This document shows, in pieces, positions 1 through 64,000 of a stretch of DNA of 64,000 nt. How positions within the stretch are numbered: position 1 is the stretch's first letter; every line of letters starts with the position of its first letter. The notes under the pieces are model-generated. The model did no database searches, had not been told where the DNA came from, and saw only the letters and a program-made list of their open reading frames with translations. Origin of the DNA: Dimorphilus gyrociliatus (Eukaryota > Animalia > Annelida); assembly GCA_904063045.1 (NCBI GenBank), contig CAJFCJ010000019.1, forward strand, positions 496,001 to 560,000. Direction: 5' to 3'. A program made the position numbers and the translations under genes.

Positions 1-1019
1 TTAAATATGTTTAAACAAATTTTCCCGCTTTTACGGGTATTTTGAATCAAGCTATGAAAATTCTTGCAACGAATGGGAACAACTTAACGGAGGTGAGAAG
101 TGGAGGATGAATATGCAGAAAAAAAAATAACTTCTATTTGAATGATATAGAGATTTGTCGTAAGACTTTGTTAAATAAATTATAGTTCCATGTTTGTTTA
201 TTACGACAATCTTATTGAGATTATTGATGGAGTCTCTGTTGATAATTCTTAATTCTTTATATAAACATAGGAGGAGTTTGATCGTATTTACAAACATTTT
301 AATATATACTAATATATACACCAGAATATTTACATATATCTTTTGAAATACAAATGAAAAAGTATAGTTTCATTCGCTGGATTTTCATCTATTCAACATA
401 GAAGAATGGAATATAATTATCAAATATCATTTTAACTACGTATTGTATATAAATTACTCTATACAGTAGCTAAGCTTAATTAAAATCTATAAATAGGTAT
501 AAGACAATAAAAGATAAAGTTATTAAGAACATCATGTTTGGAATTCTGTACAATGTTTTTATTGATAATTCTTCTACATATTCCAAATGTAGTTGCCACA
601 GTTACAATTTCTTTGATGCGAACATAATAATAGTACATTTTCAACGGACTATTGCGACATTGCATATATACATTTTTGATTCTTTTGTTTTAACCGCGAA
701 CCTTTTAAACTTTTATAGAAAAATATTAAAGAATTATTAACTAAATAGAGAAATTCTTTATAAATATTGCTAAAACTTTTAGTGACAGTTATATTTTATT
801 TTTTTTATATATATATATTTTTGGATTGGAATTTGAAACCATGCTTTTTTTGTCTATCAAAACTCCTTTAAACTACTTCCTTCCACCCCAATCTGTGTAT
901 GCGAACCTCTTACGTTAAGACGAAACACTAATATCGTTTTATATTTTTTGAATGTTTGTAGAGTAAACTAGTAATAATTGTTTTTCTATATATATTTATA
1001 TACATTTGGAGGAGATGAT

Positions 1020-1670
1020 ATGGAGAATGAATATTATCTAGATGGAAAAAGGGACTTTAAGGACGATTCGTACCCTTACGTTGAAAAAGTTAACAATTTC
1101 TTTAGTGATGTCTGCCAAGCCGATATTGAAGTTAATGGTCTATTAGATTCCATTAACAACTTATCGTTATCATCCGATCGTAGGGAAAAGTTAACCTTAC
1201 CTCATAATTTATGCAATATTACAACCGAGTCAAGGGCTCCAATACCTACAGAGTTTGCTCATAAGCATGTATCGACTGAAGTAATTAATGAAGTATATGA
1301 AAAATTTTACAAGATGGATATAATGTATAAAAGGCTCCATAGGAAAGTCGAAGAGTTTATCCGTTTAACCCTACCACAGTATCTACAGCATCAAATTGAA
1401 AATTCGTTAAAACCTTTAGAACAAGAAAATTTACGTTTAAAAACTGAATTGTTAAGACATTTAAAACCAGAAGTTAAATCACAGTTTACTCAAACTAACA
1501 CTGAAAGTACCCAAATTTTATCAAAGACTAATATAAAGAATCAATTAAATGAAGATGAAGAGTATTTTAGAGAATTTCCAACTTTTCTACTACAAGAACC
1601 AACACGAACCCGTTTCTTTGGAAATTTTAAGAAAGTTAAATCTACTTTTAAGTTAACAAACGAAAGCTAA
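1020..1670 (+). CDS. Intronless uncharacterised protein (~216 aa) with a predicted coiled-coil segment
   Basis: Open frame 978-1670 with first ATG at 1020; protein-like composition and a heptad-like stretch (LQHQIENSLKPLEQENLRLKTELL). No family recognised. Confidence 0.5.
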   Translation: MENEYYLDGKRDFKDDSYPYVEKVNNFFSDVCQADIEVNGLLDSINNLSLSSDRREKLTLPHNLCNITTESRAPIPTEFAHKHVSTEVINEVYEKFYKMDIMYKRLHRKVEEFIRLTLPQYLQHQIENSLKPLEQENLRLKTELLRHLKPEVKSQFTQTNTESTQILSKTNIKNQLNEDEEYFREFPTFLLQEPTRTRFFGNFKKVKSTFKLTNES

Positions 1671-1937
1671 ATGAAACTATAACATGTGCTGTTTGTTTTG
1701 AATAGTAAAGGATAATTCTACATATAATATTAGTTTTTCTTCTCCAACTATGGATTATTTGATTAAGATGTAACTTATTTGTTTATTATATATAAAATAC
1801 ATTTAGTAAAATTGTATGCAATGTATAGTTAAAATAGGAAAAGATATTTTTAAATTTAAAAGTAACCAATCATCTGTGCAGTAAATTTAGAAAGGCTGAA
1901 AGCTACAATAAAGTAAACTCTCGTTTTATAGGCGAGT

Positions 1938-1953
1938 AAATCTCGCGAGATTT
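1938..1953. promoter_or_regulatory. Perfect 16-bp palindrome AAATCTCGCGAGATTT containing the TCTCGCGAGA promoter element
   Basis: Read directly from the sequence, about 80 bp upstream of the TEX9 ATG (2035). TCTCGCGAGA is a known vertebrate housekeeping-promoter motif (BANP/ZBTB33-associated). Confidence 0.5.
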
Positions 1954-2034
1954 CATGCGAGGTAAAAGAATTTAGAAGTTTTGTTTATAGTCTCAAATTT
2001 TTTAGGTAGTCAGATTCGGTTTTCAACAACTTGC

Positions 2035-2997
2035 ATGACGTCAGCAAATAACCAACATTTGAATGATATTCTTCGAAAAGAGGAGGAATATAGGCGTCTA
2101 AATGAAGAATTAGAGGCTAAAACAGCCCAATTAGTTCAAGAAGCAGATTTGGTTTTGCGAAGCCCGTCAAGTTCATTTTCTAAGCCGTCTCTTCTGTCAA
2201 AAATAGACTCAGATGACTTTTTTGAATGGAATGATGAAGAAGATTACGAAATTCGAAAAGCCAGACCAACAACACAGTCACGGAATCAGCTGAACAAATC
2301 CGTATCTAAAGCTAAAACTAAACCGGCTATTGCAAAAAAAGCAGCCAAGCCCCTAAAGTCACAACTATCTGAAGAATATCCATCAACAGAAAGGAATAAC
2401 GATGCTGAAATCCGATTTTTCAAAGCCAAAATTCGTGTTTTGCAAGAAGAAATCAATCGATCAGGTCAAGAACTGGCGAAAAAGAGAGATAAAACTTTCG
2501 AATTAACGTCAAAGCAAAAGTCTCTGGAGGATGAATTAAATAAAACTCAAAAGACTGTAAATTCTCAAGCAGCAACATTGCAAAAATTACATAAATTGGC
2601 TGATGAAGCAAAATCAAAAGTTGTAAGAGTTCAAACGGAAGTGGAAACTTTGAAAAATAAGACACAAAATCTAAGAAAAGTTGAGAAGAAGATCAACAAT
2701 AATCAAGGAAGTTTAGACGTTCAACTACAAAAAGCTCTAGACGACGCTAAGAAATATAGAGACGAATTACACGTCGTGAAATCAAATGAGAGGGAGGGAT
2801 CCGTCCATGATAAAAGGCAGTTAAAAGGTCTTTTATCCGAAAACCAAAGTTTAGAGAAATCCAAAAAGGAAATGATTTCAATATTTAATAAAAATATGAA
2901 ATTAATTGAACTGTTAAGAAAACAAAAAAGTCTTCTTGAAACTGTTAAAACTATTCCTTTTACAGAATCAGAATTTGCACGAATAATTGGTTGGTGA
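2035..2997 (+). CDS. TEX9: Testis-expressed protein 9 (centriolar/ciliary coiled-coil protein), single exon
   Basis: N-terminal LRKEEEYRRLNEELEAKTAQLVQEA, central EIRFFKAKIRVLQEEI and C-terminal KNMKLIELLRKQKSLLE...FTESEFARIIGW match my recollection of the TEX9 family. Confidence 0.8.
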   Translation: MTSANNQHLNDILRKEEEYRRLNEELEAKTAQLVQEADLVLRSPSSSFSKPSLLSKIDSDDFFEWNDEEDYEIRKARPTTQSRNQLNKSVSKAKTKPAIAKKAAKPLKSQLSEEYPSTERNNDAEIRFFKAKIRVLQEEINRSGQELAKKRDKTFELTSKQKSLEDELNKTQKTVNSQAATLQKLHKLADEAKSKVVRVQTEVETLKNKTQNLRKVEKKINNNQGSLDVQLQKALDDAKKYRDELHVVKSNEREGSVHDKRQLKGLLSENQSLEKSKKEMISIFNKNMKLIELLRKQKSLLETVKTIPFTESEFARIIGW

Positions 2998-3140
2998 TGC
3001 TAAAATGATGGATAATGTTTTTAATGAATTTTGTCTTGGTAATTTTATTGGTAATGAAAAAAAAACTGTTCAATTTTTTTGATTTTGCAAAAACAGTTTT
3101 AAGTTAGTACTGCGCGAAATAGTCTATTCAACCAGTTAAC

Positions 3141-3556
3141 ATGGCCTCTCGTGGAAAGGTCTTGACTCTGTACAAAACGATGCTCAGAGAAAGCAAAAGT
3201 TTCACTGGCTATAATTTTAGGTGTGTTGACATAAAACAGAATGTATATTTTTAAAAATGCTTTTATAGTAAAAGAACCATAAAATCTCTGCTAACTTTAA
3301 TATCGTTGTTTTATCGCTCAGAGAATTTTTTATACGCCGAACTCGAGACGCTTTCAAACAACATAAGTCGGAAACAAGTCCAGAAGTTGTGGCAGATCTA
3401 ATTAAAAATGCTGAAGAGAATTTGGTTGTGATCAGGCGGCAGGTTAAAAAATAAAATTATAACGCAATTGTTAGATTTGAAACTATATTAGATTTATACT
3501 ATTAGGCAGCTATCAGTCATCTATATAAAGAGCCGGACACTGTATTGTCCAAATAG
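3141..3556 (+). CDS. LYRM4: LYR motif protein 4 / ISD11 (Fe-S cluster assembly), 3 exons (3141-3220, 3322-3442, 3506-3556)
   Basis: Spliced translation MASRGKVLTLYKTMLRESKSFTGYNFR|EFFIRRTRDAFKQHK...LVVIRRQ|AAISHLY; GT-AG junctions keep the frame. Not present in the ORF track. Confidence 0.92.
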
Positions 3557-3673
3557 AAGATGAAATATCAAATCTACAATGTGATTTATTATTCTTGTAA
3601 AATTAACATAACTGTTTTATCTTTCAAATGTTACAAAATAAAAACACACTATTCAAAAACTATTTAACAACTT

Positions 3674-6123
3674 TTATTGACAATTTGAAAGTATCGAACA
3701 TAAACTAATTGCTTCTTTTGACAAGTCTGCTATCTGTTAACAATAAAGATGTTTTAATTGAAAAAACATTTGTACATGTATAAATAGAGAAATACATACC
3801 ATTTGATTTGGATCTAATAATCCTTGTCTAAATGCAACTGCAGAGTAGTTGATTGGAGGATCTAAATCAAAACTACAATTCAATATACATATTTTTAAGA
3901 GATTGTAGAGAGAATATCTAAAAAAAAGTATATTAATTAATTGGAGTTTAAGATAGGATTTTTAAGTTGGTCCCACCTATAATTGACTGAATATGAAAAG
4001 CTGGAATTGTTGAAATTGTTTTTCTTTAAATCCATTTGAACTTGAAAGATTTTCTCGAATAGAAAAGAAAGTAAACTCTAATGTTTTATAAATAATAAAT
4101 TAAAGCTAAAAAACATAACGAATAAATAACTATTTACCTGGAAGTTTTCTCCAGAGATGTGCTTTCCATAATTCAGGACATAAGTTATCAAAACTCGTAA
4201 ACAGGCAACTTTTGAGCACTCATTTCGTTCAAAGTTAAATACTGGTGGCTTTGAGGCATCTCCTTGTCTACAATCTTCTTTACAGTCGATAATTGCAAAT
4301 TTCAATATTTTAACAATAGTTTTATTATCAGCATGAGGCTGAATGGCAGAACAATTCTTTAGCAAAGCCTCTAGACCTGCATAAGCCGTTTTCCGAATGA
4401 TTCTAATCATTATTAGGAAATTAATGAGGACTGTTAATAAACATATATTTAATAATACCCATTATTTTGTTTGCTTCTATAGTTCGTTGTTTCTTCTAAT
4501 AGATAGATATAAATATCCAGAAAGTTTTTGTACCTAGAGACAGTAGTCTCTTTGCAACTGAGGAAGACAATTTACGAATGAAAGTTTAATGCTTGCTTAC
4601 ACAAATGCTTACGATTTTGTTAGAGATTCTAGCACTAATGTTGCGTAGTAAACGATATGATTCCAAGTTAAATTACCGTCGATATGAGGTAGCAGCTCCT
4701 CCTGGAAAGACAAGATATTTTTATAATTATTTTCAGCATATGATAGTTTAACTACCAACTTTTGAAAAGGCACAAAAGTTCACTATCCTATTTAATAGTT
4801 CAATTATAGGTGTTACGGGAATTTCAACCTGATTTTTGGTTGGAGTTCTGAAAAAGTAATATTTCATATACATATTTATGCTGTAAATAAATTAACAACG
4901 TATATTACGTCAACAGTTGCCGTAAGGTAAAAATCATTATTTCAAAGTATACAGCTGCTTTAGTAGGCGTTAATTCATCGTCATCTTCATATCTCCTTGG
5001 TTTTTTAGCAGAAGAACCATTCATATCTGGTATTCCTTCTAAAATGGGTTGGGCATCTAACTCCTTTTCTATAAAAAATTTTCTTGATTATAGTAAAAAT
5101 TCAGACGTATTTGGATAGGCACAAACCTATTTCCTTTCCTTTATATTCATCCATGATTAGAAAATCAAGTAGTTTGTGACAAGTAACAAGTAGTCTGTGT
5201 GAAAAGCGTATTTACTAATACCAATAATAAAACTAATAGAAATTGAGTGAAAAATAAGAAAAACCTGCAGCACATTCGAAAGTAAAGTTTTGCAAAAGTA
5301 TTTTCAGGATTGCCAGAGCTTCCACTAACACTTCCCATAGCTAAAACATAAGGTAACGTTTTAGCAGCTTCATAGACTACTTCTGGTTGAGGTTTTTCAT
5401 TTTTCAAAAAATTTAAGGTAAATTTCTCCATTTTCATCTATTTAATAAGCAACTTTAACTTTGTCCTTTCAAAGGTTTAAAGTACTTACTTTTAGATTAC
5501 CAATGGAATGAGGAAACACGGATAGCACTGTTCTAAGGAATATTAATTGAGCAATTGAACATCTCGTAGACTTTAGGTTTAGTACAGTTTCAAAGATACT
5601 GTTTGTATAATCTTTCTTTATTTGTGCTTTTACTGTAGGAATAGCGTTTAATTGATAGAAAAGTAAAGCAGCAACATTTAAGGATTTAGCTTTCAATTTG
5701 AAAGGTGATCCATTATTCTAAAAACGAAAAGAAAAAAAAATATAATTACTATTATTGAAATTACATTAATAAGAAAATAATTTACGTTAATAAAGTTATG
5801 AAGTAATGCTCTTAACCAATCAACAATATTTAATTCCAAGTACTTTAAATCGCAGTTTTTAAGAGCATAAGCTAAAATATCTAAGCCGTTCTCTTGTTCG
5901 TCAATATCTGATGAGTTCAGCGAATCTTTAATATTCCTAATTTGTTGGGAGTCCTGTTATTTGATGCAATAGAGGGAAAAACTTTTAGAAATTGATTCTA
6001 GTTTAGCTTTTAGGAATTTAGGAAACTAACAGCATTAACTTGAGACTTGATAATGCAACTATTTACATCTAGATCATCTTTTACGAGCCATAGATGTTCT
6101 TTTATAAAGCATTTTTCGGCCAT
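3674..6123 (-). CDS. PELP1: PELP1/Rix1-like ribosome-biogenesis protein, multi-exon, no acidic C-terminal tail
   Basis: Exons translate to MAEKCFIKEHLW..., ENGLDILAYALKNCDLKYLELNIVDWLRALL, IFLRTVLSVFPHSIGNLK, KTAYAGLEALLKNC and AFRQGLLDPNQM|IADLSKEAISLCSILSNCQ*. These line up in order with the RIX1 and NUC202 regions of PELP1. Some internal exon boundaries are approximate. Confidence 0.7.
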
Positions 6124-6449
6124 AATTGGAGAATATACGCTGATCTCTTTATGTTTATGTCTGTAAACAACAAGATATTAATGTTTTTAGATGAATTGCT
6201 TGCAGGAATTTGTGTAACAGTATAAATATACAGAATAAGATATATTTTTATGAAAAAAAACATGATTTTTTTTTAACATATTAGAAATTTCTGATAATTA
6301 ATAAAAGTTATTTAAGTTTAGTAAGTGATTTAATGATTAGCAAAGCGATTGATTCAAAATATAAAATGTTTATTTTATAAATACCCGGAGAATCAGAACA
6401 AGAATTTCTAAGATCGTCTGTTTGGTAATCTTCAAGCAGACACCATAAG

Positions 6450-6473
6450 CACGTGTTTTGTGTCCGCCATTTT
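6450..6473. promoter_or_regulatory. E-box (CACGTG, 6450-6455) and YY1-type motif (CCGCCATTTT, 6464-6473) in the PELP1/Dispatched-like divergent intergenic region
   Basis: Both motifs read directly from the sequence; function is inferred from position only. Confidence 0.35.
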
Positions 6474-6979
6474 TTTCTTTGGTAAAGTAAAAACTGCCAT
6501 CTATTGGCAAGCGAGAAAGAATAACTATATTCTGTTCTATTGAAAGAAAAAGTGAAGAATACCGCCAATTAAGCAGATGAAGATAGTTTGGGAACAATTA
6601 TTTGCACACGTAAATAGTAAATTTAATATTATGAAAGGTGGTGTATTATTTCATAGATTAAATCATTGTTTTATGAAAATTTTCACTTTATTCTCTTTAT
6701 CCTTCTTAATGAAAATGTTCGATTTTTATCCAAGTTAAGAGCATTGTGGTATAACAACGAAGTAACGTGACTATGTTCTACATGATAAATACGATCAGAC
6801 AAAAGTTTACCTAGGTTTCTATGGATATAAAGAGATTTTTGCTTACGTATATATTCCATTTTTTTTTCGAATTACAATTAATTCTCTTCCAGCAGAGACG
6901 TTGAAATAATATTTTTTATTCTTTCAATCACTGTGACTCAATGAAAAACAACTTTATTATATCATTAAATTAGACTAAA

Positions 6980-9900
6980 ATGGAAGAGGGTAAGGGAAGA
7001 ACAAACATTTGGTGCCAATTTGTGGCTAACCATCCAAAGAAGGCTTTTTGTAAGTTTTAATTGTAATATTAGCTGAGTTGCGAGCATCTTTTGTATTTGA
7101 ATATATATATAATATGTTGTGTGTACACTTTTAATAGGTTTAACTGGTACATTTCATCTGTCATTTTGCCTTTTAACTGGAATTTTAATGCTTACCGGAT
7201 ACGACTTATATCCAACTGTATTCGACGACGTTCCTTTGGACTTAACGAGCGATACTAATTATCTTAGAGGTATAGCTTGGAAAAACCGCAATATGGATGG
7301 TAATATTCTTAGTAGAGATTTGTCAGCGTCTCTTGGTACGCGAGAAGCAAAATATGAAGCTATTTATCTCTATTATGATTCATTGACAAGTGGAAATAAT
7401 GTTTTCACAAAAGATAATTTATTAAAAATAAAACAAGCTGAAGAATCTTTAAAAAATGTTAAAAACTATAAAAAATATTGTAAGCTAACTGCATCAACTT
7501 GTGATGATTTTATATCAATTATAAGGTTTTTTGATGGTACATTTAGTCAATTGAATCCAATATTTTATGATCCAGACTTCAATAATATTCCAAAAGTTCT
7601 TTTAGCAGCTATGAAATACCCTAATACAAAAGGTTTCTTACAATTTTTCCTTGGTAAAAATAGTAATATTACATCAAAACGTGCTTATTCTGACATAACA
7701 AGAACACTCTTTTATGTTGGATATCCTTTGGAGGATTTTTCAAGTATAAATGATAGAATGAGCTCTCAAGAAAGTATTATAAAAAATTATTTAACAAACA
7801 ATCTTAGAACTAGATTGGGTGAAATAGCCTCTACGGGCGTAGGAAATTCTGATTTTCTCTTTGAGAGTGTTACAATGTACACGGAAGATTTGAATAAACA
7901 GGTTATTTATGATTTACTGTTAGCTGCAGGTTCGTTCTTGTTCATTTATTGCTTTATGGCTTTTCAAACAAAATCCCTGTTTATAACGTCTTTCGCAATC
8001 CTATCAATAATAACATCATTCGCTGGGACAAACCTTATTTATCGTATTGTGTTTGACTATAAATACTTTGGTATTTTTCACGTATTATCAGTTTTTATTA
8101 TTCTCGGAATAGGAGCTGATGATATATTTGTCTTTTACGATACATGGCGAGCAACAGCGTTTCAAGAGTATCCTTCCCTTGCTCACCGTTTAACAGATTG
8201 TTTTCGAAAAGCCGCTGCAGCAATGCTTATAACCTCCATAACTACCATGATGGCATTTATTGTTAATGCTGGAAGTCCACTTTTAGCGGTTCAATCATTC
8301 GGTCTTTTCTCTGGTATACTTGTACTTATTAATTACTTGTCAGTGATAACATTTTTTCCCTGTATTGTAATAATATACCATAAAAAATGGGAATCAAAGT
8401 CTGGTATTGGTTGTTTCTCCTATTGTTACAAAAACGCAAAAGTTGATGATACAACTTCTGAGAAACATACTAAGAAAAATATTGTCATTCGATTTTTTTC
8501 CACATACTATTTTCACTTTATTACTCATAAAATATTCAAATGGATAATCTTATTTATTTACGCAACAGTAATTGGATTTTTTATATACTTTGCAACAAAG
8601 ATCCAACCTGATGAAGAAGCCGTAAAGATTTTTAAAGAAAATACTAATTATGGTAAAGCTAAAATTAGACGCTTGAATGCTTTTTATCCAAGCGAAAATG
8701 ACGGTATAATCAGGGTGTATATGATTTGGGGTTTGAAAGAGCAAGATCGTACTAATTGTCATAAAACTGACTTTAAAAATTGTAAAGGTAAAACAGTATG
8801 GGATTCTGGATTTGATTTAAATCCGCCACCAGCTCAATTATCAATATTAGTGAGTCAGAATATACAATTATATAATAGTATCTCTTTTATCATTTATGTC
8901 GAATTATCTAGAAATTTTGTCAACACCTCAAGAATCTACCAGATAGTGAATCTGATAAATTGAAAATCCGTAAAAGTAGTAGGGACAACAAGATGGAAGT
9001 TAGTTGTTTCATGAGTGCTATGGATAGAGAGTTTCAGAATCTGTACAATTCAACAACTACCCAACTTCCGTTGACAGAAAGCAAAATGAAAATATTTATG
9101 AGGAGTCATAATAACTTGTATAATACCAACGCCCTTCCTCAAACATTCTACAGATATTTTGAGGTCAGTGTCAATATTGCTTTTTGACTTTTTAGTTTAT
9201 CGGATTAGGTTTTATTGGTTTGTACTGAATATATAATTTTTCTATTAGACTGGTCTAGAATTTTGGTTACAAAATGGTTACAATAAACTCAATTACGATT
9301 ACGAAATTTTCGCAGAATTACTGGGTCATAGTAAAGATGGCGATAATTCATTAAAAATTAGCAAAGGCGGTAAGACATTTCTACAGTAGTATAATTGAAC
9401 AGGTTATTAAGTCAAGAATAATTTGTTCAAGATCTTTATTATGGAACAAGATTACGATACGTGGCTATAGTCGCTAATACTAGTTTACCCTATGGGGCCC
9501 TTGGGTATCAAACAGGAATTCCCATATCCGAAGAATGGGAGAAATTCTTCAATGCCCAGGTCTAACAAACTATTACTTGTGTTACTTTTTATGTTTTATA
9601 TAACATTGTAATAATAAGCGATAGTTTTTATCAGAAAGAAGAAATGCATCCATCGCTTATTAACGGCTTTCAAACGACCCCAGAAAAAGATAACAATATG
9701 TGGCATTGGTTTAGAGTTCAAAAGGTTGGTAAATAATGAAATATTAAATTGTACTAGGACATGTAGAACAACACAGAAATTGATTCGTTAGAAGCTCTCG
9801 AATGATAATCATTTGTAACTGAAAGCCTTGTTCTTAAGAATTTAAGTGTCATTGATTATTTAGTATCCTGTGTTACATTGTTATAGAATCCATTAATATT

Positions 9901-10600
9901 AGATAATAATCTTTCATCTCCTTCTACATAGAGCTTCCGGAAAATATGATTTGAAAGCATTTTTGTTTACTTAAAACAGGAGCTGGCCAATTCAGCTGTG
10001 CAAGGTATACTGGTTGGAATATCGGTATCTTTTATTATCCTTGTATTGGCTACAAAAAATATCCTTATGGGTTTCATAGCAACTTTTATTATATGTTGCA
10101 TTACTGTTACAGTTGTTGGTCTTATACCCTTGTCTGGTTGGAAGTTAGGCGTTTTGGAATCATTAAATTTAACTTTAGTTGTTGGCTTAGCTGTTGATTA
10201 TGTTGTTCATTTGGCTGAAGCATTTCACGCCTCCGAGAAAAAGGATAGAATTGGAAAAGTTCAAGACATGTTAGAAGGAGTAGGAATTTCCGTTCTGTCT
10301 GGGGCTTTAACCACTTTAGGAGCAAGTTTATTTATGCTATTCGCAAAGATACTTTTCTTTATGCAATTTGGTATATTTATGTTTGGCACCATCAGTTTTT
10401 CCCTCTTCTACGCCCTTGGGCTATTTTCAACAATATTAGGTATAGTCGGACCAGTCAATGACTTTGGTTCAATAGTACCAATCTTCAAATTTCTTAAAAG
10501 ATTAATCACTGGAAGGAAGGAATCTGATATTGATTGTACTAAATGCAAAGGAAAAGGCTTTATAGGACATGAAAACAAAGTTATTGTTGAGAATTCCTAA
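6980..10600 (+). CDS. Dispatched-like RND / sterol-sensing-domain multipass membrane protein, multi-exon
   Basis: Two RND halves with signature helices GIGADDIFV (TM4) and GLAVDYVVHL (TM10), many hydrophobic segments and large luminal loops. First exon MEEGKGRTNIW... ends at a GTAAGT donor; the ORFs at 7119, 8960 and 9998 are its exons. Confidence 0.85.
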
Positions 10601-11032
10601 CGTTAAAAATAAATATCGAAAACTGTTACAAATGAATATTATATTATATTCAATGCATTCCATTTTTATTTTGTTCATTAACAAATACAGCACTTGATTA
10701 ATTGAAAAGAAGGATCTTTATGCCCTGTGCTACCTGATTATGATATTAAAAATAGTAACAGTAGCAAGAAAACACGTTAGGCCTATAGTAATTTTGGCGT
10801 TAATCTTTTGAGCTCTCACTATAAAAAGAGAAATTCCAAATTCGAAGTAAATACGAATGAAAGGCAGAAATTTATTAATTTCAATAACTTCTTTTATAAG
10901 TTAAAGCTGTTGTGTAAATACTCCTTCATTAATTATTATAATCTTATCTATTTATTGAGCATTTGAACATAGTTGGCCGGTTGTCGTCCTTCTCACTCTT
11001 AATAGAAATATGAACAAAACGAACGGAACCTA

Positions 11033-14000
11033 ATGATTTTCGGGAAATTACTCTTTTTTTTAACATATATCATTTCATTTATTGTTTATTCTCATCAACA
11101 AGTAACAACAGGTAAGAATAATAACGGATATAGTAAAAAACTTTACTCCATTATTTATTCAGAAAGTTATTAAATAAGCTTTGTTACGTTTCTTCGTGTA
11201 ATTTCAGATATAAGCATATCAAATGTATTAGAAACAAGCTCCCTTCCACTTAAACAATCAATTGCTACCTCTTTGGATCTACAATTTTCAATTGATAATA
11301 CTGGCTTGAATGTTCCCGCTGCTACTACTCCAGATATTATTTACACATTTTACGTCAGAGTAAATATAATATCCATAAACTAGTTAAATCTTTTCAAAGT
11401 AAAATCTGCGCATTTATCTGCAGTATGAAAATGTTGGCGAAAACTTAGGACTCTCTGAAATATTATTGACTGGGGTAACTCCTAGTCAATCTGATGCTCA
11501 TAATACTGGTCTTACAAAATTATTTTCCGTATCCTCTATATCACTAACCATTCCGGTAATTTCATTTACATATTTAACATAAAACGAATATAACAAACAA
11601 TATTTTCTACATTAAAAGGCGGCAAGCTGTTTAGTTATAACGAAACTTTGCGTCAGGGTTTCACCAAACGTTGCTCATATCACAGACGCCAATGCTGCTA
11701 ATGACTTATCTTGTTTAGATATTGAAAGCAGAAAATCATGCGCTCCGGGTAAATTTGTGTGAACCTATAATTTCTATTATTATTTATAAAATGTGCTATA
11801 AATTTTTAACTATCAGATCCATCTTTGACAACTTTTACATCATTAACTTCATCATCAATATCTACAAACTACTTGAAAAGAGATACTGCAGGCACAATTA
11901 CTTTATCGGTCACCGTTCAAAATTCGGCGGCATCTGGATCAGGCAATGATATAACTGCCGTTACTGGGGCCAGTCAGAACTTTGAGTTTCAATGCACTCT
12001 CGCTGAAGTTGATCTAAAAAGTAATGCAGGAACTTCTTCATATTCATCTCCTTCTGGGATAACAATGGATGTCCAACAAGCACTAAATGCTGGAGCTTCA
12101 GTATCAAGTGATATGACAATTTCCTACACTCTAACATCGGCCAATTGTGCTTCAACCCATTTTATTTGTGTTAAATTATCCATTCCTTCCACAGCCAGCT
12201 ACAATGATATTAATACTGCTGACAGCAGTAATGTTATTTGTACTAGCATTGATACATTGAAAGTTTGTACTCCTCTTCTTGGACTTTCAATTACGTCTTT
12301 GGTATCACAAGCTACTCCACCAATTTATAAAGCGAATGTAGCAACCACAACAAACGTTCTTGTATCAATAGGCAACACAGCAGCAAACACACCATCTGGT
12401 CATGGAAATGATATTCCTCTTGCAGATAGCGGAGGAATCAATTACTTACTAACCGCTAGATTCAGGAACTCTGCAGACAACTTAGGATTAGCATCGCAAA
12501 CCGTAACACTCAATACACCATCTCATGCAGAAAGAGCACTTTCCGCATCGGGAAGTTCAGAAAATTTTGATGGAACTGTTGTTGTGACACTTCCAACAGC
12601 AAATTGTGGTGATATAACATACCTCTGTATTAAGGTTGAAACTGGTACAGGTGCGACATACGTTGCTACAGCCGTTGAACAATGTTCAGATATAACAGCT
12701 ATCAAGTCCTGTCCCACTAATGTCGAAGTAACTGTTTTAGCTATTTCAGGAGGTGGGACTTATCTTAAAAAGGATACTACAACTTCATATTCCACAACAT
12801 CAACAATCTCTAACACTGGATCAAACATTCTTGTTAATCCTTCTCAAGATAACTTTATTATAGAATACCAACTGTCGAATGTCGATGTTAGAAGTACAGG
12901 TTTGGCTTCGAATACTTTAGGCCATACAGCAGTTACAGCCACAGTGACACCGGTCTCCGACTTACGAACTGGTTTATTAAATGCTGGAACGTTTGCATTT
13001 ACGTGTCAAGGCTCAGTACAAAATCCAGTGGGTAAATGTATTGAAACTAGATGGCTTTGCATACATATCTATCCTGCCGGAACAGCCACTTATGAAGATA
13101 CAGATAACACAGATGATTGGAGGTGCATATCGCTTTCCCGTACATGTGATACTGATCCTACAATAAATTTACCTCTTACAATATCGCCAACAAATACTTA
13201 TGCTATACAAGATTCGGCTAATTTGATTGGAATATCGACTGTTGTGGCTAACTCTGCAACATTCACTGTAGGTAACAATATTATAGCAGTCACGGGTTCA
13301 GATGCTAACTTCGCTTTCGAAGTGTCTCTATCAAATGTTGATCTAAGAACAACTGCAGGAACAGAGAGTTGGCAAACTGTTAGTGGAATATCTTCCGGCA
13401 CTCTTCAACAAGGTCTAAATGGTCAAGCAACATTTTCCTTAACGGCCTCCTATAGTTTAACACTAACATCTGCCACGTGTAGCTCGAGTAAATTCTTTTG
13501 TTTGAAATTAATTGTACCAGCCACATCTAGCTATTTGGACATTGATTCAGCAGCATCTAGTAACATTGCTTGTTCTGACCTAAACGCACATAAAGTATGT
13601 GATCCACAGTTAAGTTTAGCCATAACTTCAATTGACCCACAATCTACACCGAAAACCTATAAAGCTGGTATATCTCAAACTATTGATTATGATGTTGTTC
13701 TCTCAAATACTGGGAGCACAACACCGGCCGATCATGGAAACGATATTCCAGCTGCTGTTGGAGCTTCGGACGTCAATTGGCTTTTAAAAACTAGATATAC
13801 TGACAGTGATACTGCAGACACTCTCGCTTTAAGTGAACAAACTGTTACATTAACTACTTCCAGTGTTGGACGAAGTGGATTAGCCGCTGGAGGAACGTTA
13901 AACCTTGTTGGATCTGCAACTATCACTTTACCTTCAGCTCAATGTTCGAGTATTAAATTCTTGTGCATTAGTATTTCACCCGGAAGCATGGCGACCCATA

Positions 14001-17000
14001 CTGAACCTACAGTTTCTAAATGTAAAGATATTGAAGCGGACAAAATTTGTTCACCAGATCCGTCTTTAACTGCTTTGGCTTCATTGACCAGTGCTTCGAT
14101 TAATTCGAAACGTTTGATGAGGAATACGGCTGGTGTTGTTACTTTATCTGTCACCGTTCAAAATTCGGCGGCATCTGGATCAGGCAATGATATAACTGCC
14201 GTTACTGGGGCCAGTCAGAACTTTGAGTTTCAATGCAGTCTCGCTGAAGTTGATCTAAAAAGTAATGCAGGAACTTCTTCATATTCATCTCCTTCTGGGA
14301 TAACAATGGATGTCCAACAAGCACTAAATGCTGGAGCTTCAGTATCAAGTGATATGACAATTTCCTACACTCTAACATCGGCCAATTGTGCTTCAACCCA
14401 TTTTATTTGTGTTAAATTATCCATTCCTTCCACAGCCAGCTACAATGATATTAATACTGCTGACAGCAGTAATGTTATTTGTACTAGCATTGATACATTG
14501 AAAGTTTGCACTCCTCTTCTTGGACTTTCAATTTCATCTTTGGTATCACAAGCTACTCCACCAATTTATAAAGCGAATGTAGCTACCACAACAAACGTTC
14601 TTGTATCAATAGGCAACACAGCAGCAAACACACCATCTGGTCATGGAAATGATATTCCTCTTGCAGATAGCGGAGGAATCAATTACTTACTAACCACCAG
14701 ATTCAGGAACTCTGCAGACAACTTAGGATTAGCATCGCAAACCGTAACACTCAATACACCATCTCATGCAGAAAGAGCACTTTCCGCATCGGGAAGTTCA
14801 GAAAATTTTGATGGAACTGTTGTTGTGACACTTCCAACAGCAAATTGTGGTGATATAACATTCCTCTGTATTAAGGTTGAAACTGGTTCAGGTGCGACAT
14901 ACGTTGCTACAGCCGTTGAACAATGTTCAGATATAACAGCTATCAAGTCCTGTCCAACTAATGTTGAAGTAACTGTTTTCACTGATTCTTCAAGTCCAAC
15001 TTATCTTAAAAAGGACACTTCGACCTCATATTCCACAACCGCAACAATCTCTAACACTGGATCAAACATTCTTGTTAATCCTTCTCAAGATAACTTTATT
15101 ATAGAATACCAACTGTCGAATGTCGATGTTAGAAGTACAGGTTTGGCTTCGAATACTTTAGGCCATACAGCAGTTACAGCCACAGTGACACCGGTCTCCG
15201 ACTTACGAACTGGTTTATTAAATGCTGGAACGTTTGTATTTACGTGTCAAGCTTCAGTACAAAATCCTGTGGGTAAATGTATTGAAACTAGATGGCTTTG
15301 CGTTCATATCTATCCTGCCGGGACTGCCACGTATGAAGATACGGATAACACAGATGATTGGAGGTGCATATCGCTTTCCCGTACATGTGATACTGATCCT
15401 ACAATAAATTTACCTCTTACAATATCGCCAACAAATACTTATGCTATACAAGATTCGGCTAATTTGATTGGAATATCGACTGTTGTGGCTAACTCTGCAA
15501 CATTCACTGTAGGTAACAATATTATAGCAGTCACGGGTTCAGATGCTAACTTCGCTTTCGAAGTGTCTCTATCAAATGTTGATCTAAGAACAACTGCAGG
15601 AACAGAGAGTTGGCAAACTGTTAGTGGAATATCTTCCGGCACTCTTCAACAAGGTCTAAATGGTCAAGCAACATTTTCCTTAACGGCCTCCTATAGTTTA
15701 ACACTAACATCTGCCACGTGTAGCTCGAGTAAATTCTTTTGTTTGAAATTAATTGTACCAGCCACATCTAGCTATTTGGACATTGATTCAGCAGCATCTA
15801 GTAACATTGCTTGTTCTGACCTAAACGCACATAAAGTATGTGATCCACAGTTAAGTTTAGCCATAACTTCAATTGACCCACAATCTACACCGAAAACCTA
15901 TAAAGCTGGTATATCTCAAACTATTGATTATGATGTTGTTCTCTCAAATACTGGGAGCACAACACCGGCCGATCATGGAAACGATATTCCAGCTGCTGTT
16001 GGAGCTTCGGACGTCAATTGGCTTTTAAAAACTAGATATACTGACAGTGATACTGCAGACACTCTCGCTTTAAGTGAACAAACTGTTACATTAACTACTT
16101 CCAGTGTTGGACGAAGTGGATTAGCCGCTGGAGGAACGTTAAACCTTGTTGGATCTGCAACTATCACTTTACCTTCAGCTCAATGTTCGAGTATTAAATT
16201 CTTGTGCATTAGTATTTCACCCGGAAGCATGGCGACCCATACTGAACCTACAGTTTCTAAATGTAAAGATATTGAAGCGGACAAAATTTGTTCACCAGAT
16301 CCGTCTTTAACTGTTTTGGCTTCATTGACCAGTACTTCGATTAATACGAAACGTTTGATGAGGAATACGGCTGGTGTTGTTACTTTATCTGTCACCGTTC
16401 AAAATTCGGCGGCATCTGGATCAGGCAACGATATAACTGCCGTTACTGGGGCCAGTCAGAACTTTGATTTTCAATGCACTCTCGCTGAAGTTGATCTAAA
16501 AAGTAATACAGGAACTTCTTCATATTCATCTCCTTCTGGGATAACAATGGATGTCCAACAAGCACTTAATGCTGGAGCTTCAGTATCAAGTGATATGACA
16601 ATTTCCTACACTCTAACATCGGCCAATTGTGCTTCAACCCATTTTATTTGTGTTAAATTATCCATTCCTTCCACAGCCAGCTACAATGATATTAATACTG
16701 CTGACAGCAGTAATGTTATTTGTACTAGCATTGATACTTTGAAAGTTTGCACCCCTCTTCTTGGACTTTCAATTACGTCTTTGGTATCACAAGCTACTCC
16801 ACCAATTTATAAAGCGAATGTAGCAACCACAACAAACGTTCTTGTATCAATAGGCAACACAGCAGCAAACACACCATCTGGTCATGGAAATGATATCCCT
16901 CTTGCAGATAGCGGAGGAATCAATTACTTACTAACCACCAGATTCAGGAACTCTGCAGACAACTTAGGATTAGCATCGCAAACCGTAACACTCAATACAC

Positions 17001-20000
17001 CATCTCATGCAGAAAGAGCACTTTCCGCATCGGGAAGTTCAGAAAATTTTGATGGAACTGTTGTTGTGACACTTCCAACAGCAAATTGTGGTGATATAAC
17101 ATTCCTCTGTATTAAGGTTGAAACTGGTTCAGGTGCGACATACGTTGCTACAGCCGTTGAACAATGTTCAGATATATCAGCTATCAAGTCCTGTCCAACT
17201 AATGTTGAAGTAACTGTTTTCACTGATTCTTCAAGTCCAACTTATCTTAAAAAGGACACTTCGACCTCATATTCCACAACCGCAACAATCTCTAACACTG
17301 GATCAAACATTCTTGTTAATCCTTCTCAAGATAACTTTGTTATAGAATATCAACTGTCCAATGTCGATATAAGAAGTACTGGAGTGGCTTCAAATACTTT
17401 AGGCCATACAGCAGTTACAGCCACAGTGACACCGGTCTCCGACTTACGAACTGGTTTATTAAATGCTGGAACGTTTGTATTTACGTGTCAAGCTTCAGTA
17501 CAAAATCCTGTGGGTAAATGTCTTGATAGTAGATGGCTTTGCATACATATCTATTCCGCCGGGACTGCCACATATGAAGATACAGATAACACGGATGATT
17601 GGAGGTGCATATTGCTTTCCCGTACATGTGATACTGACCCTACAATAAATTTACCTCTTACAATATCGCCAACAAATACTTATGCTATACAAGATTCGGC
17701 TAATTTGATTGGAATATCGACTGTTGTGGCTAACTCTGCAACATTCACTGTAGGTAACAATATTATAGCAGTCACGGGTTCAGATGCTAACTTCGCTTTC
17801 GAAGTGTCTCTATCAAATGTTGATCTAAGAACAACTGCAGGTACAGAGAGTTGGCAAACTGTTAGTGGAATATCTTCCGGCACTCTTCAACAAGGTCTAA
17901 ATGGTCAAGCAACATTTTCCTTAACGGCCTCCTATAGTTTAACACTAACGTCTGCCACTTGTAGCTCGAGTAAATTCTTTTGTTTGAAATTAATTGTACC
18001 AGCCACATCTAGCTATTTGGACATTGATTCAGCAGCATCTAGTAACATTGCTTGTTCTGACCTAAACGCACATAAAGTATGTGATCCACAGTTAAGTTTA
18101 GCCATAACTTCAATTGACCCACAATCTACACCGAAAACCTATAAAGCTGGTATATCTCAAACTATTGATTATGATGTTATTCTCTCGAATACCGGGAGCA
18201 CAACACCGGCAGATCATGGAAACGATATTCCAGCTGCTGTTGGAGCTTCGGACGTCAATTGGCTTTTAAAAACTAGATATACTGACAGTGATACTGCAGA
18301 CACTCTCGCTTTAAGTGAACAAACTGTTACATTAACTACTTCCAGTGTTGGACGAAGTGGATTAGCCGCTGGAGGAACGTTAAACCTTGTTGGAACTGCC
18401 ACTATCACTTTACCTTCAGCTCAATGTTCGAGTATTAAATTCTTGTGCATTAGTATTTCACCCGGAAGCATGGCGACCCATTCTGAACCTACAGTTTCTA
18501 AATGTAAAGATATTGAATCGGACAAATCATGTTCTCCTGATCCAAAAGTTTCTTCTCTTTCCATAAGTCCAGGAGGGTTGAAGTTTAACTCTGACACTGA
18601 CCTTGCGATAACAATTCAATCAGACATTGAAAATGTTGGGACTGCTGGTAATGATTTACCACCTAATCCTGGTTCGACTAATTTCGATGCCGAAATGTTT
18701 TTTTCTAGTGCTGATGTTCGGGCAGGGGGTACAGATACTTTGACTGCCACAAAGTATGCTGTTACAGTTACAAGTAATAAAGACGCTGGTATAGCAGCTG
18801 GAGCCACTGTCACTTTAGATGGATCTGTAACTGTGCGTCTGGGAAATGAATGTGAGAATGCAAAATTTCTCTGTTTTACTTTAAAAGCAGCTTCAACAGC
18901 GACATATGCAGATGAAGATGTAAGTGCATCAAGTAATACATTCTGTAACGATATTAGTTCTTCCAAGTTTTGTAGATCAGGTATAGAATTTTTTTAAAAT
19001 ATGCCTTTTTGTTGTTTTTGATAATTTGATAATTATTTTTTAGATTTGAAAATTTCATCCCTAACGCTTACAAGTAATAATTTCATACAAGACCAAGCGA
19101 ACTCTTTAAATATTGAATTCGATTTGGGTAATGACGGAGCAGCCGGTATTCAATCTACAACGCGTAAGCACATGTGTAATGATATTTTTTCTTTTTTTAA
19201 TCACATTTTTTTTATCTAAAGTTCCGACTGTTAATAAAGAGATCAAAGTTAAAGCTTCGGATCAAGACTTAGGCTCTGTAGGTGCAAGCTCAGATACTTT
19301 GGGAGCAGTTGCAACTGATTTATCAGTCAGTCCCGCAAGTCAAAAGTCTGCAGGGCTACTTTCCGGTAGTTCAGTTCATATAACTGGGACTGTTTCGATT
19401 ACCATTTCTGCTGCTCAATGCCAGAATGCCTTATGGCTTTGCGTGTCTGTCCTTCCTCCTACTGGTGCCACTTATATTGATTTAGATGAATCGAATAATT
19501 GGGAATGCATTGATATCTCAACAAAACGAACTTGTTTACCAGGTTTCTATTTAGGTTTTTTTTTTAATTTCAGAACTAAAAGTAAAAAATTTCTTGTTTT
19601 TTTAAAGATCCAAAGTTCGCAGCAAGTTCTTTAACTGAAACTTCCAGTCAAGCTTTTATTATTGGTACAACTAAAACACTTTCTTTTAGCTTCGATATAA
19701 CAAATGGAGCGTCAGCAGTATCGGGAAATACTGTTTTGGCTGTGACAGGAGTAAACGTAAACTTTGGATTTTCGGCACTCTTAACAAATGCTGACATAGG
19801 AGGTGGAGGTACGGATACCCTGAGTCAAACGCCTGTTGCTGTCACAGTTAGCCTTGCTTCTCTACAGCAAAGTTTAGCTCCAAGTGCTACCGCAACAGTA
19901 ACTGGAACTGCAACAATAACCTTTCCTAGTGGTCTTCAGTGCACGCAATTAACTCATGTCTGCATAACTTTAATAGTAGGAACGGGAGCTAGTTACACTG

Positions 20001-23000
20001 ATGCTGATACAACTAATAATGTGATTTGTCTAGACATTACAAATAGGAAAACATGCGGTCCAGATCCTGCTTTGGTATCTGTAACGGAAGCGGCAAATGC
20101 CAATTTAGATACAGGTGTTGCAAAAACACTTTCAATATCCGTATCAATAGAGAACAAAGCTGCAGCGTCAAGTGGAAATGACCTTTTGAGTGTTATAGCC
20201 CCAAATGCAAACTTTATTCTCGAGTCACAATTCTCAGATGTAGATATTGGTAATGGTGGAACGGATACACTTGCTTTGGCCAAATCAGCTGTAACTATTA
20301 CACCTGCATCAGATGCTCTTAAAGCCATAAGCCAAGGTGCAACTGAAACAATCGGTGCTACAGCTTCAGTCACTGTACCCTCTGGTTCCTCATGTCAAAG
20401 TGTGACATACTTGTGCTTCCATCTATCGGTAGGAACAGGAGCTAGTTATATTGATGCCGATTTGAATAATAATGTTGTTTGCAAGGATATCAGTGCACAA
20501 AAAGCTTGTCAGCCTGACTTAACTATCACGAGTATTGGCATAACACCTGGTACCTTCTTAAAGATGAACACAGCGGTTACTGTTGTTTCAAATGTCACAA
20601 TACAAAATGCGGCATCTGGCAGCCGGTCAAATATTGCTACCGCAACTGCTCCAGTAACAAACTATGCTCTTCAATATAAACTTTCTAGAGATAATTTAGA
20701 AACAAACGTAGACACACTAGGTCTCTCCCCTGTAACCGCAACGGGATTACCAGTATCTGATCTCAGACTGAGCTTGGCTTCTCAAGAATCAATAACAGTA
20801 CAAATAACGGGAGATTTAACAGTTCCAATATTGGATTGTAAATTAGTATTATATCTATGCGTAAGAGTAGATCCAGGTACTGCAGGGTATACGGAAATGC
20901 TGTCAACTAATAATTACAAGTGCGAAAGTATTACAGCAAAAAGAACATGTGGCCCTAGTATGTTTATTATAAATTTCTTTTAACTAGTAGCTAATTTATA
21001 CCCTCTTATAGACGTAGACATTCAAACACTCACTCAACCATCATCCGCAATGATAAATGAGGGCTCAACTACTGAATTAAATTTTCAACTGCAAATTGTT
21101 AACATTGCAACAGCCGCAACAGAGAATGATGTCTTGGCTGTGATATCCCCCGCGTCCAACTATAAAGTTACTGTCCAGCTATCTAATGCTAATTTAGAAA
21201 CAGGTGGAACCGACACCTTGGGATTAACAACTGTTGATTTAACAATACCGGATAATACTCAAACAGTGCATATCATTTATATATCCTCTAGACATATTTA
21301 TCATTCTGTTTTCAACAGGTTCAAGATTTGATTGCTGCAGGACCTGCAAAAACATTAGATTCCATTGCAAATTTTACAGTTCCCGACGGTAAATGCATAG
21401 GATTGCTATTCGCTTGCGCAACAATAGCGCCCGAAGCTTCTTCCAGTTACGTTGACGTTGATACCTCAAATAATGTGCAATGTATTGATATTTCGGGTCA
21501 AAGACAATGTAGACCTGGTAAGTTTGCGTAAAAATTTCAAAACAAAGGTCTAAGATGTGAACGTTTTTAATTATTTATAGTATGGAGTAATTTACCGGCC
21601 AGTATTATAATTAACGAAGATGAGTCGATTGAAAGGATATTAATAACGGCTGCTGCCACTGACCCAATTGGTGAAAGTTTAACATATGAAATGTCACCAA
21701 GACAACCAAGCGTTCCTTTTAAAATAACAAGCGGTAAAGTATTCCAAAGTTGCATTTTAGAGTCATAAAGTATGCTATTTTTACATTAGACGGGAAGATT
21801 AGTATAATAAATGCGCCTAATTTGGATTTTGAACCTGGTCCTCGTCAATATATATTAAATGTTTATGTATCTGATGGAGTATTTAATGAAACAACAACAT
21901 ACACGGTTAATGTAGCGGATGTAAATGAAGCTCCTAATATAACTAATTTACCAATGACAATTACACCATCAGAAAATTTAAAAGGAAATCTATTTACAAT
22001 CACAGGAGTAGATGTAGATTCTGGTGATAGTATTACTTATAGTTTCACTACAGTTCCTGCAACAACTGCCGGTCAACCTTTTAATATTAATACTGGAACT
22101 GGGGCAATAGAGGTGGCGTGGCCACCTGGATTGGATTATGAAAAAGTTACATCATATGTTATGACAGTTACAGCTACTGATAGTTCTGGCCTTACTAGTA
22201 TTAAAGATTTAACAATTGACGTTGTTAATGCTCCCGATCCACCGGAAATTAATAATTTACCTGCATCAATAGCGATTCTAGAAAATGTTACCACTTCCGC
22301 AGTGTTTTTCTCTATCAACGCTACAGATTTACAAAATGATGATATTCTCTTTAATTTATCTGTAACACCAGCTTCAGCACAAAATAAGTTTTTTATACAA
22401 AATGGACACGAAATTGCATTTATTGACAACCCTGACTTTAATGGAGCAACAGAACCCTTAATTACCATCACAGTTGTGCCATACGATACAACATCCTTAG
22501 TTGGAATAAGTCAAATTTTAACTTTAAACGTTATTAATGCTAATGACGAACCAAAGATTCATAATTTACCATCAAGTATCAGTATTCCAGAGGATTTCGC
22601 TATGGGAACTCCAGTATTTACGGTAAAATTTTCCTTGTGTTTTTTGAATTATCAATAAATTTTCCGTTATTTTATAGATAAATTGGGAGGATAGAGATGG
22701 TGATCAAGTTAATTGGGTATATACTGTTTCTCCATCTAATATGTCTACAGCCTTCAATATATCTAATAGTAATTATATTATAAAGTTATTTATTTTGTTG
22801 TTTATGTTGCAATTGAATTATTATTCTTGACAGATGGACTTATTCACATAACTAATAATCCTAGGTTGGATTATGAAACGCTTCAAAAGATAACGATTAC
22901 TATATCTGCATGCGATATAGCTATTTGTACAAACAACAAAGTTTTAGCAGTGAATATTAAAAATGTAGATGAAGCACCACGATTTACGCCTTCTTCCTTG

Positions 23001-24767
23001 AAAGCTAACCTTCCAGAATCAAGTCCTGTTGGGGGCTATGTAACTTTAAAATTTAACGCATCAGATGACGATATTGGAGATTCTTTTGCGTTTAAATTGA
23101 GTAGCGGAATTCACAATGATTATTTTACTATTAATCCAACAAATGGACAGTTAAAGCTTATTAAAGAATTAGACTATGAGAATTCTTCGCTACCAAAATC
23201 GTTTATATTTGGAATAATTGCTACGGATTCAACGAGCTTATCGTCTAGCTTAAGTGTTATTATAAATGTTACAAATGTCAACGAGCATCCGCCTGTATTT
23301 TTGCCCTCACTTTATAGGGCAACTGTAAAGGAAAATTCACCACCCGGTGTTACCGTTGTGCAAGTTTCTGCCACAGATGGTGATTCAGACATATTTGGCC
23401 GATTAGAGTTTTCAATTTCGGTTTTAAATAATGGTTCTACCTATTTGAAAGCCATACAAATAAGTAATACAAAAGCCGTTATTGTTACAAGTACGACACC
23501 GTACGACAGAGAGAAAACTCCAGTTCATAGCGCTTATGTCTATGCTGGAGATGGGGGAAGGACGTATCAGAGGGCCCATCTGTTGATAACAATTTTAGAC
23601 GACAACGATAATCCTCCAGTGTAATTCTACCTTAAATAATAGTCTAAAATCTTTTGTTAATAAAACTTTTATCTATTATAGATTTAATCCGTCGTGGTAC
23701 AATATGGAGGTTAGCTGGGATGCACCTGTAGCGACAAGCGTAAAAAAAATAGAAGTTACCGATCCTGATTCAAGTGATACTCGATTTACCTACACAGCTT
23801 TACAACCAGATACTTATTTTTATATTGGCGCATTAGATGGACAAGTTACAGTCAATGGAAAACTTGAAAATGATAGAGTATACATCCTTTTTGCAACAGC
23901 AACCGATATGGTAGGCCATAAAAGTACAAACAAAGCAACAATACGAGTTGATACATATGATAGAAATTTAATCTTAACTAATTGGACTGTAACAACAACT
24001 AGTGGTACATTTACAGAAGAGGATATCAAGGAATTTGAAAGAAATATTAGCACTTCCTGTACTCCTTGCTCAGCTAAGGTCACTAAAGTTGTTTTGACTG
24101 CAGATCCGTAAGTTCAAACTTAAATTTGCGTGGTATATAATAAAATAAGTGATAAATTTTTACCGTTATCTTATTTGTTTTCTTATCAACTTTCACCAGT
24201 AAAAAATTTGTTCTACTAACTTACTTCCTTGCTGATAATGGAACTTCACCTGGAGATACTAAAACCCCGAAGAACTATTTATCACAGGATAAGGTTGTTG
24301 ATCAATTTCAAAAAAATTCTGTTAATCAAAGAATAGGAGAAATGACAATTGAATCAATGGGACCATATAAAGAAACTAAAAAGGAAAATTGGTGGACAGA
24401 TACAGCTGGCGGACAAGCAGTCATCGCTGTAATATGCTTTTCTTCTCTAGTTATTGTTACTCATGCAATTGCCTATGCTGCTGATGTATTTTACTTCAAA
24501 GGAAGAGCACGGTAAATATAACAAAGAATAACTAGGAAGCTCAAAGGAATGAATTTATTATTTAAAACTTAAACATTCAGATATCGATTCTTCAAGTTCC
24601 AAACGAATGGAAGATCTCCTAAATCTCTATCGAGTGCATCTGTCGCTCCTTCGGAACAGCCTCAATCATCTGGATCAGGAGCTACAGTTAAAGACGTTGA
24701 ATTACGTTTAAATAGTTCTGAAACGGCGACTGGGGGTGGTCCATCAATTCCTGCAGCAGATTCTTAA
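11033..24767 (+). CDS. Giant non-classical cadherin (~4,300 aa): signal peptide, 22 Cys4 CARDB-like modules, 7 cadherin repeats, membrane-adjacent domain, TM helix, short Ser/Pro-rich tail
   Basis: Signal-peptide exon MIFGKLLFFLTYIISFIVYSHQQVTT at 11033. Modules run 11208-21518. From 21581 there are cadherin motifs (PE/EN, DxD, LDYE, DxND/DVNEAP). TM AVIAVICFSSLVIVTHAIAYAA lies at about 24418-24485 and the stop at 24765-24767. The junctions I checked are frame-compatible GT-AG. Confidence 0.85.
11817..18538 (+). repeat. Three near-identical tandem copies of a 2,241-bp (747-aa, five-module) unit inside one coding exon
   Basis: The unit-start Asp codon recurs at 11816/17, 14057, 16298 and 18539, exactly 2,241 bp apart. 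Identical antisense shadow ORFs recur at 13198, 15439 and 17680. Confidence 0.97.
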
Positions 24768-25134
24768 TGAAAAATTAAGAAATTATTGTTGAAAATGCTC
24801 AATAAGAAGAAAATGTGTCTCACTTACTTCTCTTCGCAATTAACTCTTTTGAGCGAAGATCTCTCATGATATATCTTATATATATATATATTTATATTTA
24901 TTTATAGCTTGATATATTCACAGTTTTATAATATTCTTTTGGTTATATTGAATACATAAATAAGAATGTAAGGGATAGTAAAAAGTATATACAAATTTGC
25001 GTATCGATGTAAGTGTTAAGATTTAAAAAATGTGCAATTTCAACCTAACGTGTCCTTAGTTGTTTATCAAAAAAGCACGCTTGTATACGACGCCGCCTAT
25101 TTTTCTGTATTTTCTATTGTCATTCTCTCTCGAG

Positions 25135-28100
25135 ATGCTCTTCCTATTTTTCTGCTTAATAATTTCTGTACAGAGCCAACCTGTAGACGATGATAAAGGT
25201 AATTCGTAAATATAGCTGTCTTTCAGCCTTCTACTCCTTCTTACATTTTATTGCATCGTTTAGATTGCAAAATTGGTGAAATTATAAAAAAACACGGTAC
25301 TACTTGGTTAGAAAATGAATCTGATCCCTGTGGTGAATGTGCCTGTATTGAAGGAGAAATAACTTGCTATAAAATAGCTTGTCCTTCTCTTTCATGTAGT
25401 TTAACGTACGTTCCAAAGGGACAATGCTGTCCAAAGTGTGTTGAAGAGGCTGAGGAAAATGTAAGAATGTCTAAAACTTTTTTGACATGATAAAATCAAT
25501 CAAATTTGTAGGATTTAAGAGGTCCACCAGGATCTCCAGGTCGACAGGGGCTGAGAGGAGATCCAGGCATCAATGGAAGAAGTGGTATTCCTGGTACTCC
25601 GGGTTCTCCTGGTCCAACCAGTCCTGTAAGTTATCAAAAGATGACATAACTTCGTTTCTAAAGTAATAAAATTGCGAAATTGTAGACGGTTAGCACATAT
25701 ATGGACTCTATAAGACGAAGAGCTGCAGAAAAATCGGGAGGTCTTGCTAATTTAGACTTTGTTCAAGGACAAGTTGGTCCTATGGGCCCAAGAGGAGCTC
25801 CAGGCTTACCAGGTCCTCCAGGACCCCAGGGTTATCAGGGTGTTCGAGGAGAGGCTGGAGAAACAGGCCCACCAGGATTACCAGGCCCTCATGGTCCAAG
25901 AGGATTGCAAGGACCTCCAGGAAAGGATGGAGAAGATGGCAAGGACGGAGAACAGGGTAAATCAGGAATAAGGGGACAGCCAGTTAGTAAACAAAGCTTG
26001 ACAATTAAAAAATCACTAAATTTCTTACAATTTAAAGGGACCAAGAGGTATGCAGGGAATACCCGGTCAACAAGGATCAAAAGGTGATAGGGTAAGTTGG
26101 ATTAGGACTAGTCGTACTTTTGATATAAGACGAGGAAATCATACTAGGGATACACTGGATTGAGAGGAGCGAAGGGCGAACAAGGGCCTTCTGGAGAAAA
26201 AGGTCCCCCAGGTCCATCTGGTCCAACTGGTCAACAAGGATTGCAGGGCCAAAGAGGTCTTCGAGGTGAAAGAGGAATGGATGGAAAACCAGGGCCTAGG
26301 GTACATCAGAACGAAATTTTCATTTAAGACTTATAACAACAAATGAATTATAACATGTTAGGGTCTTAGAGGAGTCGATGGCGTACCGGGTGAAAGAGGT
26401 TCTCCTGGTGAACCTGGTATTAGAGGCCCTCCAGGTTTTCCTGGCTCGGCTGGAAGTAAAGGTGACATTGGTCCAATTGGGTTAAAGGGAGCAAGGGGTC
26501 TTCAAGGACCAAGAGGACTGAATGGAAAACCAGGTGAACCTGGAAAAACAGGACAAAGAGGAGAACCTGGAAAAGATGGTATAGCAGGGGAGAAGGGTCA
26601 GAGGGTATGAAATGAACTTTATAAATACTGCGCTACAAACAATTGTTTTTTTAGGGTGAAACGGGCATGGTTGGAGCACCAGGTTTTCCAGGAGCTAGAG
26701 GTGTTCCAGGGGCTATAGGTGAACCAGGTAAACGAGGCTTGAAAGGAGAAACGGGAATGCAAGGACAGGTCGGTACAAAAGGATCCAAAGGAGACAGAGG
26801 ATTAGTGGGCGCCCAAGGAATCGTAGGTTCTAAAGGTAACCAAGGACAGCCAGGGAAAAGAGGGCTTTCGGGCGAAAGAGGTCCAATTGGTCCACAGGGT
26901 GCTCCTGGAGCTAAAGGCCCACCTGGAGAAAGAGGGCAACAGGGACTTGTTGGTCCCCATGGAACGCCTGGTAATCCTGGAGATAGGGGACTTCCTGGAA
27001 AAGACGGAGAACCGGGTCCACAAGTATTTCATTAGCTAATATTCAACAAGATAATATGCTTCTTACTTCATATTTCAGGGAGATCAAGGAAAGCCTGGTC
27101 CAGTTGGTCTTCCCGGATTGAGGGTATGTTTTGCAGTCAGTGTTAACAATTCTTTTTTAAATGAAGAATATATTTTAGGGTTTGCCCGGTCGCGTCGGAC
27201 CTGTAGGTAAACAGGGTGAAGAAGGACCACAAGGTCTTCCAGGAGCTGACGGAAAGCAGGGAGAGGCAGGACCTCCAGGTCCTCAAGGATTAAATGGTTT
27301 GCAAGGCATTAGAGGTCCTAAAGGTCCTCAAGGTCCATCTGGAGCAGATGGAAAAAATGGAAGACCTGGTATTAGAGGTCCTCCTGGAAGCAGAGGTAAA
27401 GCTGGTGAACATGGATTACAAGGTCAACCAGGCCCTCCAGGGGAAAGTGGAGAAAAAGGATCAAGAGGACCAAAAGGACCTGCAGGATTTCCAGGTTTAA
27501 CTGGAAAGCCAGGGGTGAAAGGTCAGAGAGGATCTGTGGGAGAGTCTGGACCGCCTGGTCCAGCTGGTAAAGAAGGTCCCACAGGACCAAGAGTGAGTAT
27601 CTGGATGCAATTGAAAGTTATAATGTAATGTTTACAAAGTTCTAAAAGTTCTAACGATATTTGTATAGGGTGAAAGAGGGCCTCAAGGAGAAAGAGGCCC
27701 AAGAGGAACTAGAGGAATACCAGGAGAAGTTGGACCAGTTGGTGAGAGAGGACAAGATGGTATACCAGGTATGGCGGGAAAAACAGGTGCAAAAGGATCT
27801 CCAGGACAGCCTGGTTTAATAGTATGCCTCAAATATAAAAACTTACAACAAATATTGACATTAATTTTACGATAGGGTATGCCTGGCGAGAGGGGAGCCA
27901 AAGGTGAAGGGGGCAGTAAAGGGAGCCGGGTATGTAAACAAAAATTCTGCAAAGAATAATATTTTATGACTACGATTATATTACAGGGAGATCCAGGAGA
28001 AAAAGGCCAAAAGGGATCGTTAGGTAGAACGGGTCCAGCTGTTAGTAATTAATAAAAAAATTCCATTGCCCTAATTAAAGAGATCAAATATTTTTCTTTA

Positions 28101-30537
28101 GGGAAGGAGTGGTTTGAGAGGTTTACCAGGGTTGCCAGGGTCAGCTGCTGCCAAAGGTGATAGGGGTGATACAGGCAAACAAGGAGAAACAGGTGCAACT
28201 GGAGAGCCCGGTAGAAGAGGTCTTACTGGGCCCCCAGGACCTACTGGACTCCCCGGTCTTCAGGGACCGGTCGGTCCAAATGGGCCAAAAGGCGATCAAG
28301 GGTCACTAGGTTCGGAAAAAAATTTATAAACAACAATAATTTAAAAATTTCCTTCACCTAGGTGAACCTGGAAAACCTGGTCCAATGGGAGAACAAGGAA
28401 ATCCAGGACGAAGAGGAATACCTGGAATGAAGGGTGTTAAAGGAGGAAAAGGATCTCAAGGAGATACAGGAAAATCTGGTGAGCCTGGTATTAGAGGATT
28501 ACGAGGGCCTGTCGGAAAAGAAGGGGAAAGGGGTCCTACTGGCCCGATAGGGCCGGTTGGCCGTCCCGGACCAAAAGGATCAAAGGGAGAAAGGGGTAGC
28601 ATTGGACAGCCTGGTCTTCAAGGAAGTTCTGGCGTGCCTGGACCCGCTGGAAGGCCAGGAGACAAAGGTTCTAGAGGAACTGATGGTAAAATAGGACCAA
28701 CTGGTGAGCGTGGACTACCTGGACCTACTGGTCATAAAGGTCCAAGTGGGTTACCTGGTCAAAGAGGTGATATGGGCCCTATTGGTCGACCAGGTCCGAA
28801 GGGTGAAGCTGGTGTGAGAGGTTATCCAGGTGTTCCGGGTGAGAAAGGTATGCAAGGCCCTCCAGGGCAGATAGGATTGCAGGGTGTCAGAGGCCCATCA
28901 GGAAAAGAAGTAAAATTTTTAAATATCCCAAAACCCTACAATAAATATTTATTTTTACAAGGGCTTATCTGGACCTCAAGGCCTACCAGGAGTTCCTGGA
29001 AAAACTGGAGATAGAGGTTCACCGGGTGAAATTGGACCTCCCGGCCACCCAGGACAGGCAGGACTTCCTGGTCAAAGTGGTCCACCAGGTCTTACTGGTC
29101 AAGCTGGACAAAAGGGAGAAAAAGGCGTATCAGGACCTAAAGGTGTTCAAGGACCAGTTGGAGTTCAAGGTATTGCTGGGCCAAGAGGACATCAAGGAGT
29201 GAAAGGAGATAAAGGAATGAGAGGAGTTAAGGGCGATAAAGGCCATATTGGGCTTCCGGGTTTACAGGGTCCACCAGGAACAACAGTTAGTTAGATTAAA
29301 CTATACTTTTATACTTGAATAACAATCTCAACGCATTATTCAGGGTATTCCGGGTGAGCTAGGGCCTAAAGGTGAAAAAGGAGAATCAGGAATTCAGGTT
29401 TCATCGCTATTGTTTAAGTGTAGATCCTTGATTAATATAATTTTATCTCCAGGGTGAAAGAGGTGTAAGGGGTGAAACAGGTCTGCCTGGTGCTGATGGT
29501 CGGCCAGGACCGCCTGGAGAGGTAGGGCCAAAAGGATCATCTGGCGACGATGGATTGAGAGTAAATATATACACATTATTCTAGAGATAGATAAAGTGAA
29601 AGTATATGTATTGTTTTAGGGCTATTCAGGACCACCTGGACCACCTGGACCACCAGTAAGGCTATAATTACTGCATTCGAGGCGAACAATAACGTTTACC
29701 TTTTTATTAGGGACCACCTGGACCAGCTATGTGGGCTGACGTTCTAAGACGTCCAAAGGGACCAGATCCCTTACAGGCGTCAGCGACAAATGGAGAATCG
29801 GCATTAGAGGCACTAGAAAGAATAAAGAGATCGATAGCAACAATAGCCGATCCTGATGGATCGAAAGGGGCTCCTGCAAAAAGCTGCAAAGATATCGCCT
29901 TGTCCTATCCGGATTCTAAAGATGGGACTTACTGGGTCGATCCCAATTCTGGAAGTTCAGAGGATGCAATCCAAGTCTACTGCCATATGCAATTAAATCA
30001 GACTTGTTTCCATTCAATCAATAAAGAAGTATAAATATCGTTTAAAAAAAAAAGCCTATTAATAACGTTTACATTTAATTCTGTTTTTAGATCTTTACTG
30101 ACAAATTTTCACCTAGAGATAAGAAAGGAAGCGAAGATAAACTTTGGCTGAGCGAAGAAATAGGAGAAGAGATTGCGTACGATTTGAATAAGATGCAAAT
30201 GGTGTTTTTGCAATTATCTAGTACAAAAGCATCCCAGAATATAACAATTCATTGTAAAAATACTATAGCTTTTTACGATAAAAAGAAGAAGCATCACGAT
30301 TTAGCAACAACTTTCTTATCTTCAAATGATCAAGAATATTCACCTAGGAATATTTTATATAATTACGCGGTAAATTTGGACGATTGTCGTGAAAAGGACG
30401 ATAAATGGAGGAAGACGTTGTTTGAATTTAATACCAAGAAGACGAGACGACTTCCAATCGTTGATATATCTGTATCGGATTTCGGAGAAGACGATCAAAG
30501 TTTCTATGTAGAAATTGGTCCTGTATGTTTCTCATGA
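25135..30537 (+). CDS. Fibrillar collagen alpha chain (signal peptide, VWC N-propeptide, minor and major Gly-X-Y helices, COLFI C-propeptide), many exons
   Basis: [16 protein letters not shown] signal; VWC CKIGE...[14 protein letters not shown]...CCPKC; long Gly-X-Y exons; [18 protein letters not shown]...YWVDPN...[11 protein letters not shown]...RLPIVD...IGPVCFS*. Confidence 0.95.
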
Positions 30538-31230
30538 TCTTTTTAATTTTATAAATAGTTTCATAGTCCTATTCGATTTGTAGTATAAACATTAAATATA
30601 GACGTCTTGTATTTGTCTATATACAATGCCTGTATACTGTATTTATAAGTAACCTATAAACAAAGTACGTATAATAAAATATCATGAATATTCATATACA
30701 ATAGTGATGTATACATTCGAATGAACAGTGGCCAAATAAACAAAAAGGGCAACCTAAAATGATAAGAATGAAAAAAATGTCGGTCATGCGTATTATGTAT
30801 TTGGGTCTGTTTTATTTAGGTCTAAGAATCTATTTACGTATAGGGTTTCCTGTTAAAGAATAGAAAATACAATTCCGCCTATATAGGTGGCGCCAAAAAG
30901 TTAACTAGTTTTTAAACGCAACTTGAAGCTTTTGCCCCTTAAATGACATTTGCCCGCTTTTGAGCGGAAGTATCAGTATAATAGAACTATTATTATCATT
31001 ATACATTCGATTTTAGAAACTGTATATACTTTTTATTTATCTTAAATCATTATGCAGCATGCATGAAAAAAAGAAACATGTGTTCAAACTCACATGCATA
31101 TCACGTAATTTAGTTACTTTTACTTAAAAATATAAAGATAGATTGCAAGTCACTTTTTCTTTTCTATTCAAGCAAAATTGAACGTTCATTCCATAGTCAA
31201 TTCTATTCTCATTTCGTCTTTATGCAATAA

Positions 31231-31830
31231 ATGGATTCTCGTGATAAAAATATCTATAATGAGTACTTCATAAGTGAACCTTCAGTAACCGACAACCAGG
31301 AATTGAATGATATAGATTTTGACATTAACTGGTATTGGACCGATTACCAGCAAACCGAGTATTACGAAGATGAAAATGGGAAAAAGTCAACTAGGAAAGT
31401 CTCTCAGAGACAGGCGGCAAATATGAGGGAGAGGAAGAGAATGAGGACGATTAATGATGCGTTTGAAGGCCTTAGGGCCAAGGTTCCATTTGCGAACGAT
31501 AGCGAAAAGAAATTATCAAAAGTAGACACGCTAAGATTAGCCGTCCAATATATTCAGCATTTAGCAAACGTCTTAGAGTCTTGCGGCGTCTCTACGGCGA
31601 GTAAAAGAAAAAGAATGGGAGAATCGAATGGAAAAGTTATACTAAAATGTTCAACAAATAATATGTCACCATTGCCGGATTCTCTACTGAGTCAGCCTGT
31701 TTACGGACATTCCTTATCTTGGAATATCGAAAATCAACAGTTCAAGAAGAGGAAAAAATTTTCAGCTCAAATATGGATTCCTTATCAGATTAACGCCCAA
31801 GAACAAGCAGAATTATCAAGTGATTTTTAA
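31231..31830 (+). CDS. PTF1A: PTF1A/Fer1-type bHLH transcription factor, single exon
   Basis: b[27 protein letters not shown]...[19 protein letters not shown] plus the two PTF1A-diagnostic C-terminal Trp motifs GHSLSW and AQIWIP. Confidence 0.85.
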
Positions 31831-32107
31831 ACCAAAAAAATACAAACTAAAACTTTATTCAGTTTTTGAACTCTAGGCTAATAGTTTAGCCTAAAATAAA
31901 TTACTGCGAACTAGATAAAAGCCACAGCCTTCGAGATAAACGCTTCAATTATTCATTTTAATAGGCTACATTACAATATAACATATTTAAATCAGTTTTT
32001 ATTCTATTCGATCGACCAATCATTAAGCGCCTAACATCAAATAGAATCTAAAGACTTGACAAGTTGAAAAAAAAATGCAAAAGAAGGGGAAGAAAAATAA
32101 TAATAAC

Positions 32108-32146
32108 ATATTTATATATATATATATATATATTATATTTATATAT
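32108..32146. repeat. (TA)n microsatellite
   Basis: Visible TA run. Confidence 0.8.
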
Positions 32147-32428
32147 AAAACATCTAGAATTAATATAATCCTTCTACAGTCTAAATTGAATATTTGTTTT
32201 CATTATTTGGAAAAGAACATACAGTGTACATGTATCGAGATATTTGTTATTATTCTGTCTATTATAAGCTTAATTCATCTAGCGACTAAACCCTGCTAAT
32301 TATTTTATAGCTAAATTATTGAAAACAATTTACTATAATTGATTAGATAAAAGTAAACAAGTGACTAGAAGTCCAATATACTAAATAATAATAGAAATCA
32401 CCGGTTTTTTTTTGTGTGCAAAATAATA

Positions 32429-32483
32429 AGAGAGAGAAAGAAAGAGAAGAAAGAGAGAGAGAGAGAGAGAGGGAGATATATAT
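32429..32483. repeat. (GA)n/GAAA purine-rich microsatellite downstream of the LC3 stop
   Basis: Visible AG/GA run. Confidence 0.8.
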
Positions 32484-32730
32484 AGAAAAGGCAAAAAATC
32501 TAATGAATTTATCTTCTTCATTTTTTTTTGTGTGTTGCAAATATATAAGTATACTTCTTGTTGTAGTTTTCTCTTCTTCGTTACCAACAACAAATTTCCC
32601 ATTGTCATCGCCAACGTTATTTTAAACTGTTACTTTTTTTTGAATATCTCTGCCAAAAATAAAATCAATAAGATAATAAATTGATTTTTTTTTTAAAAAA
32701 AAATACTTTACTCTTTTTTTTATTTTTTTT

Positions 32731-33646
32731 TCAGCCAAACATCTCTTGAGCAGCATAGGTTACATATAAAAAACCGTCGGCGTCCTTATTTGTTAAGTAT
32801 ACTTCGTGTATTGTTGCAGTTAGTGACGCCATATTATTGTTGTTCACCAAAAGGAAGAAAGCTTGAGACGACCGCAACTTCATCCGATTTCTGTCCAAGG
32901 TCGTGAACTTTGAATGAACCTAAGCGTGTCTAGACAACTACGATTTGTCCTACGTTAGTGACGCGCACGTAAAATTTTTCCCGTTTCGATTAACCTTATT
33001 TAAAAGTAACCTTTGGATAATCCCTATTATACGTTAATTCTATTTACCTTATTACGCCCAAAAACTGTGACATTGTAACTTCTTGTGGAACTAGGAATTT
33101 GGTCTTGGTTAACGACGGTAGGTTCTTTTCTCTCGAATATCTTTCGACAATCACCTGCAAATATTGCGCAATATGTAGGCGAAAATGAGGTAACTTCTTA
33201 ACCCGCTAATCATTGTCTTTTAAAGATAAGTCCGATTTTATCTATATATAGATTTGGTCATTGTTTACAAACAAGTCTATGCAATTAGCATTCAATTTGA
33301 GCAATAGTTGACAAAGGTCAAAGTTTAAACAAACAGTCCTAACGTCTTTTTTGTCTCCAAAAGAAACAAATTATTGATAGAAACATTCTAAAGATTTTAC
33401 ATACCGGCACTTTGCTTGGGAATTTTTCACGAATTTTTAAAACTTCGTCCCTTCGTTCCTCTGTAATGATATTAAACAAAATATCGTCCGTCCAGAATGC
33501 AGATCAACGTAATTGCAACCGCTTCGGCTGTTCGCATGGTAAATATAGAACCTACCGAAGGACTTTTTACATTTGTATTTGCTCTTCTCTATTAAAACGG
33601 GTGGTGCCGACTTTTTCTGGAACATATTTTTTTCACCACGATCCAT
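32731..33646 (-). CDS. MAP1LC3: Atg8/LC3-family ubiquitin-like autophagy protein (LC3C/LGG-2-like), 4 exons (33646-33556, 33460-33405, 33154-33048, 32890-32731), 137 aa
   Basis: Spliced translation ...KKSF|EERRDEVLKIREKFPSKVP|VIVERYSREKNLPSLTKTKFLVPQEVTMSQFLGVIR|NRMKLRSSQAFFLLVNNNNMASLTATIHEVYLTNKDADGFLYVTYAAQEMFG*. All junctions are GT-AG and in frame. Not recovered by the ORF track. Confidence 0.92.
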
Positions 33647-34116
33647 TCAACGGCATTAGCTTGAGTGGCACAAGTCTTGTCAATATTGCTCTACGCTTAT
33701 TGGTCAGTTGCTATTTTCCTCCAATCTACTCACAGCTCTCTTACGTAATCGATTTAAAATTAACGTTCGCTAACTTCAAACAAAGCAGGAGTGCACGATT
33801 GCATAAATTTGTCCTTATAATTCCTTACATTTCATATATTGTCTTTATGACTTTTGAGTGCTATTAAATTAACCGCCCATAGAAAAATGTCTCTTTCGTT
33901 TCGCAAGTAATTAGAAACTGGTGAAAGTATTTAACACACGTTTTTCTTTAAACAATCTTCTATTTTCGTCCTTTGCCTATCTGCTTCATTCAAATAGACT
34001 TTCTAAAGGTATAAATAAAGCCAGCAGGACTTGGACGTAAACTTTGTATCAAATATCTTCTTGGATTAATAATAAACAGCATAGATAATACAACTACTCT
34101 AATATCACTCAGCAAT

Positions 34117-34802
34117 ATGAGCGAGAAAGTTCGACAAAAGAATTCTGATAAACAATTTCAGAAAGGTAATTTATATATAAACAAATAAATATCTTTTTAG
34201 TACAATGTTTTCTCAAAGCTAATGTCTTGTAATATTACAGGAAAGAATAAAATTCATAAAAAAGCTTATAAAAATCCTAAAGCATTCACTGGAAGTAGAG
34301 CGGAAGGTACTAAGAATTTAAGAATTTTTCATTAAATTCCCATTTTGTTGCAATCTATACATGTTTTATAGGTCAAGGGTTTGCTGATGTAAGAAAAAAG
34401 AAGGTTATGCGAGAATATTATAAAATGTTACGCAAGGAGAAAATAAATAAAGGGAGCAGCGAGACTGGTCGTGAAAAGAAGAAGAATCAGAAAAAGGAGA
34501 TTAGATTAAATAGTCCTGACACTATTTCCGACAAATCGGAAAAGATAAAGAATAAAAAATCAAAGAAGTCTTTATATAAACAAGTTCAAGAAGAGTATAA
34601 GAAGAAACAAGCTGATAAAAAAATAGAAGTGGAACGCGTGAGTAAAGAGAAAGTTGAACGTGAGAAAGCCATTCAAGACTATAAAGAAGTAAAGAGTAAA
34701 AAGTTTTCAAAATTGGCTAAAGTTAATTGGAAAGGTCAGCCTAATATGACAAGTCAAATGCACGTACTCTTAGATGAAATTGAACGAATGAAGAAGAAGT
34801 AA
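34117..34802 (+). CDS. CCDC59: CCDC59/TAP26 (rRNA-processing domain), 3 exons
   Basis: KNPKAFTGSRAEG|QGFADVRKKKVMREYYKMLRKE, a Lys/Glu-rich middle and C-terminal KGQPNMTSQMHVLLDEIE. Confidence 0.8.
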
Positions 34803-34989
34803 TAAGTCTAATCTATTGTTAAAAGGATTATTGAAAGAACGAAAAGATTATTAGCTATTTGCAGGAATATTTCTTTGAAATATGATAATACAATTAATAG
34901 GGAAATTTTTGTACAAAAAAAGAGAACAAAACGAGAAAAACAACAGTTCGGAACGATGGACTTCTTATGGTGTAAATCATATTCAATCC

Positions 34990-37088
34990 TTAATATTTTA
35001 TGTCACCTCGGCTTTTTTTGGCTTTTTCGGCGAGATTTTCAAAAAGCGCTCTCATTTGCTTAACATTGCCCCTTCCAGCAGTATCTAATTGTTCATCAGA
35101 TGTAGGAGGCTTGATTCTGCCGATTGTCAAGTTGATATCCTCTTCTTTTCTCAATTTAGATTCATCGTCTAAAAGCTCATTTGAGTCAAAAAGAGGATTG
35201 TAATGATCGACAGACACACTCTCGTCTCGGTCACTGTGATAATCGGTGGTTGGTGTTTGAGATTCTTCAATTTTACTTTCTGTGCCAATTGAGTCGGTTT
35301 CGTTACTTCCGTAGTCACTTGACGATATTGTCAATTCTAATGACGGTTTCAATTTTATAATTGGATCATCTATGTTCTCTCCGAATTCTTTTGGACACTC
35401 TTCAATTTCAATTTCGAATGCTTCATTGTCGAGAGGCTGTTCTTCAGGTTTCTCAATTTTACTAATAGACTCCTCTGAGGATTTTCCGACAGATATACTA
35501 TCCTCTTTTTCTGGCCCCTCAATATTGTTATTATCATCGCCTTCCACCATCCTCTCTAATTTGTCGCTTTTGGTAGAAATAATTTTCTCACTATCCAGGT
35601 TATATAAGTAATTATTATCCAAATCCTCTTCGGCCTCCGGAAGGTGAGCAACAACAGGAACTAGAATATCCCCCTCAAAGAGAAGTTTTGATGATCTACT
35701 TAGAGTTTTTCTCCGAATAGTATCAGTTGTCGAATCTCCAAATCCATCATATCCATTGGTATCTACACTAGAAACTATTTGAACAGGTGGAATATCTTCA
35801 TTGATAGTTCGGATGCTGCTGGAAGAAATGAGTAGTGACTCCCTGTTCTTTCTTCTCAACGTATGCTTCCTGTTTAAGTAAATAATTTTCAATGTACGAA
35901 TATAATATGACTAATAAACAACAATACATAAGGAAGTTCCTAACATGAAAAGGCAGGTTAACAAAAAAGGGACAATAAATAACTGAATAAAATGGGTAAG
36001 GGGAAGGAAGGAGTAATGATAAATCTTCATGCAGGAAGGAATCAAAAGCAATTTATATAATAATAAAATATATCTAAAATATGCACGACAAATATATAAC
36101 TCATGCTGCTACATTTATAGCAATCTTGTCTATATTTATACCTTTTTGTATAATTTTAATTTGGCTAAATGAACTAAAAGTTGTTGCCTGTATTTAATGG
36201 AATTTTGCTTAATTTTCACTAGAAATTCCTTACTATGTAATTTGTTTAATAATTCACTATTTAATATTATTAGTACGAACCTGTAGCATAGACAAATTAC
36301 AAGCAATAGGATGAATAGACCAACAGCAGCTCCAACTATTGCATAGATTACAGTATTCATTGATTTAGGTTCGCTTATAGCGAAGGGTGGTTGAATTGTT
36401 GGTGGAGATCCAAAAGTTGTTGTATCTTCGAATTCAATTGATGAATCACCAGAAAACACAGATGACTTGGTTGTTGAAAATTTGCTCATAGTTCCACTTG
36501 TTTCTTTTTCGTTTGAAGTTTTCGATGTTTCTTTATCATATTTTGTAGTTTGAAAAGATGCAGTCTCCAACGAAGTGAGAACTTGAGTTGAATGAATATT
36601 TGCCCTTGTAGTCTTTTCTTCAATGGTAGTTGTTCGAGTTGTTGTTGTTGGTTCAACAGTTGTTGTAAACGGGCAGGTTCTGTCGATTTCATTGTCATAA
36701 ATTACCGCTAAGCTAATATACGATGGATTTTCCATATGCCATATTGAACAGTTACAGCCTCCCTCTTCGACAGACGTTGTTTTGAGACTTTCATGAAAAT
36801 CTCGAAGCTTTTCATTTACCTAGAATAAATTAGAAAAGAGAACTTAAAGGAGAGTTGGCAGTAATTATTTTAATTAACAATACCCTTAAAGTTCCAGAGA
36901 ATATTTTCTCGAAATCAGGAAAAGGTGGAGGTCTTAAAAAATCGAATGTGCTCTCACCCTTTAAATTAAAAATTCAATTTCAAATTATATACATGATTGC
37001 TGAGTTATAATTAAAAACAATCAGAAATACTTACAGAAACCAATACTAGAAGATAAATTGTGCATATTCCAATGTACGTTCGTGACAT
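34990..37088 (-). CDS. Uncharacterised type I membrane protein: signal peptide, small Cys-containing ectodomain, Thr/Ser-rich stalk, TM, ~290-aa acidic cytoplasmic tail
   Basis: Exon 1 MSRTYIGICTIYLLVLVS|GTAAGT; then GESTFDFLRPPP...|VNEKLRD...CNCSIW...RTCPFTTTVEPTTTT...; TM VIYAIVGAAVGLFILLLVICLCY; stop-transfer R|KHTLRRK; tail is the 34990-35869 exon. Confidence 0.7.
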
Positions 37089-37692
37089 ATTTAATATTTT
37101 TGCGCTACAGATCGTTGCTTCAGATATGTGAAAAGAGAACTTAAAAAGAGTAGAATATGCAAAGAGATGTCTACAAAGCTTTTGATACGCTCAAATTGTC
37201 ATGAAAAGCCTTGTAGGTGCACTGAGTCAACAACGAGTTACTCTAAAGTAATACATTATCTTCTGATAAATTATTATTAGCTGATGCTTCTTAGTTCGCA
37301 GAGAAATATCCAATTCCTATCGATTGATTAAATTTAGTTTGTTTCAGTCGAGAGAGACGTAAGGAATTAATTACAAGTAGAGAGGTTGCTGGGAAACAGA
37401 AAGAGTTCGAACAAGAACCACTCTATCGCTTAAAAAAGAGTAAAATTACCAGTTTTCCTACAATCGTAAATCTATAGTAACACATGTTCTTAATCCAATC
37501 ATTTGGCAGCATGTTGCAAAATGAAATGTTTTCATGATCATAGTAAATGCTGAGTAAAATTATAGTTTATCAATAATTTCGTTTATTCTGAACTCCTTAA
37601 GTTTTGTCAAAAGAGTAAGTAATGGGATCTACTTTCGTGCAGATCATTTAAATCGAATATTTATAAACAAGCATTCTTTTAGAAGCAGTAAC

Positions 37693-38148
37693 ATGCAAGA
37701 AGCAGCTCAGAAACTCAGCGTCGTAGGACGTTTTTACATATATGCTTTACATGGATATTTTGTTGAAGTTATGTTTACTGCTGGCTGGGAATTTGTTGTA
37801 AATTATAATTGGAAATTTCCGGGAAATACATCCATTTGGTCATTATTAATTTATGGAACATCCCTCCTTGTTATAGAAAATATGTATAGGAAAATGAGAA
37901 ACAAAGTACCCTTACCTATAAGGGCACTAATTTATTTATTGTGGACGTATATATGGGAATATATTTGCGGTTATGTTTTACAAACATTTAATGCATGCCC
38001 CTGGAATTATTCACAATTTGACTACAATTTTCACGGATTAATTACTTTTGAATACGCACCAGCTTGGTATTTGGGAGCGATATTTGCGGAGAAAGTTATT
38101 ATTCCGTTAACGTTGCAACTCGCTTGGCATAAGCCAAAAACGAAATAA
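37693..38148 (+). CDS. TMEM229B: Transmembrane protein 229B-like, single exon
   Basis: RFYIYALHGYFVEVMFTAGWEF...FPGNTSIWSLLIYG...WEYICGYVLQTFNACPWNYSQFDYNFHGLITFEYAPAWY matches the family. Confidence 0.88.
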   Translation: MQEAAQKLSVVGRFYIYALHGYFVEVMFTAGWEFVVNYNWKFPGNTSIWSLLIYGTSLLVIENMYRKMRNKVPLPIRALIYLLWTYIWEYICGYVLQTFNACPWNYSQFDYNFHGLITFEYAPAWYLGAIFAEKVIIPLTLQLAWHKPKTK

Positions 38149-38349
38149 AATTAAATCTATCTGATCATAAGTCAGCTCACGTTTATTTCGAATAATTCAG
38201 AGTCAAATATTTTGCTATAAAGAAACAATTTTTTTTCAGTAAAGAAAAAAAAGCTTTAATGATTTGGGCGTAAGATAAATTGCTATCGAATGTGATATTC
38301 AAATTTTTCGCACGACTACAGCAGCTGTTGTTTGTCTGTATGCGGGAAA

Positions 38350-40129
38350 TTATGCGCTAATCGTTCCATTTGTTAATCGAAGCTTTCCTTTATTACCGTC
38401 TTGAAAACACATGAGGGTAATACAACCTTCGGTTCCTTCGTAACGATATCTATTTGCGAAGTTGTTTGTAAAGTGAAAACGATTAGTAGCTTATCAAGTT
38501 TACTACTTAATACACTTACTGTTCATTTATAGGTACCAAAAGAGAATCATCTTGTTTCAGACTGTGAGTTACACCAGAGGTTGTTATTTCGCAACTTCCC
38601 TCCTTAAATTAAATATATATGCATATTTATTTATTCACGTATAATTATCACATTTAATTAATTTGTAATAAACAACTCACAATAACCCAAAACCAAGTTT
38701 CCGCAATATCACACCGGTCGGTTATCTTTAAGGCAGAATAGGCAAAAACTTGAAATTGAAAATCTTCATCAAACATCCGCTTGTATTGATGTGACTCGAT
38801 ATCTTTTCTATTATCTTCTATCCATTGTCGTAAATCAAATGGTTCAATAACAGTTGAATCTTCATCCAACTCGAACACTGATTTACCAAGAGAACCGGGA
38901 ATTGGGCGACCTGTTTTATGCTGTTCAGAAGCGAAATACCTTGAAAATGGAAAATAATATGTTTTCTAATATTGAGAGAATATCGTCCCGGAAAAATTCA
39001 ATAAAGTTATTACTCTGCAATAATGGGGCCTAATTTTTCCAAATCATCACAATAGAACCATTTCTCGTAGAGAATATCGTTCGTAGGTTTACCATCATTT
39101 TCAACAAAGTATCTACAACAAATTCGAAATAGAATGAATAAACGCTTATCGAGAGCATAACATATTTAATTCGTATCGCATTACCTCAACGCGTCTAGTT
39201 CACTTTTCGTTTTATCCCTCTCTCGTTCCAATACTATTCCTATAGTATTTTCGAATCGTTGAGGCGAATGCGGTATGCAGGCAGGCAGCAAGAAGATCTG
39301 TGCGTAAGTATAGCATAGCATTAAAAAAACAGAAAACATAACTCGGCCTATTATAACTATCGAATCAAACCTGGCCTTGTTTGATAATAATATCTCGATG
39401 CCGACCTTTTTCCAAGATTTTTAGGCACATATCGCCCTTAATCTGATAAAACAGCTCTTCTCCAGCCTCAATATGAAAATCCTTTCGAACGTTCGGTCCT
39501 CCAACGCAAAATATCTTTAGTTGGCCATCCTTGTGTCTAAATAAATACGAAAAGTGATAAGAAGCAACGGCATTTTTAATCAATTGTCAAGAATTGTTTT
39601 TCACGTAGGAATTGTACGAGTTGAAGGACTAGTTTATACAGATGCATAAAAAACTATAGGCTTAAGATTGAAAACTTTTAGCACGTATCTTATGTAAGAA
39701 AAAATATATACTGTAGAAATAAGAGATAATTCGAAAAGAGTGGAAGAGAGATGTTTTCGAGAAGGGAGTGGAAGAAAAAGAAAAAAAATCTCTCTTTTTT
39801 TTTTCTTTTCCATTATTTTTTACTTTAAATGAAACAGATCAATTTTATTGTAGGTTGGAGTATTTACCTAAAATATATAGACTATTATTTAAAGAATATA
39901 AAGAGAATGAATAGCGTATGAGCACGAAAGATCGAAAAAATGGTCAATTTTGTTTTATTTATTTGGAAATTCAAGGCACAAAAAAAAAATTGAACGAGGT
40001 CATCAGAAGAAGAAAATAAATATAAAAATCTAAATGCTCAACTTACATGCTTTTATTGCAGACTGGTGGTTTAAAATACTTCTTATTCTCTTCAATCCAA
40101 TTTCCGACGTTTACTGGTTTATTCGACAT
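38350..40129 (-). CDS. HAAO: 3-hydroxyanthranilate 3,4-dioxygenase (kynurenine/NAD pathway), multi-exon
   Basis: [28 protein letters not shown]|[36 protein letters not shown]...|[15 protein letters not shown]...; the Fe-ligand His/Glu/His residues are present. Confidence 0.93.
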
Positions 40130-40237
40130 TTTCAAAGAAAGAGTTTAAACGAAACTTGCTTAAAATCTTCTATATTCAAATTAAAGTTGAACGGTTGATG
40201 AGGTGAAGAAATTCGTAAACCAAGGAGGGAAATAGTG

Positions 40238-40310
40238 ATAAACAGATAGATAGATAGAGATAGAGAGATAGGAGGAGAGAGAGAGGAGAGAGTGAGAACG
40301 CAAGAGAGAC
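40238..40310. repeat. GATA/GA low-complexity repeat
   Basis: Visible GATA and GA runs. Confidence 0.7.
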
Positions 40311-40608
40311 TTGAAGGCTAAGTGTAGAAACGTAGGTTACGTCGGAATGACCTAGTGAACTGCGCTGGCTGCCTTCTATAGGAACAATGAAAAAGTGCTG
40401 CTTGCTTCTACTGCCCTCTATAATTTCTAAAAGTGTGCAATTTTTAAACGGATGATATGATAACAATATAGACCAAGTCTTATTTGATTGCAATGCTTTT
40501 ATTAGCATACTCTTAAAGTTCAATAAATTTTTTTTTTTTGATAAGAAACTCATTCTCCAAGTGATTTTACGGCTTTCTCATTGTTTTCCAGGAAATTTTT
40601 CCATCCTA

Positions 40609-41491
40609 TTAACCTTTTCTCTTGCGTTTACTTCTATTCCTCTTTTTCTTATTTCGTTTCTTTTTACCATTAATTTTACGGTTAGCCTTTTTAGGTTTCT
40701 TTATCATTTTCGGTTTTCCCGAACGATTCTTAAGCTCTCGTAGAAGTTTCCTGATTCTTTGTTGTAAACCGGATTTTCTCTTTTTGCATTTTGCTTTGGA
40801 ACTAATTACCTTTATTTTCCGATTACCCTTTTTCAGACGATGGATACAGGAGACCCTCTAAACATACGAAAAAAGAAAGGGAAGAAAATGTTTTCTTAGC
40901 TGCAAATTTTTTATTGGCGATAATATTTTGTACACTCTTATACTTGGAGTAAACAGCGTTTCCTATACGTTTTACAATCAGAACCAATCACTCTTCCAAA
41001 AGGTTTATTTTTGCAGTAGAACCTACTTGGACATTGGCAAATTGGAAAACCTTGAATATTTATCGTACAAACTTGCTCCTTCTTACAAACGATGTTTCTA
41101 CACGACGAATCTGTATATGTTTAAAACATTTAGAGATGAAAGACAGCTGTAAAAAACAGGAGAAGAAGAAGAAGAAGGAAAGAGTAAAAAAAAATCAAGA
41201 AGATATAATATGAGAATTCTCTCTTTTATGCCTTTATAACATCAAAAAAGAAACTACAAACACAAAAATTCCCTTACTCGATACTGTAAATGTAGTTAAT
41301 GGTTTGACGTCACCAGTACGATGGCAAATCCAACAACAGTCGCATTTGTCTTTTTCCAAGCGTCCATCGTAACAATCTGATTCTGTTAAATTCTTACATA
41401 ATTTTTCATTGCAAATCGTACATAAATGATCGTTGTAGAATTTCTCGCTGCAACTTAAATGCAAGAGAAGAAATACCAGATAAATCCTCAT
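40609..41491 (-). CDS. Secreted 209-aa protein: signal peptide, IGFBP-N-like Cys cluster, follistatin-N plus Kazal module, polybasic tail; 3 exons (41491-41278, 41110-40944, 40857-40609)
   Basis: MRIYLVFLLLHLSCS; CTICNEKLCKNLTESDCYDGRLEKDKCDCCWIC; SCRNIVCKKEQVCTINIQGFPICQCPSRFYC...VIGSDCKTYRKRCLLQ|RVSCIHR...KIKVISSKAKC; ends KKKRNKKKRNRSKRKRKG*. Confidence 0.8.
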
Positions 41492-42745
41492 CGTCTTCCC
41501 ATCCACCCCCTTTCTTTTCTTAACTATATCGATTGCTTTTACTTCCTTCCAGTCAGAATAATTGAGTAGTTGCACCCACGAAGGGTTGCACTCCTTCGAA
41601 CTTTCTAATACATAATAGTAAAAAAAAGCTTAATACAATATTTTCTCTAAAGTATAGGCTTTCGATTATTGAAAAGGTTATATTGTTTATATTCAAGGTG
41701 TACGCGTGTGTTTCTTCATCTTATTTGCATGACATAAAATTTGACGAATCCCAGATGTCAGCGTAACCTTTGTAGGCCTATTTTAAAGGCAATATTGACG
41801 GATGAGTATTGTTGTTTAATCACGTATAAACTTTCAGGCATGTTTAACAATACTTTATTGTAAAAAAAAGGGGTAAACTAAACCTTCCTATTCTACTTAA
41901 TTTCATTATTAGGATATTAAACGGCTCTCTCCATTTTAGTCTCATGTTTTCTTAAAAGAAAAAGAGTGGACTATTTAAGTTTAACTGAGAGTTTACTTAC
42001 AATACATAAATTTATACTATATACATAAACAGTGGATGAACTTTAGGCCTTTACTATAATTGTTCTTTTTCTATTTAAAAATAAATAGATTGTATTCAAA
42101 GTGCATCGTAATAATTCAACAAAAAAAAAAAAAAGAAATTAAATAACTAGAACTATGATCTCCATTTGTCAATTTAATAGTCTTTTTTTTTGTATACTAT
42201 TAATCTTTTGTAAATTTTTGATAAAGATTCCCATATCATATTATTCATATTCATATAGATGAACAGTATAAGCGCCATCTCTCTCATATTTTTCAATATT
42301 TTAAATAAGAATGAAACGCCATAAAGTACGTACGTTGTAACATATATAACCTAGAATTAATTATTAATAAGGAAAGATCTAAATTAAGGTGTAATTTTCA
42401 ATTAGTTAATGGATATTGAATAAATAAAATTGATTAACAGAACTCTTTTGATACAGGGCCAAAATTTTCTTTCTCTATTTTTTTTATTAGGTCAAACAAA
42501 CTGGCTGTAACATAAACATAATAGCAACAATATATAACAAACAAGAAATAAAATGCAAACCGTTTAATTGCTTTAAGAAATGGATAAAAAAATTACAAAC
42601 TATGTATTAGGGTATTAGATGGATAAGTTAAACAATAAAAAACAACAAAAATTAAGTAAACAATTAGCTTATTAGTTTATAATTAATAATAAAAAGTTTG
42701 TAAACGATATAAAAATGATTTGCTAATGTTTGCTATCCTTATAAA

Positions 42746-45011
42746 TTATTGAATGTCTTTTTCGTTTGGTTTCTTTTTTGATACAAGTTTCATAACGTTT
42801 AAAAACATCTCTTTATCGCTGATAAATTTATCTTCTTTAACTTTTTCCACTATAGGTAGCTTTTTAACTCTTCTTCTTTTCGCCGGAGGAAGAGGGAGCG
42901 GTGGAGTTGCTCCGCGAGCTGATCTCTTTATCTGTTTTGGTCTTGGTGGGCTCAATTCGACGGGATATTTTTTTCTCTGACTTCCCTTACTCTTGTCTTT
43001 CGATGTGGAAAAATTAGAATGTGAAGGGCGTAGACTGCCACACTTTGGAGAATCAAATGTAACTTGATTTCTCCAACTGCCCTCGTAACAAAACCCAGTA
43101 AGCGTTTTAATTTCATCCATGGATGGCCAAAATAAACTAGTGTGTTCGTGAGTTCTCTTAGAATTTCTATATTCCCAACAGCAAATTGTTTGTTGCATTA
43201 GATGTCTGCAGCAGTCCTCAAAAAATTTTGTATATATTTCGCATGTCATCACGAAACGAATATCAAAATAGACAGTTATCATTTCCATCCACATATCCTG
43301 AATACGATAAGGACATGATTCTTTCGGAAAATCAAATAGAACTACGTAGCGAACCTAGAATATGAAAAAAAGAACGGATTTAATAAATCAATTATACGTC
43401 TGTATGCGACAAGTTAACCTGTTCCCGTATAACGCCTTTAAATTGGATTTGTTGAATGTAGTAGAGACGCTGTAGGACGTAATAACAAGCATTAACTATA
43501 ATCATTACCAAATCCTTGCAAGCTTTACTGCTATTTAAAGCTTCTAAGCAATCATTAATAAGACGTTCCATGGTCATCTTGTATGACAATAGTTTAAGAG
43601 AATGAATTGCTCTGTTATAGCCGTAGTATTCAATATCGTCAGGAATGGGAAGAACTATAAGCGTCTCCTCTTCACTTAAATTAATGCCAACTTTTAAGGG
43701 TAATTCATCATAGAGGTTGTAAACGAATTTCTCTGTCTTATTTAAATTCTTATAATGATTCCCCTTTTCTATAGTTTTATGAAATAATAAGCGATCTTCC
43801 GGTTTCCAATCATTGGAAGTTTTCATCGAAATTCCATTTCTTGGGGAGAAAACAATATCAAAATCTTTTGACTTGTCGTTAATGATAGTATTCGAGGTTT
43901 TCGTTTGTCCTTTTGTATAATCGAATAGAGAAATCTGTTTTACGTTATCATTTTCAAACTCGTAATCAATAGTTGCAACAAGTTCGGTCGATGGTTTAAA
44001 AGATAAATAGGGATTTGTTGGCAATTTAAAGAGATATTTAGCGGATTTTTTACACTCCGGCGGACCTTCATCCCTTAAATTGCGTTCGTGTTGTTTTTGA
44101 ACTCTTGCCAATAGTTTATTGATTATTTGTTTGGTTTCGATTTTCTAAAAAATTCGTTTAAATAAGCAAAAATGATAAGATAATTTAAGATTATAAAAGG
44201 CTAGACAGCAGCCAATCATGCTACCTTATTACTGTAGACATTGGATTTATTAAATAAATTCTTTGAGTTTGGTGAATTCTTCCTCTTCGTTAGAATTTGC
44301 TAGAAAAATCGTTTAGGTAATAAACCAATTAGATATATCATTAATTTTTTTTATATAATAATCGATAATTTTAATTAGTTAGAGAAATCGTTTACAAACT
44401 TTTCCTGAATCGTTAGTGTCCTGTAAGATAACAACTTTGATTTGTCCCTGTTCTTGACTAAGACGGGCACTCACTTTCGGAGAGGACAGGGAACTGTCGT
44501 TGTTCGGTAATATCTATCAACCAATTTAAGCGAATTACTTGTTAATCAAATGTTAGTATTATTCGAGATAGTTTGAAGATTTAAAAATAAAATACCTTCA
44601 ATGGTATTGAAATTGGTAATACTGTCTTAGGAGATTTTGAAATAGGCCTAGGCTTTTTCTCGGGTCTTTCAACAACCTTAACGATTGTAGGACGATGGAA
44701 ATATCGAATATTATTTGCCAAAAATGGCATAAATTTTGAATAACAATGATCTTTTCGATATGTGGGTATTTTCGTCTTGTTTTTGAGTTGTAGGAGTTTA
44801 TAATTAATAGAGAATTAAATGGAAATTAACATACTTTTTCACTATCAAATTCGTTAGCACTTTGTCGATTAGTAACATTCTGAAAATTCGATCCATCCTC
44901 ATTATCGGTCTCGATAATAACACCTTCGGATACACTTTCTATTTCAGAGTAGGCTAAAAATTTCTCACTTAGTTCTTTTTGTAAAATTGTTACTGATGAA
45001 TTAGATTCCAT
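42746..45011 (-). CDS. Uncharacterised multi-exon protein (disordered N-terminus, helical Cys-containing core, basic C-terminal patch)
   Basis: Long minus-strand ORFs 44826-45011, 43392-44111 and 42746-43294 are joined by GT-AG introns (e.g. ...VIREQ|VRYVVLFDFP...). No family recognised; 5' exon boundaries are uncertain. Confidence 0.6.
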
Positions 45012-45425
45012 ATTCTAAAAATATCAAATAATATTAAAATTCACCCCTTCATTGTCGATCGTTTGTCAAATTATCGATATGAATCTAAACTTCAAATATT
45101 CTATAGATACAATATAGTTTTACTTTAACGTAAAAGTTGATGAAATAATAATTATGTCTCTTATTTTATCGATGTAACGCTTAGCTTAAATAATAATAAA
45201 AAAATAAGTAAACTATTTAATGGATTAACTTTAAATTGATGGAAAATTTTTAAATTTTAGCCAAATACTTCTAAGTCGACTTAATTAATTCTTTAGTGCA
45301 AAAGCTTAATTATTATTTTATAATTACAAGTAAACTATATATAATTAATCAAAAGAACAATTTTTACCCCCAAATAGAATCGTATAAAAATGAATTGAAA
45401 TAACGTTCTGCAAAAAAAAGGCACA

Positions 45426-45442
45426 CAGGAAGTGACGTCACT
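45426..45442. promoter_or_regulatory. Overlapping ETS-CRE element CAGGAAGTGACGTCACT (contains the 12-bp palindrome AGTGACGTCACT)
   Basis: Read directly, about 420 bp upstream of the 45011 ATG; resembles the mammalian ETS-CRE composite promoter motif. Confidence 0.5.
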
Positions 45443-45801
45443 AAAAGAAATTAGTTCGCGTTTGTCAATGTTAATTAAATTAAAAATTTTTTGTAAATTA
45501 ATAATTATTTTAAATTGCAAACGTTAGAACTATTTATGCTTTTATATATTAATTTAATTTAAAATAATTTTCAACTCGTTAAGAATTTGGGGGAAAGAAA
45601 TTGGAACTAAGCGCGCATCTTAGAAGTTTGTCCCTTTTAATATACTATTGAAAGTAGAGAGATGTAATTGAAGATTTTTCTTTATGTATGTACAATTAAC
45701 GTTCTTCAAAAGATGTTTTATGAAGCATACATATATAGTATTTTATCTTCTAATTCTTGAAAGAAAGACCAAATATAGATTTATAAATATGTTTATTTTT
45801 A

Positions 45802-48493
45802 TTATTTCGTATTCTCTTGCTGCTCAAAAGAAGGATACGACTCGATAACGTCTTTCCATGTTCTCTTATTTAAAGATAAATCCCTAATAATTTCTGGCAA
45901 TTCAAGCATCTTAAAAAAGAAATTGAAAAAAATATATTAATACAATTTTGTTGAAGTAATTGAAAATTGAAAACCTACAGATGCTCGAATTTGCTTCCTA
46001 GTGTCTCTTTCTCGTAATGTTGCTGTATGAGGTTCCTTTAGAGAATCGAAATCTACTGTTATGCCAAAGGGAATAGCTATCTGATCAGTTCTTGCATAAC
46101 GACGGCCAATTGCAGTAGAGCTTGTATCCACTTTGTGAGAAACGCCGACTCTTGTTAGGTTTTTGGCTAGATAAGATGAGAGAGATAAATCAAGTATTAT
46201 CAAATAAGGACTACTTACATAACTCCTTAATGAAAGGTTGAAATTCTGCGTTATTACTTAAAGGTAACACAGAGCATTTATATGGTGCAATTGCTGGAGG
46301 CAGTGTCAAGTACTGAAAGATCAAAAATTATTAATAATTTTATCAGAAACAATTTAAATTAAAATTTACAGTTCGCTGCTCATCTCCTTCTCTAATCTTA
46401 AAATTATGCTCGAACAATGCATACATTAGCCTACCAATACCAAATGAAGGCTCAACAACACTCGGGGTAAATTCTTCAACTGGAATATAAGTATAAAAGA
46501 TATAGAAAAAATAATAATAAAAATATAAACAAACCATGAATAGTTTTCTTATATCTTTTAACCTCTACAGTGGTTGTGTCGATTTCAAATGTTACACCAT
46601 TGGCTGCTAAAGAGTGACTTCCTTTTGACGATAGATTATTAGCCACTTCCTCTACTTCTGAAGCCGATAAGGATGCCAATGTTTGTTGAACAAGTTTAGA
46701 ATCTTTTTTGAAGCGTTTACCAATAGTAGCTTTAATGGGATTAACCTGTTCGACGCAAAAATGTGTTTAAATGATTAATCCACTAATGAGCATTGATTTC
46801 ACAAAGACATTACCTCGACAATAGACCTCTCAGTAGGTTTAGCTAGACTTCTCTCAGCAACTAATTTTATGCCCGTTGCCTTCGAATGCTGGAGAAGATC
46901 AAAACAGCTTCTATCGGCGCATCCAACACATTCAACCCACCCGTAAGTAGTTTTTACTTCAGCATCCCAACAATCCTTAGCATAGTGAGCCATTTCGTTT
47001 GATAGATGTTGCCTGAATCGGATCTTTTTAGGATCTAGGCCAATATGAACCATAAACAAGTAAATTCTTCCAAGAAAGTATGCCAGGGTTTCGTTTGATA
47101 TTAATTCATCCTTTAAAGCTTGTTGTAATGTCATTTCTGCTGGTAATTTCCCGTCCATTTGAGCACAGGCACTATACAAGGGTACTTTAACATCGCTCAC
47201 TGAATCAAATTTGGGATGGGTTTTGTTACTAGGGTCAACGAAATGCTCAATTTCCGCCATTGTAAATTCTCTTACTCTTATAAGACCAGATCTTGGCGAT
47301 ATTTCGTTACGAAAAGCGTTACCGATTTGAGCGGCAGCAAAAGGTAGTTTACCAGCGTTAAAGTCCAAAAGTCTTTTGAAATTAACGAAAATACCCTGTG
47401 CAGTTTCGGGACGAAGGAAACCTTTGATTTTAGCAGCTGGTCCAATCGATGTCTCAAACATTAAATTAAAATCTAATGGCTCAGAAAGTGCACTACCAGT
47501 GCTTGGAGACTTGATTGAATATTTTTCTATAACATTTTTCATCTCCTCTTTAGACATGGACTCAACGAGAGGAATAAGCTTTTGTAGCTCTTGCTTCTTT
47601 TCAACAGAAATTTTTTTATCAGTTAACATTTTTTCTATTGCAGCATTAATTAGATGATCTGCTCTAAAACATTCTCCACTCACTAAATCTTTAATCATTG
47701 TATCAGCAAATCTTTCGGCGTGGCCTGAAGCTCTAAAAAAATATAAAATTTATAATAAATTTTGGTCACGAAATTGAAAAAAATCTTACTTTAAAACAGA
47801 CTCAGGAGTTAGCATGCTACAATCAACTTCTAACATTTGTTCCTCAAGGACAAACATATCCCTCCAAGCCTGAATTAAGTTTGTTTTCACCATACAGCCC
47901 ATCGGTCCAAAGTCATATAAACCAGTAATACCACCATAAATAGAAAAGCTCATGTCATAGAAAAATCTTTGTTTTAATAAATCTTCCAACTTGGCTCTAT
48001 CAATTTGATCCCCCTCTTCCACTTTGGATATTTCTAACAACTGTAATATTATTTTATTTATATGTTGTAGACCAATGTACAAGAAGAAAAACATGAACCT
48101 TATCCTCAAGTTTTTTCTTTCTAGCCTTTAATTCAGTTACCGCGAGTTTGATGTCATTTTCTGCGGCTTTATCAGCTTTTAGCTGACGAACAAGATCACC
48201 CTTGGAGAGTATGTTTTATTAATAAAAAATTTAGAGATAGCTGCAAAATATTTTACTTGTTCCTTAACAGAAGCCTGTAAGGGAGCCAACATTTCTTGAT
48301 GTGCCGGGTCATTCATGTTATGTATTCTAATCAAAGCGGATTCAAGTAATTTCTTGCTAAATTTTTTTTGACACAGAGAGCTATTCAGAGATGAAAAAGA
48401 TTGAAATCTAAATATTGCAAGCTTAGATTTATAAATTGATAAATGCGGTACTTTTCTAAGTAAACTGATCGATTTTAGAAAAACTCTTTGCAT
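45802..48493 (-). CDS. GARS1: Glycyl-tRNA synthetase (homodimeric class II) with WHEP domain and mitochondrial presequence, multi-exon
   Basis: [108 protein letters not shown]. Confidence 0.96.
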
Positions 48494-48705
48494 GCCACGC
48501 TTAGCGGAAGTTGGGTACTTTGTTGACAGAATTTTTCGTAATTTTCTCGAAATTTTAATAATAATATTGTGGAATATGCTTTAAAAAAGATTTCTTACCA
48601 ATACAAGAGCGTAAAAGATTAAATTCGTAAATGTATTAAAAATTCGTGCGGCGCTCTTGTGTGCGGTCCTGTGAATCACTGAAAATATTACTTTGGGGCG
48701 TTAAA

Positions 48706-49390
48706 ATGGTAAATTTCATTTATTTCACTGTCAATCGCTGGATTATGTTGAATTATACACTATTCATATTCTTGTTAACTAAATTGAATGACTTAATAAT
48801 GAATTTTTTATATTTAAAGTTATTAAATGAATGTTTCTCTCATTTGGTAGATCCGATTCATACTCATTCAGAACCGTGCCGGCAAAACTCGATTGGCAAA
48901 ATGGTACATGCACTTTGACGATGATGAAAAGCAAAAACTGATTGAGGAGGTTCATGCTGTCGTAACTGTTAGAGATGCTAAACATACGAATTTCGTCGAG
49001 GTATCTCATTTCATCACTAACTTATCAAGTCATCTTTTTAAATTGTTTCTATTGTACAGTTCAGAAATTTCAAAATCGTGTATAGACGCTATGCTGGATT
49101 ATACTTCTGTATTTGTGTCGATGTTAGCGACAATAACTTAGCATATCTCGAAGCAATTCATAACTTCGTCGAAGTACTAAACGAATACTTCCATAACGTT
49201 TGCGAGTTAGACCTGGTGTTCAACTTTTACAAGGTTTGACACATGTTTTCACGAAAACAACTATCCATACTGTTATATTTCACTCCAGGTTTACAGTGTC
49301 GTTGATGAAATGTTCCTGGCCGGAGAAATCCGCGAAACTAGTCAAACGAAGGTTTTGAAACAGTTAATGACTCTTTCATCTCTAGAATAA
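48706..49390 (+). CDS. AP2S1: AP-2 complex sigma subunit, 4 exons (exon 1 contributes only the ATG)
   Basis: M|[50 protein letters not shown]|[16 protein letters not shown]...[10 protein letters not shown]|[26 protein letters not shown]. Confidence 0.97.
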
Positions 49391-49553
49391 TTTAGTAGTT
49401 CTTAGATACTCATTTGAATTTATTAATAGAACTTAAAACAATATAATCGAATATTTCCATAGCAACGCAATAGGAAAAATGGCGAAAGGAGAAAAACATA
49501 ATAAATACGTAACAGCGATCATGACACAATTTTCTAATATTTAACCAAACGCG

Positions 49554-52500
49554 TTACAATTGTACTCCTAAATTATCGGCACTCTGAAGGAGCGATTTAA
49601 TAGCAGGCAAAAATGATCCAACTTCGGTGAAATTAGTTGTCGTAGCCAAATGAGAATGATAAGCCACAGCCGTTTTATAATCGCCTACTTTGGCGCAATT
49701 TATTATTTCATGCAGACCATGAGTGACATTTTCTGACAAACTGTTAGCTCTCAATTTATCATAAAGAACTTCCAATTTGCGTCCCACTTCGTCCATTTTC
49801 CTACGCATCTGATTACTATATGCTTTCTCACTACACACCTTTCTTAGAGCATCAAAAGTCGTCTGTAAAGGTTCGTGCTGTTCTGGTATTGGTCCCTTTT
49901 GCTCTGGTTCGGGTGTTGGTTGTTGTACTGGAGCTGGAGGAGGCGCAACATCTTGACTACTAGTAGGCTGAAAAACTCCTGTTGGGTTGAAGGAAGTTGG
50001 TGCTCCAGGTGCAGGCATTTCTTGTTGTGGATGACCCATCGAGGGCATCGGTGTCATAATAGGTGCTGGAATAGTTGATGCCGGTTTCATTTGTCTAACT
50101 GGAGGTGGATCATTCCAAGCTTGTTCGGGTCTATTGTCTTGATAACTGTGCGACATTCCCATTGGTGGATTAGCCATAGGGGGAGGCATTGTCTCTGTTT
50201 GCGGCGCTGGTTGAAATATATTTGGTGGAATCGACTGTTGATTATCCGATATAGAATTCTCTCTAGAACGAATTTTTCGCTTCGCATACGAAGCTATGCC
50301 CATATCAGTGTTTTGAATAGGATTTGACCCTTGATGGTAATTGTTTGTTTGAGCACCAAGCGTTGTTGAAAAATTCGGAGTATAATTATGACTCGAAACA
50401 ACAGTAGTTTGTGCTACATTATATGCTGGTTGAGAGGTCATCACTCCGGGATTGTAGTTAGATAAAGTTGTAGGAGTGTACATAGATGATGGCTGTCCAT
50501 AACTAGAAGGTTGAGAATAGCTGGGCACAGGTGTATAGTTTGACACTGGTGGCGCATAATTTGACACCGGCTGAGCAAAAGCGGGTGTTTGTTGTCTATA
50601 GTTTGATACGTTCGGATCATAAACTGATGTTTGAATGTAGCCTTGGCCATAGGAAGGAGCTGGACTGCTTGTATAATTGTTTTGCCTATAATTTTTTGGT
50701 TGTCCAACAGCAGTCTGACCTGGGCCCTGTGCAACTGCGCCTTGCTTTCTCTCCGCTTTGACATCGTAACTTTTGAAAGGTGTCTGAGGTTTAGACAAAC
50801 CCCGAAGCGTTTGAGGATCAGATGCACTTAAGAACCTATAAATCCTCTCCTTCAGCAGGCTGATAGCTTCATCATTAGACATGTCTAGAAAATTATATGC
50901 TGTTTTTAATTTTCCCTCGCTGACTAATAGATGGCAATACTGTGATAAAGTGTTCGATAAAGCTTTTCCGAGAAGGACAGATGAATCCGATCGTTGTGTG
51001 TTCAACATCGCTTTGTGAAGAACAGATACCACTTCAACAATTTCATTCAGTGCTAATCTGCTTTGTAAGCATGCTACTGTACTGTTTACGTTGCCAGCAC
51101 AAACATAACATAACGCAGCGTCAGAGATTTGTCCACTTTCTTGCAATCGTTTACCCAAATTATCACACATTATTGAAAATTCATTCGGTTTTGCATAGGT
51201 TATTACTAAAGCCAAAGCTTCTTTCCATTGGCTGAGATCACACGTTTCAATAACTGATCCTAAGTCGTGAGTTATAACGGAGTATAAAAGGCGAGTGAAC
51301 GGTGTAGCAACTTTTTGCAAAACAGTCTTTTGTGTTCTTCGCAATAAATCACTTCCTCCAGCAACAGCCAGCAGAAGGGCCTCTGCAAACTTCTCGGTGT
51401 GTAAACAAACATCTACTGCAGATTCTACATTTGCGGTTAATAAGCACCTTGTTGCTAAACCCTCGGCTTTTGCTTCTTCTGTGCAAAATGTCAAAGGAGA
51501 GTTTGCTCGACTTGATTGAGTGGAAGATCCAACGCTGGACGCTGCTCCAGAAGCGGCAATTTGATCAAAGGCGTCAGTTCCGGGGGCCTCGTTAACTTGT
51601 AATTGGTTGACCTTATTTGTCACTTGTTCAACCATTGATTCGGGTTTATTTGAGGGTCCTACAAACTTATTAACTTGATTTTGAATAGTTGTTGAGTCAA
51701 ATCCAAGAAGGCGTAGGAAATTAACTCGAGGTTCGGCACCAAAATGAACTCCAATAAAACGCCAAAGTTCTTCATCATTTTTATTTGAGCTATTTTCCGA
51801 GTTCGCAACACATAGTTCGGGTAGTCCTCCTTGGTATAAAGTTGATTCTAATATTTCAGCTTTTTGAACGAAATCTGTTTCAGTAGTTATTTGATAAGTT
51901 GTTACTAATCTTTGAGGGGCTTGTTGGGGAGATGGAGCGGGCTGCTGTAATGAAATCAATTGGAATCGAATTTTTATCAGAAAAATTGTTTACTTACTTT
52001 TTTGAAGACAACTAATTTTCCACCAAAGCCAAAAGATGCCCCACATGGTCTTTTTAACCATTTGGGAGCTTTTTTCAACATAACTGATGAGGATTTCGTT
52101 TGCTGCGGTTGAGTGGGCATAACAAATGGATCATTGGCCTGATTGGGGAACGATTGATCTATAACAGATGGGGCAGATGTTGGTGCAGAGGGTTTCCCTA
52201 GAAGAGAATATATAGAAATATTTCCGTCGAAAGAACAAGATGAAAACACTGCTGGATTTCTTGGACACCAGGCCAAATCAAATGCCCATTGAGTAGTATT
52301 TGGTAACTCATAAACGATCTCTCCATTCTGAACTTGAGAGTGAGGATTCCAGCATAGAATTCTATTATCCTTTCCGCAACTAAGCAATAACTCTGAATCT
52401 TGAGAACACCATGCAAGGGATAATAAACCACGATTGTGACCCTCCAAAGTTCTGATTGGAGATGTCAAAAAGCGAAGATCCCACATTTGAATGATGGGAG

Positions 52501-53203
52501 AATGATCATCATCTGACGCTAGGCACAGTTGCGTTGATACATCGGGATGCCATTCGAGAATTTTACTCTTAATTCTAGACATACTATCTGTTATTTTTAT
52601 AATCGGTTCACTTTTTCGCAAATCCCATACAACTGATCGACCAGCATATGTAGAACCAAGAATGTGTTGCACTTGCCTGTTCCATTGTAAACAAGTTACA
52701 TCATCTAATGGTTGAGACTTTGTACCAGGCGTCATCGGTTCGGATTTACTCCCTATGCTATTAAGATCCCAAATAAATATGTCTGAATTACCGGCACCGC
52801 TGGCAACCAAATTTGGTTGAAAAGAATTAACATCTAAAGCTGACACGGCTCCTTGGTGTTCCTCAAAGCAATGTAGAAGACTCTCTTTACCACTAAAAAG
52901 ATCAGCCGCTGACCACAAAAGAACTTTTCCATTATCCGTTCCGCCAACTAAAGTTCCTCCTCCACTTGACCCATGTCGACCCCATACTAGCTTATGCAGA
53001 CGTTGATCAATCTCTATACTCTTTGATAGCTGAGCTTGATCATCTTGATCACCTAGGTCAATCGAGAATAGTTCCAAAGTGCTTGATGTGCTAAATGAGG
53101 CATCGAGTTGCTGAGCAGCAGTACCGGCTGCAAGGTATATTGGATGCTGTTCAGCTGGTGACCACGCAATGTTCGCAGTTCTTGAAATACTTTTCACTTT
53201 CAT
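49554..53203 (-). CDS. SEC31A: COPII coat protein Sec31, 2 exons separated by one ~50-bp intron
   Basis: WD40 propeller from MKVKSISRTANIAWSP...GTAAQQLDASF, KAPKWLKRPCGASFGFGGKLV, an alpha-solenoid, a Pro-rich region and C-terminal KRKMDEVGRKLEVLYDKLR-type ACE1-Sec16-like helices. Confidence 0.96.
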
Positions 53204-53295
53204 CCCGTGTGTATAGTTCTGTTTTACTGTTACTTTTCAAATGATTACGTGTTTAAGTCCCGTTTGAGCGTCGATGAAGATTTCGCGTCAAAGTT

Positions 53296-53304
53296 TACGT
53301 GGCA
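53296..53304 (-). promoter_or_regulatory. CrebA/CREB3-type site TGCCACGTA about 93 bp upstream of the SEC31 ATG, with a second TACGTG at 53246-53251
   Basis: Motif read directly; the TGCCACGT consensus is known from CrebA/CREB3L-regulated secretory-pathway genes. Confidence 0.5.
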
Positions 53305-53793
53305 CACATTGCAATCCCATAATGCACCAATTGTACGAATAGGCCCAACTTCAATTGAGTATTGCTCATTTTCGTACACTTTGTAGATGAAGCGTTTGTG
53401 GATTTTTTGAAAAAACCGCAATTTTTTTTAATTTATTGTAAAAGAATTGCAAATTTTTTCTCACATTTCGAAATTACTATTATTGTTGTTTCCTTCATTT
53501 TAAAAGGGGAAAATGGGTTCCTGTCTCACGTGTTACACCAGCATGTTCCATATTCCGTACAAAGTCGAAGAATAACTATATCTCTGGAATATTTTTAAAG
53601 CTATTAAATGATTAGACCCATTTTATTAGTAATATTAGCACTAAATTTTTAGAGACATTTCAACAATCAACAAAATTTAGATTGTTTCCATAACAAACAA
53701 TTGTGAATTATCATTAACCAATTAAAACCTGTATGCATGAGATGAATTGATCGAGAGACTAGAGAAGTTTATAAGATATTCTAAAAACTAGAT

Positions 53794-56700
53794 ATGAATT
53801 TTGATAACAGGTAAGATGGATTATTTTGATGCCAACAAGATAATAATTCTGATTTACAGACCTATAGAGTCAGCAGCAATAGCTGCAAAAATAAGAAGGA
53901 AAGTTGAATGCAAAGAACTTGAGGCGGTACGCGATGTCCTTCCCTTTGATGATATTACTAAATATAAACTAGATAAGGGAGCTGTTTTAAGAATGGCAGT
54001 GGCCTATTTAAAAATGAAACAGTATTTAACAAGCTCAGGTAATATTTCCCTTCACTAACCCACTTAATCGGCAATGCCCCCATTCTTGAACTATGATTAA
54101 TATAAGTTAAGTAGCCCTCCAAATTATTTTATGTCTAGCCGAAAACAAATTGAAAGTTTCAACAAAGCTATACTATTGTTAAATGTCATTAATAAATTAT
54201 ATTATTCTTACAGACGCCAATGCCCTTTATTTGGAACTAGACGAACGAAATGGTAGGTTAATAATACATAACATGTAAAGTTTGCAATTATCTTCAGAGA
54301 GATTTTTTGCTACAGATAATACAGATTTTAGTTATGAGGAGGAGAGTCTAAGCGAAACTTCACTAATACTACAGGCCCTAAATGGCTTCCTTCTTGTTAT
54401 TAGTCCTATTGGTGAGGTACTCTACGCATCGCAAGAAGTACAAGAGCACATCGGTGTTAGACCTATAGATTTAATTGGAAAAAAGCTTCAAGATCATTTG
54501 CATTCAGACGACGTTAAGGAATTGAATAAAAATCTCATTTTTACGCCATCTGCCGTATCATGTTCGTATCAGTCAAAAGAAGGTCAGTTTACTTGTATTG
54601 TTTAATGAAAATATTTTCGTAACTTATCATAATTGTGTTTGGAAAAATTTTGTTGAGCTGTTGTAATTATTTGTTAACCGTGACTTGTAAGTAAATGATC
54701 CCTTTTTGTAGACGTCTCAAAATGTCGTCGGAGATTATTTTACGTTCGCATGAAATGCCATTTGGCAAAATGGGGAAAGAAAACGAAACAGACGAGCTTC
54801 ATCTTAATGCAGTTGAGTGGCCGTGTGAAAACTCGAAGGGGTTCAATGATTGGTATGACCTGCATTTGTAGGCCTATGCAGTCTACTCCTCTCTTGGAAA
54901 TTCGGTTGGGAGGAAATATGTTCATTTCGAGACATAGTTTGGATATGACATTTACTTTCTGCGACCCAGGGTGAGAAAGAGATTAACCCAAATATTAATA
55001 ATAATTGGTTTTTGCATAAGTACTTAATAATTTTCACGCCTGAGCTCTTTAATAAGCCTAACAAAAACAAAGCAAAGACTCGATTCGGATTCAGTAGAAA
55101 TTATTTTGTAATGACACAATTGATATATTAAAGTAGGTGGCGCAGTAAGTTGGCCGAATTTATTTATTGATCGAATATCGTATCGATTATGAAAAGATTA
55201 TATTTGTTTTGAAAACCTCGTGGACAAAAAAACAACGTGAATCAGCATCAACATATTGCGGTTGGTTTAGTTTGACTATTGTGCCATGACTCTTTTTTAT
55301 TAGTCCTTTGACTCTTTCTATCATATATTTATCTAGTCAACAACTGGAAAAATCGTATAGATATTTATGTATATACTAGAGGATCTCAGAATGATTTGCT
55401 AACTTATCGATTTACTTTTCAGTATTCTCACGTTGATCGGCTACGAACCGGATGAACTAATTGGTAAAACTGCGTATCACTTCCACAATCCGATAGACGC
55501 TTCCAAGTGTTCCGAGTGCCATTCGACCCGTTAGTAATACTTAATTTTATTTTATTGATCGCGGTTAGTAGGACAAAGCGTTTTAGGTTAACGTCCGCGT
55601 AAAAGAAAATCAATGCCTACCCACTGATGTACGGCCTTTCACACCCACCGCGTACGATCAAAAAGCTAGAAATTCACTTATACCTTCTGCTAATGCGAAT
55701 TTTCATTCTATTGTGTTTTATTGAGGACGGTGAAGGATAAATTTTCAAATAAGAGAACGGAAACAATTTTAGCATTTGATCTCTAAAGAATGGTTGGTTA
55801 AGCTGTATTACTATCGCTATCACCGCTTAAGATTGCGATTCTGAGTTTACGCTTAAAATATTTGACGACTTTCGTATATTTTTAAAAATAGGCTTATACT
55901 TAAACTCACATCCTGTATTCTTTATTTCCATGGCTACAGAAAGCTAGGGTAATCCTGTTGTACACGGTGGCAATAGTATGTTTTTCATTATGCTATAAAT
56001 AGATCAATATAAAGTAACAAAAAAAGGCGATCTTTGAAATCTTATAGTCGAGAGTTTAGAACGAATAGAATGTGGAACATGCTGCGCAAACATTTAAGAC
56101 TTGCCAACTGCTATTTGCAGTTTTAGTGTATGCTTGTGCTTAAAACGTCGTTGCAGTTGTTAGTTTATCAGAACGTCTCAGTGCGTGTCTAGGCGCACGT
56201 AAGTACCAGGGATTTATTAGTTTTATTATGTTTTGGTACCTAGTATGTAAGCCAAAAGAAAAATCTTTTAGCGGCACAGGCAAGTATAGACAACCTGGCT
56301 ACCTTCGAGATCTGTATGAGGCTGCTCAATTGCGCTTTACTCGAATGTGATTGGAATTTTGCTTTCCAGTTGCAACTTGTAATTTTACCCCCAGCATTGC
56401 CGTGAGTTTTTGCTCAAGAGTAGACTAGATTGGCACGTTAGGATAGCTGTAAATTCTTAGTATAGCAAAAAGTTATATAGACCACCAATCAATAATTATA
56501 TTTCAATTTGTTCTCGCATAGAAATTATAACCTCCATATATGACTTGTTTTTTGGCAATAAAGGAAAATTACGATTGGTATTTCAACAGGATTTTTGATA
56601 TTTCAATAGACGATAGCATTTTAATCGATCGATTTTTCTCTCGGGTCGCAAATAACTTCAATCGATTATATTTCAAGCGATTTAATCGGTTTCGATATAT

Positions 56701-59208
56701 ACATAAACCATATACGTTTTCTGATGCTGTTAGGGGGTCAAGGTTCTACTTCTCAATTGTTGTATAGTTAAAAGCTACTATTTTCACGAATCACCAGATT
56801 TCGCTTTTTTTTCAACAGTTATCGCGAAAGGCACTGGTGTATCGAAGTATTACCGATTCATTAGCAGGCAAAACGAATGGGTATGGATGCAAACTCGGGC
56901 AACCATCATTTTTAATTCAGCGAATCAAGCTCAATACGTCGTCTGTATGAATTACGTTATCGGGTAAGATACATTAGAGTTAAAATAATATCCGTCTGTA
57001 CCTTTAGCTAGAACAAAGGATTTAGGAAGAATAATGCATGAGCGTTAACGACGTCACTTATTATGCACTCGTTGACGTTTACTGCGCTAATTACGACGAA
57101 TTTTCAATCGAAATCGCTTTATATCCTGTTTACCTGGCTAGTTTTAGTCTGACTTTTATCTAAACTCATTACACGTTGAACATCGATAACAGAACTCTTT
57201 CATCTTCTATATTTAAGCATATGTATATCTACGCGTGTATGAATAACATCTAAAAATACGTATTCGTCTTATTCAAACATTAAGGAGAAAAAATAGACTA
57301 AAAATGGCGTAGACGAGGCCAAGTTTAGTACTGTGTCAAGTCTAACTTTCTCTTCAAGTACAAGCGTTCTTTAAATTAGTTATTTCGAGCGTTTAATTCG
57401 TTTAACAGCGTCGGTTGAAGCCGTCAAAGTTTAGCTTTGCTTTTGTATAGTGCATAATAAAGTTGCAGAGTGTAGAACGAATCTGCTTAGCAGACGCCAA
57501 GCAGATGTATTGATCTTGAATATTCCAATAAAGCGCTCACATCGATTTCGCCGTAAAGAATAATTATGGCTATGACCTATATAGATTAGCTTATACGTAC
57601 AATTCACTAATAAGATAGACCGAATATACACATGAAAATTACTATTCTTAAAGTTTTCATACAAAAATATCTTGTAAACAAACTGCACTACTCTGTCTGC
57701 GTCTAGGTGGCGCTTATATAATGCCTAGTCAGTTGCTTTTAGCACTGTACGAGAAGAACGCACATAATAAGCCAGCCGACGTTCTTGCCAGTGTTTTTTA
57801 AAGCAGTTATTAAAGGATTATGACAAACAAGAGGCTTGCTAAACTGAACAGCAACTCTGCGAAGATTACGAAGCCTAATATAATACGCGTTTTTGTGCTA
57901 CAGCAAAGGTGTTTGTTTCGTCTTGCTTTTTAACTATTTATACTTATCATTATTGTATCATTGAATGATTATCTATATTTAAAGGCCTAAGCCATACTGC
58001 AAAGTGAAGTAATTAGTGAGACTACAACCGAGCTATATATCATATGATGGAAAAAAATATCAGAATATTTTAGTGGCTGTAATAGCTGTTTTGTATATTT
58101 CGTTCTACTCAATTTCCATGAAAAATTTTCATCAATTTGTATTCTATTCTTTTATTGGTTTGCTAACGCATTTTTGCCGCTGGCGTCCAGCTGTATTAGG
58201 CATCTAAAATGTCAGCAAAACTCTTTGACGGGGCTACAGCGTTTCGTTACCGTGATGCGCAATAATTAACCTAGAATTTAAAATTTCGCTGGGTTTACTG
58301 ACGGCTGCCCAATAGACGAAATTATATTACAGTAAGATATTATAGAGTGATAATATATGGGCAGTCAATAGCGTGACAATTTTGCAGTCAACATTTGATA
58401 ACCGATTTTGCTTTTAATTTATTTTTGTTGTACGCCTGCAGTGAAGAAGAGGGCAGACGCTATTTAATGTTGGAGCAAGAAGAAAACGGTCAGGAAGTCG
58501 AAAAAACTATAGTATATTCCCCGACTAGCAGTGAGTCCGTTATAAATTGCAATCCAGACACCCCGCCCACGAGCCCAGAGATGGCGCCTCAAGATAGCTC
58601 TCCCCATTTCGACCTGAAAGTGCATAATTTAGGATTAAACGATTTAGAAGAGCAATTTGCCGATCAGTACTTGAATGAAGCTGGCTTTGAAACTTCTGAA
58701 AGTAATTCGCCCATTCTTTTGAGAGATGCCCAGGTTGGAAGTGAACTACCTCCTATAGAAACTCCTATTCTGGCACTATCAGCCAGGAAAGAAAGAGGCT
58801 CCGTTTTAAAGACACTCCTAACGACAAATCAAAAGTTTTCCCCCAATCAAGGCTCTGATTGCGTTCCAGAGAGTGGTCCACCCACATGTAGTGAACCATT
58901 ACCAAACCTTATCCAAACTCCAACTACTACATCGTCATCCTTGTTAAAAGACCTCTTAACTGGAGCTTCAACCTCTTCTGATTACACAGCCTCTACGACT
59001 AAAATCAACGAACTTGATATGGATTTTCTGACAGATATACCACCGCTCTCTGGCGATATTGATGTAAGAGATTGACTTTACAATTTTAAACTTGTTAAAT
59101 ATTTACTTTCGTTCATAAATCTTCCAGGAAATTCTTTCTGACGATTTCTCGGATCTTTTAAGTGGTAACATTCAACTTGAGCAGGCCTATATGCAAAAAT
59201 ATTTATGA
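53794..59208 (+). CDS. Divergent class I bHLH-PAS transcription factor (HIF-alpha/SIM/AHR-like), about 9 exons
   Basis: bHLH ESAAIAAKIRRKVE...LPFDDITKYKLDKGAVLRMAVAYLKMK; PAS-A LQALNGFLLV...; linker YFVRMKCHL; PAS-B FISRHSLDMTFTFCDP|ILTLIGYEPDELIGKTAYHF (55423-55529)|IAKGTGVSKYYRF...WVWMQTRATII...VVCMNYVI (56819-56963); acidic S/T/P-rich tail from 58439; last exon ends YMQKYL* at 59208. Confidence 0.85.
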
Positions 59209-59304
59209 CTGGCATCATCCTATTTGGTTGTTTGTTAGCCGTTTGGCCACATTATACAAACTGCAGTTTTGTTACCTTGATTAAAGTTGATGTATAGGAA
59301 TGCT

Positions 59305-59420
59305 AACTAATATATATACATATATACATATATATATTCATACGTATTTAAAAAGACAGCCTCATTGGACACTTAAATATATACATTCAAATATATAAAT
59401 GTACACAGTATATATATACA
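59305..59420. repeat. Degenerate (TA)/(TACA) low-complexity tract in the 3' region of the bHLH-PAS gene
   Basis: Visible TA-rich alternating runs. Confidence 0.6.
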
Positions 59421-61190
59421 GACGTACACCTATGTATATTGTCGACAAAGAGTAAAAGGTGTGTATTGTGTACGTGTAATATCAGCGTGTAGTAATTTTA
59501 TGTATAAAACATGCATTCGTAACACATCAAATCTACTACGTAGTTTTGCACCCTTTGTATTAAAGGGAATAAAAGTTATCTTTCGTCTGTAGAAGTTTAC
59601 ACTTGAAAATATTCAAAATATGTTACGTTTCTGCTACATTTTTCAGTATCTAGATAAAACTAGGAAAAGTAGGAAAAGCATACATTTCTTCGTTAATTTT
59701 AACCTTCACTGCGTAAATATTTTCTCAGCCGTTCGTCTCAATCAAAATATCTTGATTACCTTTATAAATAATCTAAGAACAATTCATATCAAATAAGTGG
59801 ATAAAAAATTATCAGAAGAATTATGAATATAAATTGACCAGAGCGACCTATTGTTCGAATTCACGGAAGGAATACCTCAATGCGTTAACAGAAATAGATC
59901 AAGTTGTTTTTTATTAAATATACACATACAGTATATATATCTAATTTCGAACTTAAAATCTAGGTGAAAAAGAAAATTGTGTTTAATTCTTTTGTACTCT
60001 TTTTGAAGAATTTTAATTGTCGAATAGCATGATGCAGTTCAGAGAAACTCTTTGCTTGCCCTAACCCATATGTTCTATATTTCTCATTTTCATAATTGCC
60101 GCCATTTCACTGCTTCCTGGAAATCAAGCGATAAATTATTGTCAATTTCAAAATGTCCGTATAGGCTATTATTTTTTCAAACATCTGTTTTTAGCACAAT
60201 TTAGTTTATACAAAATTACAATTTAAAATTTTTTCTGCGAGACTGCTTCGACTAACTTCCGGTATAATTAGCAAATCTTGCACAGAATTAAAGTTTTCAT
60301 TTTTACTTTAAGTAACATATTGTAAGTATGCAACACATATTATCGTTTAAATAAATTTTTCAGGTATGTAACTGTAAATGTTAAATTAACTGTTTCTTAA
60401 TTGTTAATTAATTTTTTTAAAATGAATTATGGCTACTGTAGCTCATTAACAAGCCTGTCTGTGCGAAATTGCACTAAAAATTGATTATGCTTTCCATGCG
60501 CACTACTAGAAAATTTTTATGACAATGCTATTTTGTGAATATGTTGTAAATAACTCTAAAGCATATTGAATAATATATGCATGTACTGCCATTTAATAGC
60601 TGATGAGCTAAGTCAGAGGAAATATTTAAGAATATCTAAGCCGATATGGAGAGTGAACCTTTCCTCAAGAGGGTTTGTTTATTTTTTCCATCAAGATTAT
60701 TTCACTTAAAATGAAGTTATCTTGCTTTTATTTAAAGTATTTTATAAGTATTCGCTACCAAAGACTTAAAAGGTATTAGAGGTCGATAATTGTATTATTT
60801 CTATAGAGTAATACTAGATGGCAAACCTGAAATACAAAGATATAAAACGGACTGTTTAATTAACTTCTCAATTTCTTTTAAGTTAATACTAATGTAGAAC
60901 AAAAAAAACTGAATTCTTTTATTAAGCATTGATCTAGAGTGTATACTGACTCTAAAAATAGTTTGCAGAATATAGACAATTTATGTAACATTTTTAAGCT
61001 CTTTTACGTTAGATTATGTTATATAAATCACTAAGTTCAATAACCTTTTGTTTAATATCTTTATTATCTTCAATATATAACAGCAGGAACATTATTATAA
61101 CGCAAAGAATGATTTTTAGAATTAAAAAATATTTTTTTCTATTGTTATCTTAAATACACTCTCTAAACGTTATTTTTACAGAGAAATAAC

Positions 61191-62830
61191 ATGGAAGAGG
61201 ACCGCGAACAAGACCCGGACGAACCCGTTGGTCCACCAGATGTGCATATGCAACTAAATGCTAAAACAGATGAGGTTAGTAAACATAGCGTTAAAAATTA
61301 TCGAATCATTGATTTGCAATTTCTCCGTTATATAATAGTGTTTATTTACAATAAATAAGTAAACTGAAGTTTCTTTTCAGACTCTAGAAAGTACAAGACG
61401 TATGGTAGCTTTATGTGAAGAGGTCTGTTCAAATTATATATTAAATAATTCATTCATTTATTTTTATGATTTTTTGATTGATATTTTGACAATCACTTTT
61501 TTTGAAAAAAAGCACAAAAATAGAAATAATTTAAAGGCTAATAATTATAAAACAAACAAAACTGCTGGTTTCCATTGTTTGCTTATTGCCTAACGATTTT
61601 GATAGAGATCACTCTTCAATTGTGAATAGATTTGTCATATACAATATACAGAGCAAGGATGCCGGAATCCGAACTCTTGTTATGTTGGATGAGCAAGGAG
61701 GTACAACGGCGTTGTATTTTAAATATAAACATTTTTCGAGATTGATTGGAAATAATAGCACAATAAAAAAGCATATATAAAAATATATCAAGAGTATCTT
61801 TGATGTCTGTAAGAGTGTTTTGAAGCAGTAAAACCGTTTGATTCCAAAATTCTAATCTATTATTCTGAGAAAGACAAAGCAAAATAGTATATTACTGTAT
61901 ATAAATTACTGACTATTTCTTATCTCCAATCATCTCTTATTAAAAATTATAAATTCTTTTTATTAAAATCTCCAGGCATTTTCATTCACTTTGTATTTCG
62001 TTTTCTAGAGCAATTGGAACGCATTGAAGAAGGAATGGATCAAATCAACCAAGACATGCGTGATGCTGAAAAGAATCTAGAAGGTATGGAGAAGTGCTGC
62101 GGTTTGTGTGTGCTGCCATGGAAACGAGCTAAAAATTTTGAAAAAGATTCCAATTATAAAGATACCTGGAAAGGAAACGAGGATGGAAAGGTTATTTCAA
62201 CTACTTAATTAATTAAATATACATTCACAGGGGACAACTAATGGAGACTAAACTGTTGTACAGATTAATACAAATGGCCCACGCGTTATTGTTGGGGACA
62301 ATGCAGCTGGAATGTCAGGTAATTTGGTAACTAGAATAACAAATGATGCCCGAGAAGATGAAATGGAACAAAATTTAGGCGAAGTTAGCGGAATGATTTC
62401 TAACTTAAGAAATATGGCAGTAGATATGGGAAATGAGTTAGAGTCCCAAAATAGACAGATTGATCGCATTAATCAAAAGGTTTGTGTACAAATGTATATC
62501 GTTATTAAAATTGTTGTCCCCGTTCTTTGACGATTGCTGTTTAAACAAAACAATTTAATTACTTTAGCAATTGTTGAATGGTGTAAACAATAATCCACCT
62601 CACAGTTGGTAGTTAATGTTACAACTAATTGTTCGTTTTTTCCGCACCACTTTTTCAGGGTTTGTCAAATGAAACTCGTATACAAGAGGCGAACAAGAGA
62701 GCTAATAAGCTTCTCCGGGATTAACCCGTTTCTTTTGCTTATTTTTTTCTGTTTTGTCTAGGGCGAATCGCTAGATAATCGTATAAGAGAAGCGGATAAA
62801 AGAACTAAGACCATGCTCTCCAAAAAATGA
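61191..62830 (+). CDS. SNAP25: SNAP-25 (Qbc SNARE), 5 constitutive exons plus two alternative terminal exons (62659-62724 or 62762-62830)
   Basis: DE|[14 protein letters not shown]|[16 protein letters not shown]|[17 protein letters not shown]...[10 protein letters not shown]...|...[15 protein letters not shown]...[18 protein letters not shown]|; each terminal exon has a polypyrimidine-AG acceptor and an in-frame SNARE C-terminus. Confidence 0.96.
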
Positions 62831-63457
62831 ATATCGCTTATTCTTTCGAAGTTAGAAACTGCATAAATATCAATTTCTTCTAGTCAGTAAAAAAAACTGC
62901 ACACTTCCAAGTCTGTACTTGTTGTGTTCTCAAAGCAAATGATTGTGTGTCAACATTCCCTGGTTATACTACTTTTTTAGCATTTTCCTTCGTTTAACTT
63001 CCAATTGTTCTAGGTCACAACGACCAAAAAAAAATTTTTGTGTATTTCGTGTATTTAGTAAAAGAAAAAGCAAAAGAAAGTTCCCTGTGAGATATCTTTT
63101 CTGCAAAATGTTCTAGTCTCTCTTTTCATATCAGATTGTCTATTTTATGAAACAGAAACGATATATAGTTTACACAAGCGCATTTTTCTAGCAATGTGGT
63201 TAAATATACTTTTTAGAATATAGCAACGTTATGGTACAAATTTTCAGTAAGCGTTTAACGTGCTTGATGTTTACTTTATTGCTTACGATTTTAATGCATA
63301 TTTAATAAATAAAAACCACCTAAATAGGTCTATAATTCTTGGATTTTTTCTATTATTGAGAATATTATTTTTTTTATTTCTTTTTTCTCTTTATATTTAC
63401 TTTCCCCCCTCTTTCTCCTTCTTTCGTTCTTGGCCAGTTCAAGGTTAGCCTAGGTCA

Positions 63458-64000
63458 TTACCATATTGCTCGAACATGAACAAGCTTGGTATCTCCACTA
63501 ATCTCCACTGAATTGATACGATCCATTGGTAATCGGTGGGGAAAATCGATTAAGTGTTCTCCATTTATGCATGTCTGTATGTTTACATTAAAACAGAGGG
63601 CATATAAAACTTTTCTGGGAAAGAAATATAAGAAGTTATTTACCCTAAACTGCCTAGACTCGCAAAAAATGAGAATATCTAAATGAACAGCAGGAATAAC
63701 TCTGAAGTCTGCTCGCAATTCAGTTTGCCACTTGGAATTTTCCCAGCTATAGTTGTCGTTAGAAATTATTAATGAAATAGAAAACTAGTAACAACATCCC
63801 TTAGAATGTGATAAGCGTAGAGATATTAGGTCAAGAAGCGAAAGAGTAAATTTATAATTAACCTATTTAGGACAATACAACGTTCTTTAACTCGAAAGCT
63901 CGCGTGATACGCAATTTCCTTCGAGTTCGTCTCTGATGTATCTTCGCTATCTTCCGTAGAATTGCAATGAAAATTTATCTCAAAGCGGACGGCCTCAGTT
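63458..64000 (-). CDS. Galectin-domain protein, 3' part only (5' end lies beyond the window)
   Basis: RFEINFHC...IAYHASFRVKERCIVLNS|WENSKWQTELR...ILIFCESRQFR|TCINGEHLIDFPHRLPMDRINSVEISGDTKLVHV follows the galectin CRD pattern. Confidence 0.75.

Follow-up and report, generated by a model that had tools for sequence, protein, structure and literature searches.

In vertebrates, the SNAP-25a and SNAP-25b isoforms arise from mutually exclusive copies of exon 5, an internal exon that encodes the end of the first SNARE motif together with the cysteine cluster. Layers +3 to +8 of the SNARE bundle are the last to zipper and drive fusion, and in vertebrate SNAP-25 the energy of C-terminal layer assembly is tied to fusion triggering, botulinum toxins A and C cutting the protein in this region. 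A second kind of isoform pair, in which the C-terminal end itself is exchanged, can already be found in the public annotation of molluscs and nemerteans. Isoforms X1/X3 of Pomacea, X1/X2 of Mya and X1/X2 of Dreissena are identical for 194–196 residues and then end in one of two tails, here called A and B; RefSeq entries from Mercenaria and Babylonia belong to the same system, as does the Lymnaea stagnalis UniProt entry Q869G6, which is of B type. Both forms occur among the Logan transcript-derived proteins of Pomacea (P0173, P0174), and the annotated gene end of the nemertean Tubulanus polymorphus coincides exactly with the B stop codon. We found no published description of a SNAP-25 A/B tail pair in the open-access literature.

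Here, a compact SNAP-25 gene is described on the forward strand, at positions 61191–62830, of a 64-kb stretch of DNA from the annelid Dimorphilus gyrociliatus (the whole stretch is referred to as the window). One donor after exon 5 is followed by two phase-0 acceptors 103 nt apart, which lead to tail A or to tail B. As in the vertebrate SNAP-25a/b system, one gene would thereby give two proteins through duplicated exons that alter SNARE-helix residues; in contrast to that system the cysteine-cluster exon is single-copy in Dimorphilus, and the exchange affects the C-terminal end of the second SNARE motif, a distinction drawn correctly in a first-pass annotation of this DNA made from its letters alone. 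The mollusc and nemertean isoforms share with the Dimorphilus gene a single donor after ...RINQK, followed by phase-0 terminal exons A and B in that order, with proteins identical up to the tail. The Dimorphilus locus differs from these in the spacing of the tails (37 nt as against 0.9–8 kb elsewhere), in the strong divergence of its B tail, in that neither tail is annotated and in that splicing to B is unseen in RNA contigs; unlike in molluscs, there is no poly(A) hexamer between the tails and the A message contains B. What is new here is the unannotated exons of Dimorphilus and Owenia, the corrected Dimorphilus C-terminus, the 37-nt spacing and the span of the pair over at least three phyla.

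Results

The SNAP-25 gene of Dimorphilus

The gene, recognised as SNAP-25 in the first-pass annotation, is that of D. gyrociliatus. The best solved-structure match of exon 5 is squid SNAP25 (1l4a_D, E 9e-23), with rat SNAP-25 also matched (1sfc_D, E 9e-20), and exon 5 aligns with the solved SNAP-25 SN2 helices, the zero-layer glutamine (ESQNRQ) included, as a C-terminal Qc SNARE motif does. The protein part encoded by exons 1–5 (P0141) scores 71 bits against PF00835, the SNAP-25 family of Qbc SNAREs, for which the Pfam cut-off is 25, and the central cysteine cluster for palmitoylation is present in exon 4 as KCCGLCVLP. Exons 1–5 correspond residue for residue to the public gene model DgyrCDS11406 (P0141, 207 aa), coding exon 1 being identical to its residues 1–28. 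That model then runs past the exon 5 donor into intron 5 (62480–62530), so that its last 16 residues are translated intron, and it contains neither tail A nor tail B; RNA contigs instead show a splice to tail A. The true C-terminus is missing from the public Dimorphilus SNAP-25 model and is supplied here (Table 1). Exon 5 ends ...ATTAATCAAAAG at 62479, one nucleotide beyond the end given in the first-pass annotation (62478), and the donor GTTTGT (AAG/GTTTGT) begins at 62480.

Table 1. Features of the Dimorphilus SNAP-25 gene, in window coordinates
Feature	Position	Strand	Remarks
5′ UTR exon	60601..60672	+	Limits approximate; 72 loose letters before 61181 in X8/X2 contigs match window 60642–60671
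Coding exon 1	61191..61274	+	ATG at 61191; exon start 61181; joint 61274→61381 in X8 and X2 RNA contigs
Exon 2	61381..61422	+	14 residues; RNA contig joints and translation
Exon 3	61652..61700	+	16 residues, single copy; RNA contig joints
Exon 4	62009..62190	+	End of first SNARE motif, CCGLC palmitoylation cluster, linker; RNA contig joints and translation
Exon 5	62264..62479	+	Second SNARE motif to layer +2, ends RINQK; joints 62190→62264 and 62479→62659
Intron 5	62480..62658	+	Donor GTTTGT, CTAAT branch-like site near 62626, acceptor A; unusually conserved
Tail A	62659..62724	+	21 codons and TAA; major terminal coding segment; joint 62479→62659 in X8 contig
Gap	62725..62761	+	37 nt; holds the acceptor B pyrimidine tract and AG; uninterrupted in X8 and X2 RNA contigs
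Tail B	62762..62830	+	22 codons and TGA; putative alternative terminal coding segment, inside the 3′ UTR of the A form
Shared 3′ UTR	62831..63681	+	Far limit approximate; proximal 200 nt conserved; poly(A) hexamers at 63304 and 63587

No further copy of any of exons 1–5 was found in the 64-kb window, and the tail alone is duplicated. Exon 5 is undivided in Dimorphilus; in most other animals an intron lies just before RITNDARE, where the read-through open reading frames begin, which points to intron loss in a compact genome.

Two terminal segments behind one donor

Tail A is preceded by ctttttcag and tail B, which starts 37 nt past the tail A stop, by tgttttgtctag. Of all acceptors in the gene, those of the two tails have the strongest pyrimidine tracts (18 of 22 positions, as against 9–17 for the other four). 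The coordinates and translations of both tails given in the first-pass annotation are right, and the two are identical at 9 of 21 residues. Tail B was recovered in a six-frame search of the 64-kb window with tail A (E 0.038), with the Pomacea B tail (E 0.008) and with the Owenia B tail (E 0.016) as queries, values that are modest in themselves and that we regard as decisive given position and phase. On this comparison we take tails A and B to be homologous terminal coding segments. AATAAA and ATTAAA are absent from the 37-nt gap, as the first-pass annotation had also reported for AATAAA, and the first such hexamer lies downstream of both tails, at 63304.

A TTAAC that overlaps the TAA stop of tail A is a possible branch site for acceptor B. 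Two further candidate features were rejected. An 11-nt complement between intron 5 (62542–62552) and the B pyrimidine tract, by which RNA pairing could loop out tail A, is not kept in a relative (L001, below), and the fold z-score is only -2.06. A recursive or internal donor inside tail A was also considered; use of the GT at 62660 or at 62679 would shift the frame into early stops.

RNA contigs

The RNA data were assembled contigs only, from four runs; assembly removes low-coverage branches, so minor isoforms can drop out. Spliced contigs from one of these runs, X8, are 100% identical to the window, every intron being removed at GT..AG. An X8 contig of 1423 nt, likewise 100% identical, joins exons 4 and 5 to tail A (62479→62659), then continues unspliced through the gap and tail B into the 3′ UTR, extending past 63500 by about 181 nt. 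The A form thus runs through tail B into one 3′ UTR, in agreement with the shared 3′ end suggested in the first-pass annotation. X2, a marine metatranscriptome, contains a relative of roughly 96% identity, a contig of which spans 62728–63004 contiguously with the gap retained; it shows 0 differences over 62728–62830, as against 5 other letters and 3 gaps over the next 174 nt. Tail A is used and is the main form, and in the A message tail B is 3′ UTR.

Of the two junctions proposed in the first-pass annotation, that to tail A is therefore present; the junction from exon 5 to tail B (62479→62762) was not found in the contigs of the four runs, which may miss a minor form. Because the X8 assembly kept an intron-3-retaining contig at about 2% depth, the B form is probably not abundant in whole animals. 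That contig crosses intron 3 unspliced (61671–62036), its depth being about 2% of that of the spliced form, and represents intron retention or pre-mRNA. In exact searches of JGI metagenome contigs neither the B junction nor the A junction used as a control was found, so this blank says nothing about B. A pyrimidine-rich, low-complexity stretch at 63352–63435 is matched with 90% likeness by many 31-nt contigs from all four runs, which are probably unrelated repeats from other loci.

Conservation of both tails in dinophilid-like relatives

A search with exon 5 gave read-through open reading frames on four genomic contigs (L001–L004) from the Logan assemblies SRR23372228 and SRR23372229. Together these two assemblies contain at least three Dimorphilus-like species, in which the exon 5 protein is 96%, 94% and 83% identical to that of Dimorphilus, and they are a useful comparative source for the Dimorphilus genome. 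L001 and L002 (96%) carry both tails with their amino acids unchanged and with the same 37-nt gap. L003 (94%) has a tail A of 21 residues and a stop and, 42 nt on and behind tattttatttag, a tail B of 22 residues and a stop. L004 (83%) has an A-like tail, at which point the contig ends.

Identity between the window and L001 is 53–80% in introns 1–4, 83% in exon 5, 88% in intron 5, 94% in tail A, 78% in the gap, 96% in tail B (the highest in the gene) and 89% over the proximal 200 nt of the 3′ UTR (62831–63030). A 47-codon core of exon 5 differs from L001 at 25 positions, all of them synonymous, and dS is saturated; both tails show low synonymous change in this comparison (dS 0.24–0.34). All three changes in tail B relative to L001 are synonymous, an outcome with a chance of 0.009 under random substitution. 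Relative to L003 there are 18 nucleotide changes and 8 residue changes in tail B, with frame, length, stop and acceptor retained, and the chance of an intact tail B reading frame with no more than 8 residue changes is 0.0075; the flanking UTR is unalignable. Nei–Gojobori estimates against L003 are dN 0.20 and dS 1.28 for tail B (dN/dS about 0.16) and dN 0.04 and dS 1.36 for tail A, so that at the protein level tail B evolves about five times faster than tail A. Core positions 188, 192, 195, 199 and 202 of tail B are occupied by Leu, Ile, Ala, Ala/Thr and Ile/Met in Dimorphilus and its relatives and are thus hydrophobic or small throughout. These substitution patterns indicate that tail B evolves as coding sequence, under weaker constraint than tail A; neutral decay of a duplicate, which the first-pass annotation had set against its own proposal, is not what the dN/dS ratio suggests. 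The low dS of the tails together with the conserved intron 5 resembles the pattern usual around regulated alternative exons, and the conservation of intron 5 and of the proximal 3′ UTR suggests nucleotide-level regulatory constraint around the point of choice.

Part of the conservation of tail B could itself be non-coding, since intron 5 and the proximal 3′ UTR are also conserved, and this bears on the best-surviving alternative, in which tail B is a relic: an ancestral exon trapped in the 3′ UTR as the genome shrank, no longer spliced, and kept either by UTR or splicing-regulatory constraint or because too little time has passed. Such a history would fit the absence of the B junction from the contigs of four runs with A clearly the main form, the drift of tail B away from the B-type consensus with a dN above that of tail A, and the 88–89% identity of the neighbouring non-coding sequence; it fits poorly with substitutions in tail B that track codons in both comparisons, even where the flanking UTR can no longer be aligned, with a gap just upstream that is only 78% conserved next to a tail at 96%, and with a frame, length, stop position and strong acceptor that are intact in three dinophilid-like genomes. 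We consider a relic unlikely, though it deserves to be kept in mind.

The same tail pair in other animals

In other animals, 10 kb around the SNARE exon was searched for tails. A tail pair was present in bivalve-like and gastropod-like loci, in the early-branching annelid Owenia fusiformis and in the nemertean T. polymorphus (Table 2), in all of which A lies upstream of B and a pyrimidine tract and AG precede each tail. The Owenia B tail (L008:70543–70626) stands behind ctctag, 1469 nt beyond the annotated gene end, and is absent from the gene model. An annelid-like locus (L010) showed a B-like tail only. In an insect-like locus (L011), GESNETRIAVANERAHDLLK at 10351–10413 is followed, 960 nt on, by GEDNKDRLDEASIRAGKLLRS at 11374–11439, in phase and behind tttgtttag; in Drosophila simulans (L012) an A tail stands alone in the 10 kb searched. 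The pair may thus predate Lophotrochozoa, with a loss in flies.

Table 2. Tail pairs found downstream of the SNARE exon in other animals
Locus	Animal	A tail	B tail	A stop to B (nt)
L005	Bivalve-like	SESNESRIKEANTRAAKLLKS	ADSNAARVETANKRANRILRNQ	8341
L006	Bivalve-like	SESNEVRIKEANTRAAKLLKS	AESNTDRVQSANTRANKILRNQ	4612
L007	Gastropod-like	GMSNETRITEANKRATKLLTN	GVSLNDRVDTANKRANKILRNQ	2270
L008	Owenia fusiformis	22 residues, annotated	GSSLDVRIKKANSRASKILQQTSTKPK, unannotated	1469
L009	Tubulanus polymorphus	21 residues	ADSLGTRVDLATKRTQKLAK	895

The presence of an A-then-B pair in Owenia, in a nemertean and in many molluscs indicates that the pair is old and not a local invention, and on this distribution the tail duplication is placed before the annelid/mollusc/nemertean split. 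Conserved tandem exons in annelid and mollusc genomes had been named as a check in the first-pass annotation, whose suggestion of independent evolution is correct only with respect to vertebrates.

Classic alternative last exons each have a poly(A) site of their own. As would be the case here, alternative last exons and tandem 3′ splice sites have one donor facing two acceptors, the upstream terminal exon being skipped. The mollusc loci, in which a poly(A) hexamer follows A at a distance of about 600 nt, fit the classic form; no hexamer lies between the tails in Dimorphilus, L001, L003, Owenia or Tubulanus, so that Dimorphilus, and possibly Owenia and Tubulanus, would differ from it, and the choice of tail would rest on splice-site competition alone.

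The mollusc isoforms of Babylonia (P0146/P0145) and Mercenaria (P0133/P0130) differ in addition over 16 residues that match Dimorphilus exon 3, for example AEDAGIKTIVMLDEQG. This difference suggests two mutually exclusive exons within the first SNARE motif; a second exon 3 like that of the mollusc isoforms was not found in the Dimorphilus gene.

Relationship of the Dimorphilus tails to the A and B types

A-type tails have Ser-Asn at 187–188 within the signature SN..RI.EANKRA.KLL, and B-type tails have Leu at 188 and RV, within SL..RV..ANKRANKILRNQ. Dimorphilus tail A carries the A-type signature and nearly equals the Babylonia A tail, and on a mollusc-trained profile its log-odds of -24 are like those of the Owenia and Tubulanus A tails. 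Assignment of tail B by the same profile was ambiguous: its log-odds are -10.7, as compared with 0.3 for the syntenic tail of L003, +3.5 for Owenia B and +7.1 for Tubulanus B, the B tails of Owenia, Tubulanus and L010 ranging from +3.5 to +16. Tail B has the Leu188 and the 22-residue length of the B type and is otherwise diverged, lacking B hallmarks at 196 (D for N), at 199 (T) and at its end (MLSKK in place of ILRNQ), and its mean identities are 8.0 to mollusc A tails and 8.1 to mollusc B tails. The syntenic tail of L003, also of 22 residues, ends in ILVNQ-stop (compare ILRNQ-stop) and has 10.8 identities to mollusc B tails as against 8.0 to A tails. On synteny, order, phase, Leu at layer +4 and length, Dimorphilus tail B is quite probably orthologous to the mollusc B tail.

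An alternative origin, in which the last exon was copied recently within the dinophilids and the resulting tails have nothing to do with the A/B pairs known from molluscs and other worms, appears very improbable. In its favour are the near-equal likeness of tail B to mollusc A and B tails, its A-like score in the crude profile and its I192 and E194, which A tails share. Against it stand the tails of Owenia, Tubulanus and molluscs, which agree in order, phase and position, the B-type Leu at layer +4, the L003 tail that is nearer to mollusc B, and the wide separation of Dimorphilus tails A and B in nucleotide sequence.

Discussion

The reading we favour, with some reserve, is that Dimorphilus retains in compacted form an ancient lophotrochozoan pair of alternative tails, its last intron having one donor and two competing acceptors. 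In this compact genome the tails would have been squeezed to 37 nt apart with one common 3′ end. When the donor at 62480 is joined to the near acceptor (62659), the protein has 212 residues and ends in tail A, the remainder, tail B included, serving as 3′ UTR. Were the same donor joined to the far acceptor (62762), tail A would be removed within a 282-nt intron, by way of a branch point inside the gap or just ahead of it, and the protein would have 213 residues and end in tail B. That tail B is spliced in Dimorphilus is, judging from its substitution pattern and acceptor, rather likely; if it is spliced, the product is probably a minor or cell-type-specific form.

The two proteins would differ in their last 21–22 residues alone, which correspond to layers +3 to +8 of the second SNARE helix. 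We take the tails to supply these layers of the Qc helix on human SNAP-25 numbering, on which the Dimorphilus tails A and B have N/L at +4, A/T at +7 and L/M at +8; the isoform differences listed in the first-pass annotation hold on this numbering. At layers +4, +5 and +8, with the same assignment, A tails across phyla carry Asn, Ile and Leu, and B tails carry Leu, Val and Ile together with an invariant RNQ terminus; Dimorphilus tail B has Leu, Ile and Met at these layers and Thr at +7. Both Dimorphilus tails have Ser187, and neither has the basic residue found at +2 in the vertebrate PKC site. Replacement of Asn by Leu at layer +4 would make the core more hydrophobic and should stabilise C-terminal zippering, and from the layers affected we infer that the tail swap tunes this step.

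The choice between tails A and B could, in our view with about even chances, amount to an isoform system that is lophotrochozoan-wide, perhaps protostome-wide, that takes the role of the vertebrate a/b switch and that is without a published description; in Dimorphilus, with its acceptors 103 nt apart, it would have become pure splice-site competition controlled by conserved sequence in intron 5, the tails and the proximal UTR. The Dimorphilus locus offers a very small and tractable minigene for such a choice, with two strong acceptors and only 282 nt from the donor to the far acceptor. A conserved two-state C-terminal segment would give SNARE biophysicists a pair tested by evolution, alternating between Asn and Leu at layer +4, between Ile and Val at +5 and between Leu and Ile or Met at +8.
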